DNA from: Isurus oxyrinchus
Lineage: Eukaryota
NCBI GenBank assembly: GCA_026770705.1
Contig: JANJGN010000024.1
Coordinates: 6,262,001-6,326,000 of the forward strand
Reading direction: 5' to 3'
Length of the DNA stretch: 64,000 bases
Made by a program: the position numbers and the translations under genes. Under the pieces are notes generated by a model. That model did no database searches, was not told the DNA's origin, and saw only the letters and a program-made list of their open reading frames with translations. Shown here one piece after another: positions 1 through 64,000 of this stretch; within the stretch, counting starts at the first letter, position 1, and each line of letters begins with the position of its first letter.

Positions 1-1858
1 ATGAGAAGCAAAGAGGGTTTATGAAAAATGACTGGCAGCTAACATAAAATAAAATTCCGAAGTATTTTATAAGCACATCAATAGTAAAAGGGAGGTAAAA
101 GGAGGAGTAGCGTCAATTAGGGACCGAAAAGGGGATTTACACAAAGAGGCAAAAGGCATGGCTAAGGTGTTAAATGAATGCTTTGCATCTGTCTTTACCT
201 ATGAGGTAAATTCTGCCCAGGCCATGGTGACAGAGGAGGAAACTCAGTCACTAGCAGAGTTTAAAATTGTCAAGGAGGAGGTATTGGGTAATCTGTCAGT
301 ACTTAAAGTTGATAAGGCACCAGGACCAGATGAGATGCATCCAAGAATATTGAAGGAAGTGAGAGTGGAAATTGCAGAGGCACTGGCAATAATTTTTCAA
401 TGTTCCCTGGGTTCGGGGGAGGTGCCCGAGGACTGGAGAATTGCAAACATTACACCCTTGTTCAAAAATGGTTGTAAAGATCTGACCTGCAATTATAGAT
501 CAGTCAGTTTAACTTTGGTGGTGGGGAAACTTCTAGAAACAATAATTCGGGATAGAATTAATAGTCACAGGGAAAAATGTGGATTGATTCGGAAGAGTCA
601 ACACGGATTTGTTAAGGGAAAATCGTGTCTAGCTAACTTGCTGGAGATTTTTGAAGAGTTAACAGAGATGGTTGATGAGGGCAAGGTCATTGATGTGGTG
701 TATATGGACTTCCAAAAGGTGTTCGATACAGTGCCACACAACAGACTTGTGAGGAAAGGTTTAGGTCATGGAATAAAAGGGACAGGAGCAATGTAGAGAC
801 AAAATTGGCTGAGGGATAGGAAACAGAGAGTTAATGAGTATTTTTCAGGCTGGAATAAGGTTTGTGATGGAGTTTCCCAGGGGTTGGTATTGGGACCCTT
901 GCTTTTCCTGATATATATAAATGATCTAGATCTTGGTGTGCAGAGGACAATTTAAAAGTTTGCGGATGACACAAAACTTTAGAGAATTGTAAACTGTGAG
1001 GAAGACAGTGTAGAACTTCAAAAGGACATTGACACATTGGTGGAGTGGGCATAGATGACAGATGAAGTTCAATGTGGAGAAGTGTGAGGTGATACACTTT
1101 GGTACAAACAACATGGAGAGACATCATAAAATAATGGAGAGTATTCTAAAGGGTGTGCAGGAGCAGAGAGACCTGGGTGTATATGTACATAAATCAATAA
1201 ATGTGGCAGGACAGGTAGAGAGAGTTATTTCTAAAGCAAACTGTATTCTAGGCTTCATTAATAGGGGCATTGAGTACAAGAGGAGGGAGGTTTTGATGAA
1301 CTTATATAAGACACTGGTTAGACCTCAGCTGGAGTATTGTGCACAGCTCTGGGTGCCACACCATAGGAAGGATGTGAACACATTGGAGAGAGTGCAGAAG
1401 AGGTTTATGAAAATGGTTCCAGGAATGAGACACTCCAGTTATGAGGAAATATTGGAGAAGTTGGGACTGTTTTCCTTGGAGAGGAGAAGGCTAAGAGGAA
1501 ACTTGATAGAAGTTTTCAAAATCATGAGGGGTCTGGACAGAGTAGATAGGGAGAAACTGTTCCCACTCATAAATGGATCAGGAAACAGAGGGCACAGTTT
1601 TAAAGTGTTTTGCAAAAGAAGCAAATACGAGGTGAGAAAATACTTTTTCACACAGCAAGAAGTTAGGGTTTGGAATACATTGCCTGGAAGTGTGGTGGAG
1701 ACAGGTTCAAGTGAAGCATTCAAGGGGGCACTGGATGATTATCTAAATAGAAACAATGTGCAGGGTTATGGAGAAAAGGCAGGAGATTGACACTAAGTTA
1801 AAATGCTCAGAGAGCCAGTGCAGACACGATGGGCTGAATGTCGTCCTTCTCCGTTTCT
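1..1858 (+). mobile_element. CR1-clade LINE, 3' part of ORF2 (RT) plus 3' UTR, frameshifted
   Basis: ORF 158-796 has KAPGPD, WRIANITPLFK, QHGFVKGKSC and DVVYMDFQKVFD. FADD-like AAGTTTGCGGATGAC near 960. ORF 1062-1790 has YKTLVRPQLEYC and RRLRGNLIEVFK, followed by a CR1-type tail GATGGGCTGAATG. Confidence 0.95.
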
Positions 1859-1861
1859 GTG

Positions 1862-2176
1862 ATGTATAAATTCCCCTTTAGGTCCCTAATTGGCCCTACT
1901 CCTCTTTTCATCACCCTTTTATTATTTAGATGCCTATAGAAGACTTTGTGATTCCCCCTTATGTTGGCTGCCAGTCTTTTCTCACAATGCCCCTTCGCTT
2001 CTCTAATATGCTTTTTCACCTGCCCTTTTAACCTTCCGTATTCCTCTTAGTCCTCAATTGTATTTTCCACCTGACACCTGTCATAAGCACACGTTTTCTT
2101 CTTTATCTGATTCCCATCTCCTTTTTCATCCAGGGAGCTCTGGATTTGTTTGCCCTGACATTCCCTTTTCCCTGGA
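1862..2176 (-). mobile_element. CR1 ORF2 linker fragment, inverted
   Basis: ORF 1807-2019 (IREAKGHCEKRLAANIRGNHKVFYRHLNNKRVMKRGVGPIRDLKG) is homologous to window bases 1-140. Confidence 0.85.
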
Positions 2177-2380
2177 ATAAAAATCAAAACTGCTGGAAAT
2201 ACTCAGCAGGCCTGTCAGCATCTGTAGAGCGAGTAACAGAATGAATGTTTTGAGTCGATATAATTCTTCGTCAGAACTGAAAGAAGGTAGGAATGTGCTA
2301 GGTTTTATGCTGTTAAAAGTTGGGGAGGGAGAAGGAGGAACAAAACGGAAGGTCTGGGATAGGGTAGAGCAGGAGGCAAA
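2177..2380 (-). mobile_element. Penelope-like element terminal (pLTR) fragment with degenerate hammerhead motif
   Basis: TGCTGGAAATACTCAGCAGG..AGCATCTG is shared with the copies at 14665, 15647, 30679 and 38777. Minus strand reads AGTT-CTGACGA-A-GAATT..GACTC-AAAAC at about 2241-2278. Confidence 0.65.
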
Positions 2381-2381
2381 T

Positions 2382-3070
2382 GGTCAGAATCTTCTGTTCG
2401 GTGAGCTGGGACAGGGCCGGTGCATAAACTGGCGCGAGATGACATCGGGCGTGTGTCCCGATGTCACCCTGCATCATTTAGATTTTCAGGTCGGCGCGCG
2501 CGGAGCTGACTCAGTTGTGTGCCCACCAACCTGTCAATGGCCTATTAAGGCCATTAAAAGACTAATTGAAATCACTAATGGACCTGCCCGTCCGACCTCA
2601 AGGTTGGCGGGTAGACCGGGAACCTTGGGGGGCTTCTGAAAAAGCCTGAAACCTCATCCACCGGTGGGGTGAGGGTTCATGAGTCATTTAAAAATCTCAG
2701 AACATTTCAAAATAAAAGTCGTGGATATGTCCCAACTCATGTGACACTGTCACATGAGGGGACATGGCAGCGAATTTTTTTCTCACCTTTATTTGGAGTT
2801 CCAAATCTGAGCCGATCTCCCTGAGGCAGCACTTTGCCTCATGGAGACCTGTGTACTTTGACGCGTGCACGTGGGAAAGAGCACACTCCTCGCTCAGGGG
2901 ATTCTCCCACCGCCCGAACAGCCAGTGCACACCGCTTCCTGGTGGACGTCATGTTGGGCGGGCTTTATTTGGCCCGCCCACGTAAAATGGTGGCATGCCC
3001 CCAATCGGGAAGCCGCCCGCTCGCGCCCACTCTCGCACATCCCCCCCTGAAGGGGGGGTAAATGTTGCCC
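2382..3070. mobile_element. Harbinger-type MITE (family A)
   Basis: Termini GGTCAGAATCTT...AATGTTGCCC. The internal sequence and three hairpins are shared with the copies at 3739, 17248, 57485 and 63591. Confidence 0.8.
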
Positions 3071-3738
3071 TAAATGACAAAATGAAAATTTTGGCCGGGA
3101 AGTCTAAATTCTCAGGCTCTAATTCTAAAGTAGCCTGTTCATTTCTAATTCAGCATCAAGGTGAATCCAGTCCACATGGATTCTACATTTTAATATGCTT
3201 GCTTGGACAGCCTTTTGAATTCCACTCTTGCAAGCTACACCACTGCATGCAATGCAAATCCGCTAATGGTTACATTGAAGACGTAAAGCTTCTGCCCAAA
3301 TTCCGGAATAATGAACAGATCTAGCCAAAAGCAAAAAATATGAAAGACAAGATTCAGACTGGTACATGGCAAAAATCAAAATCAAAATGTGGGGCAGGGT
3401 TTTGGAATGAACCTGCTGAACTCATTGTCCAGAAGGTTGCAAAGTGCCTAATCGGAAGGTGGGGTAGTTCCTCGAGTTTGGCTTCACTGGAACACTGCAG
3501 CACTGCGGAAACACAATGTGAGCATGTTTGGGGAACAATTCCACTCAGTCCGCAAGCATGGCCATGAGCTTCTGGTCGCTTGACAGTTTAAATCACCACC
3601 TTGCTCTCGAGGACACATTTCTGGAGGGTTTAAATATCTAACAGCATCAGTACGAAACTCAATGAAGTTAAAGATAAGGTGCTGTCAACTCCGTGGCGAT
3701 AAAGCGAAAGTGGCTACAAAAGATCTTCACCCCCTCAT

Positions 3739-4428
3739 TGGGCAGAATTTTGCCCTTGATGGGCGGGCGGGCCCGACTGACTCGGTGGTGGGTGGGCAGC
3801 CAGTCGCCGCCGCCGAAACGGGCCCCACCGCCATTTTAAGTGGACGGGCCAATGAAGGCCCACCCAGCATGTTATCTGACAGGAAGTGCTATGCGCTTCC
3901 TGTGCGGGTGTGTGTGTGGGGTGTGGGGTGGGGTGGGGGGGTGGGGTTTCCCCAACTGCCAGAGTGCGGACATCTCCCTGAGGCAAAGTGCTGTCTATTA
4001 AAAAACTCTGTGAAACTCTAAAAATAGAAAAATTAAAAAATCATAAGCCTGCCCCCCTCGTGTGCAAATGTCACACGTGATGGGACATGTTAATGAAGAA
4101 CACAAACACTTCATTAAAAGATTTTAAATCCGATATCAAACCTCATCCCGCCACTGGGTGAGGTTTGTAAAAAATCCGCTTACCCGTCTGCTCGTTGGGC
4201 CCATGCGCTGACCCGAAGTTCACACGGGCCCCTCAAAATCCTGGTCGATTGGAGAGTTAAGGGCCTTAACAGGGCCTTTAATTAGTGGCGGGCGCGCGTC
4301 CCACTGCATAGCGCGCCCGCCGACTGAAATATCGCGGCGCCGCCCGCTGATGTCAGGACGCTCGCACGGCATTTTAAGTGCTGGCGTGAGGACTGAACCA
4401 CCCATATTCCAGCCAGAAGATTGTGCCC
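3739..4428. mobile_element. Harbinger-type MITE (family A-related, opposite orientation to the 2382 copy)
   Basis: TIRs GGGCAGAATTTT...AAGATTGTGCCC. CTCCCTGAGGCA and AAACCTCATCCCGCC motifs are shared with family A. Confidence 0.8.
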
Positions 4429-4757
4429 CACATTCTTTTTCAGAAGTCCTTATGGAAAGCTACCCTTCGCACAGCCCACTTTAGTCTGCTTATCATTCCT
4501 TGTTCCATCCATAGATCTGCTAGGACCTTCTGCACCCACTCAAACAACAGAAACAGCAACCCACCCAAGCCGATATCTGTGGCTGCATTGGGCAATAAGT
4601 CCAGAATTCTCTGCCACTTGCGCGCACATCATAAAATTGAGTTTTTTGCTCAGCTAGTCACAGCAAGGAGGAGAAGTGGGGATCCGAATCATCCACAGGG
4701 AACCATATGCAGCAGCCTGAAGCAGGAAAAAAAAAATGATTAGTTAATGGCTTCTGC

Positions 4758-4899
4758 AACTCCTAAATAGCCAAGTAGTTATGGTACTGGGTTTGTAACC
4801 CCCAAGATCGAGAGTTCAAATCTCACAATGGCAAACTATGAAACAATGTAACTTCATCTGAAAGAGATGGAAACGGGTTTGTACTCGAAAGAGTTACAA
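4758..4899 (+). mobile_element. Short tRNA-derived SINE-like element
   Basis: A-box-like TAGCCAAGTAGTT, an anticodon-arm-like segment with GTA, and B-box GAGTTCAAATC. No proper acceptor stem. Confidence 0.55.
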
Positions 4900-5199
4900 A
4901 GAACATTGCGAAGCTGCAGGAGATCGAATGCAAGTATTTCGGCACAATGTAAGGTGTGCCGCGTAAACTTTATTAGCGAGCTTCCAAACTGCTGTGTAGG
5001 ATGGTACATCTAAATTGAACGGAGTGGTGTAGCTTGCAAGAGTCGAATTCAAAAGGCTGTCCAAGCAAGCATATTAAAGTGAAGAATTCATATACACCGG
5101 ATTCACCTTGATTGCCGAATTAGAAATGAACAGGGCACTTTAGAATTAGTGAATGAGAATTTTAACTTCCTGGCCAACCATTTCATTCAAGCTAACATC

Positions 5200-5510
5200 T
5201 TTCAGATGGTTTGTTAAAGCGAAGCCCCGTAGTGTGGAGGTAAAAGATCCTATGGCACAGTTTGAAGAAGAGCAGGGGAACTCTCCCTGGTGACCTGGCT
5301 AATATTTATCCCACAAAAAACACAGATTATCTGGTTATGATCACATTGCAGTTTGTGGGATCTTGCTGTGCCCAGACTGACTGATTTGTTTCTTACATTA
5401 CAACAGAAACTACAGCAATTACATTTCAAGGGTACATCATTGATTTTAAAGCGCTTTGGGGCACCCTAAGGTTTTGAAAGGCCGTATATAAATGCAATTC
5501 TTTATTTTCT
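5200..5510 (+). mobile_element. Deu-domain SINE (SacSINE1/AmnSINE1-related), degenerate
   Basis: Deu-like core TAAAAGATCCTATGGCAC..GAAGAGCAGGGG..CCTGGTGACCTGGC and tail TAAAGCGCTTTGGG..GAAAGGCCGTATATAAATGCA. Confidence 0.7.
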
Positions 5511-6834
5511 GTTGCAAATTAAACATCTGGCTAGAGGGAATTACATTACTTTTTAAAGTTTTGAATGTGGATCAGATAGCAGAGGACAGGTCAACTGACT
5601 CTGTTCAGGTTCCTTTTATAATGAAAGCAAATGCGAACTACTGGGAGGAAGATCAGAAAACTGTGATCAGCTAAATTTCTGTGTTCAGCTAAATAATTTA
5701 CAGTTCCAATGCAGAAATTATTTTTGAATGTTAAAAATTATTGCACACAATATTTGCCTTGTGTATTCTGAATTAAATATAATATTCCTTCTGGTAATCC
5801 CCATGATTTCAATTTTTGGTAGGGATGCTGATTATGAGTTGTTCTCAATATGCTATCAGGATTATTTAATGGGTTTTAAAGTCTTGCTTTAATAATATAT
5901 CTTATTAATATTTGTACAGATCAACATAAAGGTTTGTAATAACACCTGTATGTATTATTGTGGTCCATTATACAGTCATTGATTTTCAGTACATTTATCC
6001 AGGAGTATTGTACACATGGATGCCAGAACCAACTTTTATGAACTCCTAATTTCAATTTGGATTAAATCCACCCCATTATTTAATACCGGAGCTTTGAATT
6101 AGGATGAGCATTTTAGTCTTTCTGTGCATTATGGAATTAAGAATATGGAGCTAATTATCTGCTAATGGTTTCAACAGCAAATGTTACCATTAGACCATTA
6201 GATATTAATGGGGGGACAAGAAATGTGCACTGAGCATAATTACAGAACTGGAGTATTTCCTGTGTTTTTTAATGTTTTACCACTGTTATTAAATTCACCT
6301 AAACATTAAAACTAATATTAAAATCACATCCAGCTTCAGAAGTACTGTATTTATTTATTTAATCACATTAGTAACAGAACCAGATAATCAAATGCTATTT
6401 CCTCCAGGGAAGCATTCCACTGACAGATTATAGTTTGAATTAATGTTGTGATATATTATTTCCTAGTTCTGTATTAAAAATGTAATAAATAATGAGCTCA
6501 GATTAGATGGTTTTGAGGAATTCATATTTCCAACCATTTACAGATTCACCCTCCTGCTGATACCAGGGTTAAAGATCATGCATATTGACATATGCTATGC
6601 ACATTGCATATTCCTGTTGAAATTAGCCTGAGTATCTCTATAGAATGTAATTTAATGTGGCTAAGTTCATTTAAATGTCTGGATTTTCTCATAACATTTT
6701 AAATGTTCATATTAATATTATAAGTTTATTAGAGTGAATAACTCTGTTTTAACATTCATTACTATTAAATCTTCAAAGACTTCTGAATAGTTATAAAACA
6801 ATAGTCGATTCAGCTGGTTAATATACGACTTATT

Positions 6835-7385
6835 AGAAAAAAGGAGCGGGAGTAGGCCATTCAGCCCCTTGAGCCTCCTTCACCATTCAACTTGATCAAG
6901 GCTGATCTTCTCCCTCAACATCATTTTCCCACACTATCCCCAAATCCCTTGATATATTTAATAAATATAAATCTAGTGATCTCAGTGTTAAACATTCTCA
7001 ATGACTGAGCATCCACAGTCCTCTGGGGTAGAGAATTTACCACCCTCTGAGTGAAGAAATCCCTCCTTATTTTGGTTCTGAATGGCCTACCTCTTATTCT
7101 CAGACTGTGTCCCTTAGTTCTAAACCCCCCCAGCCAGGGGGAACATACTTCCTGCATCTACGCTGTTGAGCCCTGTAAGGATTTTGTATTCCTCAATGAG
7201 GTCACCTCTTATTCTTCTAAACTCTAGAGAGGCCCCATCTCCTCAATCTTTCCTCATTGGACAATCCCACCATCCCAAGAATCAGCCTGGTGAACCTTTG
7301 TTGCACTCCCTTTATGGCAAGTTTATCCTTCCTTAAGGGAAGGAGACCAAAACTGTACACAATAGTCCAAGTACAGTTCACAATA
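6835..7385 (-). mobile_element. CR1 LINE 3' fragment
   Basis: ORFs 7217-7459 and 6921-7157 (VQQRFTRLI, RTKGHSLRIRGRPFRT, FFTQRVVN). Tail GAATGGCCTACTCC. Confidence 0.9.
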
Positions 7386-7553
7386 CTTTGCGAGTGGTAA
7401 TATCCCTGATATCCTGCACAGAATTGCAATGCACCAAACCAATTATGGTTCACTTCCATTGGACAAAGTTCCTGAACTCAGCACAATAATAAATAGCCAT
7501 TTATTATTGTTCAATGCCCTAAAGGAGCCTCATCCTCAGCCCAATTTCAGGCA

Positions 7554-8713
7554 CGTTATGGAGCTTCTGATCAAAGCAAAGTCCCGGTACACACGTCAGG
7601 ACATTCACAAATGTCAAACATTGAAGGATTGAATTGCAAAAGGTTCTTTTTAATTAATTAAATTAATCTGGAGGCCCTATTTTATTTTACATTAGTTTAC
7701 CTGGCACTTTTCTTTGATTTTTTTTCCAATGAGGGATCTGCAGGATATAACAGCCTAGAGAGTAAGCTGTTCCCATCTACCATGAAATCCATTGGTGCTA
7801 AATTAGCTATCTGTGGACATTGTAAAATTTAAGGTATAGGATGTCCCAATGCTTGATACATTGGTACATGCCTAGCAACAAGGGTGGGACCCTCCGGGAG
7901 TGTTTTGATAGGTCACCAGAGTGCTTCAAGGGTGAGTGAACCACCGTTCTTGAGGCAGTCAGTTGAATGAGAGTCAGCCAGAAATGTCTCAGGCATGACC
8001 CAGCAGAAGACGTGGTAATTGAAGTAGCCTCAACGGAAGCCCAGGTAATTGAAAGAGACTCAGAAGAAGCCCTGCAAGTCACATTTAGCTGGATACAGCC
8101 GGGAGACACAAGCTCGGAGAAACTCGGGGGGCAGTGCCATCTCAGTGAAGCTAGCTGCCTAGCAAAAAGCTGAAACTATGCCAGTAAGTAGAGGCTGAAG
8201 TTCAGACATGGGAATCCAGGGACAAGGAATCTCGGAAGGCAGGATTGAAACACTGTGAGGTGATCCATTGTTAAAGACGTCCAAGCAGGAGCGACTTTTG
8301 GAGAAAATTCCAAGGATAGATCTTCAAAAGTGAAGCTGGGAATTCCTTGTGAAACAGAATTTCAATGAGATTGTTCAACTTGGTGTTTATGAAGAATCCA
8401 TGGAATCTGTCTTGGTTGCATCTGTCATTTACTCTGTAGTGTGGTGTGTTCAACCACCATTTACCTGTTAATTCACATATACTTCATACTTACCCTCAAT
8501 GTTAGAGTAGAAGATACATATTGTAAATTATTTTAGCTTTCTGAATATGAATAATAAAATTTGATTTTGCTTGTTTAAAACCCGTGGTATCTTGTGGTTT
8601 TATTCCAAAAGCAGGTGTCTTGAATTTCAACCTTTATCTACTTTAAATAAATCATTGTTGATCCCTAACCGGATCTCACCTCATGTTCTGGGGTTTGGCC
8701 AAGGATCATAACA
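7554..8713 (+). mobile_element. Probable solo LTR (Gypsy-type)
   Basis: Inverted termini (C)GTTATG...CATAACA, an AATAAA in the 3' half, and a 3' end GGATCATAACA resembling the LTR end at 22039. No clear TSD and the left boundary is uncertain. Confidence 0.45.
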
Positions 8714-9199
8714 CATCCAACTTTCCAAGGTTATTTTATTATCTTAAATTCAGAGGCACAGATAAACGGAGTGAAAAAGGCAACATGTAAAGGGAAATGG
8801 CAGACGGGGGTGTTTCTGAGAAAACACCCAACATTACAGTGGGTAAAGCATTCAAAACCTTTAAAGATACCATTAGTCCGAGTATATTCATTCAGGAATA
8901 GCAGCCTCCGACTGAACTAATCTTCAGAGGAATGATGCTTCTCTTTGCAGATATCGGTGAGGGTAGAATATCACTCAGGTGTCCTGACCTGCATTGCATT
9001 CGTCAGTTGGTCCTTATCTTCTTCCAAATGTATTAGATATGGAAGTCTCACTGGGAAACCCATTGATAGAAATAATAGAGAAAGTGACACAAATTGGTGA
9101 GATCCTAAGTGCCAGCAGGAAAAGAGATTGAAGAAAATTATCAAGAAATGGTGAAATATACTTCTACTTATATATACATTTTTGCATGGCATGATGCTG

Positions 9200-9820
9200 G
9201 AATTGTGAGCTGATCATGTAGCAGCGATGGAAACAGGGCAACTGGAACCTGAGTGAACAGGGCAAGCAACAATCAGTTCAGTTTTCACTCTATGCAAGTG
9301 GATGGGCTTTGAACAGGTTAAAATATTGCTCCCTGTCTCCCCTTAAACAAATCAGATTGAAAGATTATGGATTAAGTAGCAGAGGGACTGCGAAGGGAGA
9401 TCATATCGGAGTGGGTGAATTCAATGCCAACTTAGCTACAGAAAGAGAAATAAAGAGAGAGAAAATAAATGGGATGAAAAGGGAGAAAGGAAAAAGAAAC
9501 AGAAAGGAAAAGATTAAAAAAACATTTAAAATGTGACATTTTTAAAATCTCCAACAACAATTAAAACCTGAGGGATGCTTGTAATAGTTAATTTTCAGTG
9601 CCAGAGAGCTTAATTTTAAGTAATTAATATTTACCATATCGTTAAAAGTATAATTAGCCTTGAAATGAGGAGACTTAATTTTCTGTGGTGAATTTAATTT
9701 GTATCTTCCACACAAATACAACAACTTCACACCATTCAATGCATTTCAAAGTAAGGTAGGCAGCCTTTTTGTAAGCTAAGGATGGAGCTTCGCAATTCGA
9801 ACAGCAACTCCTGGATTTCT
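9200..9820. repeat. Old unclassified interspersed repeat, related copy at about 40065-40745
   Basis: Shared blocks GGGTGAATT..CAGAAAGAGAAATAA, AAATCTC, and CAGCAA..GATTT. Confidence 0.45.
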
Positions 9821-10550
9821 GGGCTGATGTTTATGGCCCCGCAATGGACGTGTTTTCAAGGGGTCATTAGCCCATCACCTTCTTGGCCATCCTGAGTTGT
9901 CCCCAAAATACATTGGGGGAGGGTGTGGTTGGGCAGCGGCTGAAATCAGCAGCCCATCTGCCTTACAAGCCAATTGATCCCAGTAATATGTTGCCCACGC
10001 ATAACACGGTGGTGTGGGCAAACAGGCTGGAATGGGCTGCCCGTTCTTTCAAAAAAGGTTTCAAAAGGATGGGAAGGAAGGGGGAACATTGGGGGCACCC
10101 CTTCCCCACCTGAAAATTGTACCCCCCTTTCTTACTCTGTATGTGCACTGCAAAAGCCACACCACACCACCACCCACCCCCATCCCCTCCCTGAGATGCT
10201 CAATTCCTCCCTGCCCAATATCACTGACTTAGCTCGGTCTCGGACCCATTGGAGCCATCTTCCTGGGCTTGCTTGCCATCCCGGCACAGCACCCGAGTGC
10301 GGAGCGTCTTGCCAGTGAGCTATGGAAGTCCTACAGTCCTCTTGTTGCTGCCGTCCAAAGCGTGTTATTGATGCAGGGCGAATTCTTTTTTTTAATCGTC
10401 GGCCGGTTTCCAACTGACTTTATCATGGCGGGGGTGGGGTTGCTGACCAGTATCCCCCACCACCCCCTGCCCACCCCACCATCCTGGTCAGATTTGAGAA
10501 CAGCAGCAGAAGTGGACTTGACAACAAACTGCCCCTTGACCCTGAAATCT
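9821..10550. mobile_element. GC-rich non-autonomous DNA transposon, Harbinger-like
   Basis: Starts GGGCTGATGTTTATGG. GC-rich island of similar organisation to 16100-16883. The right TIR is degenerate. Confidence 0.4.
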
Positions 10551-10911
10551 GACATTTGTTATAATACGGCCCATACTCTGGTACGTCCATCAGGCTTCCT
10601 GTGATGTCTGTTGACTTGAGGATGACCATGAGCTACAGGATGAGGAAGGTTTCTCTGGGATTAAGGAGACTAGGTCTTGGGGAACAGACACTTTTTGGGA
10701 GTTGGGGAGCATCGCCAGATACTGGAACAAGTGCTTTTTGGGTAAGGTAGAAGTAATTGAATAAAGGATGTTAAGCATATCTTGGAGTTCTACCAGACTG
10801 GGGAGAGGACAAACAGATGCCAGAATGCAAACACTTCAGCAAAAAGCATCATGAATTACTAGATTTCCCAAGTTCAATTTCATAGTTTATCATATTAGGA
10901 TTCAAACTCAC

Positions 10912-10985
10912 AATCTCTGTACTGTATTTTGAGTGCTACAACGTAGTTTACAAATCTGATGGAAATTTATGTCTTTAAATATTTC
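10912..10985 (-). other. Candidate host exon (74 nt)
   Basis: Acceptor TTTTGGTTCTACCAG| and donor |GTGAGT in non-repetitive DNA. Only phase 0 is open: EIFKDINFHQICKLRCSTQNTVQR. Confidence 0.45.
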
Positions 10986-11936
10986 CTGGTAGAACCAAAA
11001 TATAGATTTTAGCACATCACAGGATTGATGAGTTGTTATGGTTGCTATTGGTACAGAAGATTTTTTTTGGATTAATATGTTAAATCTATACATCAGGCAT
11101 TTCACCACTGAGCAGTCAGCACAGATAATCATCCACACAGATAAACACACATAACTCTCAACTGCTTGTTGTGCTTTATGCATTTGCTCTTTACATGAAA
11201 ACCATTTGTCTTTATTCTGGATGTTAATGTTGCTAATAACTACAAAATAATGGAATTTCCGAATGTTAAGCAGATGTAGAAAAGGCATTTTGAACATTAA
11301 GCATAGCTGTTAGTAATACTGAGCAAATAATGTTTTGAGTCATAAGATGATTATTCCTACATAATTTGAATTCAATTTTGGTTACAAATTAAGAATCACA
11401 CAAAATTCTGCAAGTAGCAACTTCAATTATGCAATTATTGATTGCCTTAGAAGTCAATTTGGAAAAGTCAATGTATTGGGATTGTCAAGGCAAGGAGTTA
11501 GGAGATTGTCCTTTTCACCTTTCACCTTTGGGAGCTGGCTTCAAATCCAATTCAGGCACATGATAGGAATGTATCCCCCATCAGTCAGCCAGCCAGTGAG
11601 AATCCATGGTAAAATGCTTCTGTTTTTAGCAGGTCTATCATACAAAATTTAAGTTAGGGCACTAAGTAGGTAGTCTCACTATTCTTAAAGATAATTTTTT
11701 AGCATTACTTTAGTAAAGATGAGAGATTGCATAAATGAGGGGGATAATTTCACTGTCATCCATCTAGCTGGAAATTCTCGGAATTTGATCAAACGCCCAT
11801 TTTTCACTCTACCTGATTTTACTTTGAAGTTAATAGACAGTGGATTTCAATGGGAAGTAAAACCGGAAATAATCCAATTCTGTCAGTTTCTCATGCACAA
11901 ATGAGGCTAAAATTACCCGAGAGGACTGAAACTTAC

Positions 11937-11987
11937 CTGTCTAAGATGATCAGTCGATGCTTTCCGGTTTGGAGGGAAGTTGCGAAA
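11937..11987 (-). other. Candidate host exon (51 nt)
   Basis: Acceptor TTTATTTGGTTTAG| and consensus donor CAG|GTAAGT. Open in two frames (FRNFPPNRKASTDHLRQ or FATSLQTGKHRLIILD). Confidence 0.5.
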
Positions 11988-12049
11988 CTAAACCAAATAA
12001 ATTTATGATATCGGCAAGTATTCATTATCAGGAGGCACGTGTTATAAAC

Positions 12050-14030
12050 AAGTGTCGTCATTGGCTGTCCCTTGATTCGAAGATGATGTCTACTCTGGGG
12101 CCAGTTTCTGCCATGGGTCTTCATGTGACTGAACAGGCCAATGCTCAACCCACAGATCTTTTGGGCACATGGGGCAGAATGTCCCATGAGTGGTGGGATC
12201 CAGATTTGTTTCCTGTTTTTTTTCCCTTCTCTGCTGCTGTTCTGCCTCATCACTGAGATATTGTGACTCAAAATGTGATGCAGTTGATGGACAAGTTGTC
12301 ACCATTTTGAACGATTGGTACCAAACTCCCCCCCAATCATTAGTGTCAATGTTTCCATGCTTCAAGGAGAGCTTCAGAGTGTCTTTGAAATGTTTTCTTT
12401 TTCCTCCCCTGGAACATTGGCCATCTGAGTGTTGGGAAAACAGGACCTGGTGGGTGGGATTCTTTCAGCCATCTGCACACAGCGCCCACTTCAACCAAAT
12501 TGATTTTGCAGCAGTTTTGCCTAATGCTTACAGAGCTGGATTCAAAAAGCCACTGACATTTGTTCAACAGTCCTCCCACTGAATCCAAAGGGTGCGGCAG
12601 AGGTACTGGTGATAGAATTTCTCTGCTGCCTTTAGATATTAGTAACACACTGTCCCGTATTGTGGTGATGATAATTGCTCTGTACTCTAGAACTTCTGTT
12701 GACTCGCGGAGTTCTTTGTTGTCAAACACTCACTGCAATAGCTTGTAGAAGGCTGAGCTGGCACAGCTGATCCAGTGTTAGATCTCCTCATCAATGGTGG
12801 CCTTTTGACAGAGGTGGCCGCCAAAGTATGGGAAGTGCTCAACATATTCCAGCGTCCTTCAACACATATGGAAAGTGAAATATTTAGCTGACCAAATACG
12901 GGATGATATGAATTTTATTTTGGCAACATTCAAGGACAGGCTGAATTTCTTGTATGCAGGGTTGAAGAGATTGAGAGTAGCTTGCAAATCTGGTGTAGAC
13001 TGGGCAATGACACTGCAGTCATCTACAAATTAGTGATCATGTATGTTTATGGTGGTCAGTTTAGTTTGGCACGGAGGTAGCTGAGGTTAAAGAGCTTTCT
13101 ATCTAGGCGGTATTTCATATTGACACCAAAGTGCAGTTGATATTTGATGAAGTAAATTGTATTATAAAGCCATGCTTATATCATGCGTTTATTGGGTTGA
13201 AAACATTGGTTGAGTTCTAAAAGGACTGAACAATAGCACAACAGTGGCTTAAAATAGCAGTTTCTAAGATGGCTGAATATTTGCATATTTGTACCTTACA
13301 AATTCCAAAACAATTAAAATTGAGTCAGGATATCAAGCAAAACATATCAAAGACAATCACCTTGGATGAATGTGAATGACCCCATCTTCTGAACTAGTCA
13401 TAAAATACCCAATCACCTATGTATACAACTGAGTATGAAACAATCACTTTGGACCATGGACTCTGGCTGAAAAAGGAACTCATCCAGTCATAGCCTAATC
13501 ATGTCTAAATAATGGGCTATGACCATGTTTGGATAACTGGTTAGTTGGTGAGAGGGGATCACGTAATGAACCAACTAACCTTATTTTGTTGTGGTCAGAT
13601 GAGGAGTGGGAAAAGAGGGGAGCCGTTCTATCCCTCCTTACCTGTTCAAAACAGTAGCCGCTGATAGATAGATTGCAAATATTATGGGAACTATTCCACA
13701 TCCTTGCTTGACCCTGGTGCAGATTTTGAAGGTATCTATTTCAGGTCTCCTACTCAAGACAGTTCCAGCCATATCACCATGTAGAAATTGCAGGGTTGTG
13801 ATGAAGCTTCTTGGGCATCCAAATCTTTGGAACACAATCCACAGAGCCTTGCGACTTACTGAGACAACCGGCTGTTGAATGCAATGAAGTATTCCTGGTG
13901 TTCTCAGTATTTCACTTGGATTTGCCTGGCAACGAGGTTTCATTCTGGGGAAAAAGCAAACCAGAATGGCTAGCTTTTTGTTTGGGAGACCGAGATAAAG
14001 TGCGGTCCAAAATTGGCAGCACAGGCAAAA
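12050..14030 (-). mobile_element. RTE-clade LINE RT/3' fragment, interrupted at about 13154-13643
   Basis: VSRKALWIVFQRFGCPRSFITTLQFLHGDM and RVKQGCGIVPIIFAIY, with C-terminal CAQKICGLSIGLFSHMKTH. Confidence 0.85.
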
Positions 14031-14059
14031 AACAAAAGTAGGAGTAAAGAAAGCAGCAG

Positions 14060-14378
14060 AACACTTAGACAGCACTTTCCAAACCCACGATCTAGAAGGA
14101 CAAGGGCAGCAGACACATGGGCACACCACCACCTGGAAGTCTTCCTCCAAGCCACTCACCATCCTGACTGGGGAATATATCACCTTTCCTTCACTGTTGC
14201 TGGGTCAAAATCCTGGAACTTCCTCTACAACAGCACTGTGGGTGTGCCTATGCCACATGGACTGCAGCGGCTCAAGAAAGCAGCTCACCACCACTTTCTC
14301 GAGGGCCATCAGGATGGGCAATAAATGTTGGCCTAGCCAGCAGCACCCACACCCCATGAGTGAATGGAAAAAAAAATT
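14060..14378 (+). mobile_element. CR1/L2-group LINE 3' fragment (family sharing its tail with the SINE at 14746)
   Basis: LRQHFPNP..RRTRAA..SFTVAGSKSWN..FKKAAHH-type C-terminus. Tail GGGCAATAAATGTTGGCCTAGCCAG..CCCATGAGTGAAT. Confidence 0.8.
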
Positions 14379-14661
14379 CTCTCATAGGCATAAGCGTATA
14401 GAGGTAATGATAAATTTGTAGGAAATATTGGTTAGAACACAGCTGGAGGCCACAGAGCATTAAGTCCATAGCATTGCTTGACCAGGGTGATGCCTGGGGT
14501 GGGAAAGTATATTGCTAAGAAAAAATAAGAATCTATTTCTGTAGGGAATTTCATAGAAGTCTTAAAATATAAAAATAATTATTATTGAATCTAGGAATTA
14601 ATTGTATAGATATAGATAATTATAGATAAAATTACAGATGAAGTGAACTACTGTGATGCAC

Positions 14662-15226
14662 TAAGATGAAAGCAAAATACTGTGGATGCTAGAAATCTGA
14701 AATAAAAACAAAAATTGCTGGAAAAACTCAGCCGGTCTGACAGCGGAGGAGGCGGTGCTGTAGTGGTATTGTCACTGGACTCGTAATCCAGAGACCCAGG
14801 GTAAAGCTCTGGGGACCTGGGTTCAATAGAAATCTGGAAATAGAAGTCTAATGATGACTATGTAACCATTGGCAATTGTTGTACAAACCCATCAAGTTCA
14901 CTAGTGCCTCTTTAGGGAAGGAAATCCGACGTCCTTACCTGGTCTGGCCTACATGTGACTCCAGACCCACAGCAATGCGGTTGACTCTTAAATGCCCTCT
15001 GAACAAGGGTAATTAGGGATGGGCAATAAATGCTGGCCTAGCCAGTGATGCCTACGTTCCATGAATGAATTTACAAAAGGCATGTGTGGAGAGAGAAACA
15101 GAGATAACATTTCGAGTCTGTGTGAAGAGGAGTCATACGGGCTCTGAATGTTAACTCTGTCTTTCTCTCCACAGATGCTGCCAGACCTACTGAGCTTTTC
15201 CAGCACTTTTTTAATTTTGCTTTTAT
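14662..15226. mobile_element. Fold-back Penelope-like terminus insertion split by a SINE
   Basis: The left arm (14665-14744 plus 15080-15118) is inverted relative to 15120-15222. Degenerate flanking direct repeat TACTGTGATGCACT / TACTGTGGCTCACT. Confidence 0.65.
14746..15079 (+). mobile_element. tRNA-derived SINE with LINE-derived tail
   Basis: A box GTGCTGTAGTGG, B box GGGTTCAAT, and a 3' tail AATTAGGGATGGGCAATAAATGCTGGCCTAGCCAG matching the LINE tails at about 14310, 32222 and 45993. Confidence 0.8.
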
Positions 15227-15646
15227 TACTGTGGCTCACTCATTCACTAAAAACTCTCCCATCACAAAGAAGTTGGGTGCCTCTGATGCAACCTTTGCCC
15301 TTGGCTAATTATATTCAATTTCGTATTAATCCAGTCCAATTTTCCAGGGAAACTTTCACATGTTCACCATGCAGCTCCCTTCCAATGCTTCCTATAGTAT
15401 CTAAAGTTAAGGACACTGCATATAATTCTCAAATTACCATCATGTTGAATGTTTTGGGCTAATGCATGATTGCTAAAGTATTTTCTGGCATGGCTGTTCC
15501 TGCTCTGTTTCTTACATAGCTCTTGAACCTGGCTTTTGAATGCTTTAGTGACTCATTTAACATTGCTTTGGACATCACCAGAGCCACCACGCACACTTGC
15601 AAGTAAATTATTTTCATATGCTTCACACCAAAGGTAGGATTATGGC

Positions 15647-15814
15647 CTTATTTCACCTCTCTTCTATTTTTACTTAGTTCTGTTGAAGGGTCATTCGGAC
15701 TGGAAACATTAACTGTGTTCCTCTCCTCAGATGCTGTCAGACCTGCTGAGTTTTTCCAGGTATTTTTATTTTTGTTTTGGATTTCCAGCATCCGCAGTTT
15801 TTTTGCTTTTATCA
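15647..15814 (+). mobile_element. Penelope-like terminus with minimal hammerhead motif and about 12-bp TSD
   Basis: AGTT-CTGTTGA-A-GGGTC..GACT-GGAAAC-ATT-AACT. Flanked by TAGGATTATGGC (15635) and TAAGATTATGGC (15815). Confidence 0.7.
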
Positions 15815-16099
15815 TAAGATTATGGCTGTTTTGCTTTAATCTGAAATCACTCAGTGCTATAGCTGATAGCTTTAATGTTTCATTAACTTGTGTTCTTCAT
15901 GGAAATGGCCTCTATCTCACTCTGTCTGTTTATTCTTCTTATCAATTACATTCTCTAATCATTATCCAAATCTATCCACTCTTTTACCGATCATTCTACC
16001 CACATTCAGTAGTTTCATTTTTCACCTGCCTTTGGTGCACTGATAGGATTATTATATCTTGGTCAGGGTCATGTTCTATGATGGGGCAACGAAAACCTT

Positions 16100-16883
16100 G
16101 GGCTAAATATTACAGGGGGACAGACGGCTCACTCCTTGCCGCACCACCACGCTACCCCCCACCCTCTCCCCCCGGAGGAAAGTTGGCATGGAGCCAACTC
16201 GCTCCATGCTTGCCCACCCCACAGCCATAATGCACCGCAGGCAGACTAAACAAGAGCTGAGAGGGACTTCAGCCCATCACTGTGGAGGAGGTCCCACCCT
16301 TAGCCTCTGCTGGCCAATCCGATTGGCCGACAGTTCCGTCAGTCCCAGCAATGCTAAGATCGCATTAGTGGGCACTGCCAGGGCTGCAGGAGGAGGAGGA
16401 GGAAAAAGGCCCATGGATCCCCAGAAACAGATAAGTCCGGGGCTTTGGGCACGGTTTGAACAGGTCGGGGAGCCAATAGGGGGATGGGGTTGGGGGGGGT
16501 GGGGTAGGTCTCAGGCTGTGGACGGAAAATAGAAACGGGTTCTATCATAGGGGGGTTGCCCCCAGATCGACAAAGAGCAGTCCCCAAAGATAGAACCCAG
16601 CTTCCTTCCCACCTTTGAAGAGATTATTTTAAAAATCAGGCTGCCCACTCCTGCCAAAATGCCCAAAGCAAACATTTTATGGCACGGGCAGTACATTATC
16701 AGGGTCCAGTGGCTTGGTAACAAGCCTAACTGACCCCTGATTATCTCTTCCAATATGGTGGGTGAGCTGCTGACCCACCCTCTGCATTATGGGAAAGAGC
16801 TCCGGGGTGAGTGGGAAGGTGGTGGTCTGGGAACCTGTCCCTCACCAAAAACACGCCCGGCAGGGGCATGTAAAACGCAGCCC
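16100..16883. mobile_element. Harbinger-type MITE (family B)
   Basis: TIRs GGGCTAAATATTACA / TGTAAAACGCAGCCC. GC-rich, no coding capacity. Confidence 0.65.
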
Positions 16884-17247
16884 CTGGTTTTCCATAAAGC
16901 TATAATCCACTGCATAAAAACAGGCCAACTGGTGTCTGCCAGCATCAATAGCACACATGAGCCTCCTCCCATTCATCTTCATCTAAACTTAGCAGCTCCT
17001 TCAGAACTTCAAAATGCAGCTTCTCTATATCTCTGTTGTGGTTTATGCCCTCAGAGCTATGGAGAGATGTGCTCCGGTTTCTATGTCTGCAGCAGGAGTT
17101 TATTTACAGTGCTTTTAAAATGTCTACTCCTGTATTGTAGTTTTCTTTATCTGAGTCACCACACACAGGCTTAACTCATCATACACAGTGAGCAGTCAAC
17201 AGACACACATAATCAAACACCAAGCGGTCGAACAATTGGAAACTACA

Positions 17248-17760
17248 GGGCTGAATTTTTCAGTCGGCGAGCAGCGGGCGGGGCCCACTCGCCAAGGGGA
17301 AAATGACACGGGGTGATGTTGGGGGGAACCTCACACATCATCCTGCCCCATTTAAACCTTCAGGAAGGAGGAGGGAAGGTGCGATCAGCTGTCTGCCCAC
17401 CAACCTGTCAATGGCCATTTGAGGCCATTGGCAGGATAATTATAACAATTAAAGGCCCTGCCCGTCCAAACTTAAGGCTGGCGGGCAGGCCAGGGGCCCC
17501 AGCGGGCTTCTGAAAAAACTTGAAATCTCAGCCACCGGCGGGATGAGGTTTCATGTCTGTTTTAAAAAAGTTTAAGAAAGTTTTTGTGCCATTTGTTAAC
17601 ATGTCCCATCTCATGTGACATTGTCACATGAGGGGGACATGTTAATGATTTTTTTTATTTTTCCATTTTTAGAGCTTTAAAAACTTTCAGCAATCTCCCT
17701 GAGGCAGCACTTAGCCTCAGGGAGATATGTGCTCTTTCGTGCCCATGTGTGAAGGAGCCA
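17248..17760. mobile_element. Harbinger-type MITE (family A), right end lost
   Basis: Starts GGGCTGAATTTTT, is colinear with 2382-2890, and abuts the truncated LTR. Confidence 0.8.
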
Positions 17761-17761
17761 A

Positions 17762-18591
17762 TTGGTCTCACTGCACTCTGTCTTTCACATGAGGCTTTCC
17801 AATCTCCACTTTCCAAGAACTTGTCTTGGAACCGGCTCCAAAATTATGCTTTCTCTCAGACACATTCCGGCAGGGGTTGACCTCCAGGATTTCAAACTCT
17901 CCTTGTGATGTTCCTCTTCCCTGGGTCGCCACATGCATTCAAGCTGTCTTCCACACACACTCTCTCACCGACTCAGCCATTTACATTACCACTGCTTCAC
18001 ATGCCCATAGCAAAGAGTTACAGACCTTCAGTTGCCTGTTTGGATCTTCTTGACTTTTGCAAGCTGTTCTCACTTTAAATCTGCTTTCTGCAGCTTTTGT
18101 CTCTTTAAATCTGAAGCTTGGAGTCTTGCTCTCTGCCCCTCACTCTTAACTTCACCTAACAGGACCTTTTCCCAAGTTCCATGTCCTTCCTTTTGAATAG
18201 AAGGTCTGCTTTGGACTTTCCCCTCTTCTACTCCTGCTGGGTGTTTGGGGTTTTTCCTTAGCTTAGGCCTGGCTATCTCTTCCTCTTGAACCAATCTCTC
18301 TCGGGCAGCTACTTTCAACCAGCTTTAGCTTGGAGCTGGCTATCTGCCCCTTCTAAGCTGCTCCTCTGGCCGCTATCTTCAAAATCAGCTGAACTCCAAC
18401 AGCTTCCAAAAAAAACTGCTGTTTCTCTTCTTCTGTGTGTGTGTCTGTAGGAGGGACCTGCCTCTCTGTCCCCTTATTGCTAGGCAGCAGTCCAATTCTT
18501 TTACTCCTGTTTGTTTAAGTTCCTAAGTCATAAAGTCTCATTAGAAATGCAAGCACCTTTTCAAAGTGAAACTAAAATTTCATTTGACCTT
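17762..18591 (-). repeat. 3' LTR (truncated at both ends)
   Basis: Aligns by eye to 22462-23213, e.g. GCTGTTCTCACTTTAAATCTGCTTTCTGCAGCTTT and TAGAAATGCAAGCACCTTTT. Confidence 0.85.
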
Positions 18592-19589
18592 GGAGGAAAG
18601 AAAGCTTCATAACAGTGAAGGTTTTTTTGCAATTGCCCTATATCCACCTTACACAAACTTAACATTATAAACCTTTACCAATTACAACTTATTACATACT
18701 ATACAAATAAATTTTCCATTCCGTTTCACAACTACACATCATATCGTACAATTGCAAAAACATATTTAAGTAAAGTCAATGAATGTACCAAAATTAGCAG
18801 AATTTGCACATCATAGTATTATCATAACTCAACTCTTATGTTTCTTTTTCCTTTTACTCCCAGTCTTTAACTCAGCAAAGAATGGTTCATTTAATTCCAC
18901 AGCTGAATTGTCATTTTCATTCACTAGAGGCGTAATTCCCTCCTCAAGCTCATTTTCCAAACTTAAGTGTGGTAAATTCTCATTTTGATTTACAAAGTCA
19001 AATGATATTTTTGTGCATTAACATCTCATTTCTTCTCTGATCAAAATCTCTTTTTGCCACTTGAAGAATGTTATAGAGATGTTTTCTTATGTTCACACAA
19101 AAGTATTTCATACTCCTGCTTGGTTTGATCTTTAAACTTTTTATGGTATTGTTATTTTTTCAGATCCCATTTCAAACAATGTTTTTCCACTTCATTTTGA
19201 GCAATGTCAATTATATTCTCCCTGTGGAGGTTTGTTCCAATCCTTCAATTATTTTACACAATCCACAGACTATATCATTCGACTCCTTTCCAGGTTTTAG
19301 ATTGTCTTTTGCAACCTGCTCACTTACCTGGTTTCCAATAGCTGTATTTTGTATATTAGCACCAGCAATCACTTGTAAATCAGAGTACCTGGCCATTGAC
19401 TTTTCCAGGCCATTTTGCAGTTTCAGTCATTTTTGTTGGCAACTCTTGATTTCAAGTTCTACATGCATTTTAGTTGTTTTCATATTGTCCATTACTGAGG
19501 TTTATATATCAGTTATTTTACTTGGATCAGTTCTTTGCACAATTGGACTACAATTCAGCAAAGAATTTTTATTCACAGGAACCACTTTG

Positions 19590-20040
19590 GAACTTTGGCA
19601 CTCAATACCACACACCTTCTCTTCCTTTTTGTCCAATTTGCTTTGGAGTTAAAGGATCTCATTGCTCTTTTCACAAAGAAGCTCTAACAGTTTGCTGGTT
19701 TTGCTTTTTATTTCTGCATGCAGCCAAGTATTCTGATTTACCAACAATTCCTTTTCCTGTTCAAGACATTTTCCATGATATTTCATAGCAACATCTGATG
19801 CTTGAAGTTCATCAAGTTTTAACTGAAGTTTGACTTTTGTTAAGTTTGCATCTACAAGCTTATCATTTAGACATTTCCCCAAGTCCCCAGTCAAGTGTTC
19901 TACTTTCTATGACTGATTCTCCATTGATCTTATCAATTTTCTTCTTTCGTTAGCAAACTCTTCTTTCATACTTGGAAGTTGATTTTCTACGTTAATCAGG
20001 TTTTCCTTCAATTGCTTGTTATCTGCAATAAATGTTTCAA
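19590..20040 (-). pseudogene. TPR: Intronless fragment of nucleoprotein TPR N-terminal coiled coil, captured in the LTR element
   Basis: Translation [116 protein letters not shown] matches vertebrate TPR as I recall it ([117 protein letters not shown]). Confidence 0.9.
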
Positions 20041-20059
20041 TTTTGGCCACAGTGGATTC

Positions 20060-20420
20060 TGAAGTTGGTTAAGATCAGCATAATCAACCACCCGCTGCAA
20101 TACAGTCATTGCCATATCACTGTCTCCACTAACCAAATCATTACCCAGAATAAAATCCACCCCGTCAATTGGTGATTTAGGAATAATTCCCACCATAACA
20201 ATTCCATTTAAAAAGTGAATTTGTAAGTTAACTTTACACAAAGAAACAGGTTCATCAATTCCATTAATACTTCTTATCAATACTTTTTCTTTCATAAAAC
20301 TACATGGAACATAAATTGTATCATCAGCCACCATCAATGATTGATATGCCCCTGAATCTCCCAAAATTTTGATCTGTTAGCTATTTTCTTGGAGGAGTAA
20401 GATAATTCTTCTCTCTTCGA
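20060..20420 (-). pseudogene. Retrotransposon aspartic protease
   Basis: ILGDSGAYQSLM active site and C-terminal VGIIPKSPIDGVDFILGNDL (ORF 20008-20364). Confidence 0.85.
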
Positions 20421-21859
20421 CACAAAAGATCCAGAGCCTTTGTTAGCCTGACTTCCTTCACCAGTAATCAAAGAAGAATACTTTAGACTATCCTGAACCA
20501 TATTCCCCTTTCCTGTATGTTCTGAGGGAGCACGTTTCACCTGTGCTACTGCTACAGTTTTAACAGCCATTTCCTTTTCTGATGCAACCTTTCCTGAGGA
20601 TTCCTTCAGTGCTCCTACTACTGCAATAGATCTATCATTTAATCTCCAGCAATCTGCCCTAACATGTCCCATCTTGTTACAATGAAAACACTTAGGTTTT
20701 CAAATCTCACTTCCACCCTCAGTACCTTCCTACCTGGCCTGGGAGAAATTTCCTGAGAATTCCCAACTGTCCTTTCTCTTCTCTGACTGCTTGTCTTCCT
20801 TTCACCTTCCCATCTTCTAACCTCCTCTGGTTTATGGGGATGACAGAAGAAGGGTTTAGATTTATGGACCAGTTCATAACCGTCAACCATCTCTGCTGCC
20901 TGTTTAACCATTTTGACCCTCTGGTCTTCAACATGGGCTCTAACTATAAGAGGAAAGAATCTTTAAATTCTTCCACGAGAATTATTTCCCTAAGAGCTTC
21001 ATATACCTTTATTGTCCTTATCTAACAGTCAAAACCACTTTGCTTTACCCTTTCAAACTCAATATAGGTCTGCCCAGGCTGTTTCCTTATATTTTGAAAT
21101 TTCTTCCTGCATGCCTGAGGGACTGACTCATGTACACTTAGAATAGTCTTTTTTACTGCATCATAATCCACTGATACCTCTTCTGAAAGTGAAGTGTAAA
21201 CCTTATGATCTCTACCTACCAACCTAGACTGTAAATGTAATGTCCAGATTTATTTTTACCACTTCATTTATCTAGCCACCTTTTCAAATGAGATAAAGAA
21301 TGCTTCTACATCCCTTCCCTCAAACTTTGGAAGAGATTGCACAAACTTTAACATCTCCCTACTAGGCTTTAGCTTGATGGGTTTTTCATCAACTTTCCTC
21401 AATATCTGAGATCTCTTTTTTAAGGTTCAGCTTTTTAAGCTGGTTTTCCCATTCTCTTTTCTTGTCTCTTTCCTCCATTGCTAACATCTCCCTCTGAAGG
21501 TTGAGATTTTGCATTTCCATTTCTCTTTGAAATATTCTCTCCTTTCCCTTACTTTTTCTTTTGCCTCTAATTCAAGTTTTTTCAGTTTCTTTGCTTGTTC
21601 ACATTCGAGCTTCTTCACCCGTATCTGAAGTCTCACTACCTCCAGCTGTGACTCACTCCCTGGAGAAAATTATCTCTCTAAAATCCCTTCCAGCTTTAAA
21701 TGCTGTGCTATTATCTCAACTGTGTCTGCTTTCCTCACCCCTTAGGCTAATCTAACTCCAGCTTATCTGCCAATTCAGCTAAGTCTTGGTTACTTTCTGT
21801 AAACCATTCAGGGTTACATTTTCCATCTGTAAAATAGCCTTAGAAACCTCCAAAGCCAT
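20420..21859 (-). pseudogene. Gag (capsid with SCAN-like CTD and CCHC zinc knuckle), disrupted
   Basis: ATG at 21859 (MALEVSK). Contains LPKFEGRDVEAFFISFEKVA, DYDAVKKTIL..VPQACRKKFQNIRKQPGQTY, EALREIILVEEFK, and CFHCNKMGHVRADC at about 20649-20690. Confidence 0.85.
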
Positions 21860-22017
21860 TTTGAATTCTAACTGGTATAATATATCTCACAGCAACTCCA
21901 ATTCTTATGTCCAGTACCTCTTTACCACTACATACTTGTTTTAGAAAGATTCACAGATCCTACCAATCCTAGCCCAATTATTATTCCGCATCCAATCACC
22001 TGCTGTCCGTGTTTCAA

Positions 22018-22035
22018 ATCCCGCAAGAGCCCCCA
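22018..22035 (-). promoter_or_regulatory. Primer-binding site complementary to tRNA-Pro
   Basis: Minus strand TGGGGGCTCTTGCGGGAT versus canonical TGGGGGCTCGTCCGGGAT (2 mismatches), 3 nt after the LTR-terminal ..GTAACA. Confidence 0.85.
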
Positions 22036-22038
22036 CTT

Positions 22039-23325
22039 TGTTACTATCCCCAGTTGGCTACCCCTAGACAAGCCTGATCCAAGAGTGGAACCCAGCTTGA
22101 TAGATCCTAACTTTTATTTGTTTGTTTAGATATGTGGAGAGTAGCTACTGAAAGAGTCACAGGAGTCAGCTGATTAATTTTTAACAAATGAATAAAACAT
22201 TTATTCAACAAGATGAACTATATTACAATACTCTTTTACCCACACCTATACCTTTACAGGTATATACAGGCTTGCAAATACAACACAAGTTACAAAAGTT
22301 ATCTGAATCTCTGATGTCCACAGTAAGTGCACTGTCCTTGTACCAATAGGTGCCCTGTAGTCAAACACATCACACTCTGAAACCAAGTGATGGATGCCAC
22401 CTCAACCAAATGCTATGGATCTCTCCTCAACTCCCCCAGGTGCTTGTCACACCATGAGACAACCAGTCTCACTGAACTCTGTCTTTCACATGAGGGTTTC
22501 CAATCTCCACTCTCCGAGAACTCGCCACGGCATTTTCTCCCAAGCTGGCAGTTTCTCTCTGATGCCTTCCACAAGGGTTCACCTCCAGGGTTTCGAACTC
22601 TCGTTCGATGTTCCTCTTCCTTGGGTCACCACATGAGTTCAAGCTGTCTGTCACGTACTCCCTGTCACTGGTGCAGCCGTCAACAGAAACACGACTACGT
22701 TACATGTCCATTGCAAAGAGCTACAGACGTTCAGTTGTCTCTTTGGACCTTCTTGCCTTTTGCAAGCTGTTCTCACTTTAAATCTGCTTTCTGCAGCTTT
22801 TGCCTCTTTAAATCTGAAGCTTGGAGCCTTTCTCCCTGCTCCTTACCATTAACTTTATTTAACAGGACCTTTTCCAGGTTCCTGTCCTTCCTTTGACTAG
22901 AAAGTCTACTTTGGATGTTCCCCTCTTCCATTCACCTCAGTTCCCTTAGCTTGGGACTGGCTCTCTGCCTCTTCTAAGCTGTTCCTCCGGACAATATCCT
23001 CAAAATCAGCTGTCCTCTGACAGATTCCAAAACAAACTGCTGTTTCTCTTCTTCCATGTGTGTGTCTGTGGGAGCGACCTGTCTCTCTGGCCCCCTGTTG
23101 CTAGGCAACAGTCCAATTCTCCCACTCCTGTTTATTTAACTTCTTAAGTCGTAAACTCTCAATAGAAATGCAAGCACCTTTTTTAAAGTGAAACTAAAAC
23201 TTAATTTGACCTTTCTTAACACACAGATACAAAAATACAAATCAAACATAAACTTTAAAGCTACAACTCATCCCTAACACCCACAAATGCAAATATAGCT
23301 TACTTAAACTAACTCTATCTCCTAA
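22039..23325 (-). repeat. 5' LTR (about 1.29 kb)
   Basis: Ends ..GATAGTAACA before the PBS, begins (G)GTTAGG, and is partly repeated at 17762-18591. Confidence 0.8.
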
Positions 23326-25629
23326 CCCCCCAAAATATGGCTTCCCATCTCAAAGGGAAAAGTGGATATGGTAGGAGGGAACCCTGTGCCTAGGAGTTTC
23401 TTCATCACTAGCCTGCTTTCCATTAGGGGTTGATACATTGACAGAAAGAAGACACATTGGCTTTGCCATCAGTTGGTCCCCAAGATGTTCTAGGATAAGG
23501 CTTCTGACAAGCTGGTGCCTCTTTGTGGGTGATTCCATCTCTGTCACAGGCATCAATGTCCCCCAAAAGGCTTTCTTTATGCTGGTGGCCCTGGCAGGCA
23601 CAGGTTACAAGTATAAAAAGGGGGTGTTTGTTATTTTAGGCTGTTCCAATTTAGCTGTGTGCTGTCTAATACAAGAGCCCAAATTGCCTTTTTAAACAGT
23701 TTGAATTCAACAGAGCTAAAACCACCAGGCAAAGACTCAGTATTGTTGATTATAAGCAAGTGTTGGAAACTTATCAACTAACTAACAGAGACAGAATATA
23801 GGTATTGTATACTTATAGGTGAAACTCTACCAACTCCATGCTTTCAAATGGGTGATCAATCCAATAGAAGTGGGCAACAACTTGAGCTCCTCACGCAGAC
23901 AGAGGAACAGTCACTGTGTCCGAGAAGCACTATACCTTCCTGGGATTTCAACTGGCATGGAATGTGTCACTGAACCAGTCCCAGTACTAAGTGCTCATCT
24001 GCCCTGAAGTTTATTGGGAATGACCTTTGCGCTGATTGGATACTCAACTATACCCAGAGATCTAAACCGGTTCCTTCACACTTGATGCATGCAAAGATGG
24101 TTCCCACAACCCCTTTTTTATGCTCAAAAGATGTTGTAAGCCCATCTTAGCTAAGTTGTTGGAAGTGACTAATTGGGCTATAATTTGTCAATAATGTGAT
24201 GGGTTAACTCCATTGGTTCTAGCTAATTACACACATTGTTTTCAACTTAAGACAATGCCTTTCTTTAAGCTATGTTTCATATCTCAATGCCTTTACAGGA
24301 GTCCTATTCATTAAGACAGACTCAACAATCAAGGATAGTGGGTAGAATTCTCCCATTCCATCCATGGGTTTCTGCGGGTGGGTGGAGCGGAGAATCCAGA
24401 GGCAGGCGAAAAGTCGCAAATCCGCCATTGTAAAAATAGGTTTTAATTCTCCCAATGGCTGTTTATGGTGAGTCAGTTATCTCGACAAGTGGCGCGAATG
24501 TAATTTGCATTCATTAACATGTCATGAACGCATATTAAAGCAGCTGCTCACGGGAATCTTGCCAAGCCTTCCAATCTTGCATCAGGCCAGCGGGAATTGA
24601 CATCGGTCTCAAACCCATTTGAAAAGGGGTGACATACACAAGTCGGACGTCAGTTCGCTGGTAACTTAGAGGCGAGTGGAACATACACTATACAGTTACC
24701 ATAGCACTGCGCCAGTCTTGTGGTGATGAACGCCACTCTGCTAAGGCTGCAGGGTTGGTCTGCTCCTGCTCTTTGCCTACATTGTCCCGAGGATAACCAC
24801 TGTGGCATTCATGTAGGCCCCCACTTTCAGAAACTAGCATTTCAACTGGGGGTGGACTGTGAGGCGAGGGTGGGGTTGATGAACATGTAAGGAGCAACAG
24901 GGAGGGAAGGCTGTGGAATGGCAGAGAGGGGAAAGGGCGAATGCAAGGGGGTAAATGGGGAGGGAAGGCTATGGAATGGCAGTGAGAAGGAAGGGCAAAC
25001 ATGAGGGGAGGTCCTTTCTGGGGTCACCCTCTAACCTCTTGTTGCCACAGTAATGAGCAGGAATCTGCTTAGAAAGAAAGGATGAAGAGCACCTTGGGGT
25101 GAAAGCCACTGAAAGCCAATAGCTTCACTAACACTGTTAAAGGGCCACTCAGAGCTCAATGGCTACATCACAATCACTGCATCTCAAGAGTAAAACATAG
25201 AGATGTAGAATTTAGGAATGCAGGCAATAGTAAGGGAGGAACAGTGCCTCCTTTACTGTTGTGTCATATTTGGCATTACATCAATGAAGGCCTGTGATGT
25301 GTTCACCAGAATTGACACTCCTAATGGGCCAAAGGGCATGAGCAACTGATTGGTCATTAATATCCCACATCAGAGATTGGAGCACAGAACTAGGTTGGAT
25401 CTCTCATCTCACTGATACTTTAATATCCTACACAGGACTCAAGATGTTACATATCTGCGATGCCATCTTGGTCACCTCGATGTGTGTGCCAGTGTCTCAT
25501 CAGCCACCATGCAAGTAGGGTAGGAAAAGTTACAGTCTCCAAACGTGTCATCCTCCGAGCTTCACTTTCTTGCTCCTTGAATCATTAATGTTTTCAATGT
25601 TTCCTTTCAGAGAGAAGACAAAAGCAGAT

Positions 25630-26780
25630 ATGGATCCAGGGCTCAATGCTGCCTTTGCCAGGGTCCTAATGCGATGGAGGAGAGGCAACTCTGCACACAG
25701 CCCCAACAGGAGGTGCACGGTTAAGTGGAACCACAGCATAAACAGCAGGGCAACTCGCCAGACCTAAGGTGGAATGGTCTCTTATTTACAAATGAGTGAG
25801 AGGCAATGCCATGCACCTCTGAGCTTGTCCCAAGCTCTGGTGTATCACATATGCCATATTCTTTGTGAAGATCTGATGCCACATTGAGCTGGAGGGTATC
25901 CCCTGCCAGTGGCTTTGAAGGTGACTGCTGCACTCAATTTCTTGGCCTTTAGTTCTTTCCAAGGATCAACAGGTGACCTGAGTGGGATCTCTCAGTCCAC
26001 AACACATCGATGCATAAAGGAGGTCACAGATGCCCTTTGTAGGGAGGCCCATCATTATGGTTGGGTTTGTTCTGAACGAAGATAGCCAGGCTGCGAGATT
26101 CACCAGCTTCGCCGCCATCTCAGGCTTCCTGAGAGTGCAGGCTGCTATAGGCTTCACCCATGTGGCTATACAGGCTCTATGGCAACAGCCCTAATGTTTA
26201 TAAACCACAAGGGCTATCATTCCATCAACTGATGTGTGATCACCAGAAGCACATACTGAACGTTTGTGCACAGCACCCTGGGAGTTGCCATGGTTCCTAC
26301 ATCCTGAGTCACTCCCAGTGTCTGAGGTTTTTGGGGTCTATTATGTCTGCAGGGATGGCTGTGTGGGGATAAGGGATATCCACTGAAACACTGGCTGATG
26401 ACACCGGGGCATCGCCCTCAGAGTTGTTCCAAGGAGAGGTACAACACTGCTCACAGCTCCACACACTTTCATATGGAGCAGACCATAGGGCTTCTGAAGG
26501 TGCATTTCAGATGCTTGCAATACTCAGGTGGCTCAACAGGGCTTCCCACATCATCGGAGTGTGTTACACTCTTCATAATCTGGCTGCGCAAAGAGGTAAT
26601 CCTCTGCCAGAGGATGAATTGGAGGAGGATGACAGCTGATTGGAGGATGAAGATCCAGGGGCCCAGGAACCTCACGAGGCTGCTGAGGGTCAGTATGAGT
26701 GTCGTCGCTCCATGGAGGAAGGAAGACATGGGGTATGTGCCCGTGAAGCGTTAATTGCTGTCAGGTTCCAGGAAGAGTAA
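25630..26780 (+). pseudogene. Harbinger DDE transposase (HARBI1-like)
   Basis: MCDHQKHILNVCAQHPGSCHGSYIL, GDKGYP, LMTP and [25 protein letters not shown], with many frameshifts. Confidence 0.85.
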
Positions 26781-27486
26781 AGTTAAGTGAGGGGATATGG
26801 CCACATCTCTCCTAACCCTCAATGTCATTTTCTTTCAACTCAGGGAATGTCCACGCACTTGCAGAGAGAACAAGTCCCACATTCACACCTGTGCATTCTG
26901 ACCTCATGAATCGCAGTGCGTGACCTTTGCTTTGGTCCATGTGCCTTGTGAGTGAGCTCACTCCGGGAACTGAGAATTCACTAAGGAGCAAGAGCGATGC
27001 GAGCAAAGGCTTAAGCTTTCACCGCCATGTAATGATGCCAAACTGCTGTGATTGAGATGTGGACATGCCTAGGGATCTCCTCCTCTCATGCATGTTACTT
27101 CTTCTGACACTACCACTGAGGAGACACAAATGCTGCTATTATCAACACTGATGAGCTGCCGTCACTCAATGGTGTTCCTTGAGGAAGAAGAGTTATAAAT
27201 GCTTACTTCCCACATTTCCAACAAAGATTTAAACATATCTCCCTGACATTGTGCAAGGGTGTGGAGACTACTTCAACTGACATTGACATCACAGGAATAT
27301 GAATCGCAAAGTGGGACAGTATCACAGAGTGGGAGCAAGATGAAACCTTGACATAAGAGGATTCCAAAGTATAAAATCACAACGCCTTCATTTGACAGGA
27401 AAACTCACATGACCATCAAATGTATTAACAAAGGTGCGAGTTATTTACATGTCCCACTGTGACCCAAAAGTGACATCAATTTTTTT

Positions 27487-29229
27487 TCACTTTCCTAACT
27501 CTAGCTCCACCCCAGGGTGTAGCCCAACACCCACAGCAGAGGTGGAGGCAGCCTGCTGACTGCTACGTCCTGATCTCTGTAATAACCTTGGCAGGAATCC
27601 TCTGGTAGTCCAAGGCCTGGAGGGCCCCGGCCTGGTAAGGGTTACCTGCTCAGGGGCAGACGCGCCCTCAGTGGTCTGAGAAGCTGAAGTGGCTGGGGTC
27701 ACAGGCAAAGGAGGCTGTGAGCGGCTGCAAAACCTTAGAGTGCACCGAGAGGAGGCCGCTGGGGTATCTGATTGATGTTCATCCTCCCTGTGGGTGCATG
27801 GGGGACCCACCATGACTCCTACAGGGGATGGTGCACCTGGAGGGAGGTCAAGGTGCCTCCTCCCCATGTCACCTATATCTTGATGGTACCCACCAGGGTG
27901 TGTGGCCAATGGAGCGCAGGGCCGAGCGCAAATCCGGCAAGAGCTGCTGGACCAAGGTCTCCGTGGTGGTTGCCAGCCTTCCCAGGGTGACTCGAGAAGC
28001 TTGAAATCAAAGCCACAACATCAGGCAGAACGCAGACGGACTCCTCCATCGTTCGCTCTAGTCTGTTGAGTGACTGCCGAAGTTCTGTCTGATGTTCCGC
28101 CACCTGTCGTTGCATCTCCAGCATTGATTTAATGGCTGCTTTCATAGGCTCATCGTCTGACTCGGACTGAGCGGGTGATTGGTCTCCAGATGCCCTCGGA
28201 GAGTGGGAGACCGGGGCTGTCCCTGCCTCCGACCCCTGAGGGGATGTGTCAGTGAGGTGTTCCCCAGAAAGTGAGCAGCAGCTTAATCTACATCTGTGTT
28301 CCATCGACGTGTGTGTCTCTGAGCAGGTGGAGGGGGGTATGTGAGCACCTTGATGGCTCTTCTGGAGATTCGCCCTCAGATGAAGTCTGGGGGCTCGCAC
28401 CAGTGGTGCTGGACTGGCTTGGTGGCCTCGATCTGCTGGTGCCTAGAAAATAGAAAGGAGAATTTCAGTTAATGAGCACGAGCTAGATAAGACTGCATGT
28501 GACTCACGGTGAATGTCAGGATTTGATGAGGTGATGGAACTGTGGTCCGTACTAGGTTGGTTGGAGAGGCCAATTTCCCCTTCCCCACAGGAGCGACCCC
28601 CCTCGTCCCAGCCAGCTCGGCTGCAGCCTCCTCGAATTCACGGAGGGTGAGGATGTCGGTCGTCCCTCGCCCAGTTTGCCATCTCTTGCACCTGCTGTGC
28701 GCCAGCTGGCCCTGTATGAAGGAGAAAGAAAAGCATGTGTGAGAAGAGCTGGAGCAGAGGTTGGGTGAGATGCAAATCCCTTGGTGTGTGGTGAGCCCTC
28801 CCCTGAAAGGCCAGAGGATGGAGTGTGAATAACATGATAGATGGGATGATGGTGTGAGAATGAGTGTTGATATGTGTCCCCCACTAATAGTTGCATGAAA
28901 CCCCTGAAGAGAGTAACTGTTTGAGTGCGTGATGCCATGATGAGAGTTTGACGTTGGAGGGTGGTGAAGGATGACTTACCCTGGCGGAGTGGATGAGATC
29001 ATTCATCCTCTTCCTGACAGGATGGCATTTTGGCCATGGTCACCAGCCACACTGACCTACTCTGTGATGTCCTCCCCAGCTCAAGAGGTGAGGCTGCTGT
29101 GCAAACTGCAGCCGTCTCTGGCATAGAGCACCTGCACCCCACTGATTAAGGCCAGGAGAGCCCAGTGGGTGAAGCGGGTACTGCCTTCTCCTTCAGGCTC
29201 TCGGCCTTCCTTTTCTGGCTGCCAGGCAT
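27487..29229 (-). pseudogene. Harbinger Myb/SANT-like DNA-binding partner gene, with introns
   Basis: Exon 1 ends ..RMNDLIHSAR|GTAAGT at about 28980. Later exons include coiled coil MLEMQRQVAEHQTELRQSLNRLERTMEES, homologous to the other copies. Confidence 0.7.
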
Positions 29230-29895
29230 CTCTGGTGGGTTGGAGAGAGTGAGATTGTGTTGGACTGGCCTTTCAAAATGGTGCCCATACTATCGAACCT
29301 GCTAGCTTATGGCAGCCTCACGAATTAACTCCCAATCTGCCACGCGATTCGGATCAATACTGGTCTTTGTATAATCGATGGGGCTCCAAGGTCAGATTCG
29401 GGTGTGAGTTCCCACCCTTCTGGACAGCGGGGTGAACGCTGCCAAAACTGCCCACCACCACGCTTCATCTCATTTATGGAAAATACCGCCCAGCATGTCT
29501 CCCTGATAAGGAGGGAGTCCAAGGCTTATCCCATTTCTTTCCCAACTGTTACAGAACTTTAATTTTTTTTCACAAGGAGAGCTAATAGAGAAGTACAACA
29601 ATAACATAAAGTAACTTGTAATTAACTTCTGATTATTAATTACTTATCCTTCAATTACCAGAGTAACTGAGGTACTTGCTTCGGATTAAATTATCTGTCA
29701 CTAGGCAGTGACTGCTTCCTAACACTGTTTTGAGTTAGTTTGTTGTAAAAGGTTAACAACATCAAAATGGCTTCTGATCTGTGTTCGCACAAAATAGCGT
29801 TTAACCTTGGTAGCTTATTATAATGAATATCACTTAAATTAACCTGAAAATGGCTGGGTTACACTAAAATCTAATACCCAGACTTACTTACTTAC

Positions 29896-30174
29896 AAATG
29901 CATCAATACCCACCTTCCATCAGCTACATATCTAGTGATGCAAGGACGGAGGGAACCTCGCTCTGACGCCGATACTCGGGGTGGTGGTGGGGGGAAGGGA
30001 TGGGTGGTATCTGGCATTAATTGCTGGACCAATCTCAACACATACAACAGGAGCAAAGTCCCAAGGGTTTTCAAGACTCCAGCTCTCAGAAGTTTATGTG
30101 ATCAACATTTTGCCTTTGGGTCACAATAAATCTCTACTTAAAACGAGCAATGAAAATTTTTGAGAAACAAGTAC
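29896..30174 (-). other. Candidate host exon
   Basis: Acceptor TTCATTTACTTCAATGTACAG| and donor |GTAAGT (repeated three times). Contains an ATG for MPDTTHPFPPPPPRVS... Confidence 0.3.
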
Positions 30175-30678
30175 CTGTACATTGAAGTAAATGAAGTGTC
30201 TGTGTTTGAGTGTTTGATTCATCAACAATAACAATAACATCAACTTCTATTATTAAGCTATCATCACAATAAAACATAAAGATCTTAATCATGATCTCCA
30301 TGTTTGGGACACATGGGTATATTTGGTACCTTCTACATGTTGTCTGATTATAATAAATAGCATTATAGTATAAATAGATATAATAAAAATATAAATAGTA
30401 TAATAGTATAATAAAGAACATAATAAACAGTCTAGCTAAGGATTCTCTGGATAATATTCTGTACATATTCAGTCACAAGATGACAGCTACAGTATCTATT
30501 CTGGGCAATAACAAGTTGCAGGTGACTGTAGAAAGTGAGAATTAAGGGCACAATGTTGCTCTCCCAATGCCTACTCTTAATCCAAGATTCACTCCTAAAA
30601 CTATTAATAATCCCAGTCCAGGATTTCCATGCAGCGTACAGCTTCTTGGAGCTGACAAAGTGTCAACTGTTTAATAAG

Positions 30679-30909
30679 AACAAAAACAGAATTACCTGGA
30701 AAAACTCAGCAGGTCTGGCAGCATCAGCGGAGAAGAAAAGAGTTGACGTTTCGAGTCCTCATGACCCTTCGACAGACCTGTTCTGTTGAAGGGTCATGAG
30801 GACTCGAAGGGTCGGCTCTTTTCTTCTCCACCAATGCTGCCAGACCTGCTGAGTTTTTCCAGGTAATTCTGTTTTGGATTTCCAGCCTCTGCAGTTTTTT
30901 GTTTTTATC
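30679..30909. mobile_element. Fold-back Penelope-like terminus with two divergent hammerhead motifs and 13-bp TSD
   Basis: About 100-bp inverted arms centred at about 30779. TSD ACTGTTTAATAAG at 30666-30678 and 30910-30922. Confidence 0.85.
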
Positions 30910-31529
30910 ACTGTTTAATAAGGCTGAGCACAAAAAACAATTAATGCGTGGAGAAGAGTGTTCTGCAGCTAAGATCAACAGAGCACTGTTGGTGGAAGTG
31001 AAGGTAATAACTGTTCTGAATGCTCATCTTCCAGACATCCAGTTGAGACTTGATTAGAATAGCCACTGTGCAGAGGACTTTTTCATTCAGGAGGAGATAA
31101 GAAGGAATACCAAGCATTCAGTTCTGTATTGACGTAAAACCAAAAACAGTTTGCTCATTATCAACTGATCTCTGTCTTTGATGATATGTATGTGCACATG
31201 TTCCCCTCACTGTGTTTTTCTAGTTTATTTACTATCATCTGTAAGTTGTGCATTTTGAAGCGTCTACATGGTGTCGCTAATCCAGTTATGTAAGGCACAG
31301 AGCTCGCTCTGTCAACATTGTGGGCAGGCTGGACCTCAATTTAGTGAGTCGGCCACTCTCTGCTTTACCTCAAATCTGTGAAGAAGAACAGTGAGATCAT
31401 ATTCAAGGCACTAGGGTTTCACAGCAGTATGAACAGTTGATAGCTGAGCATTCTGATTTCCTCACCCCACAGTTGAATTTATAATCCATTCGGAAAGGCT
31501 GATGATTTAAGTGAGTTGCATATCAGAAT

Positions 31530-32325
31530 GACTGACGCCTCACCTTTGAGCCAGTAAGTTGTGGATTCAACACTTCATTTCAATACGGAGGGAGAGCTGC
31601 ATTAAGCGCCGTCATGTGGATGAGTTGTCAAATCAAGACCCTGTCTGTCCTTTCATGTTGGCAGAAAAACGAGCATGATGTCCCGGCCAACAATCATTTG
31701 TACTAACGTCACCAAAACAGATGAACTAGCTACTCATTTCCTTGCTGGCTGTGGGATAAGTCAGTGTGCAAACTGACTGGTGAATTTATCTGCTTTACAA
31801 CACTGTCTATGCTTCAAAAAACAGTTCCTTGTTTTAAAGCATTTTGGGACATCCTTAGAACACCCCACTTGACTGGCATCCCACCTGCCATCTTAAACAT
31901 TCATTTTCTCCACCACTAGTGTTCAGTGGCAACACTTTCTACAGGATACATTGCAGCAATTTGCCAAAGTTGCATTGACATCAGCTTCCAAACCTGTGGA
32001 CTCTACCACCTGGGAGAACAAGGACAGCAGGCAAATGGGAAATCCACCACCAGCAAGTTCCCCTTTAAGTCACATATCATCATGACTTGGAACTAAACCC
32101 TCATTCCTTCACTGTTGCTGAGTCAAAATATACTTCCTCTCTAATAGTGCTGTGTGGGTGCACCTACAACACAGGGACTTCAGTGGTTCAAGAAGGTGGT
32201 TCACCGCCACATTTTCAAGGGCAATTAGGGTTGGACAATAAATGTTGGTCTAGCTAGGGTTGCCCCCATCCCACGAGTGAATAAAATAAAAGATGCCACA
32301 TAGGTGCATAAGTTACTTCTTTAAA
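31530..32325 (+). mobile_element. Deu-domain SINE interrupted by a CR1/L2-group LINE 3' fragment (31860-32290)
   Basis: GGATGAG..CAAGACCCTGTCTG core and TAAAGCATTTTGGGACATCC tail. The LINE fragment is homologous to 14060-14378. Confidence 0.65.
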
Positions 32326-33941
32326 TAGTTTGCTCATTGTTTGAAAAGTATTTAAACAACCATCTGTACAAGTATGCGATGACTGACTGGCTTCGGCTGA
32401 ATGAGATTATCAAGGTTTACAAAGGAGGATACTGATGAGAGGAAGCAGAAGTGTACTTGTTAGTTTGATGGGCAGGTAATACTCAGAAGCAGGAAAGCTG
32501 AACAGCAATTTCTAGTGAAGGAAAATAAAGCTGCATAAACATGTAAAACAGTACGAATATCAAGGGTTTTAAAAAGAAAGATGAAATAATAGCAGAGAAG
32601 GTGACAGCAAGAGACTGAAGCAGTGACAACAATCATTAAGGGGTTGACAGACACAACTGATGATAAAACATAGTGAGGAGCAGATTGCAGCACATGGAAA
32701 TGAACATGCATGATGAGGCAAAAACACAAAGAAAGGAAATCAGATTTGAAATCAGATAGCACAATGACTTAATCTAGAAATAGGATCATTCTAGCTTGTA
32801 ATATTTAAATATCAAGTTCAATTAAATATAGAGTTAGCTAAAAGAAAATACCAAAATTGCAAGAGGCGTAGGATTTGTTGCTGAAAGGTTTAACAGGCAC
32901 ATGCTCAACAAGTACATGCATATAATAACAATGCATAATGTATTTGGCGTTCAGGCTCCAAATGTGTTTTATTAGATATTGGAATAACTGAGATGTCTGT
33001 ACGTTCGACACATTGCTATGGAACTTATTTTGACCTTTAATAATTTACAGGATTCACTGGCTAACTCATTTTATTACCTTCAGAATCAATATCACTTGGT
33101 GTGAAAAGTAATTTTCAGCTGGAGGAGTAGATGTCTGTCTCAGATGGAATAATTTAGCAATCCTGAAGTAATTTTACACCCAGTTCTTAATAAAAAGCAA
33201 AGGTCTTCTGTCCCAACTTTTGCTCTGTGACCCCTTTGTGCTGGTGGATGAGTCTTGGGCTAGATGTATTTCCTCGTGAAGTCAGATATGTCAGATGAAT
33301 TTTAATGGAAAGGGAATGACAAATTTTGTGTCTCCTCAGAATTTTATGTTTCTTTTTTATTCTTCTCTCATATGTTTTGCTTTTTACTTGTAGGAGAGGT
33401 ATTTTGTCAGCTTTCAAAAACAGGCATGAAATAAAGTCGGCAGCCAGGAAAGCATGTGAGCAGAATAAAGATGCTCATGATAGCACCATTAGGGCCAGAG
33501 CAGAGCCTAAGAGAGAAAACTAACAGATGGTGAATACATGGAAGAGAAAACTGTACTCACAGGTCTATGTGCCACTTCTCTCTGTGAGGTTCTGAGATAT
33601 CTCCGATGGGAGCTACAGTCAATGGACAGCTTGCTGATAGCATTGTGCAAGGAAGAGGAAACCAAGGTTTAAGGAAATTCACGAGATTGAGACAAAACAA
33701 ACATATGGCCTGTTCCAACTGTGCAAATGCCTCTTAGCATCTGTATCCAAGCAGCTTGTGAAGGGAGCACTGCCTGATGCCACTTAACTGACAGCTACTG
33801 TCAGGCCACACACACAAAATTAATCAACTTCCAAATCATTGATCCTGGGGCAATATGCACTGGCAGCACCAAACTATAGCAAATGTGATCCAACTGCGCT
33901 GTAATTTATGATATAGACTTGTCATACTTGTTATAATCCTC

Positions 33942-34245
33942 CTGTGGGGGAATCTAGAACAAGGGGGCACAGTTTAAAGATAACGGGTCTCTCCGTTAAG
34001 ATGGAGATGAGGAAGAATTTCTTCTCTCACAGGCTTTGGAATTCTCTTCCCCAGCAAGCAGTGGAGGCTGGGACATTGAATATATTTAAGGCTGAGTTAG
34101 ATAGATTTTTGATTGACATAAGAGTCAAGGGTGAAGGGGCACAGGGGCAAAAGTGCTGTCAGGTCAGACATGATCTTACTGAATGGCAAAGAAGGCTTAA
34201 TGGGCTGAATGGCCTACTCCTGCTCATATTCCTTATGATTGTTTG
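33942..34245 (+). mobile_element. CR1 LINE 3' fragment
   Basis: GESRTRGHSLKI..EMRKNFFS..WNSLP..FKAELDRFL and tail GGGCTGAATGGCCTACTCCTGCTC. Confidence 0.9.
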
Positions 34246-35155
34246 ATCTTAAAGAGCCCTTCAAGATTTACAACATGGCACAATTTAATGAAGGGCAAGA
34301 CCAGGAAATGTGGGGTAGTCCTTCATACATCTTCCAATAGATCTGGGGTATTGCTTACTGGCAATGATGACATGCAGATGCAAATTAAATCCTAAATAAA
34401 ATCTTTAACTGGCTTCCCCATCCTCTACACCTGACGGATAGAGTCTATCCTTGGAATTATCCTACATTCCTCTTTAACTGACTTATATCAGCTCTGTTGA
34501 ATTGAAATTCAGGTCTCATGAAGTTAAAATGGAAAAGACATGAAATTTTCTGCACCTTCCAGCATAAGGTCTTGGGGCAGAATTTTTCGCTCGATGGACA
34601 GGCAGTGGAGGCTGGGACATTGAATATATTTAAGGCTGAGTTAAACAGATTTTTGATTGACAAAAGATTCAAGGGTGAAGGGGCACAGGGGAGACGTGCT
34701 CGAATGTGAAATACCACGCATTGGCATTGGCCGAACGTCCTGACCTCAACGCGCACTCTCGCAATATTTCAGTCAGCGGGGCGCGTGTGGGAATGGACCT
34801 GCATCCGTCATTAATTAAGAGGCCAGTTAAGGCCCTTGACACCCCAACTATCACTGATTTTTCCATAACCTGTGAGGTTTCTCGGCCATCGCATGGGTAA
34901 AACAAGCAGGTGGGCAGGCCACATTTTGCAAAAGCTTATCTACGGGTGGGATAAGAAGGGTCAGTGGCATTGTCAATGTGAGTAATGAGGAGTTTTGGAG
35001 ATCATGTGCCGCTGGTTGCTTATGGGAAATGGACAGCTTCATTCTGAGCATTTCTAGGCTTCATTTCAGGACTCATTGTTGTCTTCCAGGCCCCAAGAGG
35101 ATTCTGGCTGTGTGGACCCTTCCAGGTATCAGACAGCCTCCCATAACCCTGGTAA

Positions 35156-36085
35156 TGGGGATTGTAGTCTCTGCTGGAGGCACCTCCTCTGAGGAGGAAC
35201 AGAAGGGAGAGGAGGCCATGTGTCCCAGTGCAGGTTCCAGTGGAGCGACCTGTCGGAGGAGAGGCGCACGCATTTGAGGGGTGATGAGGGGGCAGGGCCA
35301 GCAGCAAGTCCAAAGTCCAAGGCAGAAGAGGCCGCGGAAGACACCACTATCCTGCTGCCAGGGTTTACAGGCAGCGATGCAGCTAACTCAATATGTCAGA
35401 GGTGCAATGCTGACTCCACCTCTCCAGGGAGACCGTTCACTCCACCTGTCAGAGGATCGGGCATGAGATCAGCCCTGACTGTGTGAGTGGACACCCCATG
35501 ACAGTGGCTCTGAAGGTAACAGTGGCCCTCAACTCCTATGCCTGTAGCTCTTTCCAGGGCTCAGCGGGGGATCTGTATGGAATCTCCCAATCAGATGTCC
35601 GCAGTGCGGTCAAACTGGTGACAGATGCTCTGTTCAGGTGGGCATTGGCTTTCACTCAGTTCCACATGAATGAGGCCAGCCAGGCTGAGTGAGCTAGGGG
35701 CTTTGCAGTGATTGCTGGGTCCCCCTGCCTCCAGGGTGCCATCAATTGCACACATGTGCCCATCAAGATGCCAGCTGGTCAGCCGGGTGCCATCATCAAC
35801 AGGAAGGGCTTCCACTCCATCAATGTGCAGATAATGTGTGACCACAGGATGCTGATTCTGCAAGTCTGTGCAAGGTACCCAGGCAGCTCCCACGACGCCT
35901 ACATCCTCAGACACTCCCAGGTGCCGGGGCTCTTCAGTGCTCCAGCCCGGCTGGATGGACGGCTGCTGGGTGACAAGGGCTATCCCCTCAGAAGGTGGCT
36001 CATGATGCCTCGCCCCATCCAAGAACAGAGGCCAAACACTGGTACAATAGGAGCCATGGCAGCACAAGGGCTGTGTTAGAGAGAA
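35156..36085 (+). pseudogene. Harbinger DDE transposase, C-terminus missing
   Basis: KVTVALNSYACSSFQGSAGD, GAINCTHV, NRKGFHSINVQIMCDH, YPGSSHDAYIL and LGDKGYPL. Confidence 0.9.
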
Positions 36086-36470
36086 CCTCCAGGGGGGCAG
36101 GGACACCCAGGCTGCATTGATCCAACGATCCTTCAGCTAGGCTACCAAACAGGAGCCACCACCACATGTCAGTGCTGCAGCCTCCATACTCGATACCAGA
36201 GAGAAGCATTTCCTTGGCCACCAACATACAATCTGTGCCTGTGCAATTAAGTTTCATGAGACACACATCCATCATTACATAATGGCTTCCCCTGAAGCTA
36301 CAGAACAAACGAAGCATACTCGGGCCAATAGCACAAAATCAAATCCCATTCAATGTTGCATGTGACAGGTTGTTGAACTAAACATTAACCAGTGTTGTTT
36401 GTCACACCATTAAAAAACTCAAAGCAAAATGGGGGAACAAAATATCATCTGTGACAACCCTGCCTTGTGC

Positions 36471-38317
36471 TTAAGGTGATTCAAATTTATGTTTGTGGGT
36501 GCTACATCTAGGTGCTCCACACCCCCGCCACTCCCCCCCCCCCCCCCCCCCCCCCCTCCCCTCACTGGCACCAGCCTGCACACTCTGCTGTCTTGTTAGC
36601 CTTGGCAGTCGACCTCTGGCCCATTGAGTCTGTGCTGGCCCCGCCTGGGAGGGAGTGGCCAGTGCCATAGTGGCATCTTTCCAAATGCCGCAGCCTCATC
36701 AGATGCCATGGTCACTGGCAGATGGAGGAAGGAGCTGCTGCCCTCATCCAGAGCGCCCTGAGAGGAGCCCGCAGAGACGACAGGCAGTTCGTGACCAACA
36801 TGAGGTCACTCTGGACCTCCCTTCTCACTATTGATGCATGGGCACCTAGCTGAGATACTGGGTGCCCAATCCATCTCACACATGGACACTGACCAGCAGA
36901 AGTCATTGCCAGTATGTGGGCTTGCAGGTCCAAGCGCCTTCCCAGGGACCCCATTCAGCCCTGGAGCAGCCTCTCCATTAGAGTCGCCACTCTCTCCATG
37001 AAGGAGGCATTGCACATGAGGGTCAATACAGTGGTCATGCTCCACAGGGACTCCTCCAAAATGGAGACCATTGCACACATGCCTCATGGATCTCTGCCAG
37101 ATCCTTCTGCACATCTCGTTGAACTTCCAGCATCTGCTGCCTAATGGACGACTCCATAGACCCCATCTGCCTTCGACTCAGCATTGTCCTGGTCTCCAGC
37201 AGCCACCCAACTGCTGGCACCTGGGCACTCTCTGCCTCTTCTTGCACCTCAAGTGAGTTGGAAGTGCACCGAGATACTAGACGGCGATCAAATGCCCACC
37301 CAGGTGCTAGTATCTGCGTTGGTGCCTACTTGTCAGAGCAGGTGTGATGCAGGTGCATGGAGAGCATGGGGGTCCTCCGGGATCAGGGGTGGCCCTTCAA
37401 GGTTCCCAGTGTGATCGCCTGCTGGTGAACCTAAAAGGTAAAAGAAGGACATGTCATTAAAGTTATCACGCTGTCACTGTGCATGCCAGGCACCCTGGTG
37501 AGACAACAAACATCTGCGTCACGGTGCCTTTTGGTTATCAGTGGGGACTCCAGAGTTGAGGCTCACATCAATGAAGAAACTACACTAGAATCATTGCACA
37601 AGCCAAAATTCTCACCTCTAGTGCACTGCACTCTTACCTTCATCTGACACCTCAACCTCACCGTAACCAGTTGATCAGGTGCTTGGTGCCTCTCAAGCTC
37701 CAAGGCCTCCTGCTCGTAGCAGGTGAGGATGAGGAGGTGTGGGGGACCCATCCAGCCTACAGTCTCTGAATACTGCTATGGATGTCTTCTCCTGATAGGA
37801 CAGAGGAGCATTGGTTCGTCCACTCTCTACAGGCAGCACCATCGCAGCCTCGCCAATCTCACTTGAGGGACACCTCCCATTACACATCCGATTTGTGGCC
37901 CTTGACTGGCAAGGCACTTAGTGCAAGCAGTCAGGGGTCACCCCTTTAACCAACTCCGGCATAATTGACAGGTGCCACTCAGACTCTAACGCCCCTGATG
38001 TCCAGGTGGTGCCCAGCCCTTAACTGTTCTCCACACTGACCCAACACACTACTCACCCTTCCTAAGTGCAGCAGCTCACTGACCTGCTTCCAGCACTGCA
38101 CCCATGTGCAGTGGCTGCTCACCTGGGATGCCACCTTCTCCCATGCCCTCTTGGTCAGGCGCAGTAGTCTCCTCCTCCCATCTCTGGGGACACGTGTGCC
38201 CCTCCTGGCAGCCACCTCCTCCAGGAGGGCAGCGAGGCACTTGTCAGAGAAACGCGGGGCTGACTGCCCCGCCGATCTCACCTCCCTCATGGACGCTCCG
38301 TCCTGGATCGCAGCCAT
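36471..38317 (-). pseudogene. Harbinger Myb/SANT-like (NAIF1/MSANTD-type) gene, spliced
   Basis: APRFSDKCLAALLEEVAARR..AWEKVASQVSS..TWVQCWKQVSELL, a donor GTGAGT at about 38055, and downstream exons with a coiled coil. Confidence 0.8.
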
Positions 38318-38776
38318 GTTGCAGGCAGGCTCCCTGGTGTTGCCTGCACTGCTTTTGAACCAGCTGCCTGGCCGCCATTGGACCCGGCGGACAGCAGGCC
38401 CCCCCTCCCTCGCCCGCCCCTCCTCAGAGCATCCCCAGCCCTTTTCATGCTGGGCAGTTTCTTGACTGCCCTAAGCAAGCCCACCCGACAAGGGTCAAAC
38501 TCTGCCCTTGGTGTTGGAGATGTCCCAGTCAAAAGTCAGGCATATGAATATCTCGATCTCACTGATGTACATCAAAGCAAGAGGAGAAGGTTCAGTTAAA
38601 ATTGAATGGAAATGGGCATACTTGAAAACTGAGACAAGTAAATATATAGGTTTTTAGTTCACAACATTTGGGCCATAAATTGAAAAAAGCCTTCAGTCAT
38701 TAAAATAAACTTTGGAGTTGATTTTAATCCTACCCAATTGGGTGGAAATCAGGTGAGTAGGCATATAAATTAACAG

Positions 38777-38930
38777 AGATAAAAACAAAAAACTGCGGAT
38801 GCTGGAAATCCAAAACAAAAACAAAAATAGAATTACCTGGAAAAACTCAGCAGGTCTGGCAGCATCGGCGGAGTCCGCCGATGCTGCCAGACCTGCTGAG
38901 TTTTTCCAGGTAATTCTGTTTTTGTTTTTG
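38777..38930. mobile_element. Fold-back Penelope-like terminus, near-perfect hairpin, 14-bp TSD
   Basis: AGAATTACCTGGAAAAACTCAGCAGGTCTGGCAGCATCGGCGGA-G-TCCGCCGATGCTGCCAGACCTGCTGAGTTTTTCCAGGTAATTCT. TSD ATATAAATTAACAG at 38763 and 38931. Confidence 0.9.
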
Positions 38931-41900
38931 ATATAAATTAACAGGCTAGTTTAACTGCCAATGTCCCATTCTCTTTGATCTTAACCCTGAGTCGGTAGCT
39001 AAGGAACCTAACTGAAGTAGGGGCTTTCTTTAAATATGACCATTTTAACTCCAGGCCTAATTGAGGAGGGGGCAATGTTTTTTTTTTGCATTCTGAACGC
39101 ATCATGGAGATTGTATAGGATAGTTTTACTTTTAATTTCCCTTGTGGAGCCAAAAGGAGCGGGAATGCCCTTCTGGACTCCACAGGAAACATTAGACCTC
39201 CACTGTCCCTGGGCCGCTCCCTTCCCGACTGGGAGGACTCTTTCCACCTCCGACAGCTCCGTCCACACATCTGAGAAGCGGACGAAGACAGTCCAGATTG
39301 ACACAAAATGGCGGCTACTTCCCACTCATTCCATGGCAGCTTGTCAATGAGGCCCAGTGGTTAAAATTACCATCTCCTCATTCTGCTGTGACAGCCTGTG
39401 AATTGAATGAATCTAACCTGCCAAAGACTTGGTGATTAAAATCTCTTTTTTTGGATGTATTTCACGTTCTCTTGATCCTAATACAAAACTACTGCAAAGC
39501 TAAAGTGATACATAAAGTACATTAGAATCAAGGTCAATTAGGTATTGATGGTTTTCTTGATCGCTCCTTTATTGTTGGACAAAAATAGTTTTCGTCCTTA
39601 AGCACGAGTCTCTAGACTACCAGATTTAATGCTGGAATTTAAATCAGTGTTATCAAAGGGCAAAATAAGATGCATTGCATCTTGCACTCTACTTCATAAT
39701 AGCCATCAGTAAAAGCTTACAGTATGCTTCTGTACTGCTGTTGTATGATAGGTAATTTTCAGATACTGTATTATACCATTTGCAAGAAATCATTCTTAAT
39801 ATCAGGCATCTACCATTTTACTGTTATTAGCATATCTTCAGCATGCTAATGATCTGCTTCCCACTGACTTAAAGAAGTTTGAGAAGCTTTTTGTCATGAT
39901 TGCTTATGTGGTTGTTCTGTAGGTTTTAAGAAACCTATTGAGCATTAAATGTAGCTGCAGACAAACCTGAGTAGAATGTTAATACTGAATGAATGGACAT
40001 TGCATCTTGCAAAAGACAGTATACTTGTGATAATGCTGTGTTGATATCATAGTGGTTCAGATCTTGCTGGAGCAGGGCACCTCGCAGAGTGCCCCATTAG
40101 CTAGACATTTTCCTGCACCCTTCCCCTCAGACATCTTTTTACCCTGAAATGTGACTTGATGGCAGGGATGTGGAGGGCGATGGGGCATCTGGAACAACAA
40201 GTCCAACATTGTATCTCCTTAACTAATGAGATGAAAAGATTGGTAAAGAAACAAAGAAGGAAGGGGAATTAGAATGGGTGAATTAGCATCAAATCAGGTA
40301 CAGAAAGAGAAATAAGGAGATAACGAAAGGTTGAAAGAAAGGAAAAAGAGACAAAATTTTTTCTTAAATTACCTTTTCTAAATCTCTAAGAAAAATCTAT
40401 TAAGTGCAGAAATGAGGTTGAACAATTTAAATTATTCCTTTTATGAGGCAGAGTGGGTGATTGGCATTGTATTAACAATTATCACACCATTAAAAGGTGC
40501 TTATACACTTAATCACCATTGCTAACTTTTTGCAGGGAGTTTAATGGGCAATTAATCCTGTAAAACAAATCTTAAAAACAATGGGGAGGTTGAGCATTGA
40601 ATGTTGTTTGTGTGAAACAAGTAGCGGAGTGGTTTAAATGGGCCAGCAAGTTCTGAAGATTTGCAACTCCCACATATCCCTAAATCCCTTGACTTCACTG
40701 GCTATTTTGTGCATTAATAACAGCATGCATTGTTATTTTTCCAGCATCATTCAGCTCATTGTGTTTCAAGAGGTAAAGTACCTATGTGATCCCATTAGAA
40801 AAAAAAAGCCTGGTTGCAACAGGGATTTTTCAATTATCTGTGAATTAAACTATGAATCTTTCAGTTGTGCATTTAATTTTGAAAAATCTCAATCTAAGAT
40901 TAATCATCACGGGTAAAGAAAGCTTTCTATAAAGTACTGAGCAAAACTGATCACAAGAAGACTGTGGATTGTTCATCTTTAAGGTTGATTTTATCAGCTG
41001 GTAAATTTTATCTGGTTCTTAAAACTCAACAAATATTATTTGTAGTAATATCTTTATATATTTCTTCCTCAATGGAAGCACATTTATAGTCTATTAGAGG
41101 TGCTTCAAAAAGTTGAACACATAACTGAAATAAATGATTCTATCGCAGAATGAAAATAAAATGAAAATTAAAGATTAGCTCAGTATCTGTGTGTAACATG
41201 CTAATCATAATTGCAGGATTAATGTTTTGTTTTACACTATCTCATAATATCCAGAGGCTTCACACAAAGGAAAATGTTCAGTCAACACTTTGCAGGCAGT
41301 AATGCCATTGTTTCCACAGAGGAATGGCTGCAGAATTATATGTTCACACTGTTTACACATGTAAATGTAAAAGATAGTTATGTTCTGTATTCATTCTCCG
41401 CTACATACCATGGATAATCTTCGCAGCTCTAAAATCCCATAGGGCAGTTTTGTTCAGTCTGTCCTTTTAATGCCATGCCATGACTATACCCTACCTATTT
41501 AATCTCTTGAAAGAAAGCTCATAAATATTCCCTGACTCCAGTGGTTAGCAAGCAAAATATGGTTAATTCATCTGTCTTGATATCTTCTTTTCACAGTCTT
41601 CAACTCTGGTCCCTTTTTTCAGGCAACTAGCCCTCTTCCCCATTTGAATAAATTACTATAACTCATGGACAAATTACCATAACTCATGGAGTACCTTGTC
41701 ATTGTTAATGTCTAGCTAATATAACTTTGAAACGAGGGTTGGATTACAATGTCAATTTTAAACAATTCCAAAACATTTCAAATTGTCTGTACCAACATGA
41801 GCACTTTTAATTAATTTAAATTTATTTTAGAAGAATCAATTCACTCAGGTTGAACTCAGCAGGGCCTATTGAAATGGAAGCCAGGCACATCCATTAAAAC

Positions 41901-42902
41901 ATTAATCTATTAGCTGACCTTTAAAATTGTTACTTATATGCAAAAGCAAATTTGAGAAGTGTTCCATAATTTTCAACATAATGGCAGTACAATAGGTTAG
42001 AGTAGGTTAGAATCAGAATCCAAATGGTTTGATAAAAATAAGAAAATTAGGCAAAATACTACAGAATAGTGGGAAGGAAGTCAAAGAAGTGATGTGTAGG
42101 TGGACATATGAAATCAGTGAGGGGCAAAGTAGAATAATCATGAGAGATTTTAATTACTCCCAAACAAACTGTCAAGAAAAGGAAGTGAAAGAGGTACAAA
42201 GTAGACGAGGCAAATGTAGTAGGTGTCATCTTTCTGGATTTTCAAAAGGCATTCAATAAAATACCATATGGTGGACCCAGGTTGAATATCAATGTGGAAC
42301 CAAGGGATAAGTAGCAGAATGCAGCAAACTGGCTGATGAATAGAAAAAAGTGGATAAGGCTGATAGGTGGTTTCTCAGATTGGCAAAAGGTGGCAAGTAA
42401 TGTCCGACAAAGATCAGTGCTGGGAATCGCCATTGTTCACCATTTACATAAATGATTTGGACTCAGGAATGGGAAGAACAATTTCAAAATTTGCACAGGA
42501 CACCAAATTGGGAGTGTGTTTAATGCAGTGAAGGGCAGTGACAAATACAGGAAGACATTACACAACTTCCAGAATGCTGAGTAATTGGAAAATTAACCTC
42601 AATGTGGATAAATGGTACATTATGAAAGAAAGAATAAAGATGCTGTGTAACCCTTGGAAAATAAGTGGATAAATGGGGTAGGAGGGACCCGGGATACAGA
42701 TGTAGAAATCACTGAAAGTTGTAATGCAGGTTGATAAGTTCATAAAAATAAACAAAGCCCAAGGTTCCATTTTCAGAGGGATAGAATTAAAAAGCAGAGA
42801 GGTAATGGTAAATTTGTACAGAACCTTGGTGAGGCCACACTATTGTGACATTTCTGGTTCTTGTATTAAAAAAGAAGGGTCTACAGGCACTGGAGAAATA
42901 AT

Positions 42903-45900
42903 ATTCGTACCACACAAGTGCCAGACAATGACCACTTCCCTTGACATTCAACAGCATTACCATTACTGAATTATTCACCATCAACCTCCTGAGGGTTACC
43001 ATTGACCAGAAACATTACTGGAGCAGCCATATAAATACTGTGGCTCCAAGAGCAGGTCAGGGGCTGGGAATTCTATGGTGAATAATTCACATCCTGACTC
43101 GCCATTTACAAAACACAAGTCAGGAGTGTGATGCAATACTCTCCTTTTGCTTGGATGAGTGCAGACCATAAGACAATAAGACATAGGAGCAGAAATTAGG
43201 CCATTCGGCCCATCAGGTCTGCTCCACCATTCAATCATGGCTGTTAAGTTTCTCAACCCTATTCTCCCACCTTCTCCCCGTAACCTTTGATCCCCTTACC
43301 AATCAAGAACCTATCTATCTCAGTCTTAAATACACTCAATGACCTGGCCTGCACAGCCATCTGTAGCAATGAATTCCATAGATTCACCACTTTCTGGCTA
43401 AAGAAGATTCTCCTCATCTCTGTTCTAAAAGGTCTTCCCTTTACTCCGAGGCTGTGCCCTTGGGTCCTAGTCGCTCCTACTAATGGAAACATCTTCCCCA
43501 TGTCCACTCTATCCAGGCCTTTCAGTATTCTGTAAGTTTCAATCAGATCCCCCCTCATCCTTCTAAACTCCATTGAGTATAGACCCAGAGTCCTCAAACG
43601 TTCCTCATATGTTAAGGCTTTCGTTCCTGGGATCATTCTCGTGAACCTCCTCTGGACCCTCTCCAGGGCCAGCACATCCTTCCTGAGATATGGGGCCCAA
43701 AATTGCTCACAATATTCTAAATGTGGTCTGACCAGAGACTTATAAAGCCTCAGTAGCACATCCCTGTTTTTATATTCTAGTCCTCTTGAAATAAATGCCA
43801 ACATTGCATTTGCCGTCCTAACTACCAACTCAACCTGCAAGTTAAACTTAAGAGAATCCTGGACTTGGACTCCCAAGTCCCTTTGCACTCCAGATTTATG
43901 AATTCTCTCCCCATTTAGAAAAAAGTCTATGTCTCTATTCTTTCTACCAAAGTGCATAATCTCACACTGCCCCATGTTGTATTCCATCTGCCACTTCTTT
44001 GCCCATTCTCCTAACCTGTCCAAATCCTTCTGCAGCCTCCCCACCTCCTCAATACTACCTGTCCCTCCACCTATCTTTGTATCATCTGCAAACTTAGCCA
44101 GGATGCCCTCAGTTCCTTCATCTAGATCATTAATGTATAAAGTGAAAAGATGTGCTCCCTACACTGACCCTTGCAGAACTCCACTAGTCACCGGCCGCCA
44201 TCCTGAGAAGGACCCCCTTAAGCCCCCTCTCTGCCTCCTGCCAGACAGCCAATCTTCTATCCATGCTAGTACCTTGCCTCTAACGCCATGGGCTCTTATA
44301 TTACTGAGCAGCCTCCAGTGTGGCACATTGTCAAATGCCTTCTGGAAGTCCAAGTAGATAACATCCATTGGCTCTCCTTTGTCTAACCTACTCATTACTT
44401 CCTCAAAGAATTCTAACAGATTTGTCAGGCATGACCTCCCCTTGATGAAACCATGCTGACTTTGCCCTATTTTACCATGTACTTCCAAGTATTCTGAAAC
44501 CTCATCCTTAATAATAGACTCTAAAATCTTAGCAACAGCCGACGTAAGGCTAATCAGTCTGTAATTTCCCGTCTTTTGCCTCACTCCCTTCTTAAACAGG
44601 GTGGTTACATTAGCGATTTTCCAGTCCTCCGGGACCCTGCCTGACACCAATGATTCCTGAAAGATCACCACTAACGCCTCCACTATCTTTTCAGCTATCT
44701 CCTTCAGAACTCTGGGGTGTAATCCATCTGGTCCAGGTGATTTATCCACCTTCAGACCTTTCAGTTTTCCTAGCACCTTCTCCCTGGTAATAGCCACCAT
44801 ACTCACCTCTGCCCCCCGACTCTCTTGAACTTTGGGGATGTTACTCGTGTCTTCCACTGTGAAGACTGACGCAAAGTACCTATTCAGTTCCTCCGCCATT
44901 TCTTTGTTCCCCACTACTACTTCTCCAGCGTCATTTCCCAACGGCCCAATGTCCACTTTTGCCTCTCTCTTACCCTTTATATATCTAAAAACCTCTTGCA
45001 ATCTTCTTTTATATTACTGGCTAGGTTGCCCTCATATTTAATCTTCTCCCTCCTTATTTCTTTTTTAGTTGTCCTCTGTTGGTCTTTGTAGGCTTCCCAA
45101 TCCCCTGGTTTCCCACTGCTCTTTGCCGCATTGTATGCTTTCTCTTTAGCTTTTATGCTGTCCCTGACTTCCCTTGTCAGCCATGGTTGCCTCGTCCTCC
45201 CTTTAGTATGCTTCTTCTTCCTAGGGATGAATTTTTGCTGTCTCTCCCAAATTACTCCCAGAAACTCCTGCCATTGCTGCTCCACTGTCTTTCCTGCTAG
45301 GCTCATCTCCCAGTCAATTCTGGCCAGCTCCTCCCTCATGCCTCTGTAGTTGCCTTTATTCAACTGTAATACCGTTACATCTGATTCCAGATTTTTCCTC
45401 CCAAATTGCAGGGTAAATTCTATCATATTATGGTCACTTCCTCCTCAGGGTTCCTTCACCTTAAGCTCCCTTATCAAATCTGCCTCATTACCCATCACTA
45501 AATCTAGAATTGCCTGTTCCCTAGTGGGCTCCACTACAAGCTGCTCCAAAAAGCCATCTTGTAGACATTCCACAAAACTCCAGCTCCAACAAAACCCAAG
45601 AAAATCAACACCATCCAGGACAAAACAGTTTGTTTGATCAGCACCCCTTCCATCACTTTAACATTCACTTCCTCCACCACCACTGCACAGTGACCGCAGT
45701 GCATACCATCTATGAGAGGCATTGCAGCAACTCACCAGTCACCCTTACACAGCACCTTCCAAACCCACGACTTCTACCACTTAGAAGGACAGGGCAGCAG
45801 ACACATGGGAACACCACTATCTGGAAGTTTCCCTCCAAGTCACTCACTCTCCTGACTTGGAAATATATCGCCGTTCCTTCACTGTCACTGGGTCAAAATC

Positions 45901-46060
45901 CTGGCACTCCCTTCCTAACAGCACTGTGGGTGCACCTACACCACATGGGCTGCTAGTGGCTCATGAAAGCAGCTCACCACCACCTTCTCAAGTGCAATGA
46001 GGAATGGGTAGCAAATACTGGCCTAGACAGCAATGCTTAATCCTAAGAATGAATTTTAAT
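42903..46060 (+). mobile_element. CR1/L2-group LINE 3' part (42903-43164 plus 45581-46060)
   Basis: ..TGGATGAGTGCAG| resumes as |CTCCAACAAAAC... The 3' half is homologous to 14060-14378. Confidence 0.8.
43165..45580 (-). mobile_element. Younger 5'-truncated CR1 LINE (ORF2 linker plus RT)
   Basis: ORFs 44977-45426, 44159-45001 and 43259-44044 (KSPGPDG, QHGFIKGRSCLTNL, YLDFQKAFD, YKSLVRPHLEYC). TCTTAT-type short repeat tail. Confidence 0.95.
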
Positions 46061-46515
46061 AAAGATACAAATAAGATTTACTAGAATGATAGCAGAACTG
46101 AAAGATTATACTGATCAGGAAAGATTGATCAGGCTGGGTCCCTTTTCTTAAGGAAACTGAAGACTAAGGGGTATCTGATAGTATTATTTTAGATTCTGAA
46201 TGAGTTTGCTATGGTAGATATAGAGAAGGTTTTCCACATGTGGAGGAGACCTAGGGGCTGCAAGTAAAAGATAGTCACTAATAAATCCAACAGGGAATTC
46301 AAGAGAAATCTTCTTTACCCAGACAATGGTGAGAATATGGAACTAGCTACCACAAGGAGTAGTTGAGGCAAATAGCATAGATGCATTTAAGGGGGAGCTA
46401 GATGTAAGGGAGAAAGGACATGTTGCTCAGGTTAGATAAATAAGGGTGGGAGTATGTTTGTACGAAGCATAACCATTGGCACGAACCAGCCTCTTTCTGT
46501 TCTGTAAATACTATG

Positions 46516-47825
46516 GGAAGAATTTTACGATAACCATGTGGGCATGCAGTAGGTATGACCCTTTGTGAAATGGGGCGTGATGACCTGCGAGGGCATCCCA
46601 ATATCATCAGGTCGCCTCGCGAGATTTCAGTCGGTGGGCGCGTATGGAAATTGGAAGCCGACAGTCAAAGGGCAAGTAAAACGCATTAACTCCCCAAATG
46701 ACAGCAATTCTAAGTGCCCCATGAGCTTCTATGCTCAGGGCATGGGCCAATCTGTCAGGCAGCCTTCGCATCTTACATTCATTCTATATTCAGGTTGGGA
46801 TAAAAGGCCCAGAAGATGTTGGTAAGGTGAGGAGTTAGAAGTTTTGTTGTGAGCTGTTTGTTTATGGATTAGAGGTAGTCTCTGGCATTTTTTCGTTGCT
46901 TTGGGTAATTCTCCGATCGCTAAACATTTGCAGAGGCTTTCTGCAGAAAGGCTGCTTTAGTGCAGAAACCAATGCAAACATCTGGACAAAAATGGGGATT
47001 GTGTACTCAGCTGGAGGGACCTCCTCATGAGGAGGAGGGGGCCAGATGGGGGAGGAGGCCAGTTCCCCACAGGCACCATACCAGAGTCTGCCCTCTGGAC
47101 TGAGAGGCACTGCAAAGAAGAGTGGAGGGTCAGCAGCATTTGCAGGGTAGAGGTGCCCGGAGATGGGGGCATGTGTGAATCATATATACAAACAAATCGG
47201 AGGTTCAGCCAAACTCTGTGTCTTGTGCATTTTGTTTTGTAATTTCTGAGTCCAAGAACTATCATAAGGGGGAACAAGGATGGGAAACATTTACAATGTG
47301 GATCATGAGTACTACATTGGCCCAGAGCTCTGCATGAGAGAGAGAGTGGTGACTATCATGGAAAGGCAACTCCAGAACTCAACCAGGGACTGGCACCTTT
47401 ATGGCAACATGCATGCACCCCGCACACAGGCATTCGAGGTGGGGGGGTGCAGGGTAAGTTATGGCAGTGGCCACGCATTAGGGACACCTGTATAAACTGA
47501 CCATTCCTCTGCAACTAAGACAGATCAGGCACAGCCACAGTGATATGATTGGGGTTAGGCTCCTAGCCTGCCCGCCCATGCAAGCAACGCGGAGACACCA
47601 AAGGGCTGTCAAACGCTCCAGACCTTACTCCCACCCTGACCACCCCCCCCCACCCCCCCACCTCCCCCCCCTCCCCCACCCCCCTCCCCCTCACCCCGAG
47701 CACAGACTTTGAGTCCGCCACCACTTCATTGGACCGTGGAGCATTTGGACTGCACACGTTGTACAATCTCCTCGCCAATGCTGGCCATGTAACAGTCACC
47801 GCTGGGGGTGCTCACAGCCCTGCGG
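46516..47825 (+). mobile_element. Harbinger left-end fragments from two families
   Basis: Starts GGGAAGAATTTTAC. ATGGGGATTGTGTACTCAGCTGGAGGGACCTCCTC at about 46992 resembles the transposase start at 35156. 47420-47822 closely matches 48885-49252. Confidence 0.65.
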
Positions 47826-47896
47826 TTTTGTGCTGTGGGGGCACGTCTGGGATTTAACATCTGATGATTTTACAGTTTGAGGAGGCCTGCCCAACG

Positions 47897-48270
47897 GTTA
47901 TTTTAAAAAGAGCGGGAGGAGTGGGGAGACTTCATTTAAAAAAGAGCGGGGAGGGTGAGGAGACTTCATTTAAAAAAGAGCGGGGAGGGTGGGGAGACTT
48001 CATTTAAAAAAGAGCGGGAGGAGTGGGGAGACTTCATTTAAAAAAGAGCGGAGAGAGTGGGGAGACTTCATTTAAAAAAGAGCGGAGAGAGTGGGGAGAC
48101 TTCATTTTAAAAAGAGCGGCGAGGGTGGGGAGACTTCATTTTAAAAAGAGCGGAGAGAGTGGGGAGACTTCATTTAAAAAAGAGCGGAGAGAGTGGGGAG
48201 ACTTCATTTAAAAAAGAGCGGCGAGAGTGGGGAGACTTCATTTTAAAAAGAGCGCGGAGAGTGGGGAGAC
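47897..48270 (+). repeat. Tandem array, 34-bp unit, about 11 copies (probable CR1 5' UTR)
   Basis: Unit TTCATTTAAAAAAGAGCGGAGAGAGTGGGGAGAC starting at 47931, 47965, 47999 and so on. It resumes at 53356-53400. Confidence 0.9.
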
Positions 48271-49462
48271 CTTGGGCGGAATTTGACGAGTCCGCTGGCA
48301 GTGGGTGTGATAGGTGGCATGCACGGGAAACATGGCGTGACCTGCTTCCCAACGGTGTGAAGGCAGGTCGCGATCGTCCACTCAGCCCGCTGATGGTGGG
48401 CCGCATTTACTGCCATCAAGTCGGTGGGGAACTAATTGTAATACATCAGCACGTAAAGAAAAGGCCATCCCAACAGGCTCTTGGAATCCGGCCATTTTGT
48501 CCATCCACATCGACGGGAAAGCTGCCGTGTTTCACACCAGCACGCAGTCGAGGTGCACTTGGTGGCCTTCACTTTGGGGGAACTGAGGTGAGTGAGCAAC
48601 AGCGTTCATCGCAGCTCGCCTTTTGTTTAGAGGGCCCAGGGGTACCGGGGGCGGGTGGGGTTGGGGGGTGGGTGGGGGGGGTGGTGCAGGAGCAACTGAT
48701 GCCTGGCTCCAGAGGCAACTGCTGCGGAGGGGTGGGAGGGGCGGGCTTTGTGTTCAGGGTCAAGTGCTAGCCAGCCTCAGAAGCCACTGCTGAGGGGGGA
48801 GTTGTCTGGGGGCAAGTGCTGGCCAACCTCGCAGGTGACTGTCGTCAGTGGGGTGCAGGTTCAAGAGCTGCCCTGTTGCTGCACCCTGCACACAGACAAT
48901 TGAGGTGGGGGGGGTGGGGGGGCAGTGTAAGTGAGGGAAGTGGCCACGCATTAGGGACACCTGTATAAACTGACCATTCTTCTGCAACTAAGACAGATCA
49001 GGCACAGCCACAGTGATATGATTGGGGTTGGGCTCCTAGCCTGCCCACCCAGGCAAGCAACACAGAGGCACCAAAGGGCCGTCAAGCACTCCAGACCTTA
49101 CTCCCACCCTGCACCCCCCTCCCCCCAGCACTGACTTTGAGTCCACCACCACTTCATTGGACCGCAGAGCAGATGGACTACACACATTGTACAATCTCCT
49201 CGACAATGCTGGCAGTGTAGCAGTCACTGCTGGAGGTGCTCACAGCCCCTTGCAATCTCAGCATCCTGGTTTGGACCAGTGTCCCCCATATCACAGATTG
49301 ACAGGGCAGCCATGCTGCACACTCATCTCTGACCATCCGAGGGGTGATCAGCACTTTCTGGAGAGTTTTAAGGGGCAGTCACACAGAGCCAGGAAAGGTG
49401 CTAAGTGCACCCATGATAACCACATCTCTCTCTTTCATGCTGCAGGAGGACCACGCCAGGAT

Positions 49463-50671
49463 CATGGGTCCTGGTGACCTAGCTGTCTGGCCCACAGAGA
49501 ACATAGAAGACTGAGGAGATGGCAACTGGGACTCCTGGCTGTGTAAAGGCAGGAGCAGCAACCTCAGGAAGAAAGGGCAGAAGGGGTTCCCACACACACA
49601 CTGCCCAGGAGTGACAGTGAGCCCTGGCTGGTCAGCGCCTAGCAACAGCCAGGCTCTAGAGAAACTGCCTGCCATTCCTGCAGATGACTGAGAACCGGTG
49701 TCGCCGATGACCGTACATGTCTGGGTGGCTCACATCTGTCACTCACTGCAGGACTTGGCGCCAAGGGGACATGGAGGGCATCCACTGCCATAGGCTGTCA
49801 AAGTGACCGTGATGCTTAATTTCTATGCCAGTGGCTCCTTTCAAGGCTCCACAGGTGACCTCTGTGCGATTTCACAATCCACCATGCACAAATGCATTCA
49901 TGAGGTCACGGACGCCATCTTCTCTATGGCACACAACTTTGTGCATTTCGCCCAGGACCGATACAGCCAGGATGCCAGGGCCATTGGATCCACCCTGATC
50001 TTGGGATTCCCACAGGTGCAGAGTGCGATTGACTGCACTCATGTGGTGCTCAGGTCTCCATCGCTACACTCCGTGGACTTCATCAACCGCAAAGGCTTCC
50101 ACTCACTGAACGTGCAGCTGGCGTGCGACCACCAGAAACACATCCTGCAGGTGTGTGCACGGTTTCCAGGGAGTGTGCACGACGCTTCCTTCCTGAGTCT
50201 CTCACCGATCTCTTCAGTCTTTCAAGGCCCACAGAGGTTGCAGGGTTGGCTCCTTGGGGACAAGGGCTACCCACAGAGGCCATGGCTGATGACACCAATG
50301 CGGTGGCCTCAGACTGCAGCTCGCAACTTGATGGAGCACCCCATCAGGATGTTGTAGATGTGGCTCCAGTGCCTGGACCTGTCTGTTGGAGTCCTGCAAT
50401 TCTGTCCGCAGAGGGTGTCTCGCATCGTTGTCATCTGCTGTGCCCATTGTTACAACCTGGCACTGCAACAAGGTGACGAGCTGACTGAGGAGCAGATGGA
50501 GGAGCTGAATGTCTCCTCCAATTAGGAGGACGTCAACGGGGATGAGGGTGAGGGGGTCCTCAGTGGTGACGATGACGGGGATGAGGCTCTCACACTGGCT
50601 AAATGAGGCAGGCATGTTCGGGGGGCCCTTATAGCTCCCAGATTTGTGGAGGATGATGACAACATGCAGTG
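49463..50671 (+). pseudogene. Harbinger DDE transposase
   Basis: ORF 49803-50357 has LNFYASGSFQ, AIDCTHV, NRKGFHSLNVQLACDH, FPGSVHDA and WLLGDKGYP, followed by an acidic tail. Confidence 0.92.
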
Positions 50672-51384
50672 AAGTATCCCTATAGATCCTCACATCGCAG
50701 CTGTGAACGTTTGACTCCAGTCTGGGTTATCTCAGTGTCAATATCTTCTGTGATAATGCTCCTGCCATGGAGATGCAGTGGAGGCCCTAATAGTCGCTCG
50801 ATCGCAATAGGGTGATGATAATATGCAGTGAGGACAGTCCATAGACCTTCACATAGCCTCTGAGAATGTCAGACTCCTGTCTGGCTGAGGGCAGTTCACT
50901 TGCATTCCATAAAGTTTCTAAAGCCTGAAACTTTAGACACATCTGATACTCTGCCCACCTTCAGCACCTCAGCGCTTCAGGAGTTGGTGCACAGTATCAC
51001 TGGTTGCAGATGCTAAAGAGATAGGGGCCAGCCCCACCTTAAAGGTGCTGAGCGCACACACAGTGAATGAGAGAACTCTGAGGAGCCTGCCCACTACATT
51101 CTGGCAGCAATGACCAGCACCGCCGAGGTGCAGGCATCAGTAATGTGTCCGGGGAGTGTGAGGCTGGACCATCACTGTGGTCTGAAGGCTGCACAGAGCA
51201 CAGGGAAGAGGCCCTGGACTGAGACAACTGCCTTCTATCTTGTGCAGAAAAGTTTCACATCTGAGTGACAAGAACACTGCTCATCAGAACAAGGAGCCAT
51301 AGGCAGGGAGACATTCTTTGGAGTTTATTGACAATAGTGAGTAGAATGTAAAAGTGATCAACACCCCTGCCCAGACTGTGCAAT

Positions 51385-53096
51385 TACTTTTACCTAACTT
51401 TCCTAACCCTGCTGCTTTGTCTTGGTGCTCCCTGGACATCCACAGCAGAGGTGCAGGCAGCCTATTGGCTGTGACGCCCTGTGCATGATGACTTTGGCAG
51501 GCGTTCCCTGGAGGACCTAGACTTGGAGGGCCCCGGCCTGCTTTCGGAGTTCTGCTGTGTGGCAGTGGCACTCTCCTCGGCCTGTGAAGCTGGATCTGCG
51601 GGGGTCACAGGAAGAGAGGATTTGATGGGTTGGTCACTCGCAGAGTCACCTGAGTAGGTGGGTGCGGAGCATACATCTGCTGATCGTCCTCCCTATAGGT
51701 GCCTGAGGGCCCCTGGCTGACTGCGTGAGTGGAAGGGGTAGCTGGAGTGAGATCGAGCTGCCCAGAACGCCTCTCGCATACACACTGTTGGAGGCCAACT
51801 ATGGCATCAGTGATGGAGTTAAGCCCGCGCAGCAGTGCAGGAGCAATGTCCGGGACCAAGGTCTCCATGGCGGCCACCATCCTGCCAGTGTTGACCTCGG
51901 TGCGTAGGCAACGCCAACACTGTCACCTCAGCCTGAAGACGGACGGACTTCTCCATCCTGCCTTGCAATCTGTGGAGTGCATCGGACATCCCTTCCTGTT
52001 ATTCCCTAGCTTGCCTTGGCAGCTGCAGTAACTATGACATGACTGAGTCCAGAGGCTCATCTGACTCAGACTCAGTGACGTTCTGGCCTCCAGCAGCTCC
52101 TCTGAGTGCCGGGGACCTGGGAAGTCCCTGCTTCGGCCTGCTGTGGATCAGACAGTGCGATGTGCTCACCAGGCTGTGATCCCAAGGCTACTCTAAAGCT
52201 AGGTCCCACCGAGATGTGTGTCTCTGCGCTGGTGGAGGGTGTGTATGAGCGCTGTGACGGGATTTCACGGAGGGTGGCTTCAGATTCCTCTTCACACATT
52301 TCTTCAGGGCTTGCTCAGAGGCCCTGGGTCATGGACTCTGTCGGCTGTTTGGCAGATGTACCTGTGAAAGCAAGGGGAGATAATTAGTGTATGGCAGTGG
52401 TCTGGGAAAGAGGACACATCACTCACAGCATGGTTGTCTGATGGATGTTGCACTGCTGGATCCTCACTTGGTAGAGCAGCACCGACCTCACTGTCAGCAC
52501 AGGACTGGTCCTAATAATAATTGACCAGCTGGACGGCTCTGTTTTCAAATTCTGTCAGAAATTTGATCTCCAGCTTCCCTCCACCTGTCTGCGACCTTTC
52601 CCTCCTGTTGTGAGCCAGTTTGTCCTGCATGGATAGCGATGGGAAGACTGTATCGGGACTCCTGCCAGGCCAGATGATAAGCATGCCTGGTCTGTGAGTG
52701 GTGAGTGGTCCCATTGGCGGGATGAGGAGAACGATGGTGTGTGTGAAAGATTGAATCGTGATGTCCTTTGCACTGGCAGTGAGTGAGGGCCCTGTGGGTG
52801 TGTGATGGGTTTGTGAGTGTGTGAGTTGGGAGTGATGAGAAGAGTGACTCACCCTGATGGAACGGAGGAGATCATTCATCTTTCTGCAGCACTGGGTGGC
52901 TGTCCTCCCCTGCAGGGGGCTCACGTTGACCACAGCTGCCACCGCCTCCCAGGGTAGGTTGGTGACTTTGCTGCCCTTCCTGCAGCCAGAGAAGGGGTAG
53001 ACCACATCCTGGTGGGTCTTCAAGGCATCCAGCAGTCACTCGAGGGGCCCGTAGTCAAAGCAGGGGGCTGCAGTCATTCTTCCTTTGCTGGCTATG
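51385..53096 (-). pseudogene. Harbinger Myb/SANT-like gene, spliced
   Basis: AAPCF.., WEAVAAVVNVSPLQGRTATQCCRKMNDLLRSIR|GTGAGT, and exon 2 DKLAHNRRERSQTGGG. Confidence 0.82.
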
Positions 53097-53714
53097 TCTC
53101 CTGGACAGCGGTGGTGAGCTGGTGTCAATGAGCGCTTTGCTGGTGGCTGCCTTTTCAAATTGGCGTCCGGCATGATGCAACAGCGGGGTGATGGTGGGCG
53201 AGCGAATAAGAGCCCGAACACCATGGAAACACCATGTTTCATGGGAGTGAAAAGATAATGAGGCAAGCTTGGGACGATACAGCATGAAAACCCACCAGTT
53301 TTATCAATGGCAGGCTTCCATTTTACCCATCCGCTACCGCACTTCGTGCAATTCTGGAGAGTGGGGAGAGTTCATTTTTAAAAGAGCACGGAGAGTTCAT
53401 TGATAAATTCATTTGAGTCCAGCGGCAGAATGACATCATGAACCACAAACGTGATGCAAGTGCAGGGAAAGCAGCTGATTGGTGATTAGGATTGGTGAGT
53501 ATTTCTAACCTTTAAAGTAAAAGTAAGGTGTTTAATTTGTGGTTAGGTCTCTAGTCTTTTTTTTCTCTGTCTTTTTCTTAAAAATAACAAGTATAAAAGT
53601 ATAAAAGTGGCGTAAAAAAATAATTACAATAAAGTGTAAAGAGTGGGGGATTCTTCAAGTATAAAGAGCAGGGATACTAGAGTAATTAATTTATCAATTA
53701 ATTTAAATACGATT

Positions 53715-54640
53715 GTGGTGGCAGGAGGGGTGATGTGTTGCTGCTGCAGCATGTGGGACCTGGTGTCCAGAGCGAACACATCTGTAGTAAATGATTGCAG
53801 CTCAAGGAACTTTGGATCCGAGTTGCAGGGCTGGAGTCTGAGCTGCAGACATTGCGCCACGTCAGGGAGAGGCAGATTACCTGGACACTTTGCTTCAGGA
53901 GGTGGTCACAGCCCTCAGATTAGATCATTCATATTTGGCCTGTAATCAGGGACAGGAGGGCGTGATTTCAGGTCAGGTAGGTATGGGGAGCCAGGGGTTA
54001 GCGTCTGATAAGACTTAGCCCCTGCAATTGTCCAACAGTTGCGAGAATCTTGCCAGCTATGTGGACGAGAGCGAGGACGGCAAAGAGGGTGAGCAAACTG
54101 ACCACGACCCCATGGTACAGGGAGCCATTCAAGTGAGGCCAGGAGATAGGAACACAGTGGTGGTAGGGGACAGCATAATTAGGGGGACAGATACTGTTCT
54201 CTGCAGCCGTGGAGCATGAGTCCCGAAGACTGTGTTGCTTGCCTGGTGCCAGGGCTAAGGACATCTCCTCAGGAGCTTGGAGTGGGAGGGGAGGGATCCA
54301 GTTGTCATCGTCCACATACCATCATACCAACGACATTGATAGGATTAGAAAGGAGGTTCTGCTGAAAGAATTTGAACAGTTAGGAGCCAAATTAAAAAGT
54401 AAGATCTCCGGATTACTGCCTGAGCCACCGGCAAATGGGCATAAGGTAAATAAGCTCAAGGAGTTAAATGCATGGCTCAAAGGTTGGTATGGCAGGAATG
54501 GGTTTCAGTTCATTGGGCATTGGCACCAGTACTGGGGTAGAAGGGAGCTATTCTGGTGGGATGGGCTTCACTTGAACTCTACTGGGACCCAAGTCCTGGT
54601 GAATCGAATAACTAGGGCTGTAAAAAGGGCTTTAAACTAA
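53715..54640 (+). pseudogene. CR1 ORF1 with Cys-rich N-terminus and SGNH/GDSL esterase domain
   Basis: VMCCCCSMWD, VVVGDSIIRG, CCLPGARAKDI, TND and WDGLHLN. Confidence 0.85.
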
Positions 54641-55322
54641 ATAGAGAGGGGGAGGGTTCTGGGGAGGGGATACATAGGCTTACAAAGCAAAAGGATATGG
54701 CATCATTGCAGGGCAGCTATTTAGGTAATTTAGGTGACAGGATGGGATAGAGTGTACAAATATTAAAAGAACAGCAGTAAATAGATTCAAAGGGGGGAAA
54801 ATGGTAGAAAGGCAAAATTAATGGCTCTTAAATGCACATAGTACTCAAAAACAAAATGAGTGAATTAACGGCACAAATAGAGGTTAATGGGTATGATTTT
54901 ATAGCCATTTCGGAGGCGTGGTTACAAGAAAATCAAAGCTGGGAACTAAATATTCAGGGGTATGCGACTTTTCAAAAGGACAGGCAGGAAAGAAAAGGTG
55001 GTGGGGTAGCTTTGTTCGTATGAGATGGAATAAGTGTGTTGGAAAAAATGATCTTGGGTCAGAAGATGTAGAATCCAGATGGGTAGAGGTAAGAAGTAAC
55101 AAGGGGAAGAAGGTGCTAGTGAGAGTACTCTATAGGCTGCCTAACAGTAGATATACTGTAGGAGAGAGAATAAATAAATTAGGAGATAATGTGGGCATGT
55201 AAAAAAGGCAGCACAGTAATCATGGGTGATTTAATCTTCATGTAGATTGGGAAAATTAAATTGGCAGAGGTAGCCACAGCAAGAATACATAGAGTGTATT
55301 TAGAATAGTTTCCTAGAACAAT

Positions 55323-55452
55323 GGGCGGGATTTTCCACACCCGCCCGCCGACGGAATCTTCCGGTCCTTCCGCAAGTCAATGGTCTTCAGGCTGGGTCGC
55401 TTCCTCACCCACAACGGGTCCCACCCGCAACGGGGCCAGAAAATCCCGGCCA
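55323..55452. mobile_element. 130-bp Harbinger-type MITE in CR1 ORF2
   Basis: TIRs GGGCGGGATTTTC / GAAAATCCCGGCC interrupt the CR1 sequence CTAGAACAAT|..TGTTGTGG. Confidence 0.8.
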
Positions 55453-57484
55453 AATGTTGTGGGTGCAACGAGGGATTAGGCTATTTTGGATCTGGAAATA
55501 AGTAATGAGGCAAATTTAATAAATGATCTCAGAGTGAAAGGTTCCCTAGGAAACAGAGTGACTATAACATGGTAGAGTTTTGCATTCAGTGAGAAACTTG
55601 GGTCGGAAACAACTGTGCTAAACTTAAGTAAGGGTAATTACAAAGGAATGAGGGCAGAGTTGGCTGGAGTGGACTGGGAAAGGAGTTTAACAGAAAAGAC
55701 AAATGATGAACAATGGCAGACATTTAAGAAAATAGTTTGTGACTCACAAAAAAAGATATATCCCAGTGAGGAAGAAAGATTCTAGGAAGAGGATCAACCA
55801 ACCATGAATAACCAAGAAAGTTAAGGATAGCATCAAACAGAAAGAAAAAAAAACATACAATGTGGCAAAGGTTAGTGGTAAACCAGAGATTGGGAAAGTT
55901 TTAAAAACCAACAAAAGCTGACCAAAAATAATAAAGAGGGAGGAATAAACTTTGAGGGTAAACTGGCAAGTAATATAAAAAAGAACATTATGAGTTTTTT
56001 TTTAAAACTATATAAAAAGAGAGAGGCCAAAGTGAATTTAGGCCCCATAGGGAATGAGGTAGGAGAAAAAAATAATGGGGAGCCAGAAAATGGCAGAAGA
56101 GTTGAATAAATGCTTTGCATCAGTCTTCATGGTAGAAGACACTAATAGCATTCAAAAAAGGGGAAATAATCAAGGGGCAAAAGTGAAAGCAGAGGGTAGG
56201 GGGAGGAAATAAATACAATAACTATCACTGGAGAAAAAGTACCAGGGAAACTAATGGGGCTAAAGGCTGATAAGTCCCCTGGACTTGATGGGTTGCATCC
56301 TAGGATATTAAAGGAAGTAGCTACAGAGATAGTGGATGCACTGGTAGCAATCTTCCAAGAATCCTTAGATTCTGGAAAAGTCCCAGAGGATTGGAAGACT
56401 GCCAATGTAGCACTCTTATTCAAAAAGGGAGGGAGGCAAAAAACAAGTAGCTATAGGCCAGTTAACTTAATATCCGTCTTTGGGGAAATGTTAGATTCTA
56501 TTATAAAGGATGCAATAGCAGAGCATTTAGAAATGCTTAATATAATCAAGCAGAGTCAGCATGGCTCCATGAAGGGGAAATCATGGCTGACAAATTTATC
56601 AGAATTCTTTGAGGAGGTAACAAGCAGGATAGATAAAGGGGAACCAGTAGATGTAATATATTTGGATTTCTAAAAGGTGTTTGGTACGGTACCACACATT
56701 AGGCTGCTTAATAAGATAAGAGCCCATGGTGTTGGGGGTAGTACATTAGCATAGATAGAGGATTGGCTAACTAATAGAAGGCAGAGAGTTGGGATAACGG
56801 AGGCATTTTAAGGATGGCACCTGGTAACTAATGGAATGCCATAGGGATCAGTGCTGGGGCCACAATTATTTACAATATATGTTAATGCCTTGGATGAGGG
56901 AAGTGAATGTACTTTTGCCAAGTTTACAGATGTCACAGAAATAGGTGGGAAGGCAAGTTGTGAGGATGACACAAATAATCTACAGAGGGATATAGACAGG
57001 TTAAGTGAGTGGGCAAAAACTTGGCAGATGGAATATAATGTGGGAAAATGTGAAGTTATGCACCTTGGCAGGAAGAATAGAGGAGCTGAATATTATTTAA
57101 ATAGAAAAGGACTGCAGAAAGCTACAGCACAGAGGGATTTGGGGTCCTCGTTCATGAACCCCAAAATATTAGCATATAAGTTCAACAGGTAATAGGTAAG
57201 GCAAATGGAATGTTGGCCTTTATTTCAAAGGGAATGGAGTTTAAAAATAGGGAAGTCTTGCTAAAACTATACAAGGCACTAGTTAGACCTCATCTACAAT
57301 ACTATGAACAGTTTTTGTTCCCCTTATCTAAGAAAAGACATACTGGCATTGGAGGCAGTTCAGAGGAGGTTCACTAGGTTCATTCTGGGTATGGAGGGAT
57401 TTTCTTATGAGGAGAGATTGAGTAGGTTGGACCTGTACTCATTGGAGTTTAGAAGAATGAGAGGCGACCTTATTAAAATATATA

Positions 57485-58083
57485 GGGCAAAGTTATTCCT
57501 CTGTTGGGGGGGATGTGTGGAAGCGGACAGGCGCATTCCCGATCGGCTCCCTATTCAGAAGCGTGCTGCCATTTTATGTGCGCGGGCCAATTAAGGCCCG
57601 CCCAGCGTGACGTCCTATGCGCTCCCTGTGTGCAAAAGAGTGCACAGATCTCCCTGAGGCCAAGTTCTGCCTCAGGGAGGTCGGCTCAGGTTTGAAACAT
57701 TAAATAAAGATGAGAAAACATTTTGCTGCCATGTCCCCTCATGGAACACTGTCACATGAGTTAGGAGATGTCCATAACTTTTATTTTGAAATATTCTGAA
57801 ATTTTTAAATCCGCCATGAAAGCTCATCCCGCCGGTGGATGAGGTTTCATGTTTTTTCTGAAGCCAGCCAGGGCTCCCGGCCTGCCCACCAACCTTAAGG
57901 CTGGACGGGCAGGTCCATTAATGATTTCAATTACTTTTTTAATGGCCTTAATAGGCCGTAGACAGGTCAGCGGGCGCACTGATGCGGAGTGACATCAGGA
58001 CGCCCACCCGACATCACCCCGCGTCATTTTGCACATATACGAACAGGCCCCGCCTCCTTCTTGCTGATCAGAAGATGCAGCCC
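57485..58083. mobile_element. Harbinger-type MITE (family A) in CR1 RT, TSD ATA
   Basis: ATA-GGGCAAAGTTATTC...GAAGATGCAGCCC-ATA. The CR1 frame DLIKIY|KILRGLD resumes after it. Confidence 0.88.
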
Positions 58084-58451
58084 ATAAGATTCTTAGGGGG
58101 GCTTGATAGGGTAGATGCTGAGAGGTTGTTTCCCCTTGAGGGAGAGTCTAGGACCAGAGGGCATAACCTCAGAGTAAGGAGTCGTCCAGTTAAGACAGGG
58201 CTGAGGAGGAATTTCTTCTCTCAGAGGGTAATGACTCTGTGGATTTCTTTACCACAGAGGGCTGTAGATGCTAAGTTGTTAAGTATATTCAAGGCTAAGA
58301 TGGACAGATTTTTAATTAGTAAGGGAATCAAAGGTTATGGGGAAAAGGCAGGAAAGTGGAATTGAGGATTATCAGGTCAACAATGATCTCATTGAATGGA
58401 GTTCTAGACTTGATGGGCCGAATGGCCTACTTCTGCTCCTACAGTCTTATG

Positions 58452-60090
58452 CCCTTCAGCATGGATTCCTCCAACACAGAGACTATGGCATGCCGACTGT
58501 CAGGTGTCTCTGCCAGATCTCCACGCGCATCCCATTTGACATCCGGCATCTGCCACCTAGAGATGACTCCAGAGGCTCATCATCTGCCTCAGCATCAACC
58601 TGGTATCCAACAATCCTCTGACTGCCAGCACCTTGGGGAGTCTCTGCCTCCACCAGCTCCTCAGAAGAGTGTTGACGTGCCTTCCCCAGTGTGTACTGCC
58701 ATCTGCTCTGAAATGCATATATCCACCGACTGTGCCTGTATCTGCGCTGGTGAATGGTGCAGAAAGAGGATGTGATGCGGGTGCATCTGGCTGCAGGTCA
58801 TCCTCTGATATCAGAGGAGGGTCTTCGTTTTCGTTCTGAGGTCTAGGGGATCTTCCATATGAGGGAGGAAGAAAAAATGTCAGTCTTGACTAGCATTGCA
58901 AACGCAGAGTGCATGCAGTGTCGTTGCTTCTCAGAATGGACATCTTGCTGAGAAAAGACTTCTGAATGGACTAGCAATGGGGATTAGTGGATTTCACATG
59001 TCAGTCTTACAACCATTGCCCTGCATCTCTCATACCCTCCCCCAATCTCTTGCCTGTTGCACTGGACTCTCACTATCCTCTGAAACCCCTGCCTCCCTGT
59101 GACCAGTGGAAACTGGCTCCTCATTTACATGCCATCTCGAGTACTTGCTCCTCCACCAGGCTTGAGATCAGAAGATTAGGGACACCACTACCAGTCTGTC
59201 CTTGCTCTTGTGCATTGTGCCTCCTCTTCTCCTGGAAGGAGAAAATTGCTTTCATTAATCCCCCACTACATGCCAGAACATACCAGCCTCCCCCACAAAA
59301 GACACAGGTTCAGGTGCCTATCACATTGTCAACCTCACCCTTATATACATGTCAGCCACCCAGTCTAATCACATGTATTCTTTCAAGGCACATGAATATT
59401 TGCCAATTTATGCTTGGCATTTCATACATGTGAGTACCAACAAGTGCTGCCATCCACAAACACATCGTTCCATGGTTACAACTATATTCAGTACTCACTC
59501 TGGCAGAACTCAGAAAGTCATTGTATCTTTTCCAGCACTAGCTCCAGGTCCTACACTTTACACCATGTCCACTGACTGACCTGCCACCTCTGTCCACGCC
59601 TTCTTTATTAAGTGTGGTGGCCCCCTCTTTCCGTCTCGTGGCACCAATATACCCTGAAAGACTCCATTAGGACCAGCAGGAACTAACCAGAAAAGCAGGG
59701 TGCAGACTGTCTCTGACCATTTCCATCCTGCTTGGCATGGGCTCCAGTTGAGGATGAAATATAGCAGACACATGTGGATATCACAAGAACTGAGAAAGGG
59801 AGTCAGACCCCTGGAAATACAAAGCAGCTCCCTGAGGCTGTTGAACAATGATTGTCAAGTTTTCAGAGAGCTCCGTGTAAATCCACTGCCAGCATCCTCA
59901 TTCATCTCACCTTCCACCCTCTCCCCACCCCCGACGGTAATGCTGAGCCTGTCTCAGTGTGTATTTCACGCTAGTCTGCAGTTAATTGGCTAGCCAGCGT
60001 GAAATTGACATTGGGAGCCAATCGCAGGCGCGAGCGGATTTCACATCCACTTCCAGTTCTGCCGATCACACTCCCCTGTCAGGCCCATGT
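58452..60090 (-). mobile_element. Harbinger right-hand fragment with remnants of the Myb-like gene
   Basis: ILVPRDGKRGPPHLIKKAWTEVAGQ at about 59575-59655 resembles ORF 37979-38317. Coiled-coil exon at about 58455-58600. Confidence 0.7.
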
Positions 60091-60744
60091 AGTGATATTG
60101 CAAGAATTAACTATTAATGACATGAGTCACAATAAATCACAGGAGCAATTTGAAAGTTTTGAAATGTGTTCTGGTTTGAGAGGTTAATGAGTGACTAATT
60201 TTAGATGATGACTTTAATCAAACTTAATTAACTTTGTACATGATTACCTGGGTGATGTGTTAAAAATATGTTGGAGCTCAGTTATTTTCACATTGCCCCA
60301 TTAAATCCCTTAGGACATTCAAAATATCAGACGACAAATCTTCCATTTAGTATCAGTGGAAAGTGGAGGGAGATGTTGAAATGCAGACAAAGAGAAACTT
60401 AATTAAGCCTTAATTAAAGTAAATGAACTTTTATCCAAGACAAACACAGAAATGAGGTGCTATGTTGTTATATCTTTTTAGTTACTTTGAAGAGACCTTT
60501 TGCTGCATACAGTGATCCTCATATGATTAGTGTGAAAATATTGGCCTAGGAATTACTTGGCTCTGTAAGTGGTCAGATCATGCCTTTGCACCACATTCCT
60601 CCATCCTTTATTTCAAATGAGAAATTAGCCAACTTTAAATAAGTGTGATAAAATAGTTGACAAGGATGTCATAGATGAACGTTAACGTCACCAATAAAAT
60701 CACTAACTTCATTTAACTAACAGGTTATTTTAACTGACAGCTTT

Positions 60745-61290
60745 GATTCGCTGGTAGCACTTTTACTTCCAATTTAGAAGGTTGTTGGTTCGTCACATTT
60801 CAGCACAATGTTTAGCCTGACATTTCAGTGCATTGTTGTTGGAGTTGTCACCTTTCAAATGTAATATTAAAACAAAGCCCTGTCTGCCCTGTCAGGTAGT
60901 TCGAAAGATCCCATGGAGTTATTTTAAACAAGAGTTCTTCCTGGTGACTTGTCCAAGATTTATCCCTCAACCAGAATCACAGAGTTGTTGCAGCACAGAA
61001 GGAGGCCAATTGAACTGTCATGTCTGCAAACGGCTCGCCAAATGGGCAATGCAACTAGTACCATTTTTCTGCCTTATCCCTTAATAATAATGACCAATAT
61101 CACTTAAAAAAGATTATCTGGTAATAATCACAGTGCTTTCTGTGGGACTGTGTTGTATGCAATATTGGCTTTTACATTTCCTACATTACAGCAGTGAATA
61201 CACTTTAAAAGTTGTGCATTCACTGAAAAACTCTTTGGGAAGCCCTGAGGTTGTGAAAGGCACTATATAAATGCAAATTTTTCTTTCTGA
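60745..61290 (+). mobile_element. Deu-domain SINE with a small inverted CR1 tail insert
   Basis: AAAGCCCTGTCTGCCCTGTCAGG..AAAGATCCCATGG and tail CTTTGGGAAGCCCTGAGGTTGTGAAAGGCACTATATAAATGCA. Confidence 0.7.
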
Positions 61291-61884
61291 AGTGAAGTTC
61301 ATTTTGTTAACCCTTTTACACACTGAAAATGAATAGTGTAATTCAAGTCCTGCAGAGATTGCTCATAACAAATATATTAGACAGATAGTATTGTGGCATT
61401 GAAATATAGAAAATGAGATTTGCAATTAAACTGAATGAAGTTTGCCCAAGGCTATTAAATTAAAGGCACCTTCCACTTGCATCTTCTGCTTACTGTGGAG
61501 AAATGTTTATTGCATCCATCTACTCTAGAATAAATTGTGAGACACTTATTTATTAATTCAATGACACATACAGACTGAGGAGCAGATTTTAAGCTGCAAA
61601 CAGTCTGGTTTTTGTAGAAGATTGTGTGATAGATATGGGACAATATGTATATACAGAATAGAAAAATACAGCTTTAGGGTAAGACCACTTTAATTTTGCC
61701 TTAAGTTGGCTATTTTATGTCCTAAGTATATTCCTATATAAATTTCAAATAAATAAATAGCTTTTGCTCAGTTTATTTTTTTACCAAATAATAATATAAT
61801 AAGATTAACTTTATCACAGCTCATTTATAGCCAGATATTCAAAGCCACAATCTCTTGATTTGCTTTATCTTTTCTCCTATTCCA

Positions 61885-62235
61885 GTCGCACTTGAAGACT
61901 TGAGCACATAACCTGCTAATATTTCAGTGCAATACTGAGGGAGTACTGCGCTGTCATAGTTGAATCGAAGTAAAGACTCTGTCTGCCTGTGCTGATGGCT
62001 CAGGTGGTCCCACTAAATTATGTGAAGGCGTGCAAGGTGCTACCCCAATAACCTGGCCAACATTCATCCACCATGTAATACCACCCAAAAAACAAATTAA
62101 CTGCTCTCTAATTTTGTCGTTTGAGGGATCCAACCATGTGCAAAATGGTTGCCAAATTTGTCTATCTATCAAATTTCAATGTACTGCAAAAAAGTAGTCC
62201 ATTGTATGAAGCTTCTGAAATGATAGATTCTGATA
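61885..62235 (+). mobile_element. Highly degenerate Deu-domain SINE
   Basis: CAGTGCAATACTGAGGGAGTACTGC, CTGTCTGCC and CCTGGCCAACATTCATCC. Confidence 0.5.
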
Positions 62236-62837
62236 GATGTGATTAGGTACCAAGAAAGGCGAGTCCTTCTTTTTATTCTTTTCAATCTCGGTAACCTTCT
62301 GTACTGCTCGTTTGACATTTAATTTGAATTCATCAATTGAAAAAAATATATCAGTCGACTTCTCTAATTCTAAATTTTCTAATTGGTTCAGTTTGGTTGA
62401 AGGGTGTATAATGAGAACAATCACCAGGAAAGTGGGCAAAGGTTCATTACATCAAACAGCATCTTATTCAATTTTTCAAGTTTGACACCTGAAACCACCA
62501 TCCCCTCCTGCTCCCCATTACCCCCATCTAGTTGTCATTTACTTGTACTGATGTAATCCCATGTTCACAGACCTTACTCTGTGGACTGGCTACACGGATT
62601 CTAAGCCAGCAGATACAGAGCCCTGAAGCAACTGCAGAAATAATTGCAGTTGGTGTGCACTAGATGATTGGTACTGTCAGTTACTGTAATGGGATAGTGG
62701 CCTCAAGTCCTCTCTCCACACCACTTCACATTTCAGGCATTAAATCTACCACTTTATGTTCAAAAGATCTATACACTTTAGTGTGGTCAACAATGATGTG
62801 ACTGGTGACTGATTGAGTGAACAGTGAGTTAGGACAA

Positions 62838-63590
62838 CCATAGGCACAGGAGAAGGCCATTCAACCCATTGAGCATTTTCCATCGTTCAGTTAGATCACG
62901 GTTGATCTGTATTTTAGTGCAATTCACTCACCATGGTTCCATTTTACATAATACACTTGAGCAACAAAATTGATTGATCCCAATTTTGACATTTTTAGCA
63001 TTTTGAAAAGACAGGTAGAGTGAAAAAGGAGGGTGGGGGACCATCATAATAAAGGATGACATGAGGACAGATGTAGGAGAGAATATTGACTCAGAAAGGC
63101 AGGAAGTGGAATTAGTATGGGTGGAGAATAGCAAGGGTTAGAAAACTCTGGTTAAAGTAGTTTACAGGCACCTTAACAGTTATCCTGTTGGACACAGCAT
63201 TAAGCAATTGAAGCTTGTAACAAAGGTAAGTTAATAATTGTGGGGATGATAATTAATCTTCATACAGACTTGACAAATCAAATTAACAAAGGAGTCTGGG
63301 AAATGAGTTTGTAGAACACTTCCTGAAATAGTATGTTATGGAACGAAGTACAGGAAAGCTAATTGAGATCCAGTATTGAGGCAGAGTTAATTCATAATCT
63401 CATAGTAAAAATCCACTAAGAGAAAGTGATTATAATACAATTGAGTTCCTTATAATCTTTGAGAATGAGATAGTTGGGTCCAAAACAATAATCTTATGCT
63501 TAAATGGAGACAATTATATAGCTATGAAGGGAGAGCCGGCTAGGGTTGATTAGGTAAATAGGCTAAAAGATTTGTTGGCAAATATACATA
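62838..63590. mobile_element. CR1 fragments: inverted 3' tail (62838-63000) and plus-strand endonuclease remnant (63000-63590)
   Basis: AGGCCATTCAACCC tail; GAAAAGACAGG..GGAGGGTGGGGG, TATGGGTGGAG and AGTGATTATAAT (SDH-like). Confidence 0.65.
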
Positions 63591-64000
63591 GGCCAGAATC
63601 TCCGGCTCGGTGAGTGGGGGGAGACCCCACTTGTTGACGTCTAAAATGACAGGCAGTGATGTTGGGGATGCATCCCGTCGTCGCTGTGCGTCATTCGGAT
63701 CTCCAGTTCGGCGGGCGCACACCGGAGTCAGCTGCGCACCCGCTGAACTATCAAATGTATATTAAGGCCATTCAAATATCAATTTAAATGATTAACATAG
63801 CTGCCTGTCCAACCTTAAGGTTGGCGGGCAGGCATAGAGCCCAGGTGACCTTCGTATTTATCATGAAACCTCATCCACGGGCGGGATGAGATTTCATGAA
63901 GGTTTCTAAACTTCAATAAAGTTTATTAATGAAAAATTCATAGACATGTCCCAGCTCATGTGACACTGTCACATGAAGGGACATGTCCTAACTTTTTTTC
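63591..64000. mobile_element. Harbinger-type MITE (family A), cut by the window end
   Basis: Starts GGCCAGAATCTCC and is colinear with 2382-2770, including the TCATGTGACACTGTCACATGA palindrome. Confidence 0.85.

Follow-up and report, generated by a model that had tools for sequence, protein, structure and literature searches.

The element in the window

The window, a 64-kb stretch of Isurus oxyrinchus DNA, holds a single decayed member of a non-autonomous LTR retrotransposon family that is Gmr1-like (Ty3/gypsy) and present in high copy number. All parts of the element map to the minus strand. An earlier note had recognized LTRs, a primer site, a gag with a CCHC knuckle, a protease, and a piece of TPR at this locus, and each of these parts was confirmed. 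The 5' LTR (22039-23327) is ~1.29 kb long, with family ends of TGTTA...TAACA. Directly downstream lies the primer-binding site (22018-22035), which reads TGGGGGCTC... in the sequence and which we take to be of the tRNA-Pro type. The 3' LTR (17755-18591) is truncated at both ends. Only 18591-17755 of the 1.29-kb LTR is matched; ~110 nt are gone at its start, including the purine tract that is present in other family copies, and ~400 nt are gone at its end. The LTR pair aligns at 81% over 469 nt and at 86% over 268 nt. TG...CA LTR ends are clear in 12 of 15 two-LTR family copies. When 12 copies were tested for target-site duplications, the 5-bp flanks matched at 40%, versus 26% for shuffled flanks (p 0.01); the 4-bp and 6-bp flanks gave p values of 0.07 and 0.25.

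The gag (20600-21859) is broken in the window copy and comprises an N-terminal coiled region, a SCAN-type capsid, and a CCHC knuckle (20690-20649) that matches PF00098. Among four gag stretches from other family copies, three have the SCAN capsid PF02023, two of them above the curated cut-off. The aspartic protease (20134-20376) ends at a GNDL motif. Its D-S-G, read correctly by the earlier note, belongs to the window copy and not to the family, where DTG occurs in 13 of 22 copies and DSG in 1 of 22.

The window gag matches the autonomous Gmr1-like element P0094, and the window protease is 47% identical to the P0094 protease. Because an autonomous Gmr1-like polyprotein used as a query aligns to gag and protease alone, RT, RNase H, and integrase are absent from the whole window, in agreement with the earlier note. 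The nearest full polyproteins to the family Gag-protease have SCAN, integrase, RT, and RNase H domains, and the family Gag and protease cluster with eight autonomous-type loci of the same genome with a support of 1.00 (FastTree). Judged by these sequence relationships, the Gag-protease descends from Gmr1-like elements. In a Gmr1-like element, the protease is followed by integrase and then by RT-RNase H; both are missing here, and the family is filed as a non-autonomous Gmr1-like derivative, not as a full member. In 20 autonomous-type loci drawn from 6,972 protease candidates, the family LTR has no DNA-level match, and the primer-site 9-mer of the family is also found in 4. A C/A-V-V-T-R-like motif, presumably the cleavage region in autonomous relatives, follows the protease in 12 of 30 autonomous-type loci and in none of 22 TPR copies or 9 CEP152-only loci.

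The captured TPR and CEP152 pieces

TPR homology spans 20133-19610 and consists of ~165 codons in two pieces plus ~18 nt of 5'UTR. The earlier note was right about the identity of this coiled coil and underestimated its length at 130-150 codons. The piece matches PF25481 (E 2.4e-13), and whale shark TPR is 71% identical across an 85-aa open stretch. The insert is spliced host mRNA composed of the 5'UTR (20116-20133, aligned to host exon 1), which forms the in-frame protease-TPR linker; codons 1-32 from host exon 1 (20021-20115); and codons 104-235 (19610-20008), a coiled coil in which host exons 3-7 are contiguous, in sense orientation, and free of introns. The spacing of the linker is fixed at 33 nt in 38 of 39 copies, and the host start Met is lost in 46 of 50. 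The internal TPR deletion is in frame; 43 of 50 copies share a spacing of 30 nt, and by our own heptad assignment the deletion preserves the a/d register. A non-shark source of TPR was ruled out: at 18 positions with a different residue in birds the copies resemble shark, and at 4 positions they resemble bird or chimaera. Between the end of the protease and the TPR 5'UTR there is a short likeness, seen by eye only and too old to be scored as switch-point microsimilarity.

Host TPR has a basket-binding domain at aa 450-606 and ZC3HC1-binding sites at aa 29-88 and 386-481. None of these docking sites is found in the element, whose piece covers aa 1-32 and 104-235; the aa 29-88 site was removed by the internal deletion. 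In two-hybrid tests, TPR 110-377 did not bind ZC3HC1. Prediction of a two-copy complex of the TPR-derived stretch scored 0.49, versus 0.57 for the control, and is given no weight in either direction.

The window copy carries damage of its own. The frameshift near 20060 that the earlier note placed between the protease and TPR frames exists, but it sits inside the TPR exon-1 piece and not at the protease junction. Nor is it typical of the family: 30 of 38 copies agree on one modal length for the spacing around this site, from which the window copy deviates. The two stops in the TPR piece, which the earlier note read as decay, are likewise not general in the family; at these columns the host residue is kept in 42 of 50 and 35 of 50 copies. 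The second LTR that was thought to follow TPR is present, but the frame first continues through an in-frame linker of ~100 codons (19310-19609), which is also present in catshark fragments, and through a strongly diverged CEP152-derived coiled coil (18993-19309) corresponding to ~aa 900-1010 of ray CEP152. The last segment (18829-18992) has an acidic stretch, a K/R-rich and possibly NLS-like end, and the stop at 18831-18829 that closes the family frame and is present in 18 of 20 copies. The basic C-terminal tail has at least 5 K/R within 8 residues in 18 of 22 copies. Across copies, the frame thus reads Gag(SCAN, CCHC)-protease-TPR-linker-CEP152-basic tail, ~1,000 codons without RT, RNase H, or integrase. 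The proposal of a Gag-PR-TPR polyprotein family holds insofar as the family is multi-copy, in frame, and non-autonomous; it was incomplete in overlooking the CEP152 piece and the basic tail.

The protease-TPR junction recurs, as the earlier note had anticipated for a family, in all 39 of the other copies that were scored, which lie on many chromosomes (1,349 candidates), and in 16 of 20 loci selected through the tail alone. Many dispersed copies with a common defective structure are what defines a non-autonomous family. One Gag-PR-TPR frame is open family-wide, also as anticipated, and the other two frames contain dozens of majority-stop columns. In one copy, a natural stop-free stretch of 345 codons covers the protease and TPR. 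The white shark has an orthologous insertion of the family, and the family also occurs in the catshark. One family copy has been incorporated into a white shark gene model. Contigs of four sequencing runs (presumed RNA), aligned at 80% likeness, cover the element piecewise and are mostly <90% alike; two of these pieces bridge the protease-TPR junction and are no evidence on expression, since intronic read-through would look alike. A search of sequencing runs with the host TPR stretch listed no RNA run.

CEP152 in the element tail was detected by profile search alone. Within the tail, Pfam gave nothing above cut-off except the TPR overlap, a word-indexed protein search and Atlas gave no match, and a PDB sequence search with the 345-aa stretch gave 0 matches. 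The Pfam sites on ray CEP152 are at 1-51 and 1207-1257, the latter being the CEP63-binding coil. Both this coil and the PLK4-binding N-terminus of CEP152 are absent from the part retained by the family. Sister elements carry spliced CEP152 mRNA directly 3' of a protease spacer; a few copies have a long CEP152 piece and most have a trimmed one, and the older sister families have CEP152 without TPR. In one early copy, L130, 11 CEP152 exons are contiguous and the CEP63-binding coil (ray aa 1207-1257) is kept; the centrosome-targeting region was lost in later lineages. From host to copy, CEP152 has a dN of 0.67 with dS saturated. Simple nesting of the TPR family within the CEP152-only families was rejected, being true of the tail alone (support 63-86). 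Because the Gag-protease groups with the autonomous clade, the element is a mosaic for which we infer the order of events.

Selection on the inserts

TPR appears, from its substitutions, to have been under protein-level constraint within the element. From host to family, TPR has a dN of 0.123 (0.085-0.168) and a dS of 0.94 (0.57-1.75). Once a host-branch dS of 0.20-0.34 is removed by indirect calibration, omega is 0.16-0.20, below one as the earlier note had expected, versus 0.57 between decayed copies. The capsid, on a path of similar dS (0.86), has a dN of 0.083, to which that of TPR is close. The copy-copy dN/dS is 0.57-0.58 in all four regions and 0.59-0.87 in shifted frames, and it serves as a neutral-like yardstick only, with which selection and mutation bias are inseparable. 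A within-family test of shared versus rare variants reached significance for gag; TPR (p 0.45 on transitions) and the tail (p 0.09) did not. Residues that are invariant in shark and bird TPR are kept more often by the element (74/91 versus 24/42, p 0.005), and this is also true at non-core positions (44/53 versus 16/27, p 0.03). The core a/d positions are no better retained than others (25/32 versus 60/80, p 0.81). Such a pattern is closer to what a conserved surface resembling TPR would give than to what a generic rod would give, with differences in residue mutability as a potential confounder.

Explanations for the retained coils and their significance

The explanation that we tentatively prefer, at somewhat less than even confidence, is that spliced TPR and CEP152 replaced the Pol enzymes and that their predicted coiled coils stayed on the protease as a self-pairing rod doing the oligomerizing job of Pol. 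A protease-attached oligomerization rod is favored over mimicry or passive cargo because the basket-docking sites, the centrosome-targeting coil, and the presumed cleavage motif are all missing. Events would have begun with the sister elements, which first carried spliced CEP152 mRNA behind the protease spacer. Within a shared particle, reverse transcription may then have switched templates and so joined the Gag-protease of an autonomous lineage, the 5' end of TPR mRNA, and the 3' portion of an element with CEP152 into what reads as the single family frame from Gag to the basic tail. Protein-level selection, as dN/dS suggests, would have maintained the TPR part while both pieces shed their organelle-targeting modules. 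The rod would drive polyprotein dimerization, thereby activating the protease and helping assembly or co-assembly with a helper Gag-Pol that would supply RT and integrase in trans. The family did amplify and, as its copies show, later decayed neutrally. In favor of a rod, there are two unrelated captures, and both are long coiled coils behind the protease. A leucine zipper on the C-terminus of HIV-1 protease is described in PMC3291649 as raising Gag-PR multimerization and cleavage; the same report describes forced dimerization as cutting particle yield, which counts against a rod. A rod also leaves unaccounted the need for a second coil with CEP152 already there, and the conserved basic tail.

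That tail, with its basic motif in 18 of 22 copies, has a place in targeting or interference by mimicry, which we consider unlikely. The TPR piece would pair with host TPR or a partner, the basic tail would import the protein, and CEP152 would tether particles at the centrosome, aiding nuclear entry, RNA export, or germline inheritance. Constraint that tracks host-invariant TPR positions, the non-core ones included, is consistent with this, as are the location of TPR and CEP152 at sites relevant to nuclear entry and the CEP63-binding coil in the earliest CEP152 capture (L130). Pore TPR retains unspliced Gag/Pol-CTE RNA, as reported in PMC3258255; therefore, a dominant-negative TPR fragment could help an unspliced genome. 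It is similarly doubtful that a shark lineage, after pirating first the centrosome scaffold CEP152 and then the nuclear-basket scaffold TPR, employed the fused coils and a C-terminal nuclear signal for routing or docking particles or for blunting TPR retention of unspliced RNA. Mimicry has against it the missing basket-binding domain and both ZC3HC1 sites, with TPR 110-377 negative for ZC3HC1, the later lineages without the CEP152 centrosome-targeting region, and the lack of a cleavage-type motif that would release the pieces. A released pore-docking mimic, as the earlier note had suggested, is weakened by the same absences (cleavage-type motif in 0 of 22 copies); interference through pairing of the element TPR with host TPR could still apply.

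Near-passive cargo has an equally low probability. The inserts would be kept just for an open frame, for example to avoid nonsense-mediated decay or keep genome length, and a soluble helix, with no specific role. The within-family test on TPR and tail, the far drift of the CEP152 part, and the dependence of the dS split between host and element branches on indirect calibration all agree with this, and PMC5131818 describes most LTR-mediated captures, young ones included, as lying on the sense strand and in frame. However, TPR has a dN of ~0.12 over a dS of ~0.9, similar to capsid, its changes avoid host-invariant residues, and neither reading frame nor heptad register is broken by its deletion. 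If the benefit lay at the RNA level, as with small-RNA camouflage, synonymous sites would be conserved; here they are the most diverged. A lone TPR retrocopy that landed in an element already dead at the window locus, for which nothing speaks but the decayed state of the window copy, is refuted by the recurrent junction and the white shark orthologous insertion, and we give it practically no credence.

Gag-onc transducing retroviruses are replication-defective and helper-dependent, and host coding sequence stands where pol would be. TPR-MET-type fusions use the TPR N-terminal coil as a fusion partner. Unlike these, the shark family has no env or signaling domain and underwent germline amplification; unlike in TPR-MET, its TPR coil lies on the C-terminal side of the enzyme and is missing aa 33-103. 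Capture of onc genes by retroviruses is noted in PMC6431247. Gmr1-like Ty3/gypsy elements, as outlined in bioRxiv 10.1101/2025.03.03.638093, have a SCAN capsid and a PR-IN-RT-RH order. The shark family shares the SCAN capsid, the CCHC, an RDTG-type protease ending in GNDL, and the single frame, but has two host mRNA pieces in frame in place of integrase, RT, and RNase H. Maize Bs1 is likewise an LTR element with several host-gene pieces in one chimeric frame and switch points common to all copies; as presented in PMC13317346 and PMC5131818, its copy number is 1-5 and it is interpreted as a new host gene. In contrast, the shark chimera amplified widely, and its two cargoes, both structural coiled coils, follow in fusion a protease that was retained. 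Since each shark copy decayed once inserted, whatever selection there was worked in favor of the element. In animals, LTR-mediated retroposition, with HERV-K/FAM8A1 among the cases, also yields intronless sense mRNA pieces between LTRs and multi-gene chimeras, with template switching proposed (Tan et al. 2016, PMC5131818). The cases covered there are mostly young, low-copy retrocopies, whereas the shark lineage is old, spans at least two shark orders, and shows serial capture, trimming, and long constraint. No description of the Gag-protease-TPR-CEP152 arrangement was found in the literature. The family is a variant of LTR gene transduction.

Reported LTR captures of host genes are mostly young passengers or low-copy chimeras serving the host. 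In the shark family, by contrast, it appears that captured host protein was on two occasions held under constraint by a vertebrate element to the benefit of that element's spread, and dated intermediates (long CEP152, trimmed CEP152, and TPR plus CEP152) persist in the genome. Copies of the family can pass as TPR or CEP152 paralogues, which is a risk for annotation. Particle routing or docking by the pirated coils, if true, would be molecular mimicry of the host nuclear-entry machinery by a helper-dependent element. The family lets one ask what Pol adds to particle assembly besides catalysis, and if non-autonomous elements acquire accessory genes as retroviruses do.

A Gag-protease-TPR-CEP152 element and its family

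The minus strand of the window carries an LTR element. The 5' LTR (~23327-22039) is followed by the primer site TGGGGGCTC, by gag, whose CCHC knuckle matches PF00098, and by a protease that shares 47% identity with its counterpart in an autonomous Gmr1-like polyprotein. Only part of the 3' LTR survives (18591-17755), and the LTR pair aligns at 81% and 86% identity. At 17301-17758, the end of the 3' LTR is displaced by a different repeat that recurs in many unrelated loci examined. The autonomous polyprotein matches gag and protease and nothing else in the window; therefore, the element lacks integrase, RT, and RNase H. Long open stretches elsewhere in the window, at 53-1787 and 49794-50354 (plus strand) and at 45013-43262 and 53035-52514 (minus strand), presumably resemble remnants of LINE reverse transcriptases and a transposase of Harbinger type, accompanied by a Myb-like partner. 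In three of four stretches from other family copies, gag includes a SCAN domain, described as a hallmark of Gmr1-like elements (bioRxiv 10.1101/2025.03.03.638093).

A 701-nt protease-TPR query returned 1,349 candidates from the genome. The earlier note had proposed this junction as a family trait, and it is present in all 39 other copies scored among the candidates, each of which aligns over 640 nt or more at 83-86% identity. The 10-kb stretches around the copies (L083 and L100 were left out as duplicates) hold an LTR, a 3.45-kb internal part, and an LTR, with no space for pol. The protease GNDL motif lies 33 nt from TPR codon 1 in 38/39 copies. The frameshift noted near 20060 belongs to the window copy, which deviates in spacing; it is not the family state, as 30/38 copies share a single modal length. 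Stops were counted per alignment column in the 30 and 22 copies (of 39) that span the respective regions. A single phase stays open from the capsid through protease and TPR and beyond, apart from one column with stops in 9/30 copies and one in 8/20, and it closes at a common stop at 18831 in 18/20. The two other phases have dozens of columns with majority stops. This count covers capsid onward, with the 5' gag (21859-21150), variable in length, outside it, so a frame of about 1,000 codons is approximate. In one copy, a natural open stretch of 345 codons extends across protease and TPR.

Capture of TPR and CEP152

An 85-aa open stretch of the TPR piece matches PF25481 (E 2.4e-13). All 92 protein matches reported from 285 candidates are named TPR (top, whale shark, 71%), which bears out the earlier identification. 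The host TPR gene lies at G000:C16, where exons 1-8 were defined. From it, the element has ~18 nt of 5'UTR with codons 1-32, then codons 104-235, and crosses the exon 3-7 junctions without an intron. The piece derives from spliced host mRNA. The column of the host start Met has Met in just 4/50 copies, so the TPR piece would be producible solely as part of a polyprotein. Spacing across the internal deletion is 30 nt in 43/50 copies, and by our own heptad assignment the a/d register appears preserved at this join (chance 1/7 given the frame).

The tail, 3' of the TPR piece, evidently holds a second host capture, from CEP152. Twelve natural tail stretches were built into a profile, which gave 13 matches among 1.84 billion proteins. 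The 11 that were read are three catshark fragments of the TPR-family element itself, four proteins with CEP152 Pfam domains, a fifth clustering with named CEP152, and three resembling these by eye. A profile made solely from host CEP152 genes scores tails in 22/22 copies at 20-53 bits (window, 33), with reversed, shuffled, and TPR controls at 6 bits or less. In plain tblastn, CEP152 had no match in the window at E 1e-3, so detecting the piece there takes the profile or the read-through (E 1e-11). Among 20 loci picked by tail alone, 16 have TPR, three are 5'-truncated, and one is without protease and TPR. At G000:C21:113.4-114.3 Mb, at least eight near-identical tail matches each lie beside an inverted partial neighbour; this is a segmental duplication array holding a truncated copy.

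With ray CEP152 as the genome query, the host exon came first, then 149 further places. Of 19 loci taken from the top of this list, 13 have a Gmr1 protease immediately upstream and none has TPR. In the long early copy L130, 11 host CEP152 exons are contiguous at 81-97% DNA identity, and by eye this copy finishes with the final residues of RNase H; most other CEP152-bearing loci are cut down to ~aa 870-1020. In these sister Gmr1-like families (L120-L138; e.g., L130:5640-7700, L125, L121), spliced CEP152 mRNA, either long or trimmed, follows the protease, and TPR is missing; searching the genome gave 1,195 candidates. Locus L136 has two CEP152-bearing pieces (9137-10000 and 3237-4069) within one 10-kb stretch, and in one of them aa 390-425 of CEP152 are fused to the sequence from aa 797 on.

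History and constraint

In the tree of the CEP152 segment common to these elements, the TPR family has support 100 and a stem of 0.95 substitutions per site; it lies amid CEP152-only copies, with weak nesting support (63-86). In the Gag-protease tree, it groups with eight autonomous-type loci (1.00), apart from CEP152-only copies, and its own clade has local support of 0.17. Because the two parts group with different relatives, the element is, on these trees, evidently a mosaic. Template switching, cited as a route for LTR-mediated capture (PMC5131818), may have produced it. Identity between paired LTRs is 75-85% in 12 copies (two non-LTR rows excluded), and the family is old and, among copies seen, dead. 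A white shark SLC4 bicarbonate-transporter model (P0093) includes ~100 aa from the element, made up of a gag piece out of frame and the protease-TPR junction, as either annotation artefact or exonisation. The same insertion is in the same SLC4 intron here (L110:5500-6367; G000:C8, ~50.50 Mb; 98% over 51 aa). A catshark fragment reads across the boundary between TPR and the tail (51% over 79 aa).

For TPR codons 104-236, dN is 0.196 and dS 1.08 between host and copies, and 0.147 and 0.261 between copies. With terminal decay removed, host-to-family dN is 0.123 (0.085-0.168) and dS 0.94 (0.57-1.75); leaving out CpG codons, the values are 0.096 and 0.85. The host-branch share of dS is assumed, 0.20 or 0.34 being subtracted by calibration on three early CEP152 copies (total dS to their host gene, 0.33-0.35); omega is then 0.16 or 0.20, and 0.1% or 2.5% of bootstrap replicates, respectively, rise to the neutral-like value of 0.57. 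This calibration presumes that TPR was captured later than CEP152, an order left unproven by the mosaic history. For further reference, TPR family versus autonomous sister gives dN 0.083 and dS 0.86 for capsid, and 0.37 and 1.08 for protease. The protease (window 20134-20376 and copies) is much faster than capsid at the protein level, with the catalytic Asp kept in 21/22. Shared versus rare variants within the family indicate purifying selection in gag (p 0.002, transitions); the same test detected none in the tail (p 0.09) or in TPR (p 0.45), which counts against constraint on TPR. TPR substitutions in the element spare residues that do not vary between shark and bird TPR (p 0.005), and the same holds outside the coil core (p 0.03); core positions are not better kept than the rest (p 0.81).

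Possible roles of the captured coils

A VVTR-like motif, presumably a cleavage region, follows the protease in 12/30 autonomous-type loci, 0/22 TPR copies, and 0/9 CEP152-only loci. TPR is reported to have ZC3HC1 sites at aa 29-88 and 386-481 and a basket-binding domain at aa 450-606, with no ZC3HC1 binding for aa 110-377 (bioRxiv 10.64898/2026.10.08.757499); another study places the region that inserts it into the pore at aa 390-660 (bioRxiv 10.64898/2026.02.20.707084). The element's codons 1-32 and 104-235 are without these sites, domain, and region. The coiled-coil domains of CEP152 are reported to self-interact, and a separate conserved region to target the centrosome (PMC2983069). The CEP63-binding coil is in L130 and not in the TPR family. 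A zipper at the end of HIV-1 protease is reported to increase Gag-PR multimerisation and cleavage (PMC3291649). Because docking sites and a cleavage-type motif are missing and this precedent exists, the reading tentatively favoured is that the TPR and CEP152 coils form an oligomerisation rod attached to the protease. Mimicry, in which the captured pieces imitate host proteins, is less likely given the missing docking sites; in its favour are the host-like pattern of constraint, a basic tail in 18/22 copies, and the reported retention of unspliced RNA by TPR (PMC3258255). About as likely as mimicry is that the inserts are near-passive cargo with no specific role.

The TPR family would depend on a helper. 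Integrase follows the protease in 27/30 Gmr1-like loci examined, but the family's LTR has a match in 0/20 autonomous-type loci examined. Five of 20 Gmr1-like loci examined (L180, L186, L188, L192, L195) have an integrase and RNase H end with no RT match, possibly another non-autonomous type.

The nearest known systems are maize Bs1 (PMC13317346) and animal LTR retrocopies (PMC5131818; PMC6431247; PMC5408684). In literature searches covering chiefly openly available papers and judged from titles and abstract openings, no description of the Gag-protease-TPR-CEP152 arrangement was found. The arrangement itself is judged new, and its kind, host-gene capture by an LTR element, is already known. The CEP152-bearing sister families without TPR merit separate description.
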